Shown here: piece by piece, positions 1 to 64,000 of the stretch
How positions within the stretch are numbered: the first letter of the stretch is position 1
Layout: each line of letters opens with the position of its first letter
Assembly (NCBI GenBank): GCA_000165425.1
Contig: CT868015.1
Coordinates: 1-64,000 of the forward strand
Length of the DNA stretch: 64,000 nucleotides
Direction: 5' to 3'
Source of the DNA: Paramecium tetraurelia
Lineage: Eukaryota
Position numbers and translations under genes: made by a program
Notes under the pieces: generated by a model
What the model saw: only the letters and a program-made list of their open reading frames with translations
What the model was told of the DNA's origin: nothing
Databases searched by the model: none

Positions 1-3000
1 GGTGGGGCAAAGCGCTAGGTTATAGCCTACCTATCCGTATATCCTGAAAGATTAAAACAATCACTTTATTTTAATGTTGATGGATCAGTTGCTGTACATA
101 TTCCATTAATCATAGAACATATCTATTATGATTATTTATCCCAATTAAAGAATCTTGAACAAGTTCCACTCACTTGATTATATGTACCACATGTATGACT
201 TGTACATATACTTGTAATACTAGAACTAGCTGGACTCCATGAACATCTATCTTATGCAGCTACACAAGCAGTTTAATCATTATTTGCAGATGAACATGAA
301 TTCATTAAAGTACAAGTTCCACTATCAGCTACAGCCTATGCAGAAGTTGATTATGTAAATACACAGAGTCCATCTAATCCACCAAAATTACAAGCTGTTT
401 TAGTTGTGTAAGTTGAACATTTAGCCTTTGGGATACAAATAGGTTACCATTTGAAATGCAAGATGGTAAAGCAGCTTAACAAACACTAATGGATGTTCCA
501 TTTTGAATATCAGCACAAGAAAGTAATCTACATTTGGCTGTATTATTATTAGTAGTAGAACCAACCTCCCAAAAGCAAATTCCATCATTTCCAACAGCTG
601 TTGAACAAATAATTTAGGTTGAATAACTAGAACAATTTGTTTTAAGTAAACATTTAGTACCATCTGAAGTACAGGTTGATAATTAAGAATTACAAATTGA
701 ATGAGTAACACCATTCAAATCAGAGCAAATTTAATCTCTACAAACACTTTTACTCATATCCCAAGTACAAACACCTGTTGAAGTTATAACACCAGATTCA
801 ACTACAGATCCTTTATCATCTAACTATACATCCTGGTTAAGATTAATATGTTGAACATGCACCTAAAGGAATGCAACCAGTAGTTCCATCTGTTGTACAT
901 TTTTTATTAGCAATTTAACAATCTTTATGAGTTGCATAAAAGGCATCTGCACATGATTTAAATGGTTTACAAATCTTAGGATCAGAAGAATTTAAAGCAG
1001 GAACAGATTAAATGCAAGATCCATCATATCCTGTAGCACATCCACCATCAACATTTGTCTCAGTGCATAATGTAATTCCAATACAATTAGTTCCATTAGT
1101 TGTACATTTATTACTTATCAATTTACAAGATTCATCATTATTCCAAGCTAAACTCTTGCATGATGTATAAGCAAAACAAGCTCCTTTTGACCCATCACTA
1201 GTGGCAAACTTCTCAATCCATAAACATGGCCCATTTGTGCCTTCAATACAAGCTTCTCTAATAGTAGTTAATTCACAACTTTAAACTCTAGCACATCTAC
1301 CATTTTGGTCCAGCAGTACATCCTTATCCTTTAAGTCTAACAAATGGTGTGAGTTGTTCCTATAAAATCTTAACAGTCTTTATCTCTACATTTATTTAAT
1401 GTATAATCCCATGCACATATTGTACCATTTAATGCAGTTATACAAGCAGCATTTACAGAGGCAGCAGAACAACTTGATTTAGCAACACACCCTCCTCCAC
1501 TTTTAGTTGTACAATTTGTAAAATACTTTCCACAATCTACATCAGTCTATAAACTAATTGGGGCAGTATTACAAGTTTTAATTGTACAATATGCTGCAGT
1601 AGTTACAACATTTTAAGAATCTACAACATCTGGTATCCATTCACAAGATTATCCAGTAGAAGATACAACACATCCTGCTTTGTTTTAAGCTTAAACACAT
1701 GTTCCTCTGGCTACACAATTAATACCGTTTGTTGTACATGTAGATAACGCATAACTACATTGTTCATCTGTTGTTAAAACATAATCTTCACATATTTTAA
1801 TTTTGCATTTTATAACATCTATTGTACATCCATATAAATAGTTATTACATTATTCAGCTGTAGCTGTTTCTTCGGGTGCATTTTCACAAGTCTTAGTAAT
1901 ACAATCTGTTCCAGTCCAGTAACAGAGCTGTCCAGTACTATTGTAATAACATTATTTCTAATTCATTAATTCACAAATCTCTGGAATATCTATACAACCT
2001 TATCCATCTGATGAAACTGTACATTTATTGTTGAAATAGGCTTTACATTTTGCATCATCATCAAATTCTGATGTTGCAGGAGCAGTAGAACAAGATTTAT
2101 CATTACATTCTTTTCCATTCCATCCACAAGGATCTCCAAAATCATTTATTTTGCATTACTCAATATCAATATAAGTAGAACAGCCAGCAGTTTATTAACA
2201 TCCTCTTAAAATTGGTTATCCACCATTAGCACCTGGACTAGCATACACTGTACATTTGATACTTTGTGTATTATAATAATTGAAGCAGTCATTGTGAGTT
2301 AATGTTGAAGTAGGAGCAGTTGTACATGACTTATCCTAACAAGCAGGTTCAGGTAAACTACTATTTGTATTCCAAACACAATCTAATCCACTTGCATTAG
2401 TTATGCATTAATCTTTAATAGTATATGAACTACATGGTCCTCTTGCCATGCAACCTGGAACAGCTACTTTATTAAGTGCTCTTACTGTACAACCTAGATT
2501 CGAATCAACTGCAAAGCATTTAGCATGAGTATTATATAAATTTGAAACTTCTATGATTTGACAGACAAGCCAAATCAACACATGTCTTAACAGATGGATT
2601 CCAGAAACATTTTTTATCATTCATATCTAATTTACATTATAATGACGATTTATATAATGAACAAGCAGTTCTAACTTGACATCCACCTGCTCTTGCAACT
2701 GTACAAGCCTATGAATAATTAGAACATTCTGTATCATCATCATGAGAAGCATCTGATGGAGCTGTATCACATCCTTTTCTAATACAAATAGAATTAAACA
2801 CTAAACACACTCCCTCTATTGCATTTAGACATTAAGTAGATGATTAATCTGAACATTTTGCAGTCATGATAGTGCAACCATTATTAGTCTAATTTAGCTG
2901 TACAAGTTTTCAACCAAGAATAACAATTATCATGATTAAATGTAAAACCTGTGGCATTTGCACAAGTTCTAGCCATACATCCTGTACTTCCATTTACAGT

Positions 3001-6000
3001 ACATCCAGCTTTGATTGCACTACAATTATCATGAGTATAATTGTCTGTTCCTAAAAATACTGTTTCACAGGTAGATACACTTAAGGCGGGCACACATGCT
3101 TAATCATTACTAGTGGATGCAATACATAATCCTTCTCCTGCTTGATAGCAATTAGTCATATTAGTTGTATATCCAGAACATTATGCTGCTTTTTGAACAC
3201 AAGCAGTCTTAGCTCTATTAACACTGCATCCCAAATTATATGATTAACATATTTCATAAGTTAATGATACACCTGTAATCTTAGCACAATCAGTAGAAAC
3301 ATTTAAAATAGTAATGCAAGTATTTGAATTATAGAGGTAGCATTTCACATTTATGGATTAAGTACATGATTCAGTTGTTCCTGAATACTACTCGCAAGTT
3401 GATTTATAATCTTAACATGAAGTGCCATCACTTAATGAGGTGCAGCCTTTGTTATAAGAGAAACATATATTATGATTCAGATCAGCCCCAGTAATTGCAC
3501 TACAAGTAGTACCTGTTATTTGGTAGCAAGAATTTTCATACCATAAACAGGAAGTACCATTAGCCAAAGCAACACATGAGTTCTAAGTTGTATAATTTTT
3601 ACAATCTGTCTAGGAGTGTTAACATCCAGTACCATCCTTTAAATTAACACATTCACTATTATATAATTGGCACGTTGCAAGGTTGAGTCCTGTCTTTCCA
3701 TTAACTAAGTTGCATTAAGTGGAAGGATCTGATATAAAAAGGCAAATTGATGCTGCCATCCCATACGCAATCTGGTGAGCAATTTTCTTTCAAAGTATAT
3801 TCTGAACAATTTGATTTCTTTTCTTAGCAAGCAGATCCTGAGTAGTTAACTGTGCAATCAGGATTATATAAAGCACATAGATCGTCAGTCAAATTTGTAC
3901 CAGTTACATAAGCACAATCAGTAGAAGTATTGGTGACAGAGATGCATGTAGAATGCCAGACACAATTACTTTATGGTCCAAAATCTTGCGACCTAGTGCA
4001 ATTCTCGCTTTTTGTATAATCTGCACAAGTGTTTTTCATTTCTTAACAAGAGGTTCCTGCTTTATTTACTGTACATCCATTGTTATAAGAGACACAAATA
4101 TCATGAGTTAAATTTGTTCCAACTACATATACACAGTCAGTAGTTGCATCACTAACAGAAATACAACTAGTTTTCCAAATGCATTTTGAACTTGAGGAAA
4201 CAGAACATGTATCCTGATTTTGGTAATCTGTACATGCTCCTTTTTTATCTTAACAAGCAGTCCCAGCTTTATTTGATGTGCAGATAGAGTTATACCCAGA
4301 GCAATCGGAATCACTCAAACCTGAAGATGCAGTAATAGCTGCACACTCAGTTAATAATTCTCTTGCAGCAACACAATTAGAATTGAGAAAAAGACATACA
4401 TTGAAAGGAGATGCAGCAGCTGAATATGTGCAACTGTCTTCTGTTGTATAATTCGCGCAAACTGCTTTTCTTTCTTGACAGCCAGATTAATCTGCTTTGA
4501 CTGTGCAACCACTATGAAAAGATACACAAGTAGCATCACTAAATTACTCATAATTAGGTCTTGATCTTTGTACAATAAGTAGCAGGATCTGTTACTGGTG
4601 TGCATTTTGTATCGCTCCAAATACATCTAACCTTAGATTATGAATTTCCAGCATAACTACATTTCGACATCTCTGTGTATTGTAAACAACTTATTAGCAG
4701 TTCTTAACAAGCTCTTTTCTCAGCATCTGCAATGCAGCCAGCATTAAAAACAGCACAAAAAGCATCTGTTGTTATATAAGAGGGGTTTACAATTCCCACA
4801 TTCTAGGTATTGCATTAACTGGCAGATGTTATCTAATAGCATTAACCAGTATTGCTCCAACCACAGAGTCCAGCATTTCCATTAGTTAAAGTTCTAATGC
4901 ATTATTATCCTTCGTTATTATATTGTGCACAAGTAGATTTCATCTAATAACATGTCTACTTGCTTGTAGCGGGCCAGCATTCTTTGTGTAATCCATTGCA
5001 ATAATTACTAGTCAAACTAGAACCAGAAACTGAAGCACATTAACTAGGACTTGTGAAAAATATACATTTGCTATCTATCCAAGCACAATAACCGTCATTC
5101 AATGATTTATAACAATTTTTTGCTTCTGTGTATGAAGCACAATTTGATTGAATATATTGACATCCAGCTCCATTCATTAAAGGAATACAAGAAGCATGAT
5201 AACTAGCACATTATTCATCTGTTGCAAGAAGAGCAGATAGTATCTTAGCACATTGATTGGCAGGGTCTGTCACATAAGTGCAAACTGAACCTGTCCATAT
5301 ACAAAACCCTGCTGTACCAGAAGCTAGTGATTATTAGCAATCACCTTCAACATCATAATCTGAACAATTAGCCTTCTTTCCATAACAGCCGTTTCTCGTT
5401 AATTTTGTAGTACACAATGGATTAACTGAAGGGCAATAGCTCTCATTTATTTCAAATGCTTGAATGTGTTTACAAAGAGAACCAGATGTAAATGCTAAAC
5501 AATGTGAACCATCCCAAATACAATTTGCTGCTGTACCTGATGCTGAGGATGTTGTACAATAGTCTTCTGTGTACAGACTACATGAACCTTGTTTTATAAA
5601 GCATTCAGACCCATCTTTTTTGGCTGCAAAAGCCGGATTAAACTATGCACATCTTGCACTTGACATTTAATAGTCCTTAATAGATCCAGCAATTGTCACA
5701 AGGGATATCATTATACGACAACTTCCATTATTCCATATGCATTTTCCTGCTGTACCAGTCGCCTATGATAGAGTACATGAACTTTTAGTTGAATATAAAC
5801 TACATTAAGCTTTCTTCTCCTAGCAAGCAGTCTTTTCGTAATTTACAGTACAATTATTATTGTAAGTAGCGCATAATGAATCTGTCAAGTAAGTTCCAGT
5901 TATGTAGGAACAATGAGTAGCAACTACTGTAACAGCAAGACATTTTGTTCCACTCCAAACACATTAACTTGCTTTTAAGGCAGCTGCAGATACTGTGCAT

Positions 6001-9000
6001 TATTCTTGAGATGTGTATAAATCACATGTAGCTCTCCTATCTTAACACACTGTTTTTTATTTATTTACTGTACAATCAGCGTTATAGGAATTACATATCT
6101 AATGAGTAAGGTTTGTTCCAGTAATTGAAAAACAATTAGAAAAACGAATACAATCAGAACCATTTAGATAACATTTACCTTATTAAGAGACTGTGCAATT
6201 ATCAGTATTACCAGTATAAGAAGTGCAATTTGCTTTAAATTCTTAACACCCACTTCCATCACCTAAAGATGTACATGCAATATTAAATGCTTAGCATTTA
6301 GCATGATATATTCCTGATCCACTTACAAGTGCGCAATCAGACGCTGAACTCACTGATTAACAACTTGGTGGTGTGGCTTTATTCATGACACAATTTGCTT
6401 GTGTTCCAGTTGCATTAGATTTATAACAATTTACATCTGTTGTACCATATCCTGTACATGTAGATTAAATTACAATACAACCACTACCATCCTTTTTAAC
6501 CGAACAAGTTGGGTCTACATTTTAGCAATCTTAGAATGTCAATCCACTTCCAATTTTTAAAGTGCAATCTAATGTACATGCAGTTGAAGTACTAGCATTA
6601 GCTACATTGGTGCATCCCTATCTATAAGCTTTGCACATTTCTTGTGTTCCTTTAAATGTAGAACAAGCTCCTGTTGCAAAAGTTGACAATGAATAGCATA
6701 TTCCATTAATCCATTTACAATCATCTTAAACATTTAAATTTGATATAGTCTTATGACATTAACTAGAAGTTTTATAATTAGAACAAACTGGCTATTTTTA
6801 AACACACCCTTAACCTCCCACTTTTGCAATTATTGTACATGTTTCATTCTGAGTTTGATATTTAAGACATTCTTCATCTGAATCAAATAGATCAGAATCT
6901 GGAGTGTCATCACAAATCGCATTTCTACAAACTGTTCCTGTCCAATAACAATTCTTTTATGCAGATGTAATTTTGCAATTCTCTTAGATTTTATATGATG
7001 TACAAGTAGTGGCTAAGGGGTAAGCATGCTGTACTATCATCATTAACTGTACATTGATTGAATATGTTATAACAATCGTTATGTGTTGTTAATATTATAT
7101 TTGTACATATCTTTTCGACACAATTAGATCCATTCCAATAACAATCACCATTAGATTTAGATCTATCTTTACAATTTGAATGAACTAACTATGAACAACT
7201 TGTGGGCTTAATCATACATCCATCTTAACTATTATTTGAAATGCAAGGATATGATGTTTAAGTACAGCTATCTTGAGCATTATTTGTAATGCATATACTC
7301 AAGTAACTTTAACAATTATCAAATGTGAATTTTCCAATTGAAAGTGCTCCTGGTGAACCTGATAAATTTGCGGTTGTACAAGATTTTTCAACGCATTTGT
7401 TTTATAAAGAATCCCAAAAACAGGTTGGAAATGTTGCTCTTGTAATATTACAATTTTCAGATGATTTTCTAGAATCGCAAGTTTTAGGTAAATCTTAGCA
7501 TCCTTAAATAGTTGAGGTTCCATTTATTGTTATTGGATTATTAGCCACACAAGAAGATAAATAAGCTTGACAGTCTGAAGTTGTCGAAATAGTTTTGGGA
7601 GCAGTATTGCAGGCTTTATCAATACATTAAGATCCTGTCCAACCACAAGATTATTTATTAGCTTTTATTTTGCAAGCAGCTTCTATTGTAATTGCTTCAC
7701 ATTTTAGAGGTATTGTTACACATCCTTTTCCAGTGTTGCTTAATGTACAACTTGAATAATAAGTTTGACATTCAGAATGAGATGTTATTGAATTTGAAGC
7801 CATTGCACATTATTTCTTATAACACCTAGCTTTCCAGATACATATATTGTTGTTTAAATCTTTATCACAAATTGATAAAGTTAATGAATTCTCACATGTT
7901 TTTTCTACACATCCTGTATTTGTAGAATTCACAGTACATGTATTCAAAAAAGATTAACAAAGTTTCGTGATTATTATTACTAGAGGGAGCATTTGCACAA
8001 ATCCTATCTTTGCAACTTCCACTAGCAGCATGCCAAAAGCAAGGTTAGCCTAATGAATTTTTGATACAAGCAACTTCTATTGAGATAAGTGAACAAGTGG
8101 TGTTAATTGTACATCCACCTCCATTTTTGGTAATACATTTATTTGCAGGTAAATATGTTTCACATGCATCATTTGTATTCAATGTTATAGGAGCATTGTC
8201 ACATGTTCTCTTTTGACATCCTCCTCCTGATTAAACTGTACATGTTGATAAATAAGAAGTACATTAATCATGAGTAGTATTAGATTTTGGAGCATTTACA
8301 CATGTTTTTTCTTTACAAGTTGAATCCCATATACAATCAAAGTTATTGATGTTTTTAACACATGCGGTTGAAATATTAGCAGCTGAGCAATCTCCATTTA
8401 GAACACATCCTCCCCCTTACTTAGTTATGCATCCTTTTGAAAATGCAGCACAAGCTGAATTAGTTGTTAATGTAGTTGGTGCATTTGAACATATTTTATC
8501 CACACATGCAGTTCCAGTCCAATAACAATCTTCATTTTTACTATTTTTAATACAAGCGGCTGATATTGTAGCAGCTTAACAAGTAGTTCTAGTAATACAT
8601 CCACCATTAAGTTTTGTAGTACATGATCCATCAGTTTTGAATAATTTACAAGCATCGTCACTATTTAAAGTAGTAGGTGCATTATCACATATTCTATCTT
8701 TACATTATGTTCCATTCCAATAACATTCCATTTTCATTGATTAATCCCAAACACATTAAATTTCTAAACTTTAATCACTACAATTAATTCCACTATCAAT
8801 ACATCCACCTCCTGATTTTGCAGTACAACTTTGTATTTCATGTCTACAGGTCTTGGTATGGGGTTGGAATTTAATTGGTAATTTATCACAAGTATCAGCA
8901 TCAACACAATTATTATTTTTTGTATCCCAATAACAAAAATTATCTAATAAGTTTTTTACACAAGATTATTGTTTTTTATATTTGTCACAATTATCAATTT

Positions 9001-9397
9001 CAACACAATGAACTCCATCAGTAATACATTTATTACTAATAGCTTAACAATCTGAATCTGTTGTTTTGTTGAATACTGTGCAATCTGTAAAAAATGTACA
9101 CTATCCTTCGACCCAAGCACATGCAGAGTAAGATCCACAATTGCCACATGGTTTTTGTTTTGGACATTCCATTTCTTTAAAATTATCACAATATTTTGCA
9201 TAGTTTATGACTGGGTTAATTGTTGTATCCTAATTTTTACATGTATTCTTTGTACTATCCCATTAACATTTTATCATATCATTTTTTTAGCAATCTTCTT
9301 CTGAAAGCAATTAGGAACAATCACATTAAGAAATACTATACTATTAACTTGTTACAAGAGCGACCAATAAGGTCAGGATCAATACTTTAATATTCAT
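1..9397 (-). CDS. Large Cys-periodic Paramecium surface antigen (immobilization antigen family)-like protein, ~3,100 aa, 3' end outside the window, with ~10 frameshifts (sequencing errors or a young pseudogene)
   Basis: ATG at 9397 gives the signal-peptide-like MNIKVLILTLLVALVTSQQYSISQCDCSQLL. Dozens of Cys/Thr/Ser-rich periods follow (e.g. CYWNGTQCKDRICDNAPTTLNSDDAC; CSYITGTYLTDSLCATYNNNCTVN). I followed the frame line by line: shifts occur near 7964, 7018, 4550, 3755, 2894, 2558, 1324, 1304, 825 and 442, with no in-frame TGA between them and no introns needed. Confidence 0.9.
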
Positions 9398-10099
9398 AAA
9401 AGTAATTCATTATAATTTTATTATTTATTTTTGAATAAATCAATAATTTTATATTTTTGGCTTGTTTGAATACATATTTATTTTTCCAAACGCTTTGTAG
9501 CACAATTAAATATCAAAATCAACTCTCATCATTAATTAAATTAATGAACATTCTTGTCGTCGATACAATCCATGAGCAGGCTTCTAACTGTAAGTTAATG
9601 AGTTTCTTAATTGTAATCTCCAATCAAGATGCACTATCTTTAATTTTTGAATACTTTTCAAACTAGAAAGGAACTAAAACAATCAACCTATCCAAGTTGT
9701 ATACTCTTTGTGTTGTAATCATTCGCTTCTTGTATTTGAACTCTGAATTTCAACATTTCACCTGCTCAACAGCTAAATTTCTATTGTATCATATTTTACA
9801 TTTCATAAGTTGCTCTATTCTTGATATTAAGTCACAAACTTCTTGTCGCCTTCTTCTTCTTTAAGAGTTTGTTAGACAAATTGAGCTCCTCTTCATTTAG
9901 GTAAGAAAAATTTTTGAATTCCTAATTGCTCTAATGCTATTGTTTTTTTCTTAAATAAAAGATATATTATATCTGTACAAGTGTGAATGGATTGGTTAAG
10001 CGTTTCAATTACGGGAGAATAAAAGAAAAAAAGAGGAAGACAAAAGCGTATGATCTCTATTATTTTTTTATAATTTATAATTGAAGAATGTTTTGTTAA

Positions 10100-10700
10100 A
10101 TGCAAAAGGTACTAGACTGCCTTCAAGAGTTTAATCAAATGTAATTTCTTCATCAATTGACTAAGGTAATTTAGTTTTTATATTATAAGTAAATATTTAT
10201 GGCAGTTTTGTGGAGGTCTATGTGAAACTAAAATTGTGTCATTTCATCCTAATAAACTTTACTACAATAACAAGACATGCCAATTTAGAAGAATTCTATA
10301 CAAATAGAAAGGTTAATAGAAATATATTCGAATAAATGATGGATATAATTATGTAGAGGAATAAATTTAAAAAAAAATTGTTGCTAAATGGAGTAAATAA
10401 GTTAACTTAAAATAGAGGTAATCAAAAAGGAGAAAGAATAGTATGAATTATACATACAGCAATATAAATTAAATTATCAAAGCAATTACCAAGACATAAA
10501 ATAAAAAGAAATTTTAAATATCTTAAAAGACTAGAATAACTACTCAAAACTAGTAAAATTATGTTACAAGCATAACCAATCAATAAAACTTAAAATATTA
10601 ATAGTGATTTAAAAATGCGTTATATTAGTTTGAATAAAAAAGAAATTTACTTACATATATGAAGGACTTAGAGGAAGATCTCTGCATTTTTAAAGATTCA
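10100..10700 (+). pseudogene. Probable decayed gene remnant
   Basis: ATG CAA AAG GTA CTA GAC (MQKVLDCLQEFNQMQFLHQLTK), then a canonical-looking tiny intron (gtaatttagtttttatattataag), then an early TGA. Downstream A-rich coding-like frames cannot be joined. Confidence 0.3.
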
Positions 10701-12940
10701 GGAGTCCTTTAGTAAAAAAAAAATCAACCTCTATCTCTATTTATATAATATAAATTTTCTATTTTTAGTAATATATAATACTAAAATGATTGAAAAAAGT
10801 AAAATCTGAAAATGTTATAAAGATCATGTAATTAGTATAAATCAATATTTTAACTTAGTTAGTTATATTGATTTTTTTCAATGATAATAAAATGGATGTT
10901 AATGATACTAATAAGTACAAAAATACATTATTTCTTTAAAAATTTAAAACTATAATTTTTCCTTTTGAGTATTGTAAGTTGATGATACCTTGTATTTAAT
11001 ACCAAAATTAATATAATTTAGCTTTGTTGATTAAAATTATTTTTTTCAATTTAATATTTGTATTATAAGTTCCTCATTTTAAGGGATGCAAGAATGTAAG
11101 GTGTATAGAAACTCATTTTGTTTTACATAATTTGAGTTTAATAAATATATGTAGATCCTCATATTGTAGGGTTTTCATTTTATCAAGTTATTATAATTAA
11201 ATTTATTTTGTTAATATATTAATGAATCTACATTTATAAATGACTACTTTTTAAATATGATTAATTTTAGTTGTATCGTTTAAATATTTAGTTAGAGATT
11301 ATTAGATAACAATGATTTTGATGGTTTAAAATAATAGCGTGATTATGGAATGAGCAAACCAATTTATTTGTATAAAATTATCAATTTTTGTTTTTAAAAT
11401 AATTCTGATGAAATCTGAATTATTTTTATTTATTAAAATTATTTAAACATCTTTTATAAGATAAATAGAACAGATTATCATTTTATAAGTAACCAAGATC
11501 CTTTCATTTTGTTAATTCTTTTGAATTTGAAAGCTTGCACAACTTTTAGAAAATACTTTCCTTTATAAAAAAAAAAAAGTTAGAATTCATCCTTCGATAA
11601 GATAAAATTTTATTGAAAGAGAGAAGAAACTGTGATTATTATAGTAAAAAATTATTTAAGATAGGAGGAACCTTGTAAATATTTATAAATTGATCTTTAT
11701 TTTTATTGATTAAATAGAATTAAGTATGAAGACTCTTTTTTTTGAGTTAATTCTTCATCCATTTGATTTAAAATTGGTTGTAATAAATTCAAAATATGAG
11801 ATTTAATATTATGTAAATTTCTTTAAGATAATAGTGCTGAGTCTTAGCCTTATTTGTGAACTCAACATAGTCTTAAGGTTATTTTGATTTATTGATCGAA
11901 AAGTTGTTATCATTATGTGTTTACTTAATACTTAAAGGAAGAAGCGCAATTTGCTTTAGTTGGTGCTGTAAATAGTTTAAGTTTTAATACTAAGTTTAAT
12001 AATTTGCGCTAAATTGCTACTAAAATAATAATCATGCACAATATATTACTTAAATAATTGGACTTTTATCCTTCATAGATAAGTATGAATGTATCTTACT
12101 TGAATTGGATTTAGTTATTTTTATGATGCTTTTCTTAAACCTACTTAATAATTCTCCTTTGTAACAATGGACTTGATTTTGAATAATATTAATAAATTTG
12201 CTTTTTTTAAAAGGTGTACAAAAATGACAGAGATTTCTATAAAATATTGATAATTGTGACTAAAAGTTCTTAACTTTTAGCATAAATTTTGAATTTAGCA
12301 GTGACTATGCTACTAAAATTCACTCATAATAAAAAGATAAAATTAATGGAATTAGTCTTTACATTAAAGACTTCTAATTTAATATTAAGATATGTCATTT
12401 ATCGATTTTAATTCAATAGAGGTTTATGAGGATGTGACGAGTTTTCTGACTAGTAAAATAATCCTCCAATATTTAATTAAAACAATTAAGAAATATTAAA
12501 AAAATTAAAAATACAAAACAAAATTACAATATTAAAAAATTACAAATAAAAACAAAAGAAAAAATACCAATTTTATAAAAAAGGGCAGAAGTATTATATC
12601 TATAACATCTTTACATCTTTTGAAAGCTATAAATATACAGCAAAATTATATTGATTTATATATTGTTTATATTTAATAAACATAGATTTAATTGAAAAGA
12701 TCTTTAGTTCTAATAAATTAATCATGATATGAGACTCTAAATTCGATTGTAAATTATACTTTCAAATGATGTAAATAGCATTAAATAAAGATACTTCAAT
12801 TATTTTAGTGATGTTTAGTTAAGAAGAAGAAAAGAAAACTTCAAAATATACGAATAAGAAAAAATATATTCTCTAACATTAAAATATAGCGAAATTCAAA
12901 TTAATAATAAATTTATGTTTTAGGCATTTGTATTTTAGGC

Positions 12941-13441
12941 AAGTAATTGAACTAACTAATGGTATTAATGACCTAAAAAAATAATGGAAAGCATGTTAGG
13001 GCTGTTTATATTAAGGNNNNNNNNNNNNNNNNNNNNNNNNNNNNNNNNNNNNNNNNNNNNNNNNNNNNNNNNNNNNNNNNNNNNNNNNNNNNNNNNNNNN
13101 NNNNNNNNNNNNNNNNNNNNNNNNNNNNNNNNNNNNNNNNNNNNNNNNNNNNNNNNNNNNNNNNNNATTTTAATTGAACTTAAGTTCCATTGATTAATTT
13201 TCAGTTATTATTGTTTGATTTTTTGAAGTATTATTATCTTAGGATAATTTAATATTTGATTTCAAAAATGATTTACGTAATATAAAGAATGAATTCATAT
13301 CATAAATTTTATAAATAAATATAATAATATTCTCTAATAAATTGAAAAATTGTATAATACTAAAGTAATTGAACTAACTAATGGTATTAATGACCTAAAA
13401 AAATAATGGAAAGCATGTTTAAGATCTGTTTAATATTAAGG
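12941..13441 (+). repeat. ~76-bp direct repeat, one copy on each side of the gap (12941-13016 and 13363-13441)
   Basis: aagtaattgaactaactaatggtattaatgacctaaaaaaataatggaaagcatgtt is identical in both copies. The last ~20 nt differ by a few substitutions and indels. Confidence 0.9.
13017..13166. other. Assembly gap (150 N)
   Basis: Run of N characters. Confidence 1.
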
Positions 13442-14102
13442 TTATATGAAAAAGCGTTTGCAATGAATAACAATAAAAAATAGTAAAAAGTAAATGATAA
13501 TCTGTATTTTTGTAATAGAAGGAAATAGAAGATCTTTAAATTTGTCACAAAGGGTAACCATTCTGTGAAAACTATTTATTGAATAATTTAACTAAGGTTC
13601 ACAATTAGGATCTTATATGATAATATGTTAGAAATTATCTAGCATTTGAATCAAAGTATTGAATCCTTTTTATAGAATATGAGAATATTAGCATAAAATT
13701 TATAAAACAAGAGATGAGTGTAAGGGGAAATAGAATCATAATTCCAGGATAAAAGGGAAAGCGTCATCACTTTTAAATAATTAAAACTCCTCATACAATG
13801 AGGATAGGGTGCTGATATTTGATCCTCACTAAGAAAACAATGTATAATAGTAAAGGAGAAGATCAAGGGGTGAAAGATTAAAGTTGGAGCATTGATGATG
13901 TTGAAATAATCAAAGATTGATTAGATACTGTGAATAATCTGATTTTTTAATTTTAAATAAAGATTAATTATTTTGGGGGAGTGTTCATTTAATTGTGAAT
14001 GTTCGTGAGATTGAATTTCGAAGTATCTTAAGGAAGAAAAGAACATTCGATGAATTTCTAATATTGTAATTGGAAATTAATAATATAAATATCGTATAAT
14101 CA

Positions 14103-15066
14103 ATGTCGAAATCCCGCAGTTAGTCTTCGATTCCAGCATTTTTATAGAAAACTTATGATATTTTAGAAGTAGATATTTATTTTTATGCACAGAATCCTCA
14201 ATTACAGGATATTGTAGGGTGGAATGAGGATGGTTCAGGTTTTTTGGTGAAGAACGTAATAGCCTTTTAGGATCAAGTGTTGCCAATGTATTTTAAGCAC
14301 AGGAATTTTGCATCTTTTGTTAGATAGGTAATGAGAGAGAAATTGATAGGGATTAGATGAACATGTATGGGTTTCATAAATCAAGAAGTGATTAGAAGGA
14401 GAATGAGTTTATTCACCCTCATTTTAAGAAGGATCAACGGTGAGTATGATTGTTTATGTTAGAAATCTGTTGAAGAAGATAAAGAGAAAATCAGGAGAAC
14501 AAGGTGATGATTAGTTTGCCATAATGGAATTGAAACCTCATCGAAACCAAAACATATCAGATGTAAAATTATTATGGATGAAACAAAAATTAGAAATAGA
14601 TCCAGTAGATAATTACCAAATAGTAAGAGTTAGAAAAGGTGTGCAAAATTCTGATTGAATAAAATAATAAAATATTGCAGTGCAACTAATAATTAAGAAA
14701 TCAATTGGTTCAAGAGAGGTAAAGATTGAATTCATGAGATTACTAGATTCAATGGGAATAAAAAGTTCCAGAAGTTGAAGGATTACTTTTTGGGCTAGTA
14801 ATAAATATAGGATGATTGTTTACAAGTATATTAAAAGTATAAAAAATAAGAAACAAGCTCTTGAGGATCTAATTTAATCAGACAATGAGGAGCTATTGCT
14901 TCCTAGTTAGAAAAAGGTCAAGGGAGAGGATTCTGACAGTACCATTGACAAGATGGAACAATTATATGACCCACAACCTTTGATGCTAACTAACTCTTTA
15001 GTTGATAATGATGGTATGATTCAATTGATCGATGGTCCTCAATTCAACGATATCTGCTTCGATTGA
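14103..15066 (+). CDS. Heat-shock-factor (HSF)-type DNA-binding transcription factor
   Basis: MSKSRSQSSIPAFLQKTYDILE/NPQLQDIVGWNEDGSGFLVKNVIAFQDQVLPMYFKHRNFASFVRQ/MNMYGFHK...EFIHPHFKK is a textbook HSF DNA-binding domain, followed by a coiled coil. Several tiny GT-AG introns; stop TGA at 15064-15066. Confidence 0.93.
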
Positions 15067-15113
15067 GCTATAATTAAAATGCAATTATGTTAGAAACTAA
15101 TATTTTTTTAATT

Positions 15114-18100
15114 ATGAATTAATAGTTGGGATCTTATGTTAAATTTTTCCATATCATCCGAGAATTGGAGGACAGCAACTAAATCGATATTAAATAGAAG
15201 TAAATCCTGAAAGTCAATTTTACAACAAAAGAAAAAAAATTGATGAATATACTCAACGATCTAAGTAACAACAATCACATTATATTTAGATGATGAAGAC
15301 GAAGAGGAAATTAAATTCAGTCTCTTAAACTATCTAAATGAATCACCCTAAGAGAAACAGCAAATACAGAGACAAATGAAACGAACTAGATCTAGCATTA
15401 CTGATGTCGATCTTATTAAGGGTATACAATATGATGAACTCAAATTCACTGATGCACTAGCAGAAATGGAAAAAGCCTTAAAGTTAATCACTCATTTTCA
15501 AGCCAAAATTAAAGATGGATAAACTATAGATCCAAAAGTCAATGAAATTTTGGAACACATTAACACACTTTTTATTCAGAATTCGCCCTAAAATATCCAC
15601 TCACCTACAATTATAGGAAGAGGTCAATCACTCAACTTAGATATCAATTACTAAATCGAAAGTGAACTCAGCGAGGCATACAAGGAAGTTAAATGTTAAT
15701 TTGCAAATTACATGAAGAGTCATCTATTACTCATGGATGAAACAGTCTCCTATAATACTATCTTCAGTTTGCTTAAGGAATTGAGCAAGAACCTCTTAAA
15801 TTGTGACAACTTTAGTTTCTTTGTCATAAATCCCAATAATGAAATGGAACTTTATCAATCTAAAACTGACAATATAGAATAATTACCGATTGATTAAACC
15901 ATTAAGGATGAGCTAGAAACAATCCCATAGAACAAAATATTTAGGTTCTCTTAGAACTCATCCTTTTGTTCTAAATTAATGTCCATCAACTATCTATCAT
16001 CTTATGGTTTATATGCCAATAATGTTGTGTTCATCTATCATTCAAAATAGAATAAACAACTTGAAACTCAAGATATTTTAAAGTATTTCATTTCTATAAA
16101 TTAGAATTGCAAATGAATACTAATTAATAGATGAAATCAAGACTCTATCTATGTTCTTATTGCAAACCATTCAAAATGCTAAAGTATAATTCTTCAGTCC
16201 ATTGTCCATTGCTGACATGATCCTAGACCTTGGAATATCATTCGTTAGAGCTTCTAAGTTTGTTCTCATTGAAAAAATGTATAACATCATCAGCCAAGTC
16301 TATAAAATTGATAAGTATTCTTAATTTAATGATAGGTTACAAACAGATTAATAAGAAATTTAGGTTTGGGATACCGAGAGTGTCTACATAGTATTCAAAG
16401 ATTAAACAGTAACTGTGTGTTTCAGAATCTATTAAATGAATCTAGTAAAATAGAGTGATCAAAGATTGTATTCCGAGATCAAACAATTCTATGAGAAATA
16501 TCTTCGATTCATTAGAGAATGCTTTGATAAGAGTGCCTTTTATAAGTTCTTTCTAAGATCAAACGATTCACTCATTTTTGAATTCGATAAAAGTGGTCAC
16601 TTATTGTTCCTCTCCAGACCCATCCCTAAATAAATCAAATCCAATTTCAACATACAATTTAATTCGCATCTAATTCACTCCAATCAATTATCATATAACA
16701 AGATATTTGATCAAAATGTTGTATCCAATATTGAAAACTATCTACAAGATCATAAATGGTAAATGATGAAGGACAATGAGAAATAATACGAAATATTCCT
16801 TAAAATTGAAGAGAAGACTTACAAAGGATTCGCAGTGATCTTCACTGAAAATATCAAGGGATGGGTTAAAGAACAATTTAAATAATTGGAATCTGGTAAT
16901 CAATTGGATTCCAAAATCAAAGCCAAAATCAGAAAATAACTCATCCAACATGAAACAATCAATTTTGTTAACAAATTAGAAGAAAACAACCCAGAAGTAA
17001 AAGATTCAGTTGCATCTTTATATATGCCTCTATAACAATTAATCTTAAAAAAATCTAAATCTATTAGAGATATCCAGAATACTCAAAATGAACCAAAGAT
17101 GAGAAAAACAGAAGCCCCATAGAGATCGAAATATCTCACCATTTAAGAATTGGACCTCAACGAATTTTCTTTGGATATTTAAGATGATTTAATTGATACT
17201 TTCGACTTTAACATTATGGAATTAACTTCACAAATTCAAAAGCATAGAGTTGTTTGGGCAATACTAAAAAAGAATGGACATCTAGATGAGTACTAAATAC
17301 CCCCTGAGAATTTGCAGAGCTTTATTAAAGAGATGGAATACAATTACAATGTCAACAATAACCCGTATCACAATTATGATCATGGTGTTACTGTGATGCA
17401 AACTGCTTACTATTTCTGTTTGGAATTAGCATTTACCTCGAATGCCTCTATTATAGATAACTTTAATAGATTCATATTGATGATTAGCAGTTTTGGCCAT
17501 GATGTTGGACATACTGGTAAAACTAATGTCTTTGAAATCAATAGTTTGAGTGATCTAGCCATGAGGTATCATGACAAAAGCGTACTTGAATAACATCATG
17601 CAGCATTGACTATTTAAATTCTAAAAAATCCACAAAGCAACATCCTTGTAAACCTCAACCAATAAGAATTTAGAAATTTCAGAAAAGGACTCATCGCCAA
17701 TATTTTAAGTACAGATATGTCTGAACATTTTACTTTGTTGAAAGACTTTGAAAATAGACCTAAAGATTTTAACGATTGCAAAATTTTGAGTGGATACATT
17801 ATGCATACAAGTGATTTTGGAGGAGCAGGAAAAAAAACTAATCTGTCTATTTAATGGTCTTCAAGGGTCAACCAAGAATTTAGCATTTAGTATAAATTGG
17901 AAGGTGAATTAGGGTATCCACAATAACCTTACATGAAGGATTTACATATTGTAATTGAATTTCTTATATTTAGCCACACGTCCTGGCCAAGTCAGAAATA
18001 GGTTTTCTGAAGGTGATTGTTAGACCTTGCTATGCGCTATTAAGTGAGTTCTTGGAGGATAAGCTCAAACATTGCATAGCCAATATTGATGATACAATAT

Positions 18101-18147
18101 AGCATTGGGAGAAAATAGTCAAAAAAGGTGAAGAATAACAATAATGA
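15114..18147 (+). CDS. Class I 3',5'-cyclic nucleotide phosphodiesterase with a long N-terminal regulatory region
   Basis: Catalytic motifs NPYHNYDHG, GHDVGHTGKTNVFE, YHDKSVLEQHH, ILSTDMSEH, MHTSDF and QEFSIQ. Tiny introns at about 15265, 16083, 16314 and 17951; stop TGA at 18145-18147. Confidence 0.93.
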
Positions 18148-18190
18148 AAACTATATTTATTTAATTTATATGTTGTGTGAGAATTTAAAA

Positions 18191-18560
18191 ATGTCTGAGA
18201 ATTTTGTGGAGAAATACCCAGATAGAGTGTAATTCTTAATGATAACTAGTCCTATATTGTTATAGATTAGTCTCAGATCGAGGTTAAGATTTTAAGATTA
18301 AACAACCATTAAAAAATACTTAGTGAGCAAATCTGATCATTTTTATCATTTTCTTTAAGTAATTAGAGAAACCCTTCATTTATAAAAATAAGAAAGCCTT
18401 TACTTATTCATCAATAATTCTGGTTTAATCAAGGCAGGTAAAACAATCTACGATGCTTTTTTTAGAAAGTTAAGTTGATGAAATCTACTAGAAATTTAAA
18501 AGTTCAGACGGCTTTCTTAGAATTAATTTAACAGAGTATCCTTCCTTTGGTAATGAATGA
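18191..18560 (+). CDS. ATG8: Divergent ATG8/GABARAP-family ubiquitin-like protein
   Basis: After removing two tiny introns: MSENFVEKYPDRVPILLQ...KKYLVSK...IRETLHLQKQESLYLFIN...IYQKFKSSDGFLRINLTEYPSFGNE*. KYPDRVP, KKYLV, DGFL and the C-terminal FG are ATG8 hallmarks. Confidence 0.85.
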
Positions 18561-18946
18561 TACTTTCAGAATTCATACTTTTTATTTTCATTAAGCATTA
18601 TTATATATGAAAAATAATCAAAAAATATTACTATATTCATTCCATAATATAAATAAATTTTCATTTTATGAAAAAATTAGAAATTCTTTTATTTATTTCT
18701 ATTTTTTTTAAATAAAAATGATAGTAATTCTTTAATGAAATATTCCCATATGTCATTATCATCCTTTTTGTACTTAAATAAATGTATTTATCAAAAACTT
18801 TTGTTATTTCTTGTCTTTCAACAATACTATTTAATGGGTAATATTTGTATTATATTTCGTTAAAAATATGAAAGACTATTGAATAATTTGTAAATTTTAT
18901 TATATAATTATTAAAAAAATGATTAATTTCTTTTAAAAACTAAATA

Positions 18947-20204
18947 ATGAACTAAAGTGAATTAAGTTCTGATGATTTGGATCAATTATTCAAAGGAATT
19001 TAATCTAAGTTGGAAGGAAAAGAAGACATTATGGATTCCTTGATACCTAAATTTTAAGAAAAATACAAATTTTTCCAAATCTAAGAATCCTCTAAAAAGT
19101 ATATATCCTAACTTTTCATTTAGATTATTAGGAAGATTTTAGCTTAGACTATCAGAATTGATGGAAAAATGTAAGAACTAAAATTAATTCAATTACTTGG
19201 TTGGCATTCAATAGAAGTTGTTAACATTTAATATCATTCAAATTCTTGATTAAATTAATAACTCGGGAATCGAAAATAAAGCAAAGGATATTGTTCAATA
19301 ATTCAGATAACCTACTAACTGGCAATAAAATAATAAAATAAACAAATCATTGTTTTAATTTTATGAGGATTAATTTTGGAGATTATATGGCATTTTGTTA
19401 TTGAATGAGTATTTATATATTGATTTTAAGAGAAAACATAGAAAATATGATATTACTATCAGTCAAAGCAAGATAATGTTGAACGATTATTGAAGCTAAG
19501 TTTAGAAAGAAATAGATAATTTCTTTATATATAACAATTAAAATATCCATAATTGGCTACTATTGAAAACAAAGCTTAATAAATGAATTTTTCTCAAATT
19601 AATTACACAATGGAGACTCCTTATTAAAATAAAAATATTAGAATGTTTGGTACATTAACATAAAATCCAAAATTCAATAGATTTAATTCAACAAGTCCAA
19701 GAAAATATCTGAAAACCAATAATTTCAAAAATGATTGGAGTCTTGAAAATGAAAGCCAAGCTCTTGAAAGTTTAGATAGAAGACCAAGAATTTATTCTTA
19801 AAATATTTCAAATATATTCTCAAATTAGACTGTAAGAGAAAAAACTTAGCATTAATCGATTTCTTAAAAAAATAATTTAAATGGACAGGGTTCCTAAAAC
19901 TAAACCCCTCAAGGTAAAAAAAAGATTAGTTCTATTGATTTAAACTGTAAATTAAATTTAAATATTAGAATCCTTTAATCAATTTGTGATGTCTTCATAA
20001 TCAGTTTCACCCAAAAGAAAATTCAAGAAACCAAAAGTAAATTAGAATCTGAATTAGACTTTTTATTAATAACTGTTTCCATCACAAAGAACTACAAATA
20101 GAGCATTTGTAATTATGAAAAGCATTTTGTTTAATGAATCAAAAGGAATTCATAATTATGCTTACTCTAACATGGTGTTTAATTAGAAGTAACTAAAACC
20201 ATGA
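18947..20204 (+). CDS. Hypothetical protein
   Basis: Open in the ciliate code from ATG 18947 (MNQSELSSDDLDQLFKGIQSKLEG) with tiny introns (e.g. gtatatatcctaacttttcatttag) to TGA 20202-20204. No motif recognised. Confidence 0.6.
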
Positions 20205-20367
20205 TATTACTTAATTTATTATCTCTATTAGATCTATTTTTGTAATTTTTAAATAAAATGGAAATTATAATGAAGGAAGAGCATCAATTTAAATTATAAT
20301 ATAAAATAATCACTGACGTATTAAAACACAATTGTTAATATTTTATTTATAAAATCTTAAACCCTAA

Positions 20368-20730
20368 ATGGAATAATAATACATACTCTGCCCATCGTGC
20401 AAAATAAGTGTAGGTTTCTTAAGTTGTTGTACTTGCCATAAAAAATTTGAACTAGTCCTCTGTAATGGGTTATAAGTGAATTGTCCATTATGCATCGATG
20501 TAATTTGTATATATCACAGTAGTGTAAATTGGATACCTTTTACTAAAGTGATCAAGACGTATAGTAACATCAATAATGCCATAGAAATTCAAAAAGGATG
20601 CTTTATCATTGTGAGTGTTGCAATGGCTACTTTTGCAAGTGTGTGTATGATTTTAAGTTAAATTTTTAGAGAACGATAATTGAAAAGGTAAGTAACTTTA
20701 AATCCATGCCCATTTTCTAAAAACAGATGA
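20368..20730 (+). CDS. Small Cys-rich putative zinc-binding protein (~105 aa)
   Basis: MEQQYILCPSCKISVGFLSCCTCHKKFELVLCNGLQVNCPLCID/CKLDTFY...CHRNSKRMLYHCECCNGYFCKCV/ERQLKRQVTLNPCPFSKNR*, using introns of 23 and 25 nt. Several CxxC pairs. Confidence 0.55.
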
Positions 20731-21079
20731 TATTTTAAAAGTTCAAAAAAAAAATGATAAACTTTTTTTATGTCTTTATAAACTGTGCACCATTTACTAT
20801 AAATTTAAATGTTTAAAATATATAACAATTTCTGCTTAACTATTAGAAAAGAATTATTTTCAACAGATAAATAATTAAAAATATTTAAATTCCCAAAAAT
20901 TAAATGAGAAGATATTCATTGTTTAATAATTTCAATTTTGCTTTTTTTTATTTAAAGTATTAAGAATAAAAGTATTAATTAATCTTAAATAAAATTTCTT
21001 TAAAAAAATACTTTAATACTAAGTTATTAAATTATAGATTTTAAGCCTAAAATAACTAAATTCTATAATTTCATAATTT

Positions 21080-22769
21080 TCATGCTTTAGGCCTTACAAC
21101 TATATTTTCTTTATATAAATCAGCATGAATTTATCTTATTCTTTAAGGGGGTCCTTTAGGATTAACTGTTTAGACTATTTGTAAATACTTTATAAAAATA
21201 TACTTCTTGTTCTTGGAGATAACTATCTATCTGTCAACTACTAAATAGGGATAACGGAGTCATCGCTTGTTTAGACCTAAGAATCTGTAATAATAAATAC
21301 AAATTTTGCAGCACAATTAAATTATTCTATATGAGACCCTATATCTTCATTTGATTGCCTACAAGAAAGATTTTACTGATCGGGATTTCTTGTAGAATTT
21401 AACATATCAGTTAAATTAAAATGAATAGAATCTGCTTCACTTTTCTATATTGAGGAAGGCAATATTTTGATTTTGTTCACATGGCCTTAACTGAGAGCAT
21501 TCTAAAAATCAATTTAAAAGTACTTTAGTATGTCCTGGTTAATGCTAAGTGTGAAAATCATTAGAGAAATTGTTTTTTTTATGCTTAATTTATTTGGGAG
21601 TAGAATTTTTAATTTCTAATAAATTAACTTAACTAAGAGCATTTTCATAATATTTATTTTTGCTCTTTTATCTTGTTAGTTAAGTTTACACTGATTTTAA
21701 TTGCTATTCTTTTTTTAAAGATTCTTCAATCAATATAGATTATTTCCTTTAAAATTCATTTTTTAATTTCAAAGCCACAGCTTAACATTGTTCAGCAATT
21801 TTCTTTTCATTTATTAATTTTTTTGATAATTCATTTCTTTATTCAATTAATTTGTTTTCCTTTTCCCTTAATAGTGACTCCTACTATTTAATCAAGCCTT
21901 CTAATTTAGCATTCTAATCTCTAAAAATTATTCAATTACTCATTACTTTTATTCTTATAAATGCTTTTCTAAAATTATTTTATCCTATTCCAATTAGCAA
22001 ATCTTTTATGCTTGTGATTGTTCTCTAGCTTAACAAGAGATTTAATATTAATTATTTTGGAGGATAGTGTCATTATGTACTCTATTGAGATCTGCAATTT
22101 ATTACAATAAGCTTCTTTACTAATATATTTTTCAGAATTACTGCTTATTCATGTGAATAACCCAACTCTTGGATTGTTTTTTATAATTTTTCCTTTTCTC
22201 TCAATTCTTAATCTAATTCAAATGTAGTTTATTTAAGCTTTAGTTTTAAACAATTAGAATCCTTTGTATAGGTTTATTTTTTTTACGTATTCTAAAATAG
22301 ATTTTTAATTATTTAAAGCCTCTGAAAATTCTCTAGCTAATCCTTCTTTCAAAATTTCATTTTATTTTAGAATTTATGTAATTTAAAGTTAAAAGTCAGC
22401 GCATTTATAGCATTTTCTATAATAAATTATCTCTATTTATACTGTTCTTTCTTCTCTAATTCTTCATAATCTAGATTCAATTGGTTGTAATTTTTTTCTA
22501 AATTACTAAATTCTTTGCATTTGTTTCGAAACTAAATTTAATAAATAACTTACTTCGTATTCCAGAATGGTAATCTTTTCATTAAGAACAGACTTTAGTT
22601 TGGAAATTTCTTACTCATGTAGTTAATTTAATAATTGTATTTCTTTTCCTCTGTCATGACTAGATATATCACCCATAGCTTTCATTAAGGACTCATTAAG
22701 CTTTTTTAAGTTAGCTTCTCTTTCTAGTGCTTCTTTAAGTTGCATTTCTACTAATACTGACCTTTCCAT
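21080..22769 (-). CDS. Hypothetical coiled-coil protein
   Basis: ATG 22769 gives MERSVLVEMQLKEALEREANLKKLNESLMKAMGD, then E/K/Q/L-rich heptads and multiple tiny introns. Ends ...NIVVRPKA* at 21080-21082. Confidence 0.7.
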
Positions 22770-22825
22770 TTAACTAACTGTTTATAATATATTTTTAAAT
22801 TATTTCACATTTTTATACATATTAC

Positions 22826-25442
22826 ATGAATTTTAACACTTAAAGATAGATTTCAATAGAAGATTTAATAAAGCTGGGCTAAAAATATTTAGAGATGAGT
22901 GATCAGGATTTAAAACAAAAAATGACCTAAGCTAAAACAGGAAATCCAAATGATAATAACCTAAAAGCCAGGATATAAAAAATAATTAATGAAAGTAAAA
23001 TTGAAGGCAACAAATCTAAGATAGAATTCTACTTATAATAAGTAAAGCTATCACTTAATTAGAAATAGAGAGATGAAATTAAAATAAAACCCTAAGCTTA
23101 AGATCTCCAATATAATTACGACATTAATGCTTAAAACCATAAATTATAACAATAAAATCAGGCATTGGCTAGGACGAAAGATTCCTAATTAAGGGAATAG
23201 AAAAATTTGAGACAAGAAGGTGATTCACAATCTAAGTATTATATGTATATAAAAAGTAAAAAGTTTAAAAATGGAAATGCATAGTGTAATTTATGAAGAA
23301 ATTCGCAGACCAACTTCAACTATCGAAATGCAAATAAATCACAGCTAAGAAAATAAAATTTCAATTTAAAGCCAATAATAGAGTTCAAAGCTTATATAAC
23401 ACGAACTAGCTAAACGTAGGGCAATAAATATAGAAAATAATACAGTGCATAATTAAGACAAAATTTAACCTCCTGATGATAATTAATCAGATGTTAAACA
23501 TAAATATGAACCTCCAAATTTTCAATAAATATCTATGGGAACTGATTAAAGAAATAGATATAATTACAGCCCTAGAGAAAAGTATAGAACTGATCGCCAA
23601 ATAGGTAACCTTCCAAAAAACTAACAAAAAGATAGATCTCCAAAAGTAAAATAAGGCAATTCAGACAATAAAACGAATATAAATGATCTAACTCCATCAG
23701 AAGGGAAAAGGGATTCAAATTAATAAAATTTGAAAATCACTGAAGATGCTATATAATATTTTTACACACTTATAAATTATATAAAAGCATTCATAGAAAA
23801 AGGACAAACGAATTCTGGATCTTAAAAAGAAATTTTCTTTGATTTTTCAAAACTAGATATTAGTTATGAAGTAAAATCTATTTAGTGGAGTTAAGAAGAG
23901 TCAACTAGTAAGGATATAGAAAATATATAAAATAATCAATAAATTCAATCAAATTAACAAGATTAAAAAGTGTTCACTAACAAGGATAAAGATGTAAATA
24001 TATTAAATGATAAATAAATAAAAAAGGATATACAATAAAATTAGCAAGATAATAAAGTGGAAACTAAAAAGGAATTAAATTTAAATTTAAATTATGAATA
24101 AACTGATGAGGTAATACAATCAAAATAGAAAGAAAAATAAGTGTAAACTAATACGGATACAGATTTTAGTATATTAATTAGTGAAAATAAAGGTAAGATA
24201 CAATTAATATAACAGGATGATCTAAATGTAAATATATAATATAATGAACTCACTGATGAGGTAAGACAATCAAAATTACAAGAAAATGACGTGTCAACTA
24301 TAATGGGTCAAGATTTAAATTTAATAAATGAATAATTAGGTAAGGGAATAAAATCAAATTAGCAAGAAATAGATGCGTAAAGTAATATTGATCAATTAAG
24401 TATATTATTTAGTTAAATTACTGATGATGGTACAAATACTAGTGAGTAAAATTAAAAAGTGAAAACTAAAATGGAGCAAGAATTAACTGTATTTACTATT
24501 GAAAATATATATGACGGTACACAAATTGATAAGTAAATTTAAGAGGCTTAAAAAAACAGGGATCAAGAATTATTTAAATTTATTAGTGAAAAAAATGATA
24601 TGATAATTTTATCAAGGTAGTAGGATAAAGAAGTGTTAAGAATAATGTTTCAAGATTTAAAATTATTATTTTATGAATTATTTAGAAAGGAAAAAGAATC
24701 AAATTAGTAAGACAAGGAAGTGTAAACTAATAATGATCAGGATTAAAATTTAATAATTTGTGGATAGAAAGATAAGGAAATACATTAAAATTAATAAGAT
24801 AAAGAAGTGTAAACTAATAAAGATCAAGATTTAAATTTATTAATTAATGAATAAAAAGATAAGGAAATACATTAAAATTAATAAGATAAAGAAGTGTAAA
24901 CTAATAAAGATCAAGATTTAAATTTATTAATTAATGAATAAAAAGATAAGGAAATACATTAAAATTAATAAGATAAAGAAGTGTAAACTAATAAAGATCA
25001 AGATTTAAATTTATTAATTAATGAATAAAAAGATAAGGAAATACATTAAAATTAATAAGATAAAGAAGTGTAAACTAATAAAGATCAAGATTTAAATTTA
25101 TTAATTAATGAATAAAAAGATAAGGAAATACATTAAAATTAATAAGATAAAGAAGTGTAAACTAATAAAGATCAAGATTTAAATTTATTAATTAATGAAT
25201 AAAAAGATAAGGAAATACATTAAAATTAATAAGATAAAGAAGTGTAAACTAATAAAGATCAAGATTTAAATTTATTAATTAATGAATAAAAAGATAAGGA
25301 AATACATTAAAATTAATAAGATAAAGAAGTGTAAACTAATATAGATCAAGACTTCAGTATTTTTAAATACGAATAAATTGATAAGGACATACAATCAATT
25401 ATATCAAATAACGAATTACATACCATTTTGTAAACAAGTTGA
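22826..25442 (+). CDS. Low-complexity Q/N/K/D/E-rich hypothetical protein with 29-aa tandem repeats; may continue in another frame to ~26280
   Basis: ATG 22826 (MNFNTQRQISIEDLIKLGQKYLEM), one 28-nt intron at ~23236, then a single frame through the repeat array to TGA 25440-25442. Confidence 0.65.
24771..25340 (+). repeat. 87-bp coding tandem repeat: 6 identical copies plus a partial 7th, preceded by diverged copies from ~23930
   Basis: Units start at 24771, 24858, 24945, 25032, 25119, 25206 and 25293. Each encodes DKEIHQNQQDKEVQTNKDQDLNLLINEQK. Confidence 0.97.
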
Positions 25443-26416
25443 ATTAAATTACCTTTGCTTATTTAAATATTAAATCAATATTAAAAATCATTTTTCTAAC
25501 TTATTTTGATATTTTAATCCTTTCCTTAATCGAATCTTAGCTTACAATAGAAATTTCTCATTTAGTTGAATTTATTTTATGCCTTTCGTATTAGAGCAAA
25601 TCAACTAAATTAATAAGATAATTGTATAATGAGATATATTTATCATTTTTCAAATTATATTTGATACAATGGGCATTTGATTATAATGTGGATTTAAGAT
25701 TTACATACGATCATTAACATTTCATATACATATTACAGCTTAGAGGTTAAAGAATACATTTATTCCAAAATGTTGATTTCTTTATTAACAATTAGCCTAT
25801 ATTGGAGGATACTAGATTTATTACGAGACTTTAAAATATTATAAAGTTTTCTTTAAGAAAATTTAAATGGATTGATGAGTTAAAAAGTTTGGGTAGAGTA
25901 TTAAAAGATGACTAATAATATCCAATTAAAAAGACTTAAAATAGCCTATAGATTGAAAAGAAAAATGCTAATTCTAACCTATTTAGTATGTATTAAGATT
26001 AACCCTCCTAATTGATTGAATCATTTAGAAGGATATTTCAAGATTAATAAATTTAATCGATTATTGAATCAGCCAGGTAAAAAATAAGATTATATTAATA
26101 GTTCTGAAAAATTATTGTTAGTTTCAAAATGGATAAAATATTATTAGGATTGCTATTCTTTGTTGCTAAAATATATTCCATGACAAGAAGATATCTATTT
26201 TACATATTGAGTATGCTTTTTTTGCATTTATTTACTACTATAAATATATGTGTATTTTGATGCATATTATTAAGGTTTCGAATTTGGTATAATTTATATT
26301 TTGTAAAATATTTATTTTCAATGAGTAACATAGAGTCTTTGAGACAGAGAATATATTAAGGAATGAATTTTAGTTAAATTAATTATAATAATTTATAAAT
26401 TATTTATAATTAACAA

Positions 26417-27741
26417 ATGGACACGCCAATTGGTAAGGATCTCACAAATTAAGTGATTGGGAAGGTTTATAAATTAATAAAAAGAGTTGGCAGCGGTGCT
26501 TTTGGAGAAATATATTTGGTTGTTAAAGGAAAAGAAGAATATGCGATGAAACTAGAAAGAAGTGATACGAAACATCCATAAATATTTTTTGAGGCGAAAT
26601 TGTATAACTATTTGCAAGGATCTGATCCCAGTGATAAAGGTATTTGAATTATTAACTCAAAGCCAGGAATTCCTAGAATATATGCTTAAGGTTAAGACGG
26701 TGATTATAATTACATCGTCATGGATTTACTGGGTTAAAGCTTAGAAGAATTATTTAGTAAAAATAACAAAAGACTTTCACTCAAGACTGTAATTTGTACC
26801 CTCAATGATTTAGGTGCTGATGTTGGGTGATCAAATGATTTAACGGATTGAATACATTCATACAAAATAATTTCTACATCGCGATATCAAGCCAGACAAC
26901 TTTCTAATTGGTTTAGGCAAGAAAGCAACTCGGGTTTACATACTAGATTTTGGGTTAGCCAAGAGATATTTAACTAAGGAAGGTCACATTCCTTATAGAG
27001 AAGGAAAGAGTTTGACTGGGACTGCTCGCTATGCTTCTGTCAATACTCATTTAGGTTTGGAATAATCAAGGAGAGATGATCTTGAATCACTGGGTTATGT
27101 GCTCATGTATCTGCTGAGAGGTTAATTGCCTTGGCAAAATATGAAAGCTATCAATCAAAAGGATAAATATTAAAGAATTATGGAGAAGAAACTTGAAACC
27201 TCTCCAGATGCTCTTTGCAAAGGATTTCCAATTGAAATGAGTTAATATTTGAATTATTGTAAGAATTTAAAGTTTGAAGATAAACCAGATTACAATTATT
27301 TGAGAGGTCTTTTTAAAGTATAAATTGTTAGTATTTAAGGATGCTTTTAAGAAGATAGGTTTCGAATGGGATTATAAGTTTGAATGGATTAAGGATGAAT
27401 CAATTGTCAAAACCTAATAGGATATACAATCAGAAAATAAGCTGATGATTATGACTTAGCCATTACAACAATAACAATAGGTAGTCAGACAAAATGGCAT
27501 TGAGTCAGATAAGAAGATTGGAAATAATAGTCATCATCTCAATATCAATTCTCAATAATAATCAGGACAAAGAAGACCCCAATAACAGACCAACAAAGCG
27601 TCATAATAGTTATCAGTTGAGAAAAAAAGGACAACATCCTAAACTAAATAGTTTATTTAATCTAAAGAGTTAGTCAAACCTGTAACATAAGTATTAGCCC
27701 CAAAGATTGTTACTACTAAAGAACCACCTAGAAAGTATTGA
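26417..27741 (+). CDS. CK1: Casein kinase I family Ser/Thr kinase with a Gln-rich C-terminal tail
   Basis: [118 protein letters not shown]. Three tiny introns. Confidence 0.97.
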
Positions 27742-27849
27742 AAAATATTGCATTATATAACAATAAAATTTATCATAATAAATTATTATTTCTTAAGATT
27801 CAATCAACTGGTGTTAGGTTGATCCTTTTGTATTATAAAAATAATAAAG

Positions 27850-28472
27850 AACAGAGAATGGTTTAAAAATTTATAATTATTTTTGATATTCTAATTATGA
27901 AAGAACTATTCTAGAGTTTTAAATTAAATAAATATTAAATAGTTTCATGCGAATGGTTCCATCTTTACAATTTATTAAATTCTAATAAATTTCTAGTTCA
28001 AACAGTATCTTTTTGTAAATAATAGTTTTAATTTTTATGTTGCACTGAATTGAAAACTCTGATTTCAAAGGCATAATAATGAGAATCCTCAGATAATTTT
28101 ACTTCGCATTTGTACTTTTGTTTCAAAATTAAATCAAATTAACTAACTTTTATTTATCTCTCACAATAATCCAATCTATAGAAAGAATTTACATGTTTAA
28201 ACTGGTATATGCTAATATTTAAGTTTTCACTTATCAATATATAACAATACGCAAAATGTTTGATTTAATAAGTTATTTGAACTTCCAGTTCATAAAAGTC
28301 CTGCTTGGTTGCTTAATGATTCATTTCTTTATAAGTGGATTTACTATTTACAAAATTTAATAAAGTTAATAGTTCTTAGTGTTATTAAGACCAAAAAAGA
28401 GTTAGTTATTATATCTTAATTGAAATTTAATTAACAACGTTATTATTTAATTAATTCTGAATATAAGTTCAT
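27850..28472 (-). pseudogene. Hypothetical gene with an in-frame TGA (premature stop, true stop or recoded codon); boundaries uncertain
   Basis: Minus frame MNHQATKQDFYELEVQITYQIKHF...YYAFEIRVFNSVQHKNQNYYLQKDTV*TRNLLEFNKLQRWNHSHETIQYLF, with TGA at 27998-28000 and the frame still open after it. Confidence 0.35.
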
Positions 28473-28535
28473 ATTAAATGGGTTTTGTAATTATTTAGGA
28501 TTCTTAAAAAAAAGGAATTTGATTAATTAATATAA

Positions 28536-29918
28536 ATGATAACTAATCATCCAGCTTATCCAAAAAAAGAGATTGATAAATATTATTTGCAAACTAAATT
28601 GCCAGAGTATTGACTTTGTTAATGTAGATATCAAACAGTTCCTATCAATGAACATTAAAAAAAAACCCATGACTATTATAATGATAATACACATATTTGG
28701 AATAATCCACATCAAGCGAAATCGAATGCGAAAGTTTTCAAATAATTAAAAGAACAACACGACTAAGGTTAGAAGAGAATTAAGAAATTGTAAGAGGTGG
28801 AATAGAAAGAGAAATAGGAGTTACAACGCAATAAAATAATATACTATAATATGGCAAGAGAAGAGGATCTCATGCGATTACAATAACGAAAATTAGAAAG
28901 AGGTAGTCTACAAAACTTAAGTTCGCAGCGCAATGATGTTTAAGTAGATTCCATAGCTGTAAAGCCAATCCTTTCAAGAACAGCATTACTGGGTCGACCA
29001 GACCATCTATGGAACAAACTGAATTAACAATCTTAAAAATATGTTAATTTGCTGATCAACCCAAAGATTTTGCAAATGGAAGAGCAAGGAGTGAAAGCAA
29101 TTAGTGAGAAAATCTCAAAAGATTTGGAAATTGAGTAAATCAAAGAGGAGTTAAGACTATAGAATATGGAACATATTAAATAATAAAGTACTCTAAGAAG
29201 GATGACTAATCTTGAAATGGAATAAAGAAGTGGCATTCTCCCTTCTAGACTAAGTTTGTAAAGAGTAGCCACTGCTTAAACTAATTGTAGACAACCTAAG
29301 GATGTTATAGAATCTACTTTATAACAATTGGAACATCAATAGCAATCTCAAACTATTCAATAATTGCAAAATTAAATTATCAATTCAGCATAATACAATC
29401 AGACAAGCAGACCATATACAGTTGGAAGTGTAAAGCTATATATTTTTATTTTAGGATTTCAATTCCATTTCTTTCAATGCTGGATAAACAGCCAAAATTG
29501 AATAGCGTAATAATCCTAATCAGAATTAAACAACCCCAATTTTTCTGGTTAATGGGTATTTGATCATATGTATTTTAGTCAAAAATCAAAATCTGTATCT
29601 ACACTTTCTCACAAGCATCCACTTGATAGAACAGAATTTAAAGGATTGTTGTTAGCTTAAGCAGTCGAACAAGCTGAGAGTAATTTTAGTAAAACCCTCA
29701 AAGCCAATAGTTCTTTATTAAAAGAAACTTCGATTCACCTCACGAGGACTAAGTAGTCGATGATTCCAAAAAAAAGAATACAGATAAAATGTAATAGCCA
29801 CTTCCCTAATGAGTAAAATAAAAATGATCAAAATGATTTGTAGATTGTAAACAGCATGTTGGATAGTTTTGAAAGGAAACTGTATAGAACCAACTATTTA
29901 GATGATGAGAATTTGTGA
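28536..29918 (+). CDS. Hypothetical protein
   Basis: ATG 28536 (MITNHPAYPKKEIDKYYLQTKLPE), a stop-containing 21-nt intron (gtattgactttgttaatgtag), then a long open frame ending ...YLDDENL* at 29916-29918. Confidence 0.7.
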
Positions 29919-29984
29919 TAACAAAAATTAATATTAAAATTAATCTAAAATTGACTTAATATTGCTCAAAATTAAATTATATCA

Positions 29985-30955
29985 TCAACTTCTAGATATT
30001 GATTTCGATTTAGATTCGTAATATCCAAAATCTGAAGGAAGTCTATACTGACCAGGTCCGGGAGTTTGCATACTGGAAACTGAATAAGTTTTCCTGATAT
30101 CATGAGGAAAACTTCTACATTTACTAGAATGTAAATTAGAAATTGGATAAAATCCAGTCTTTAAAGTTTAGATAAAAAGATTACCTTTTAAATGCCAATA
30201 TTATCTAATTTATAATTTCCTGGTCCTGGAACATCACTGCTATCTGAAATTAATAGAATTAATAATTTACATTATTTATTGTCAAATCTCCTAGATCGGG
30301 GAGGATTAAAAAGAGTGGCACAACTATTGGAAAACTTAGAAATTGGATATTTTCCTTTAGAATCTATTCCTTAGACAGAGTTATAAGCTCCAGGTCCTAC
30401 AATAATCAAACACGAAAACCTGGAACATTTTTGGTAAGAATCATTATATCTTATTAATTTTTTGGACGCATCGTATATCTTGTTTAGCTGAGTGTAGACT
30501 GACTCTCATACTTTCCTGGGCCAGGAGTTACTTTATTCAATCCCCCCATAATCCCAGTTTACCACATTTTCTAGAAATAACAATATAATATTACATCTCT
30601 ACTCACTCCAAAGGGATAGCCTCGATTTTTAGTTTTATTAAAATCTATTTCCCCCACTATCTTGTAGGTATCAGGTGCTGGAGTTTTTGGTCCATTTTTT
30701 GTGAAATCATATCTATAATATAAATAATGTTGTTGTACTTAGATGAATAGCCAACACCTGCAGCTCTTTTTTGCTTTTGGTCTGGGAGATCATAAAATGC
30801 CACTGCGCAACTAATTATGAAACGCACAGTTACTTATTTGGATTTTCTAACTTGCCAAAGCGGCTGCTTTTAGGGAAGGACCACAGTTATTTAGCAGTAC
30901 TCAGATTGAGAGGCGATTGACTAATTTATTGACAGGTAGAGGCTGTGATTGACAT
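29985..30955 (-). CDS. PGPGxY-repeat protein (sperm-tail PG-rich / SHIPPO-ODF3-like), probably axonemal
   Basis: Repeated TPAPDTY, TPGPGKY, PGPGNY and TPGPGQYRLPSDFG motifs. N-terminus MSITASTCQQISQSPLNLSTAKQLWSFPKSSRF; many tiny introns. Confidence 0.85.
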
Positions 30956-31021
30956 TTAATAAAATTAATAAAAGTAGAATAATAATTATTATTTTTATAA
31001 ATGGAAGTGATGATCAAATTT

Positions 31022-31930
31022 TCAAAGTCTCACTGGAGAGACTGATTTAACAAGTGTGAATGTTGGATAAACATAAACTTATTTTGGTTGTTATTGCATT
31101 TGAATATTCCTTTGAGGAGTATTAGGTAATCTCTTCACATATTATTTATTAACTTGTGGTTGTTTCTATTAGAGAGATTAGAACAGTTAAGTTAGCATTT
31201 ATTTTTATTCTGCCAACTCTTATCTAATTTCTTAGATATACTTAGTATTTGGATCTTCTGATTAAATTTGAGTGCAATTACCATTACATGAATGGTAGTT
31301 TGAGTCATCCATTTTTTTTTATTATTATTTTTCAAAAGAAGTTTGCAAATTCTTTTCAATCACATTATTTTAATGAGAAACTAAAGAGATGTAGTTTTAT
31401 ATGTTTCCTAATGGTACATCATTTCCATCCTGTACTTTTTGTATAGATTACTTTGAACTTAGTGATTTGGTTGAGAATCCTTAGTTTTATGATTCTTATC
31501 TTATGTTAGGCTTAATTTTTATGCTATTGAATTTATTAAGTAAACTGTGTATCTTATTTTTATGATCATTATAAGCAGTATTATAATCTACATTGAATTT
31601 GCTTGGCAGGGTTTTTTGAGAACTTAATTATTGTTATTCATTTTCTTCATTCTAAACATAAATAGGCTTTATAGTAGATCTTCTTTCTTCACTAGGAGGA
31701 GATCTATTTAACTCTTTTTAAACAACTTCACTCAAACATTGAAGATTTTTATTATTTTATTGTATAATTGATTTAGTTCTCTATGCAGTTGTAGATTAGA
31801 TATCAGCAAATACTGTCTTCTTTTATTTAGAATCGGAATGATATTTTTATTTTTAAGCTTCCAAAATATTTTTTAATGTTAACATACGATCATTAGTTTA
31901 TTATTATTATTATTATTATTATTACTAATA

Positions 31931-31961
<31 letters not shown>

Positions 31962-33217
31962 TGTTAGGTTGATTTAACTTCATTTTAAGATAATGATCGT
32001 TTCTAATTATAATCACTATTCCTCTTCATGTATTATTGTTATTCCTCTTGGAAGGCTGCTGTTTTTCTAGAATTCTTTAGACTTGGAATCTCTAATAAGC
32101 CAAATGAAATCTTGTTTTCAAAAAAATCCTCAGTTGGTTAAGTTTTAGTTCTTGATTACTAAGTATCAGTTTTTCTTTAAGTCTAATTCTCATCATGTTA
32201 ATCTAATATGAACTCATAAATCTAATGTTGTTAATCAAGATTTCTTGTATTAAATTAACTTTATAATTTCCTGATTTCCTCGACTGATTTGCTTAGAGTA
32301 TTTGTTTTGGTGCTGTATTTTCTTAAAGAAGGGTATTATTAGGATTTGATTTCAGTTAATGTATTTACCCGTAGTCTAACGAATTGCATCACCTCAAATA
32401 ACCTTATGTATCCCAATATTATCTCCTTCGATATAGGAGTTATTATGTATTACTAATTAGCTTTCTTAGAGAAATTAACTATCAAAGATATAATGACGAA
32501 TTACACACTAATTCTTGCGGAGTTTCCATTTAATCCAAATATCCGCTGCTCTTGATTTCCACCAACTGTCCCTGATTATATTTGCCTTTCACCCATTGAA
32601 TTCGCTGATCTTGGAATATCATCAACCCATTCCCATGATACACGCCTTATTGGAACTAGCCTTGATAAATCTCATCTTGCTAATCTAATCGACCCAATCC
32701 ATTTAATTTCCCTTCCACAAACTATCCACATTGATAGAATAAATTTGAAATCTCTATTCCCAAACCATTTGGTAAATTTGCCTTCCCTACATTTCCGTAG
32801 TAGATACAATGATTAAATAACTATATTTGTAAGTCCCCTTACTGCAGTTTACTTATGCCCTGCAATATACGATCAGCCTCTTGAGTGCAGTCATGGGTTA
32901 TCTGAGCACTCGATGATTGTATTGTGATCTTTCTTTCTCCTTCCTAAATGAACATAGCCTCTCCTTTGTCGAATTAACTATAAAACACTCTTGTGCCAAC
33001 CTTTATCACAATGTATCCATGGGCAACTCCCCTCTTGAAACCACCTTAGATGATGATCTAGCCACCTAAGAACAAGATTCCCTATCCGTCAATCAAATCG
33101 TTTTTCCACTCTCCATAATAAGCAGAACCAACATCCCATAAGTATACTCCAAGCCCATGTTTTTGTTATTTTGCATTTAATCCTTCCTTAATAAATTCCA
33201 TCCTTATGTTCCTTCAT
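31022..33217 (-). CDS. MORN-repeat protein with a long Gln-rich low-complexity C-terminal region
   Basis: KHGLGVYLWDVGSAYYGEWKNDLIDGQGILFLGG, GGFKRGVAHGY, GKFTKWFGN and YQGVYHGNGLM-type MORN repeats. Poly-Gln tract near 31900; stop TGA at 31022-31024. Confidence 0.8.
31898..31966 (-). repeat. (TAA)n microsatellite encoding poly-Gln
   Basis: 23 in-frame codons inside the MORN gene: 19 TAA, 2 TAG, 1 CAA and 1 TAT. Confidence 0.9.
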
Positions 33218-33403
33218 CCGTTAATATAAAAAATATCAATATGTATCATCACAAGATTAAATAATTTTAACATACACACAAATTATGAACATTATCTATT
33301 TAATTTGAGATGGCTAGACTCATTTCTATTAACTAATGAACGAGTATATATGATACAAGAAAATTAGTTAAAATCATAATATTAAATTATTCATTTATTT
33401 AGT

Positions 33404-34452
33404 ATGCAAGTAGTAGCAAAAATCCCTGTTGAAATTAACAAGACCTTGGATGAGAATTATAAGGTGATCAAGGATCAATGCAAAAATGAAATGCTCAACT
33501 AGATGATTAATAGTTTATTAGATCAAGTAATTTGAAATTGAAATTATTAGAAACAAGCACCTCATATTCGATTACAATTTCTGTACAATATTCGACAATA
33601 AGATTAGAATATATAATTATCTGATCTATGCATCAACCAACTTGAATTGAACATAGTCAATAATATCAAATATGTATTCAAATTTCATTATGATAGAGTA
33701 TGGGTAATCATTAGAGCAAATACTAAGATACACAGATTTATTAAACTAGAATAAAATAGAGTTTTCTTGTGAATTCATGAGACCAATTCCCATCACATTC
33801 AATTCTTAAAGTTTCGATTATATTCAATTGGATCTGACTCATCAAACCATTTGGGACTACTCCATTACTCCTTTGATGAGATTTCGCCATATATTGTATT
33901 AAGCTTAATGTACAAAACTGTAATAGGGAGATCATCAACTGATTCTGAGTCTATTCAAACCAGAATATAAGATTGATTGGAATCAATTCAAACTTTTGGT
34001 TGAGTACAATCCATAATTAGTGAGTGATCTCATAACAAAATTATATCAATTGGGAGTAAATGCTAACGTGTATATATAAAATGATTTTTTTAGATATTTG
34101 GACTGTTTAATTTAGATTAAGATTAGTATTCAGACTTTAGAATTAGTGAACTAATTATCAAAGAGCATAAGTCTACCAGACCAATTCTTTAATATGTTCA
34201 TAAGGAAGTGCATAGTAAATTGTGAAGAATACAAGATCGTAAGATTATTAATTTATTATTTAGAATTAGCCATAACAATTGACTAGATAAGTGAGATTAG
34301 TATCAGTGTTTATCCGTACATTGATTAAATAAAAGACATTTGATCCAAAAAAGATTTATGTAGAATTGCAAGGGTTTTGCTTAGAATTTTCATCCATTCT
34401 AGAAGCAACTCAATTATTTAAGACTATTAAGAATGCAGTACAAGAATAATGA
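33404..34452 (+). CDS. CNOT11: CCR4-NOT complex subunit 11-like (start codon uncertain)
   Basis: EFMRPIP, IWDYS, LLVEYNPQLV, LELVNQLSKSISLPDQFFNMFIRKCIVNCE and RQVRLVSVFIRTLIK...IYVELQGFCLEFSSILEATQLFK match the CNOT11 C-terminal domain as I recall it (RLVRLVCVFLQSLI...[22 protein letters not shown]). Confidence 0.8.
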
Positions 34453-34666
34453 GATATTTATATGAATACATAAATCGCAATATTAATAAATTATCCAGTA
34501 GTTTTTTTCAGATAGGAGGCTTTACTTTTATAATATATTCTGTTCAATTCATATATTCCTCAATTTATTTTAATGAAAGATCATATAAAAATTAATTAGC
34601 AAGTTATGATTTGAATTAATTTTGCAATATATATTTATTATTTAATCAATTATGTGGTGTTTTTCA

Positions 34667-35773
34667 TCAGTCGCAAAAATATTACAGACCTTTTTCCTAA
34701 TCATTCGAATGTAAATTGTCATTACAAAATTTACATAAAAAGACAGGAGATGAACCTGGTATTAATGTATCTGAAATCCTAAATAATTAAGCAGACCTTC
34801 CACAACCATCACATCCTCTGATTTTTAGTGGTGCTTTAAAGATGGTCCTGGCATAAGGGGAATTAAGTTCTTCATCTTAAGTCAATGAACGTATTTCATT
34901 GACATATATTCTATGTTTGCATTAATTTAAATGCGTATATGTATATTGTTTACATAACACAAATTTAAGTTGCCCTATGACATCTTGTTTTTTTCCAATG
35001 CTGATTGATGGAGGATCAAAAATTTGTAATTCATCTTGATAAAACATTTTTTCTGTGGATTCAACAGGACAATCTATTTCCTAGATTACTGATTCAAGAG
35101 TTGCATCGTTTGTAGCTATGATGATTTACATCTTCTTATTAGTGAATGGATGATAAATAGTGAAATGAATCATGAATCTATCTTAGACATGATTGGATAT
35201 CTATTTGATTTTGTGAAGCTAATAGACATTTGGCTATATGGATTTAAGGAATCGAAATTCCTATTCTTACCTATGATATGTTTGTAAAATTACGCCAATT
35301 GAAAGGATTGCAATTTGCATTTCTTTAATTTGTCTTATTCCTACTTGAGTGAGGGGAATCCTTGTAAGGCATGAATGTAAGCACAATTGATGGCTTCATT
35401 CTTTACTTTTCTGACTTACATGGCTGCAATAACAGATTGAGTATAGAAATTAGTAGTAATTAACTCTGCATGATTCTGATATTCTAAGAGTTGGTTTTTC
35501 TTAAGCTCTAAATTATCTGAGGGTTTTTAATCTGGAATTTCATTTTCGTTCTATTCCTTTATTGTTATTTGATACTAATTGTTCAACTTTTTATAAGATA
35601 GAATGCAGTGTTGGAGATTTATAAGGTCTGAGGTCGATAGTATGATTGCATGAGTTCAATTTCGCAACTTCGATGAGTTCTGCAAAGGAATTTTAGAGAC
35701 CTTTAAAGTATCTAGCTAAATAGAATTGGTTAAATTACTCGATAGGACAGATTTCTTATTATTCCTACAGCAT
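34667..35773 (-). CDS. SNAPC3: snRNA-activating protein complex subunit 3 (SNAP50)-like
   Basis: C-terminal YTYTHLNQCKHRIYVNEIR...CDGCGRSA...SDTLIPGSSPVFLCKFCNDNLH fits the SNAP50 zinc-finger pattern (YxHxxxCxH...CxxC...PxFxCxxC...H). Confidence 0.75.
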
Positions 35774-35799
35774 TTTTATAAATAAATTATAAAGATAAG

Positions 35800-38700
35800 A
35801 TGGAATTAAACAATTCAATTTCAAGAAATTCAAGGACGTCTAGATAATCATTGGCCGAAGTTCTTTAAGCTCATGAAGAGTAATAGGAATTGGAATTGAA
35901 ATCCAAGCTGAAGAAAGCATAAACTCTAAGTTAAAAAAAAATCAGGTAGCAGCAAATCTAAACTTTAAAAGAGTAATCCTTAAGAGAGATATTGGGATTT
36001 TTTACGAATCAAATTGATGTCAAGAGATTTTTAAAAAACAAAAAGAAATTGCTGAGTTGTGACGATACAGAGGAATCAGAGAAATATTAAGATGAGTTTT
36101 TAAATCCAAATGAGTTTGAAGAAATGAAACATATTTATGGAGATTGCAATATTGGGGATCTTGTAATTGTTTTTCCGAATCCAGATGATGAGGATGCTCC
36201 TGTAGGGGAGGTAACTTTTTTGGAAGCCGAAAAGGTTTTTGATAAGTTTATTACAGTTATTACCGATGAAGTTTCTAAGTCATATTTAAAAAAAGAAAGG
36301 GATTCCTTTTTGTTGTCCTTTCTCACATTGGGGGATTATGTGAAGCCATAGAAAAAGACAAAGAAATAAGAGGATAAGAAATAAGATGACAAGAAATAGA
36401 ATAAGGATAATAATGAAAATTAGAATTAATAATCTGATAAAAAAGATGGTCATAAAGAGCAAAAGGAAAATAAAGAAAAGAAGAATTAAAATGATAAGCA
36501 TTAAAATTAATCAGAAGATGCCAAACTATTACCAAACTAAAAAGATTAACCATCAAGAATTAACTCATAGCAATCTTAACATACTGAAAGTAAGGCTTAA
36601 GAAGAAACTTCATATGAAAAATATTAAAAGTTTATGAAGCTCTATGAAGTATAATTAAAATAGGAGGAAGAATAATATCAAGAGCAAAGGAATGTTGCCA
36701 AATAAATTCAATTAGAATAATTTTCAGAAGTCAAATTTTCTTAATAATTCTATCGACATTGGTAAAAACAAAAAAAATAAGAAGACACCATCATTGACCC
36801 ACTTAAAGAATTACTTAAAATTGATCTTAATAATATTAAGCAATTCAAAAATGTGAGTAAATAACTAAGCAAGGGAGGGTATCTAGTAAAGAGAATGAAT
36901 GATGAAGTAGATTATGATTGGATTTGTCAAAATACACCTCCAAGAGATTTCTTGACTCTTGTTCGCATAACAGTTATCAATAAACTATGTAGAAATGCTT
37001 TTGTTCATTGTAGATAATTTGTTTCAACAACTGGAAAACAAATTTTTGTTGTTGTCAAAAGTCATCAATAAGTTATTACAAGACAAGCATAGAAAATGAA
37101 AATAACGAAATAAATAGAAATGGGATTCGCAGATTTATTTTCACTGGAACCTGTAGATAATGAATTTAGACCTTTGAGGTTGAAAAGCTATGTTAGGATT
37201 ATTGATGATGATTTAAGAAATATATTGGCATAGGAAGAATATGGTTAGACTGAACCTGAATTTGATTATTTGAATTGTTAGGATGTTGAAAATTACTGTT
37301 TGAAATTGTATATCAAAGTAAGACAATGGAAAGGAAAAGACTTGAAATATAATGTTGTTAAAAAATAAAGAGAGGTTGATAAGATATTGAAAGAAGTTGT
37401 TACAGACTTAAATATCGATCAAAGTCATGAGAAGGTTGAATTGATTGATGATATACCAATAACTGATGAGGAATGGCAGGTCTATTATCTCTATTTAGAA
37501 AGTATACTATGTTTTGGTAAGAAAATCTAATGGGCAAAAGAGTAAAAAATGAAGGAAGTAATAGAGAATATTGCTTTCCTCTATAAACTAGTCTTTCTTA
37601 AGGCATTAGGTGATGCCAACCAAATATGGTATGCTGAGAACCAAAGTTTTTGGAGGGAATTTAACGGAGAGAAGCAGATCATATTCAATTTATGGGGTAG
37701 ACTCAATATAACTCCAGTTGCACCATATACGGAGTATTTTAAATCATCAGGGAGTGCAGGTTCATCCCTGTGGAGAAAGTACGAGATTAATGAAAATAAG
37801 CATCGTTCAGAGTTTATTAATATGGAAAAAATTAAGATTACTAATTCGATTGTTTTAAAACATATTAACATTTTAAAGATGTTGTAAATGCAATATCTTT
37901 TTGCGTATTTCCCTGTTCATGACCTACATCAATTAAAAGGGTAAGGAGAGTTAAAGAAACAATTCTTTGAGCCCTTAAAAAAGAACGGATTTATTGTAGA
38001 GAAAGAAGCTTCTGAAGGTGAGAAATATTTGAGAGATTTATTTAAGGAATTAGCAGATGAAGCAGAATCAACAGATTTCGATTCTGAAAGTTTGGAAAAG
38101 GAAAGTGGATTCAATCCCAGAGTACCTTGGTTCGTTCCTATTGATTCGATACGTGATTATTTTGGGGAGAAGATTGCTTTGTATTTTGACTTTTTGAGTT
38201 ACTATGCTAAATAGTTATGGTATATGGCTGTTATCAGTATAATTACATAGGGAATTATGTCCTCTTCTTCATTAGAATTGAGACAGACAGCCATTATTGG
38301 ATTTTCAATCATTATTATTATTTGGAGTACATTCTTTATGGAATTTTGGAAAAGAGAATAGGTGTATTTTAGTGTGAGATTTGGATAATAAAATTTTGAA
38401 GCTGATGAAGCAGAACGTCCAGCCTTTGAGGGAGACTTCATAAGATCCGTATTGAATGATGATCTGAATGAAGAGTTTTACTCTCCTTTGAAAAGGAAAA
38501 TGAAATAACTTCTAGCATTATCAATAAGTGCTATAATTATTGGATGTGTTATTGGTTGTGTGATTGGCATCAACATTCTTAAGAATACATTGATTGAATA
38601 AAAACTTGATTAAACTCTTTCCAATACAATTCCAAGCATTCTCTAAGCAGTTTCCATTAACTTTTTTAACTTCATCTACAATAAAGTTGGTTAAACATTT

Positions 38701-39683
38701 AATGTTTTGGAGAATCATAAAATATTGTCTACTTACGAAAACTCTCTTGTTGCTAAATTCACTATTTTTAGATTTGTTAATAAGTAACCATATCCATATA
38801 TTTATAGTTTCATTTAATTTTTTATTACATCCTTTTTGTCAAGTTATTTTGTCTAACTCAAATTATGCTAAGTCAATTTAGAAATACAAAATGATTGTTT
38901 TTAAATTCTGTCTAATTAGATGACAACTATATTCTTAACGAATATTATATCTCTCTAAATCCCTAAACTAGTTGCTCCTCACATAAAAGCATTCATTACA
39001 AATGTATTGAATACCAAATATGATAATTTAGCTATTGACGAAGAAAGATGAAAAATTAGTAGAACATCCATTCAATCTGATTGATGAGGAGATAGAAAGG
39101 CAATTAAAATTAGACCCCTATCAAACTAACGAAGAGGTGGATGGAAGTGTAAATGACTATATGGAATTGGCAATTTAGTTCTCTTACCTTTCACTTTTTG
39201 GTTTAGCATTTCCAGCTTGTTACATCTTGGCTTTTGTCTAGAATGTAGTCAAACTTTAAGTCGATAAATTCAACTTCTTTAACTATTCAAGAAGACCATT
39301 CCCTCAAGGTGCATCTTCAATAGGAAATTGGTTGATTATATTTGAAATGATATCATTCCTGGCAATATTTACAAATGCTGGTTTGATTGTTTTTACTTCA
39401 GAAATAATTAAGGAAAACTAGGTGTAAGTATTTACAACGCTTTTAATTGTATTCTTAACACTAAAATATATTATCAGATTTCTAGTTCCTGATGAACCTG
39501 CCGAAGCTCTGGTATTGAATAGAAGACATGAATTTGTTGTGGAGAAGGCAGTTAAAGTAATGAGAAGTGATATTATTATTTTAGGGATTTCAAACTGAAA
39601 GCAATGCCAGATATTTAATACAAAAGATTAATAGATCGATTGGTGGTCCTAAGGAGGTTATAAGCAGTGAAGAGGAGGATTGA
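35800..39683 (+). CDS. Anoctamin/TMEM16-family protein, tandem copy 1 (Ca2+-site Glu to Lys at two positions)
   Basis: FPVHD, PIDSIRDYFGEKIALYFDFL, IWSTFFMEFWKREQ, ENH...YENSLVAK, FVN, DYMELAIQF, RRPFPQGASSIGNW and FLVPDEP. Three tiny introns in the 3' part. Confidence 0.95.
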
Positions 39684-39751
39684 ACTTGAATAGACTTTCT
39701 TTTAATTAATTGTTGTTTATTTTTTCAAATTAATTTATTATTTTATTGAAA

Positions 39752-42700
39752 ATGTCGACTTAGCAAAAATCATAATCGGCTAAATAGATTTAAGTGAAAT
39801 CGAAGGCGCAAAATAAGCAATCCTTGAACTCTAAGAAACTAAAATAATAAAAAATTTAAAACCAAAAGGAAGAGTCCTTAAGGGAAATTCTGGGCTTCTT
39901 TACAAATTAAGTCGATGCTAAGAAATTTCTAAAGAAGAAAACTGCCAAAGATTTGGTTGATAAGGATATCAATGATAAGGAATACAAGGAAGAGAAAATT
40001 TAAGATGAATTTCTGAATCCAAATGAATTTGCAGAAGTTAAAGGAACATACGATGATTACAATATTGGAGATTTGGCTGTAATCTTTTAAAATCCAGACT
40101 CCGATAATTGCGAGAATAGACCAGTTTCCTTCAAAGATGCAGTCAAAATATACGACGAAATGTTAACTGTGATGACTGATGAAGTTTCAAAATCGTAGAT
40201 GAAAAAAGAAAGATGTTCATTTCTCTTGGCATTTCTAACCTTAGATGATTATGAAGATAAGAAGGATGAGGGAAACCAGAAAAAGAAGAAAAAGAAAAAT
40301 TTAAAGAAAGAAGATAAATAAAAAACAATCAAGTCTTTATAGACTGCCACACAATTCGGAGAGGAAAAGGAATAGTTACAAAAAAAACAAGAAAAAACAT
40401 CCTATGATAGATATCTTGATTTCTTAAGAATGTATAAAAAATAAGAACAAGACCAAAAATTATAAGAAGATGAACAGAAAAAAGGAGGGGAAGTTATTCA
40501 ACAAAAGAAATAAGCCTATTTAGATGAAATTGGTATCGAACCTGATAAAATGGAAGTTAATCCTAACATGGTTCTAGATCCAATAAAAGAATTGCAAAAA
40601 GTGGATATAAGCGATACTTCTCAATTCAAAAAAGTCAAAAAAAAATGGTGTTAAGGTTAATATTTAAAGAAGACTAAAATTGATGAATTTCAAGAAAAGT
40701 ATGAATGGACATGCCAAAATACTCCCCCAAAGGATTTTCTAACATTGATCAGATTTACAATTATGGCCAAATTGTGTAGAAATGGGTTTCTTCATTGTAG
40801 ATAGTTTATTAATGGTACAGGAGAGTTGATTTTCCTTATCTTAAAAAGCAGTAAGGAGGTGGTGAAAAGATCAGCTCAAAATATGAAAGTCACAAAACAG
40901 ATTGAATTGGGATTTGCTGATTTGTTTAGTTTGGAACCAGTTGATGAAAGTTTCAGACCTTTAAGATTGAAGAATTACATTAGACAATATGCAAACAATG
41001 AAGAAATTAAGAAAAAGCTTTAAGAAATTCTTGATTCAAGGAAGGAGGCTCAAGGTAAAGAGGATGAGTTTAAAAAGAAATAGGATTAGTAGGATAAGAA
41101 AGACAATAAGGATTTAAATACTGATCCCAATTAAGCTTTAGTTGATTAATTGTAACATTTTAAAAAGATGCAAGATTTCAAAGAGAAAAAATATGTGGAT
41201 TAAGAGGAAATCAAGATAGAAGAGAATATTTAGTAGTAGAATAATTAAACTATTGGAAATTATTGTGATTCTCTCTATCCTATTATTTGTTAATGGGATG
41301 ATATTTTACTCCAGGTGTACACCATCTTAAAGTAGTAAGAAGTTGATAAAATTATGAAAATCATAGCCAAAGAACTTAATATTGATTAGAGTCACGAGAA
41401 GGTTGAATTGATTAATGATAAAGATATCACTAGGAAGGAATGGGAGATCTATTACATATATATGGAAATCTTATTGCATTTCGGATAGAAGATACAAAAT
41501 TTAAAGAAAAAAGGGAATTCTCAGATCTAAGAAAATTAAGCTTTCTTGTATAAATTGATATTTAGAAAGGCATTGGGAGATGCAAATGAATTATGGTATA
41601 AAAATCATCCAAGTGTAATGAGTGAAATAACATAGAATAAGTCAATCTTATTGAATTTATGGGGTAGACTAAATGTGGATCCAGTTGCGCCTTATACCGA
41701 ATTCTTTTAACCTAATAATGAGGTAGGAAACTCAATGTGGAGAAAGTATGAAGTCAATGAGAAAGGTTTAAGATCAGAATTTATTAATATGGAGAAGATT
41801 AAGATTACTCATGCCATTGTATTGAAAAACATCAATATTTTAAAAATGATCAAGGAACTTATTGTGACTGCCTACTTCCCAATTCACGACCATTATCAAT
41901 TGCAAGCCATTCCCAAGAGTCCATTCTTTGAGAAACTAATTGAAGGTGAGTTTATGCAACCAAAGGAAGATACTGAACACGAATATGAATTAAAAAATCT
42001 CTTTAATGAATTAAAGGATGAAGCAGAACCAACTGACTTTGATTCAGATAGTTTAGAAGAATCAAGTGCGTTTAATTTTAGGATCCCTTGGCATGTATCA
42101 ATCAATTCTATGAGAGATTATTTTGGTGAAAAAATTGCTCTGTATTTCTCTTTTTTGAGTTATTTCACTAAACAACTATGGTATATGGCTATTATTGGTA
42201 TTATTGCCTAAGGATTGATCTCTGCTTCCACAGAAGAAGCGAAATCCACAATGATTATCTTATTTTCATTAGCTATCATTATTTGGAGTACATTCTTCAT
42301 TGAGTTTTGGAAAAGAGAACAAATCCTATTTAGTGTTTAGTTTGGATAACAAAATTTTGAAGAGGATGAGGCTGAAAGACCAGCCTTTCAAGGTAAATAC
42401 ATAAGATCTATTACAAACGATGATTTGAATGAAGAATTTTATTCTCCTTTTTTGAGAAAGATGAAACAATTGTTTTCATTGGCTGTTAGTTTTCTTATCA
42501 TAGGATGTGTCATAGGTAGTGTGTTGGGAATATTTTTCTTTAAGAATTTAATGTTGTAATAGAAAGCCGATCCCTTTTATGCTTAGAATGTTCCAGCTCT
42601 TTTAAATTTTATTTAAATTAACTTTTTTAACTTTGTCTATTAAAAATTAAGTGACATTTTCAATATGTATGAAAACCATAAGATTTTATCATCCTATGAA

Positions 42701-43678
42701 AATTCTCTTATTGCTAAAATATTCATATTTATGTTTGTCAACAAGTAAGTTATGATCATTATTGTAGTTTCAATTCTTTCTTTATTATTTCATTTTTGTC
42801 TGGGTATTTTTCATAATTACAATTGTGTAAAGTGAGTGAGGAAGTGTAGAATGACTGTTTTTAAGTGTTATCAAATCAGATGACTGTTATTTTTCTATCA
42901 AACATCGGTAAAAACATTCCAGAATTGGCAACTCCCTATATTAAGGCATTTATTACCAAAGTAAATCATTTCATTCTATAAAACTATAGCAAATGAAATC
43001 CAAAACTACCAAAGAAGTTGAACACGCATTTAAGTTGATTGATTCAGCCATTGATGATCAAATGGAATTAGAGCCATATCAAACAAATGAAGAAGTAGAT
43101 GGAACAGTCAATGATTATATGGAACTTGTTATTTAGTTTTCATATCTTGCTTTGTTTGGACTTGCCTTCCCATCATGCTACATATTAGCATTTGTTTCGA
43201 ACATTATAGAAATACAAGTTGATAAATTCAAGTTGATCAGAGTTTCAAGAAGACCCTTCCCTTAGGGAGCTGCAACAATAGGAAATTGGCTGATCATTTT
43301 AGAAGTAATCACATTTTTTGGGATATTCTCAAACTCTGGATTAATCGTCTATACCTCTTAAACAATTCAAACTAATCAAATTGTCATATTTTCAGTTTTA
43401 CTCGTAGTTTTTTTGGCATTGAAATATTTTATCCGATTTTTGGTGCCAGATGAACCAGAATCAGCAACAATTCTAAATAAAAGGCATTAATACGTTGTTG
43501 ATAAAGTAGTTAAAGTAAGATCTATTACTATTTTAAGGGTTTTGCTCAAACTGGACAAAAGTCATACACCCCTGCTAAAATTAACTTAAAAATTGGAGGT
43601 GTCATCTATTCACAATAGGTTTCATAAATATTCAATCAAGATGAGAGTAGCAATAGAAATGAAGAAATTGCTGAATGA
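39752..43678 (+). CDS. Anoctamin/TMEM16-family protein, tandem copy 2 (canonical Ca2+-site residues)
   Basis: FPIHD, MRDYFGEKIALYFSFL, IWSTFFIEFWKREQ, KNIPE, DYMELVIQF, NIIEIQVDK and RRPFPQGAATIGNW. Same three intron positions as copy 1. Confidence 0.95.
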
Positions 43679-43945
43679 ATTATTAATTAATTAAAATTTA
43701 AATTTCTTCTTTTAGATTTATACTTTTTTTTTCTTTATTTGAAGTCCTTATTAATTTTGTTTTTGATATAAGCATACAAATGATTTCAAATTAAAAATCT
43801 CATATCACCAAACGAAGAAGAACTAGAATCCTTAAATTTCATCGAATGAATGAAGATGATTCATAAACAGAATTTATTTTTTTTTCTTATTTTTTAGTAA
43901 TATTATATTATTATAATTCAATAAATATTATTTGAAGTATCAAAA

Positions 43946-44155
43946 TCAGATACACAAATCTGTAATTTGTTCAATAATTTGATCAGACATCTTTTTTTTC
44001 CTTTTCAATCCTTTGATTTACAATTTACTCATCTTTTTATTGATCTTTTTCATCTCTATCTTAGGATAACTATGATCATTTTATTTGTTCGACCAATAAT
44101 CAACCAGAATGTTACCTGAATAAACTTCATAAGCTCTATATTCAAGTTCTCTCAT
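43946..44155 (-). CDS. Small basic hypothetical protein (69 aa)
   Basis: Uninterrupted ATG-to-TGA ORF: MRELEYRAYEVYSGNILVDYWSNKQNDHSYPKIEMKKINKKMSKLQIKGLKRKKKMSDQIIEQITDLCI*. Confidence 0.45.
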
Positions 44156-44190
44156 GCAATTAATTATTTCAATATTTTTATTAATTAAAA

Positions 44191-46482
44191 ATGTATTAAT
44201 GTTAAAAAGTGTTTTAAAATGAAGAAGAAGCCAAGGCTGCAGCCAATCTAACTATTATGGAAATCTTAGGCAATCCAAGCTATTAGGAAGATGAGAAGTT
44301 CGACAAATTGCTTAATTCGTTTATTGAACAATAATTGGAACTAGAAGACAAGATTTAGAAGATGATTAAATCCTAAATAGATGCACTCAATAAAACTAAG
44401 ACTTTTATGGATCACTGCTTTAACAATGTTGAAAAATGCGAATAACAAATAGAAATTCTAAATTAAGAATTTGATAATGATGCTCAATTTCATAAAGAAT
44501 TAGTCAACTATGAGAAGATATTTTTTTATCGCAAAAATATTGGATTAATGCTTGATCAAATGAAGTACATATTCAGAGTCTAAGAAGAAATTGATAAAAT
44601 GAATTCTACATTTTAAAGTGGAAATTGTGATTACGAGAATCTTCATTATAAACTAATTGCTTTGGTGGATATTCGAGATAACATCATAGAAGCAGTTAAT
44701 ACATCTCCATAATCGAAATAAGACTTAAGTGTTATCCTCAATGAATTCAAATGTCTATCAGAATTTGAGAACAAGTTCTATGACAAGATATACGAGATCT
44801 TTTTGACAACAGTTGAAGCATCTATCAAGAAACCTTAATAATTGATAAAGGCATTACAGATCATTGAAACTGCTGATAAATCTAGGGAATTAAGAAAGAA
44901 GGAATTGATTTATAAAAAAAGAGCCATAGTAACTATTTAATAGGGCATTGATGAGAAATTTAATTAGAAATTGAAGGATGCAAAGGATGCAGTCTAAATT
45001 TTAGAGCAATCTAAGTTTTCATCTGCTGATTTGATTTTGGCATTTGATCACACTGTAAAATGCTTCCCAAAACATTATGATATTTTTAAGATTATTGAAG
45101 ATTAGTATAAAGTAAATGTAGAAAAGAGAATCCTTCCCTTCCTTGAAGATGAGTAAAAGGTGACTGAGTCATTTGGTACTTTAATCAATTTACTAAGTTG
45201 GGTTGATTCCTATGAATAATTGTTAAGCAGAGTTGGTGAACAGAGTGAATCCTACGTTGCTTTAAGATGCAAAGTTAAATCTTACATGCCCATCTTTCAA
45301 GACCATGTAAATAATTTAATTATCGATTATTCTGAAAAGGCAATAAGAAAGGACAAGAGTGAATAGCAAACTTTAGAAAACATCACTAAACTTATTAAAA
45401 CTAAATAGGATTTATTAACCTACTTCCCAGAAGATATATTCCACTTTATCAATTAATAATTAGATATTCTTGGTCCAAATCTAAAGGGAGAAATATTTAT
45501 TGAATTTATTCGTTCCGTCTGTGGTACTCTATCCGAAGTCTTGAAAAAAGAATGCAGAGATTTTATAAATGAACTACCTAGCAGTGAGTAGGAAGGAGAA
45601 GTTTCACCTATTTACCTGCTAGTTTTACAAACCAATAATTATTACAAATGCATGACATATTCTAATGAAACAAAGGAATATTGCTTAAAGTTTTGTAATT
45701 AGTTAATATCAGAAAGAGTCTAATAAATATTTTATTAAGATTTGACTGGAGGTTTCAACGAAATCATTAATTTGTTGTTAGAAAAATCCTGTAAGTTGGT
45801 TTTTAATGAAATTAATGATTAAATTATCCCATTTCTATTCTCACCCAAATGGTAGAATGAGAACTTGATAGATCAAGCATTATTCACTATTAAGGATTAT
45901 CTTAAGGACATTTAATTATTAATGTTAAATTAGATTCATTTTAACAAGCTAGTCAAATTGATATTCAAATAACTAATCACCACATATGAAGAATAATTAT
46001 TATTTACTGTATAATTCATTGCAGGCATTCCTAAAGGTATATTATAAATTTGATAATATTTAGGTTACTTTCCCAAATTGTTAACAAACCTGAGTTTTGT
46101 GAATGAATAGGATAAAGATAAGAAAAAGAAAGAAAAAGACAAGAAGGCAGCTATTTAGATGATACTGTCTAACAAAGAGTTGGTTGTACCATAAATGCAG
46201 AGAGACAAGGAAGTCATAATGAATTCTATAGAATAAGATTATATTACTTAGGTCGGTAAGACAAGTGCTTAATAGTTTGATAAGATCTTGACTACTCTTA
46301 TCAAATCGATCAACAATCCAAAGAGTGAAATTGATGGATTGCTTCAACTTTATCCACAAAGTTTTGAATCATATGCTGTGTATATTTTGGAGGTAGTTTT
46401 TTGGATGAGAGAGGATTGCGATTCGAAATATAAGTAATAAAAAATGGAAATATTAAATAATTTAATAAACAAGAAATAATGA
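44191..46482 (+). CDS. Exocyst subunit Sec6/EXOC3-like helical protein
   Basis: About 750 aa, all helical in character. The N-terminus EEAKAAANLTIMEILG...KFDKLL...LEDKIQKMIKSQIDAL, the middle CFPKHYDIF and LLSWV, and the C-terminal ILEVVFWMRED resemble Sec6. Recognised from memory, not by search. Confidence 0.65.
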
Positions 46483-46531
46483 TTATCTTATTACTTAATA
46501 AAATAATAACATTTTACAATATTTGATTTGC

Positions 46532-48524
46532 TCATTTATACAAATTAAATTATTGATTAAAAGAACCCATAGGTATATTCGATGAAGAGAACTGTTATTA
46601 ATTCGGAAAAAGCTAATCTGAAGTGTAAGGCATTCTTACTGTATTGAGCTTTTGATTGAATGATTAGCTGTGTAATTCATTCTCTAAATTTCTTACTCTA
46701 TTGTCCTATTAGATTGATTATTCCTATATAGATCAGTAGAATACTCTTAATTTTGTAACTTCAAATTCCAGTTAATTGTTTCTATCTTACAGCATCTAGC
46801 TTTACAACTTGATTTAATGGTTTTCTACATAAATTAAATTATCTAATACCCATATTTAAAGAATTAACCTATTTTTCATATAAAATTAGATCATTATGCA
46901 TTTCTCTCATTTTAGCAAAATTACTATTCAACTCATTCTTATTTACAGAGTCAGCCTATGAATATTATTCAAGTTAGGATTTTAAAGCTAAATTCTATTA
47001 GTCTAATGTAAAAATGATAGAATCTCTTTTTTATAATTCGCCTTCCAGAAATTAAAGTTAATTTTATTGTTGATCCTGGATGGTCTTCATTTCAATCTAT
47101 TTATGCTGAGCTAAAGCTATGCTTTAGTCTAAATTTCCTTGTTTCTTCTTCAATTCTTAATCGAGGAATTAACATTAATGGACTAATTGATCCTTGTATT
47201 TTTGCAATTGTTGAAGTTGATCAGATTATTTCTTGATTTCTAGTTCGGCATTGGCTAACTTCTATTATTAATTTAGAAATTCCTATTTGCCATTCTTTAA
47301 GGTCATGGATAGTTTTTCAATGTCTTGTTGTTCTAATTAAATTATAGAGCAATAAGTTACATAGTAAATTCTATTAGTTTAGATTTTGAATAGATTCTTC
47401 CTATTTCAATACTTAATTTTTAGTACTATAGAGTTCCTTCTCTTTATTTTCTAGTTATTTGACCTATTATTTTTATAATTCAAACTGATGGGTTTGATTA
47501 GCAAGTGACTTCTATAAAGAATTCACTTATCCTTGGAGTTCTGTGATTTGAATGGTTGCTCTATGTGATTGATCCTTAGAATTTTCTTATTGTTTTTTGA
47601 GTTCAAAATTTAACATATCCAAGGTTGCTTTCATCTTTTTATTGTCAGTGTACAATTGTTCCTATTATTCTCTTTGCTATTCAATTTTTAGATCCTTTTC
47701 TCTCAATTGCTATTTGTAGGTTTCAATGAATCCCTTTAGATTGGTATTTTCATGTTCAACAGAATTGAGATAGACTAGTTGTCTTTTCTAATCTGAGACC
47801 TAATCTTGGAGATCTTTGATTTATTTGTTTAGTTCATTTTATTTGGAGGTTAGGAAATTGTAATCTTCCAACTTCTTCTAGATTCTGTCTAAGTCTCCCA
47901 ACTTATATTGGTTCTCTTGGAGAGCCTCTTATTTTCTGCGAACTTCGGATTTCAACTTTAGAATCATTTCTTCCTAATAATCGAATTTGGCTTTGAGATC
48001 TTGTTCAATCGACTTTTGGTTTTTAACCGATTATCTAAAGGATTAGAAGGTAAACTGAATACAATTCAGATTGGAGTTAGTCGATAACTTTTTTGAGTTG
48101 TGAATTCTCATTCTATAACTTCCTCAATTGTGATCTAGGTAGGATAATTGCGTTACTTTAAGTCTTCACCCTCTTCCCTGAGTGATTGTTGCTTTTCCAG
48201 AAGTGCCTGCTCTTGGGGATTGATTTAGTCGATATTGTAATTTGACTTATATGATTATTCCTTAGGGGTTGGGTTGGATTTAATTCTAAATGAGAAGGAA
48301 AAACTTACGATTGTTTGTCATTCTCTATTGTCTGGGGATGTAGACTATGGGGATAGAGTTAAAAAAAGTTACAGATTGGTTGGGAGCAATGTATTGAAAG
48401 GTTGTGGAACTGGAGTCGGTTATTAATTTGTATTATTGTCTTTAGGTCTGGAGAGAGGGTTGGGTGAGGGGATGGTCTTCTCTTTCTGATATTCATTTTG
48501 AGCAACATTTTGATAGGAAAGCAT
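46532..48524 (-). CDS. Long coiled-coil protein with a Pro-rich N-terminus
   Basis: ATG 48524 (MLSYQNVAQNEYQKEKTIPSPNPLSRPK), tiny introns, long Q/E/K/L heptads, TGA at 46532-46534. Confidence 0.75.
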
Positions 48525-48607
48525 TTATTATACCGAACAAATTTTTACGATTATTTCTTATTTTCATAGAGAGGGAAGGAGCGAAATTGATCATTAATTT
48601 AATTAAA

Positions 48608-51600
48608 ATGTCTCAAATCGACCCTGCGTATTTCGAAAAGCTCAAAGAATAGCTTAACAACCTAAACAACAACAATGAGAGCTTCACAGAAAGGAATATC
48701 TTTGAAATCCGAGAGAGATTAAGTCGAATTTCTGAGGAGGTACATCAAGAAAGAAATAGAGACACCAATCATGTAATCAATTCATTTGAGTCAATCATAG
48801 CAAGTCCTCTAGAACAACTAGAAAATCTTCGTTGACAATTGTTTGAACTTCATTGTTTACGTCCTTTAACATGTTGAGCCTCAGACAACTCGCAATACAA
48901 AATTCTTAATTAGGGCTGCCATCTTGGAATTACTACAGAAGAAAATTCTGTTGTAACACATGACATACCAAGTGGTCGAATAGATGACTGCTGTGTTGGA
49001 GAAGGACAACGAGAATAATGCTGCTGTGGCCATCCGCATTATTAATGATCTACTAAAGTCTAATCAATAATAATCACATCAATATTAAAGATCAAATACT
49101 CTATTTTCAGATGCATTGCTCTTGAGACTCTACTCATTCTTTGAGCAACGGATTGAATTCCTGGTTAAATTTAATAATGAGCTCAAAAAGTCTCAATACA
49201 AGAAACTTTTAGGAGATAATCAAAGTAATCCCTTTTAAGATCAGAATTACGTGTTACAATCAGAAGCCGAAGACAAAAAAGAGAAGGACATAAGACTCAA
49301 TGTTTATAGTTTATCCTTTGTGACTAACATACCGCCATTCTTCATTTACACAATTTTTGTTTTAGACTCTATAGTCAAAGATGAAGTATTCATTCAATAT
49401 AAACCTAGACCAAAACCCAAATGAGAGAAATCTTGAAGCGAGCCTTGAAGACCATGAATCAAGTGATCAATGAAACCAACTTCCAAGATTTGTTGTAGAA
49501 AGTCCCGAGAAATATAGTCTAAGAACTATTCAATGCCTACTCCAAATTTCTATAATTGCTGGCTCTCACCATCAAAAGGGATGAAAACTAGTTACAACCA
49601 CAATCCAGAATCATCAAGGATATCTCTGACACCATTAAGTTAGATTCCGTTGTTGCCACCATCATCAAAACCCTCAAACATTGTCCTGTTGACATTATGC
49701 ACCTAAGAATCGATATCAGCAACCGTCTGAAATAGTCCATCATTTAGAAGAGAGATCCCATCTAATAAAACGACATGAATGACAAGATCAATGAAATTAA
49801 TGCCAATGTGGCTGAATTGATTGATGAAGAAACAATAGTTGGTAAGAACCTTAAAATACCGCCCTATCAAAAGACTAGCATCTATCAAAATTGGCTAGAC
49901 ATTGTTAAACATGTAGTTTAGAGTTACCTTCCTAAGTTAGAGTAAACACAATCGCAATAACCACCAAATAACCTAGAGAAAATGTAGACTGATTTCATTA
50001 ACAATTAAACTTACATGGAAAAGATTTTCAACACCATATTCAAAGTTCTATTCGATTCTTCCTTGCAATTATCCATCCATGAAAAAGCTTTAGATTTAAT
50101 CAAGGTGTTCTTGGAATTGTTTTCTAGGTAAGGTACTTACTTCATCGATAAGATTCTACTCCAATATTACATCGATCAACCTCAACAACAATAATAATCG
50201 AATGACTCTATATTCAAGGAAGTGACCACTCATAGTCCAAAATACAAGTTGTTGGATAGATTATTCTAAATGATTGGAATGAAATTAGCATAGATTAGAA
50301 AGCAAATCTAGTAGATCAAAGAGATGTTAAACAGAACCTAAAGATGGGGTATTATCAAGAAAACAACACCATAAACAAATGTATCTTCTATGCCTTGCAA
50401 TAATGAACCCTTAAGTGAGAGATACATTTCTCAATTAGAGCAGTACATTAAAGAGAACGAAATTGATATCGATCAAAATCTAATTACTCAATAGGATTAA
50501 GCAGCTACACAAGTTTATACTTACGATGACGAGGAAGAATACTAGGTTAATTCTATTAGCATCAATTCTTACAGCTAATTCATTGAATTTGCTAAGGAGG
50601 TGAAATCTAAGATATTCGATTAATTGAATGAAATCCTACAGAAGTTACTTCACTTTGTGACCACAACAAACAAGGACATCGTAATGAAGTATAAGAATAG
50701 ACCCAACTTTTAAATTTCCTAGAGGTTGGCACCCTTAGCGTAAGCTTCAAATGAAAACAAACCATATCTAAGTAATCTGCAATGTCACTACATGTCTAAG
50801 ATAATGAAAAATGGTCTGATGATATTTGATGAATTGCATGATCATCAGAGAAACCATTTTGAAATTTTGGATTATAAAAAGAAAACAATACCTCTATTCA
50901 TGCAATTCTTCATTTAGTTTCAAGATCCCATTAATTTTAAGAACATCTTTGAACCTAATTCAAAATTATTGCTAAAGATCTCAGTCAACTTAATTAAGAC
51001 ATGTCCAGAAACACATTGTCTTCCATTATTATTGTAGGATCACCTCTAGATATTGAGTCATCCTGAAAACTAAGCTCAACCTAAATTGTCAGTGAAGTAT
51101 TACATCGAATTTCTATTGAATTTATATTTGAGAGAACTGCAAACTACTCCAGAATTGCCATCCAGATTCGGCTATTGTAGAGGAGGTTAATTGATATAAA
51201 TGAGCAATCAAAAATAATAAAATGTAACATAAAAAGATTAAGATGAGTACATCTCATTAATACAGAAATTGCTAAGAATTCCAATTAGATTATTTCCCAG
51301 AGTGAAATGCTAATAAAATGAAGAGCCAATAGTAAAACCCCTGGTGAAGTAATTGATATTGTTTTTTGTAAAGAAGTCACATGAAACTTATTATCCCATA
51401 GACTTTCTAGGATTGTTATTGTCGTTGGTTAAAAGAATATAGAATAACGATTAAGGAGAAGGATTGTCTAAGTACTTCCAATAATTGTGTGACAAATATG
51501 ATCGAAATGATAAGTAACAGATCCTTCAAAGGCAACAATATGAGTTGTATCATAAATTGAATTTGAGTGGAGTTAATATTGTTTTAAACATGTTTGAATT

Positions 51601-54600
51601 GTTTTAAACAGGCATAGTGGAGATTTAAGATATAGTGGCAGAAGTGATCGCTAATTTCCCATTGCAAAAGACCATTCAAATTAATTTGGCCAAACAATAC
51701 CCAGTTTTTGCTTAATGTCTATTTAGAGCCTTGCACAATATATCCACTATTGAAAATCAAGTAATTCAAAAGACACTAATGCTATTGGAGAACATTGTAA
51801 CTAATTTGAGTATGGAAGAAATGAGAGAATTCTTTGGGGATCTCCTCCAACCATTCATTGAAAAATTGCTAACCTTCCCTTCAGAATACAAAATGGCAGA
51901 CATATATTCAAAACAAGTGAACTTATTTTTGGATCCTTCCTTCAAATCCTTAAAAATATTATCGAAATTGGGAGCCTTGGTTAGAAAATCAGAATGGCCC
52001 ATCGAGATCAAAAGAACTCACACTGACAATCCCTTCATTAGAAACCAATATCTGGAAGTACAAATTGAAGGCTTGTAGTCTAATTTAAAGATCAACCTTT
52101 CTGAAACAGTAAGATGTGCAGTGGAGATTCTCCAGAATTTCTTGGAATAGCAATTGGCCACATATCTATTCAAACAATCTTCGATTTAACATAGTTACTC
52201 GATAGTAAAGATGGTGTTGTTGGGGTATTATCAAATGCCTATTTAATTCGACCATGATTTATACAATTATCAAATACCAGAAGGAATGGCATTGGACATG
52301 AAATTACAATCCCGTTAGTGTGATCAAGACTTATTGATGTATTAGGACGAGGAGTTGATCTCATCAGTAACCAAGGTATTTATTGGGTTAAGCAATTTTC
52401 ATAATATCATCCAAACCCTCACAACAGCCACATTTCACAAGATCAAAGAGGACGTAGAAAACGTTGTGACAACCTTATCTGAAATGTTTTTCATTCAATT
52501 AGCAGATGATCATTGCGAATAGATTCAACAACTCAAGTAAACCAAACCTGATTTGAATTCACTGTATGCCATGACAGAGGATATCGTAGCCAAATATTTG
52601 AGAGAGAAGCCTCAATCCATTAAATGGCTATCTCATCTCTTCAAAGGCTTAAATAAGAGGTACATGCTCACAGCTGAGGAGAATATGAATTTCAAAGATT
52701 TCTACATTCAGCAACATGAGTTCATCTGGATTAAATTACTCATGGGCAATTGTCTCAAGAAGTACAAGAGAATATTGACTAATCATATGAAAAATAACAA
52801 TGAGAATATGGCCTGGGCATATAATGTCTATTATACAGTTATAATTCGTTTGTTTGAAGAGTTCGTGTATGAGAAGTTTGGTAAGTAGACCTAATTGCAA
52901 AAGGAGGATGATCGCCGTCGAAAAATACAAATTGTTTAATGTAATTGTTGAATTATACTTAGCTTATGGAGGAACTATGATACCATCTGAGGGACTGAAT
53001 TGCAGATCCATTTCCATTGAATTACTAACTGAAATCCAGAACTTTAGACCTAAATTTGAGGATTATTAAAAATCAAATTAATTAATTGGATTACCCTACA
53101 TCCCTGACCAAAGAATCGTGGAATGCTCATTTATTTTGTTAAGATAACTACCAGAAACCATAAGAGTTGTATCATAGTAGCTAACTAGAAATTTATTATT
53201 TTAAACCCTCAATTAATTGATTGAAAATCTGAATTTTGATCATTCAAAATAACCTCATTCTCATCAGAGTACACTTATGTTATCGAATAAATTAAGAGAG
53301 TTTGTAAAGGTCATAACACAAAATTGTCTTACCTTCAAAAAGTCACTGTTATAAATATGTACTGAATTGCTCGATCATATCATTGCCAATTACTACTAAG
53401 GCAATGCTGGTCCATTATTTTATATGAACATCGGCGAAGGCATGAATTCTAGATTTGAAGAGCAAATTAAACCCATACCCTTAGATGAAATCACAGGTCC
53501 TAATTAATCTTAATTATTTTGGGTCAATATTGACTATTCAGATATCCCTACTTCTCCATACACTCAAAATACAGTCCTTAGAGAATTAGTCTTAATCATT
53601 AAGCAGTTGTGTGAAGAACAGAAAATGTCAGATATGACTGCTCAGAGATATGCAAATGGCTTTAGAATATTGGCCTACTTATTATAGAAATAAGGGAAGC
53701 ACAAGTCTGTTTCGTATAATTTATTCAAAGTGTTGTAAATTGTTGAGAATGAGCCTTCTTTGATTCCATGCATCGACGAATTTGTTCAATAATCGTTTAA
53801 GATCATACAATAAAACGAAGAAACCTATTACAAATAATCCAAACTGATTCTTACGAATGAGGAATAGCAGTAATAGAGTGCTCAAATCAATGTATCCCAC
53901 GGGTTAGATGATTTGGATTACAAGATCAATATTGAAGACATAGATTTTGAAATCAAATGGCAAAGCTATATGGTTGTAGCAGTTTATGGCTTCTTGAAAT
54001 CTATAGCTACCATCAATTACATATATCTGATTCAAAAACACCTCCAGAAGAACATCGACAAAAATCAAACATTTAAACCCGCCATCTTGGCTATGAAATT
54101 CAAGACTGTTGAGATTCTGTATGAAGGACTCTTGAGAGTTGAGTCCAGTATTAGACAGGCAGGCTATAGATATCTCCAGGATTTATTATAATAGGAGGGC
54201 ATCTCTAATGACAAGACCCTATTTGAGAATGATGATCGATTGAAAAAGGTTATGAAACCCTTACTTACATGTGTGTAGTCAGATATCTTTCATTACGTTC
54301 CTTCATTTTTGAAGTCTTTGAAACTCATTTTGAAAATATTCAGTAAGGTTTTTCATAAGGCCCTTTCTGATAAGTTGCAAACACATTTGACAAGGATTGT
54401 TTAGGATAACATCCAATAACCTTAAACCCAAATAAGTTAATTTTGTACAACTATGGAATGGTATTATCAATAATATCAATCGCAAGAATCATTGAACTTT
54501 CAGATGGGTATCATATCTGGACTGTTGAAATTATTCTAGCATCTAACTTCATAGCTTACGAATCCATCCAATGGAACCAATAATATTAATATTGTCTAGA

Positions 54601-57600
54601 AAATAATCACTGATACCAATAATCTAAGACGTAATTACGTTTTCAAAGTGTCATAAATGCAACTTAATCAATCAATTGACAAGCCTTTAGTCAAATTCTT
54701 AAACACACTAGCTGCTAACTACTTCGATGTCTTCTAGTCCTCCTACAATATTGGGTAGATCCAATAGTTTTAAAAACAATTAGAAGGAGTGAGTCAACTA
54801 TTAGCTAATCAAACTCCAATCAAGGGTCTCTGGGAGTAATTAAGGGAACGTCTCCAATATATTAAGACAGTCAGACAGGTCATCTCAGAGCCAACAGCAT
54901 TTCCTTTGAGGGAGAAATTGTGCAGAGAGAAAAGCTAATTGGCACTAAAGATGGAGCGATTTAATAAAATTATTGATGATTTGAGCTCTGCTCTGGAAAA
55001 AGGGTTGTTAAATATTTAAACTGCATTGTCCCCTGAGTTGCAGCAATCTTTTCATTAATCTTACATATAAAAATTGATAAATGTGATAAGCGAAATCAAG
55101 ATAGAGATTGTTTAATTCGGTTTTCAATTGTGCAAGAGGAATCCTTCGTGTTTGAAGAAGAATAACCATTTCCTGGAGAATTGCATCTTGAACAATATAA
55201 GGGATCTTTTGGAGAAGTAGAAATCAAATAATTAGAATAAGAAATTGTAATAGAGTCAATTACAGCAGGCTTACAATCAATTGATACTTTCCAATCAACA
55301 AATCAATAGTCTATTGAACAGACATTGCAGTATGTTAAAATAATTCATTTCATAAAACGAGGACAGTAGAGCAGCTATTCAAGGAATGCTGAGATTGATA
55401 CTGTATTCAACTCAGGATAAGGTAAAGAAGTGGGTAATGAATGTAGCTATGAATAAGTCAATATCATTGAGAAAAAGAATCATTGAAATTTGGATGGATA
55501 ATTTCAAGTTTTCAGAGGATGATCAAATAAATCAAGTACAAATGATTACTGGATATCATGTAATTTATCCTATTTTATTCCACTCCAATTAAAGATATGA
55601 TGATAAACAAAGAAATGATCTAAGTCAAATAAGCTAATTGTAATTGTTTTAGAGAATGAAAGAGATCAATGATGACTTCTTTAAATATTATGGCAAGATA
55701 TTGAGTGATATTGAGCATCATTGTCCCATGAATTTCACTTACAAATTGCCCAATAATAATTTAACAGCTAAATTGTCAGATGTGAATCATTATTACAAAT
55801 CATCCGTGATTGATATGCTCTAAATTAGTTCATATCTATTATGCTTTTAAGAACAATAATTGCCATCAGAATTGAAGATGTCTTTCCTGTAATTCGGATA
55901 TGATATGATTAATAAATCGGATAAATTGGTGGCATTCCATGCTAATTTGTATTTTAGTAAATTCTTAAAGAAGATTGGGTTGATCTAAAATGATCCCATA
56001 TCTGTCAATAAGAGATATTTAAAGATATATAACAAGGCATTGAAACAATTGGATGAGAGTGGATAATCTGAATAAGAGTTATATAGTCTATGTAAGAAGA
56101 TATTTAGTGTGGTCTTACCTTGGTTGGATCAGGTTGAAGTACAAGATCAAAAAGATTGGATTTAAGCAACTCAATAATTATTGAAGTAGGAATCCTCCAA
56201 TTTGGACTTTGAATAGGCTTAAAAGGTGAGTAGATTCTGGTCTATGTTTATAAAGAACCATAAAATATTTCACAAGCATCATGAATCATTTACAATCCAT
56301 ATCATAAATTCAATGTAATAGATTGGATTTTTCAATTAAAACTAATCTCCTCAAGTTCCAATAATCATCAATAGTTATCAGAATTATAGGAGAATAGCCT
56401 TGGATATGGCATTTCTATAGGTGGAGTGGAAGACCAAATTGATAAAGAATGACTTACAACAAAACAATGCCAAGAAGTTCCGTGATTCCTTCTATCAAAG
56501 TGAGGCTCAAAATCACGATGAATCCTTATCAAGTGAAATCTACTAGTCCTTTTTTATTAAGCAATCACTCAAAGCTCACAACATAGAAGATGCTGAACTC
56601 CAGAAAAGAGCCTTATATTTATTGAAGAAGATCCTGATAATTGCTCCTCTGACGAATTATAAGATGAATATGGAGACAGTAAAGAAGAACATTGCAAACC
56701 TGATGAACTAAATAGTGGAACCTCAACAAGGTAATTAGAATATGAGATAAATACCATAATAGCCTACTGCTTACTTTAGGTATTTCTTAATCGTATTGCA
56801 TATCCTGACTATTATTGCTGAGTTTCAACCTTCTAATAAGATAAATCAACTGTATTAACCATTTTTTGATATCATTTTCCATATGAACCTATTACCAGAT
56901 CAAGTGCAATAGTAGATGGCACCCAGACCTAATGCAGGTAGAATCCCCCCAACTCAACCCAGACAACCCCCTACATAAAGCAGGATCTAATATGCTTAGC
57001 CTCCTTAGGATAGAGGGCAACAACATTCAAATGCGTTGACTCAAGATCATGCTCCGCTTGTCTTCTCAATTTTCAATATCTTCAGGAAACTACTGAGGAA
57101 TGCAAAGGAGAATTAGAATGAGGAGAGTGATAAGTTTTAGAACCAGCTTTCCACTTGGGTGAAGGATGCCATACAGTAGCACCCTTAGTATAAGAGGAGC
57201 AGCCAATAGTAAATGAGCTAGTTCATGGGATCCAGGATTCAGACTCAAGTATTGAAGGTGAACATCTTATCAATCTTCTTGTTGAAGTTGTTCTTCAATA
57301 ATGATATCACTTACGTGAGACCGCTGTTGCCTTCCTTAAAGAGAATAGCTGAGATGTTGATAGAGTACTTGAAGCAGAAGGATAAGGGAGATTAATACTT
57401 GGACAATATGAGAAAGTACGCAATCCCTAAGAAGCAATTCAATATCAGGGAGAATGAACAATGGGAGAATGATTCTTAGAAACAATACACTCACACAGAT
57501 TTATCTTAGTATATCATGGATTTTGGATTGATGACAGATGATTTCCCATTCGGAGTCAAGAAAAGTGATGAGATGCTCTATTTCCCTGAGGATTTCCCTG

Positions 57601-60600
57601 AGAATCAGAAGATCAAGTTCCACTTGTATAGGTCAGCTCTTCAAAAGACCTTGAAGATGATAGCTTACAACTTTGATGAAATTAAGGATTAGAAAGAGTA
57701 GATCGAATACTTGCAAATGTTAATTTGGATAATAGAGTCTGTGCCTGATTATGAGTTGAAATTGGAATGCATTTCAATAATGAGGATGCTATTCATCAAT
57801 GGGATTTCGAATAGGGAGGGTTACTTGCAGGCAATATCAGTGTATCTGTCTCCAGTGAGATCATTCCAGATGAGACAAGAATTGAAGAAGATGGAGGAGA
57901 ATCTGTAATTCAAACCATCCAAGTTATCATATGAGCAGTAATTAAGTTTCTTTTTTGATCTTAACAAGTTCCAAAGTATATTCGACAAGAAGATCGATCA
58001 AAGGAGTTCTGATAGTTACGACAATCAACATGGGAAGATCTAAGATCTCAAAGTGTTCAAATTGTACTTTATTTTCTTATGCGAACTATTGTTGGTGTAT
58101 CCATTCAAGAAACAACAAGGGTCAATCAACAGTGGATTTTATCTATTAAAGAATATATTTGATAAGGGGAATGGTTCTTTAAGAGAATTCAGACGTATCT
58201 TATAGATAATCAGTAAATTGAGTACATGTTTGGATTACTTGTAATTCTTCTATCGAATGATTCTTGATATCTATGGATATACATACGATCGCTTCCTGTA
58301 ATTCGTGTTGGGAGATCCCAGTAGCAAATAGTAGGAATAACCACTTCAGACAGAAGGCGAAGAGATCATGTTGATGGCTGTCAAATTCATGATGTTAGGA
58401 AGAGGACACATGTTGTCTCCCAAGGCATTCCAGCCTACTCAACCAAATCAAATAGTTGTGAAAGTGGTGCCTAAGGATGAGGATTCCATGATGAGGGAAC
58501 AAGTGCTCAACAAATATTTGGCCATTTATTACAGGAAGAAGTACTGGTAGAAATTGTACAACTCAAGTATCAAACTATTCACCAGTGAGTATCTACCTTC
58601 CATAGTCATTTACAATCTGTCTTACATTCCAATATAAGATTAACCACAATAACCATTAAGAGAATGCATCATTCCAAGTGCAGCCATTGAATTGATGGGT
58701 ACAGCTGCTAATGTGAGCAGTCGTTTACTCAAACCCATATTTAATCAAGTTGTGCTTAATGACATCAAAACCATCAGTTAAATAACTGACTATCTATAAT
58801 AACAATCCATCTCCAATGGCACTCTTTAGACCATCTCTAATTTCTTGGTGCAACAGATTCTATCTCAAATGACTAATATTTATGACATTATGGAGAATCA
58901 GCAGACCCAACTTAATTTCAACAATCTAATTATGTGTCTTAGATAGAAGAATCTTCTATCATTAGCATAATATTTATTGGAATATATTTATTAATATTTG
59001 AATGAGGATTCATCTTACTATTCACAATTGAATGAAGACATCCTCGTTTAATTACAAGGAGTATATCAAGAATAATGGAATAAACAATGCTTATTAGGTT
59101 GTAAAGCCTTGACTGCCACTCAACCTTGGGTTAGACAATTGGTTTTAATCAATCAATTAAGAGAACCTTCATAATCATATTAATTGATCTTAAGCAATTA
59201 AGAGAGTGTTGATCAATTTTGGTTGTAATTAGAATAAGAAACCAATGAGGCTTAGGGAATTCAAAAGGAATATGATCAATAAATAATTCATCAACTATTC
59301 ACAGAGTCCTTGTAATAGTTAAATTAATGGAACACACTCAAATAAGTAGAAATGAGTAGAGTCTAAGCAGTTTAGAATAAAATAATCATGAATTTCAGAG
59401 AGAGATAAAGGGATGCTACTGATCAAGGATGGAAGGATTTGAATCAGCTGTCAGAAGTGAAACCAAACATACAACAGAATGATCTCTATTGCTATAATAC
59501 AGCCTACTTCAAACTGCTGGATTTTGTTAGAGATGAAGCATCATCAAATCAGCATGGAAGAGGTGGCAATCATGTGTTGTAATCAATTGAATAAAATCTT
59601 AAATATGCTCAAATTATCAATTGCTACAACTTCATCAAAACCCTCCCCAAACTCACCCAATCATATGATTAAACCATGGCCTCTCCATAATTGTGGGGTA
59701 ACAAATTCCTTAATTTTGTGTCTCAATTCTAACTCTACACTGAATTAGAAGAAAGTCTCAGACAATATGCTCCAACTCAACCTGCCTTTCCTGCCCAAGC
59801 CTAGAATGCTTATGATCAATTGTTAGATCTGTTATCTAATTCCTATCAATCCAGTCTCTTATGCAAAAAATACTTCTTCGAAAGACAGCCCACAAATATC
59901 GATCAACAAGAATTCACCTTCGATTTGATTAGCCAAAGGATGGTGCAATTGTAAATGTGCTTACAAAGATTCAATGGACAGTTGATTCAATAAACTAATA
60001 ATCAGCAATTACAATCAAATACAACTCTAGATCAAAAGAGTTACTAGCTGGCAGCCTTGGATTACAAGACTTTACTCTATCCAATGAGATACTATCAATA
60101 GAATGGCATCTTTGAATTGTTTGACGAATAGTCAATCCTAAAGGAAGTGCCTAAAGTGCTTTAAGTGTATGCCGAGAAAGTTTATCAATTGGAGAAAATC
60201 AAATTCAAAACAGTGAAATTCTAAGATGTGGACAACAATCAGTAGAGCTTGACTGAAATGCTCAACTATTTCACTTCCTTGCAATTGGGCACTTATAGCG
60301 CTGAAGAATTCAAAAACTACATGATTAGCAAGATAAGAAGATACAAGATGATCAATCAATTTTACAAATTATTGAGACTAGATCAATCAACTGAATCCAG
60401 CAACGGAATGTAAATTGAGGAACAAAAACTAGAGGTCATGGTGAGTTAGACAAATGAATTCTTCATTCAAAATCAAGTCAACTATTTGAAATTCTGGAAA
60501 GAAGCCCATAAAGTGTATCAACTTGCACATAAGAAGTATAGCAACAACATTAAGTTTGCACATCATTATATTCAGATAACACCCTTAAGCATGTAATATA

Positions 60601-62465
60601 AACCACAGAAATTCCCTATCACAGGCATGTACATGTTTCATATCCTTAATATCACAAATCCAACTGACTCAATCGTAACAGATGCATTCTCTTAAATAAT
60701 TGGATTAATACCCCTGCATTTATTACAACGATTCCTCACCTAATTAGTATCAACCTATCTCTAAACTCCTTGTGAATAAACCAGAAAAGATTGCTTGGAT
60801 GCCATCAACAAGTTATGTACCTTCAACCCTCTTAATAGTTTATAACTAATATAATACATAAAGAGTCTGGGATAGTGCACTGATGACAGATCATCTTAGC
60901 TTGTCAATTTCATACAAAGTTCTTCAAAATTAAACCAAAAACTAGCTTCAATCTACTCATTACGTTATCTTTTCAACTCCGTCTTCGATTAGCAAGTTTG
61001 GGATAATGTTGAAGAAATTATTTATTAATGTGGAAAAATCTTAGATTCCAAACACTTTGAAATCAATGCCAGTAATATAAATGATAGATGCCAATACATC
61101 CTAAATATCATACAAAAGAATCCTTAGATTAAAGATATGATTAAGTAATATTGGCAATTTAATGATTTGAATAAGTTATTAAAAAGTGATCAACTCAAAA
61201 CCATTCAGACGATTTATCTGATCACTTTGAAATGCATTTACGTCAATCTCTTTGGAATCAAGATGAATTTGGAAGAGGACTTCCCATTGCAATTAAGCAA
61301 TTCCATGAATTCATTGTTGCCCAAATAAATCCAAATTGATTAGTTGTATTCAATCAATGATGAGTTCCAAATGAATCAACTCCCCATGTTTGGATTGGAT
61401 GGCCAAATCAAGAGAACTTAAGCATTTGAGACCATCTATATCACAAACATGTTTCCAACCATTCATCTAATGTTCTTAAGGAGAAAGCGATTCATCAGAC
61501 AATTAGCCTTGTTAGGAAATGATGAAAAGAAGTACTTCTTCCTATTGAAGACTAAGAAAATAGAAAACAAGAAGTTCATACAATCAATTCTTGATGAACA
61601 TATATCCACTCAATTCGTCAAGATCACTAACATCTTAAATTAAAATTACAAAGAGACCAAAATCAGAAATGTGAAACACATGGTTTCCGATAAATACCTC
61701 TTGGAATACGAAAAACAATATTATCAAATAGAACCATATTAGGAAGAAACCTATAATCTCAGTAATATCTTAGACACAATCCTCCAAATACACTATCATG
61801 CCAATCCCAACAGCGATCCCTCAACCAAAATACCCTACTATAGGTAATTATATTGTAATTTTAATTTAGCTCCTAATTAGAGAAGGATCACTTGAAAAAG
61901 GATGATCTAACCAAGCACATACTAAGATTTTCAAAAACTATCGAGACTTTTGTGTAAATAAGAAAAGTGTTTGTTGTCAACATAGGGGTTCAATTCGCAT
62001 TATCCTTCACTATGGCCAGCAGTCAGTCTCCAAAATAATTGGAGAACCTGTAAATAAATTTGAGCAACGGAAACTTCTATCAAAAGAAATATCTATTCAA
62101 AGTCAATAACCAAAGACTCGCTCTATACGATCCTTTTGCTATCAGATACTCGAGGAACATTGAGCATTTAGTTGGTGAAGTCAATTTACATGCATATTTA
62201 ATACCAACATTCACAGCAACCATTATAGGCATTCTAAATATCGAGTAAGTGCATCATCCTATTCTCTAGTCTCCATGAGTACTTGAATGTTGTGTTCTGG
62301 CAGTTGGGATGTAAGGACTCGATCGAACCATTCATGAAGAAGTTGAGAGACATCGTTTACGAGAATGGAGTCATTGATTCTAAGTGCGATAGACTGATTG
62401 CCATTTCTAGGAATCTATACAGTGGATAAGAGAAGCTTAAATTATGGGCCAAAAGATGGTTCTGA
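48608..62465 (+). CDS. TRRAP: Tra1/TRRAP (PIKK-family pseudokinase scaffold of SAGA/NuA4), ~4,500 aa
   Basis: LEKDNENNAAVAIRII, HLRIDI, LIDEETIVG, FKSLKILSKLG, a HEAT-like body, IRQLALLGNDEKKYFF, PFAIRYSRNIEHLVG and the C-terminal LWAKRWF* parallel Tra1/TRRAP. Only a few tiny introns. I did not verify the frame over the whole length. Confidence 0.85.
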
Positions 62466-62574
62466 TATGTTTTTTATGAATTATTATGAAATTTAATCGT
62501 TTCTTAAAACAGATCGAAAATGTCATCATATAAATAAACTTAATATCTAATTACTAAATTTGATTTCCATAATT

Positions 62575-64000
62575 ATGAGTTAAAAATTTACAAAGGAACA
62601 ATAATTATTAATTGAAGAAATCATTAACAAAGGATACAACCAAGAAGACTTCGAGTACTTCGTGCTTCAGAAGGAACCAGAAAAAGGTACCGCAGCATAT
62701 TTCAATTAGGTCATGATTTAAGCGAATGGACTTATGGCGAATTATTGAGCATCATCTAGCAATATCAGCTAGAAAGTATTCCTTACAACATAAATTAAGA
62801 ATAAGACCAATTACAGGTCTAAACCCCATTGATAGAACCTGAATCTCCAGAGATCATAGGCTCCTTTTCATTTATTGAAAAGGAAGTATATGCATAAAAT
62901 TAAAAATAAGAAGCTATCAAAATTGTACATCTTCACTTATTATATAATTAGAATGATAAGATGCATATCTTACCATACGAAAAAACTATTAAATGCAAAC
63001 AACTATATTTTTTTATTGATGAAAATGTGGAGTTGTAATTTGAAATCAGCGCGTAATTTTCAGAGTATTACTTTAGACCAATCGAAGAGAGAGGAGGAAT
63101 CCTAGATTTCTTTTCAAAATAGATCGTGTTTCCCATTTAAGTTAATCCAATGGAATGGAAGATCAAGAGAACCCTTTAAGATTTTGCCCAATTGAGAAAT
63201 GTACTTTGTGCAGCCTTTCCAGAATTCATTGTATTATTATCATCTACTCTAGTTACCCTCATTTCCATACAAAGACATTGATGACTACGATATAATCATG
63301 AAGGAGCAGTAGAACATAATAAAAGTGCTTACTGTATTATCGATATTTAAATTCACAGATTTTCCTGTAAATCTACAATAAGAAACCTATCATCAGAACC
63401 ATAGCTCCCAGTTTGCATTTCCTGAATGAAACCAATCCCAAATAATTCTAATCAAAGTTTTACAATCAGTAAACTTTCATTAAGTAATATAATCTCAATC
63501 AAAAATAATCAAAGACAGGAACGCTATCAGTTCAATTCAATTAGAATCAATACCAAAAATACAAAGATTACTACTCCTATCTTAATTCAGAATAGGCAAA
63601 TTATGATATTATCTAAAAACATTTGGAATAATTTGCCGAATTCACTTACAAAGGGCAATAGAACTTGGGGTTTTCAATTGAAATGATCCAACAGTTATGC
63701 GTTTCACTTCCTCAATACTTTGAAGCCTAAGAATTTGGAAAAGCCTTGAGCATGATTAAGTCTCACTTTGTAACATCGATTATCATTAATCTAGTAAACC
63801 TAAAAAGACTTTATCTTGAGATCCACCAAACAAATAATGGATGTGTTGTTGATTACACTTGTGAAATTCAAGAATTCTAGATAATAACTCTTCGAATTGA
63901 AATCAAATCTCAATGAGACATTTCAAAACTTTTCAAATGAGTTCTTTCTCTTAGAAAAACGAAAAGAAGAACTATTCACATTAAGTTGATCTTTTCTTAT
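62575..64000 (+). CDS. PX-domain (sorting nexin-like) protein, truncated by the window end
   Basis: ATG 62575 and many tiny introns. NPMEWKIKRTLQDFAQLRNVLCAAFPEFILPSFP fits the PX pattern WxVxRRYxDFxxLRxxL...P..PxxP; helical sequence follows. Confidence 0.7.

What the first reader, a model, noticed from the sequence alone, without database searches (positions are those of the whole stretch)
38941..43215. Tandem anoctamin pair in which one copy has two Ca2+-binding glutamates swapped to lysine
Seen: copy 2 reads ...LSNIGKNIPELATP (GAA at 42922-42924) and ...VSNIIEIQVDKF (GAA at 43209-43211). Copy 1 reads ...LTNIISLQIPKLVAP (AAA at 38965-38967) and ...VQNVVKLQVDKF (AAA at 39251-39253), has one extra residue in that first helix, and still keeps DYME and the downstream Asp. 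Established: in TMEM16A the main Ca2+ site is formed by acidic residues in TM6 (NNLFE, E654), TM7 (E702/E705) and TM8 (NIIEIRLD, E734/D738). Inference: two separate charge reversals at the same site in an otherwise intact gene look selected. The lysines could stand in for bound Ca2+, giving a constitutive or voltage/mechanically gated channel or scramblase. Alternatively copy 1 could be a Ca2+-blind regulatory partner that heterodimerises with copy 2.
Basis: partly seen in the sequence, partly recalled or inferred. Interest (0 to 1): 0.75.

Follow-up and report, generated by a model that had tools for sequence, protein, structure and literature searches.

The report
Ciliate anoctamins with lysine-filled calcium site
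One of two neighbouring Paramecium membrane-protein genes has replaced two calcium-gripping residues with lysines, a change kept across species and shared with related genes, so it probably works without the usual calcium trigger, much as yeast IST2 does with one lysine at another position.

Summary
The window carries two intact tandem TMEM16/anoctamin genes of Paramecium tetraurelia. Copy 1 (1267 aa) has Lys1048 and Lys1134 at the TM6 and TM8 Ca2+-ligand columns. They are not read errors, the gene is transcribed, and both lysines are kept in 5 of 5 aurelia-complex orthologs. Corrections: copy 1 is not unique, since a second paralog group has both lysines and a third has the TM8 one. Its TM6 is canonical in length; copy 2 is one residue short and carries its own lysine at the N650-equivalent column. 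All lysine-type paralogs have Arg at the TMEM16A K588 column. Two lysines plus three remaining acids give net -1, the charge of a doubly Ca2+-bound site. Yeast IST2 is a solved precedent: one lysine replaces Ca2+ in a constitutive scramblase. Against a Ca2+-blind reading: Arg at these two positions in TMEM16A leaves Ca2+ gating, copy 1 keeps the third Ca2+ site, and 11 of 28 anoctamin matches in this genome have a lysine at some ligand column. Best reading (0.5): a functional TMEM16 independent of the primary Ca2+ site. New variant of a known kind.

The parts
35800..39683 (+). Copy 1 anoctamin gene, 1267 aa (P0022, GSPATT00031872001); introns 38784-38807, 39004-39031, 39557-39584
   Evidence: Pfam PF04547 residues 784-1220; sense poly(A) reads; its own splice joints were not listed
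38341..38343 (+). E848, TM2 ligand of the third Ca2+ site (kept)
   Evidence: site defined in PMC8640346
38647..38649 (+). A950, inner-gate column of TMEM16F F518 (Phe953 in copy 2; Ala is the protist consensus, 90 of 150)
38770..38772 (+). R991, TM5 pore column of TMEM16F Q559 / TMEM16A K588 (Met994 in copy 2)
   Evidence: equivalence in PMC8835819
38965..38967 (+). K1048, TM6 ligand column (TMEM16F E624)
39155..39166 (+). D1102-Y-M-E1105, TM7 ligands (kept)
39239..39241 (+). Q1130, TM8 N730-equivalent column, Gln in all lysine-type paralogs
39251..39253 (+). K1134, TM8 ligand column (E734-equivalent)
39263..39265 (+). D1138, TM8 ligand (kept)
39491..39493 (+). D1214, TM10 ligand of the third Ca2+ site (kept in copies 1 and 2, lost in the other two lysine-type groups)
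39752..43678 (+). Copy 2 anoctamin gene, 1283 aa (P0025, GSPATT00031873001); introns 42745-42767, 42961-42989, 43515-43537
   Evidence: all three introns are skipped in a contig of run X5
42910..42912 (+). Copy 2 K1046, a lysine four residues before the TM6 Glu (nhTMEM16 N448 column), shared with other ciliate members
42922..42924 (+). Copy 2 E1050, TM6 ligand
43209..43211 (+). Copy 2 E1136, TM8 ligand

Best explanation
Copy 1 is a functional TMEM16 whose primary Ca2+ site has been converted to an internal salt-bridge network. K1048 (TM6) and K1134 (TM8) take the places of the two Ca2+ ions and pair with D1102, E1105 and D1138, holding TM6 against TM7-TM8 as in the activated state. Activity is then constitutive or set by voltage, lipid or the retained third Ca2+ site, not by the primary site. 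Shown: the residues, their columns, conservation, transcription, intact predicted fold. Inferred: the salt bridges, the open state, the cargo. Cargo is open: lipid scrambling (about 55%) or an anion-leaning conductance (about 45%).
For: Column assignment. Both lysines in 5 of 5 orthologs and in 5 of 5 members of a second paralog group; TM8 lysine in 6 of 6 members of a third. Arithmetic: three acids plus two lysines give -1, equal to five acids plus two Ca2+. IST2 K443 replaces Ca2+ by a bifurcated salt bridge and IST2 scrambles without Ca2+. In TMEM16A, E650R keeps an EC50 of 6.5 uM while E650Q needs 4.3 mM, so a basic side chain at this TM6 position preserves coupling. Positive charge in the site speeds anion conduction additively. 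The two other lysine-type groups have also lost third-site acids, and a P. bursaria relative has Lys at the IST2 position. The model is a full TMEM16 fold with TM6 continuous through K1048 (pLDDT 89.5). Small inner-gate residues A950 and N995.
Against: No functional data. In TMEM16A neither E650R nor E730R (EC50 0.6 mM) was described as Ca2+-independent in the passages read, and G644P/E654R probably still binds one Ca2+. Charge-reversed primary-site mutants needed a gain-of-function background for basal activity, and the third site alone then sensed Ca2+ at about 320 nM; copy 1 keeps that site. Relative to copy 2 the TM6 change is +1, not +2, because K1046 is lost. The model's side-chain geometry could not be inspected. 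Ala at the gate column is the protist consensus (90 of 150), and K/R at the TM5 column occurs in 35 of 147 outside representatives, so neither is diagnostic.
Confidence: 0.5

Rival explanations
1. Copy 1 is still Ca2+-regulated but retuned: one ion binds the remaining D1102/E1105/D1138/Q1130, or gating has moved to the TM2/TM10 third site.
For: Three acids and the third site (E848, D1214) are conserved in 5 of 5 orthologs. TMEM16A E650R and E730R remain Ca2+-activated. The third site confers Ca2+ sensing when the primary site is destroyed.
Against: The acids are equally needed as counter-charges. The other two lysine-type groups keep the same three acids but have lost third-site acids. E730R alone shifts the EC50 about 600-fold, and both changes together should shift it further (inference).
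Confidence: 0.25
2. Copy 1 is transport-silent or nearly so and acts as a regulatory subunit, tether or scaffold, for instance in a heterodimer with copy 2.
For: Tandem position 68 bases apart on the same strand, both transcribed in the same two libraries. Primary-site mutants of TMEM16A can be silent.
Against: Two other lysine-type paralogs have no related anoctamin within the 30 kb examined. Gains of pore Arg and site Lys look like tuning of the transport path (inference). TMEM16A subunits have independent pores (abstract passage). No polybasic IST2-like tail (last 45 residues: 8 basic, 8 acidic).
Confidence: 0.15
3. The site simply stopped mattering in this ciliate subfamily; the lysines are tolerated G-to-A changes fixed in an AT-rich genome with no mimicry role.
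For: Each swap is one transition. Only 6 of 28 genome matches keep four acids on TM7-TM8. Relatives have Gln, Ala, Ser or Val at the same columns. If the lysine-type genes are one clade, the swaps happened once.
Against: A relaxed site should drift, yet the TM8 lysine is invariant in 16 of 16 sequences across three paralog groups about 50% identical, with D/E/D also invariant. Buried lysines are costly unless paired (established knowledge).
Confidence: 0.1

Closest known systems
Yeast IST2 (PMC12618243)
   Same: TMEM16 fold; a conserved Ca2+-ligand Glu is replaced by Lys with neighbouring acids retained as possible partners.
   Different: IST2 has one Lys at the TM7 column (nhTMEM16 E506) and keeps the TM6 Glu and TM8 Asp. 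Copy 1 has two, at TM6 and TM8, keeps both TM7 acids, keeps the third site, has a long N-terminal region and no long C-terminal tether.
TMEM16K / anoctamin-10 (PDB 5oc9, 6r65)
   Same: Best sequence match among solved structures (133 bits) and top Foldseek match; third-site acids shared.
   Different: TMEM16K keeps the TM8 Glu of the primary site; about 25% identity only.
TMEM16A and its engineered mutants E650R/E654R, E730R (PMC4112547, PMC6195346)
   Same: Same two ligand columns charge-reversed; basic residue at the K588 pore column.
   Different: Mutants are single, Arg rather than Lys, and still Ca2+-gated. Copy 1 is a natural double, lower in sequence score to TMEM16A (93-96 bits) than to TMEM16K or F.
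Copy 2 and its ciliate relatives (Ichthyophthirius P0008, Pseudocohnilembus P0037)
   Same: Same subfamily, matching intron places with copy 2, 56% identity over 1199 columns.
   Different: They keep five acids but have Lys at the N448/N650 column and a TM6 one residue shorter.

Membership tests
Anoctamin/TMEM16 (ANO family) | PF04547 domain above the curated cut-off | tested here: met
   360.5 bits against 28, residues 784-1220
Anoctamin/TMEM16 (ANO family) | Ten-helix TMEM16 fold with cytosolic N-terminal domain | tested here: met
   Predicted model pLDDT 89.5; VIA-align Z 37.7, rmsd 3.2, 562 aligned to nhTMEM16 6qma
Ca2+-activated TMEM16 (canonical primary site) | Five acidic ligands on TM6-TM8 | tested here: not met
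   Copy 1 has 3 of 5; copy 2 has 5 of 5
Ca2+-activated TMEM16 (canonical primary site) | Third Ca2+ site acids on TM2 and TM10 | tested here: met
   E848 and D1214 align to TMEM16K E259 and D615 motifs
IST2-type constitutive scramblase | Lys at the TM7 column of nhTMEM16 E506 | tested here: not met
   Copy 1 has E1105; the P. bursaria relative P0195 has Lys there
IST2-type constitutive scramblase | Long C-terminal tether with polybasic end | tested here: not met
   Only about 47 residues follow the Pfam domain; the end is acidic
IST2-type constitutive scramblase | Ca2+-independent scrambling | not testable with these tools
   Needs reconstitution
TMEM16A/B-type chloride channel | Basic residue at the K588 column | tested here: met
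   R991 aligns to TMEM16F Q559; K584(a) = Q559 in PMC8835819; not diagnostic, 35 of 147 outside representatives
TMEM16A/B-type chloride channel | Bulky hydrophobic gate at the L547/F518 column | tested here: not met
   A950 in copy 1
TMEM16A/B-type chloride channel | Anion-selective current without scrambling | not testable with these tools
   Needs electrophysiology

The most novel reading that the evidence does not exclude
Copy 1 and its paralogs are natural Ca2+-independent anion channels in which two lysines reproduce both bound Ca2+ ions and an arginine at the K588 column gives anion preference, evolved in a scramblase-like lineage independently of TMEM16A/B. The same ciliate subfamily has reached lysine-for-calcium substitution repeatedly at different ligand positions, one of them the IST2 position.
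Probability: 0.2. Interest if true: 0.75.

Novelty: new variant of a known kind. Interest (0 to 1): 0.5.

Why it matters
Whether neutralising the Ca2+ site is enough to open a TMEM16, or only removes an electrostatic barrier, is studied mostly with single engineered mutants. Here a conserved natural double swap sits beside a 56% identical acid-retaining paralog, so reciprocal swaps test the question directly. It would also give a first functional handle on ciliate anoctamins, for which my searches found no functional study, and most of which in this genome lack a complete site.

Tried and rejected
Read error: rejected (orthologs). Pseudogene: rejected (intact frame; sense reads; domain conserved). 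Copy 1 as unique: rejected. Whole-genome-duplication synteny: none of 219 window ORFs other than those on the anoctamin genes matched the three 30 kb paralog regions; only this window was compared. Recent gene conversion between the copies: not supported, 42 of 112 four-fold sites identical. Single origin of the lysines: the first tree grouped them (SH-aLRT 90, quick tree, trait columns included), but with 12 trait columns dropped and 16 rows the four groups are unresolved; AU tests reject neither a lysine clade (p 0.57) nor copy 1 + copy 2 (p 0.43). A second Ca2+ sensor such as an EF-hand: no Pfam hit besides Anoctamin in copy 1 at E up to 0.1. The TM6 exon alone found no anoctamin in the PDB. 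dN/dS could not be computed: no ortholog DNA. No copy-1 ortholog covering the lysines was found outside the aurelia complex; P0201 (82% to copy 1) starts after them. No listed holder run was on record as RNA. A complex prediction of copy 1 with copy 2 was not run, as a pass would follow from solved TMEM16 homodimers. Earlier scan notes held nothing like this sequence.

Full report
Observation. Under the ciliate code the region holds two same-strand genes: copy 1 at 35800-39683 (1267 aa) and copy 2 at 39752-43678 (1283 aa), each with three 23-29 base introns at matching places, 676 of 1199 aligned residues identical. The models equal database proteins P0022 and P0025 of Paramecium tetraurelia. 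Both carry PF04547. Synonymous sites look saturated (42 of 112 four-fold sites identical), so the duplication is old.

Mapping. K1134 aligns to the TM8 Glu of TMEM16F and TMEM16K. K1048 aligns without gaps to TMEM16F E624, and R991 to Q559 (numbers counted from the printed alignment). That E624 equals TMEM16A E654 is recalled; that Q559 equals K584(a) is from PMC8835819 (passages). Copy 1's TM6 has the TMEM16F spacing. Copy 2 and its ciliate relatives are one residue shorter and carry Lys four residues before the Glu, the nhTMEM16 N448 column (ligand list in PMC5868767, passages). So copy 2 is not fully canonical either.

Reality and expression. Four runs were laid on 35600-43900. No differing letters were listed, and one contig covers both lysine codons with 0 differences. 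Two stranded poly(A) runs cover both genes in the sense direction at low depth: by my averaging of the bins, about 1.0-1.1 for copy 1 and 1.9-3.5 for copy 2. Copy 2's three introns are skipped in a contig; copy 1's joints were not listed, so they rest on matching position and the database model.

Conservation. Both lysines, R991 and Q1130 are present in 5 of 5 copy-1 orthologs (tetraurelia, octaurelia, pentaurelia, primaurelia, sonneborni). The anoctamin domain is 92-100% identical among them, the first 370 residues 79-94%. A second paralog group (GSPATT00007662001 type, 5 sequences) has both lysines. A third (GSPATT00004147001 type, 6 sequences) has the TM8 Lys and Ala in TM6. All 16 have the TM5 Arg, the TM8 Gln and the three remaining acids; the second group has lost the TM10 acid of the third site and the third group both of its acids. 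Of 150 representatives from the wide search, 147 cover the site and none has a basic residue at both columns; relatives above 50% identity are collapsed in that library.

History. With the 12 trait columns removed, the order of the four Paramecium groups is unresolved, but the stem of copy 2 is short (0.18) and those of the lysine-type groups long (0.39-0.62) (16 of the 41 rows). Neither a single lysine clade nor a copy 1 + copy 2 clade is rejected. The number of origins is therefore open, and the 16 sequences may reflect one event.

Context that lowers surprise. Among 28 anoctamin matches in this genome (a lower bound), only 6 keep four acids on TM7-TM8 and 11 have a Lys at one of these columns: 3 at E734, 7 at D738, 1 at E705 (pairwise alignments, weaker for distant rows). 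A P. bursaria relative closest to copy 2 has Gln in TM6 and Asn/Lys in TM7, with Lys at the IST2 position; its TM8 looks mis-predicted, and the matching fragment P0200 shows Gln there.

Mechanism. Each Glu-to-Lys swap adds +2, the charge of one Ca2+; three acids plus two lysines give -1, as do five acids plus two ions (arithmetic). IST2 shows the principle: K443 replaces nhTMEM16 E506, bridges E379 and D476, and the protein scrambles without Ca2+ (PMC12618243, passages and section 8). In TMEM16A, E650R keeps an EC50 of 6.5 uM against 1.0 uM for wild type and 4.3 mM for E650Q, while E730R gives 0.6 mM (PMC4112547, passages; these numbers are 4 lower than the ac isoform). G644P/E654R conducts faster than G644P/E654Q and probably binds one Ca2+ (PMC6195346, passages and section 7). 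These fit a basic side chain substituting for an ion, but also show that single reversals leave Ca2+ gating. A review reports that primary-site charge reversals needed Q645A for basal activity and that the third site then sensed Ca2+ at about 320 nM (PMC8640346, passages and section 6). Copy 1 keeps that site, so 'Ca2+-blind' is too strong.

Structure. A model of residues 371-1267 is confident (pLDDT 89.5, pTM 0.89) with TM6 helical through K1048. It matches TMEM16K first by Foldseek and nhTMEM16/TMEM16F by VIA-align (Z 37.7, rmsd 3.2, 562 aligned).

Cargo. Nearest solved relatives are scramblases and the gate columns are small (A950, N995), which favours scrambling. R991 at the column where Lys lowers cation selectivity and scrambling in TMEM16F favours anion flow. 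Neither marker is rare among protist homologs.

Literature. Nine searches listed no study of Paramecium anoctamins, and none of the four gene numbers occurs in the library. A Stentor preprint mentions an untested anoctamin (10.64898/2026.07.23.740246, passages). The library lacks most subscription papers, and I read no supplements; the IST2 supplementary alignment and Paramecium proteome tables may bear on novelty and localisation.

Verdict. Real, conserved and expressed; a new positional variant of lysine-for-calcium replacement known from IST2, shared by a small paralog set. Primary-site Ca2+ independence 0.5, retuned Ca2+ control 0.25, silent partner 0.15, relaxed site 0.1. Interest 0.5.

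Noticed in passing
window 42910-42912; P0008, P0037, P0038, P0040: Acid-retaining ciliate members have Lys at the N448/N650 column, a non-Asn residue at the N730 column and a TM6 one residue short, so they may bind only one Ca2+. 16 of 121 Glu-bearing outside representatives have this Lys.
   Followed up: partly
L005 (G000:C50:69314-69604, -); P0042: A more distant paralog has Gln at both columns where copy 1 has Lys; an unnamed relative P0042 does too.
   Followed up: partly
P0195 (Paramecium bursaria), P0200: Relative closest to copy 2 with Lys at the TM7 column used by IST2, plus Gln/Asn at other ligands: likely convergence on the IST2 solution.
   Followed up: partly
L010, L012, L013, L015, L022, L024, L027, L019: Seven genome matches have Lys at the D738 column and one at E705; four of the seven also have Tyr at the E702 column.
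   Followed up: no
P0108, P0113, P0143; P0045, P0052, P0070: Two unnamed groups of outside proteins have TM6 Lys with loss of further acids: more candidate Ca2+-independent lineages.
   Followed up: no
window 42608-42610 and 42731-42733: Copy 2 has Phe at the F518 gate column (7 of 150 outside representatives) and Met at the Q559 column, a more hydrophobic gate than copy 1, and is the slowest-evolving of the four groups.
   Followed up: partly
window 44197-46050 (+), 34670-35392 (-), 33651-34340 (+), 32485-33204 (-): Neighbours match Sec6 (exocyst), SNAPC3, CNOT11 and MORN repeats; no link to the anoctamins is evident.
   Followed up: no
window 36300-36750 and 40900-41250: Each copy has its own long charged low-complexity insertion in the cytosolic N-terminal region, at different places.
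   Followed up: no
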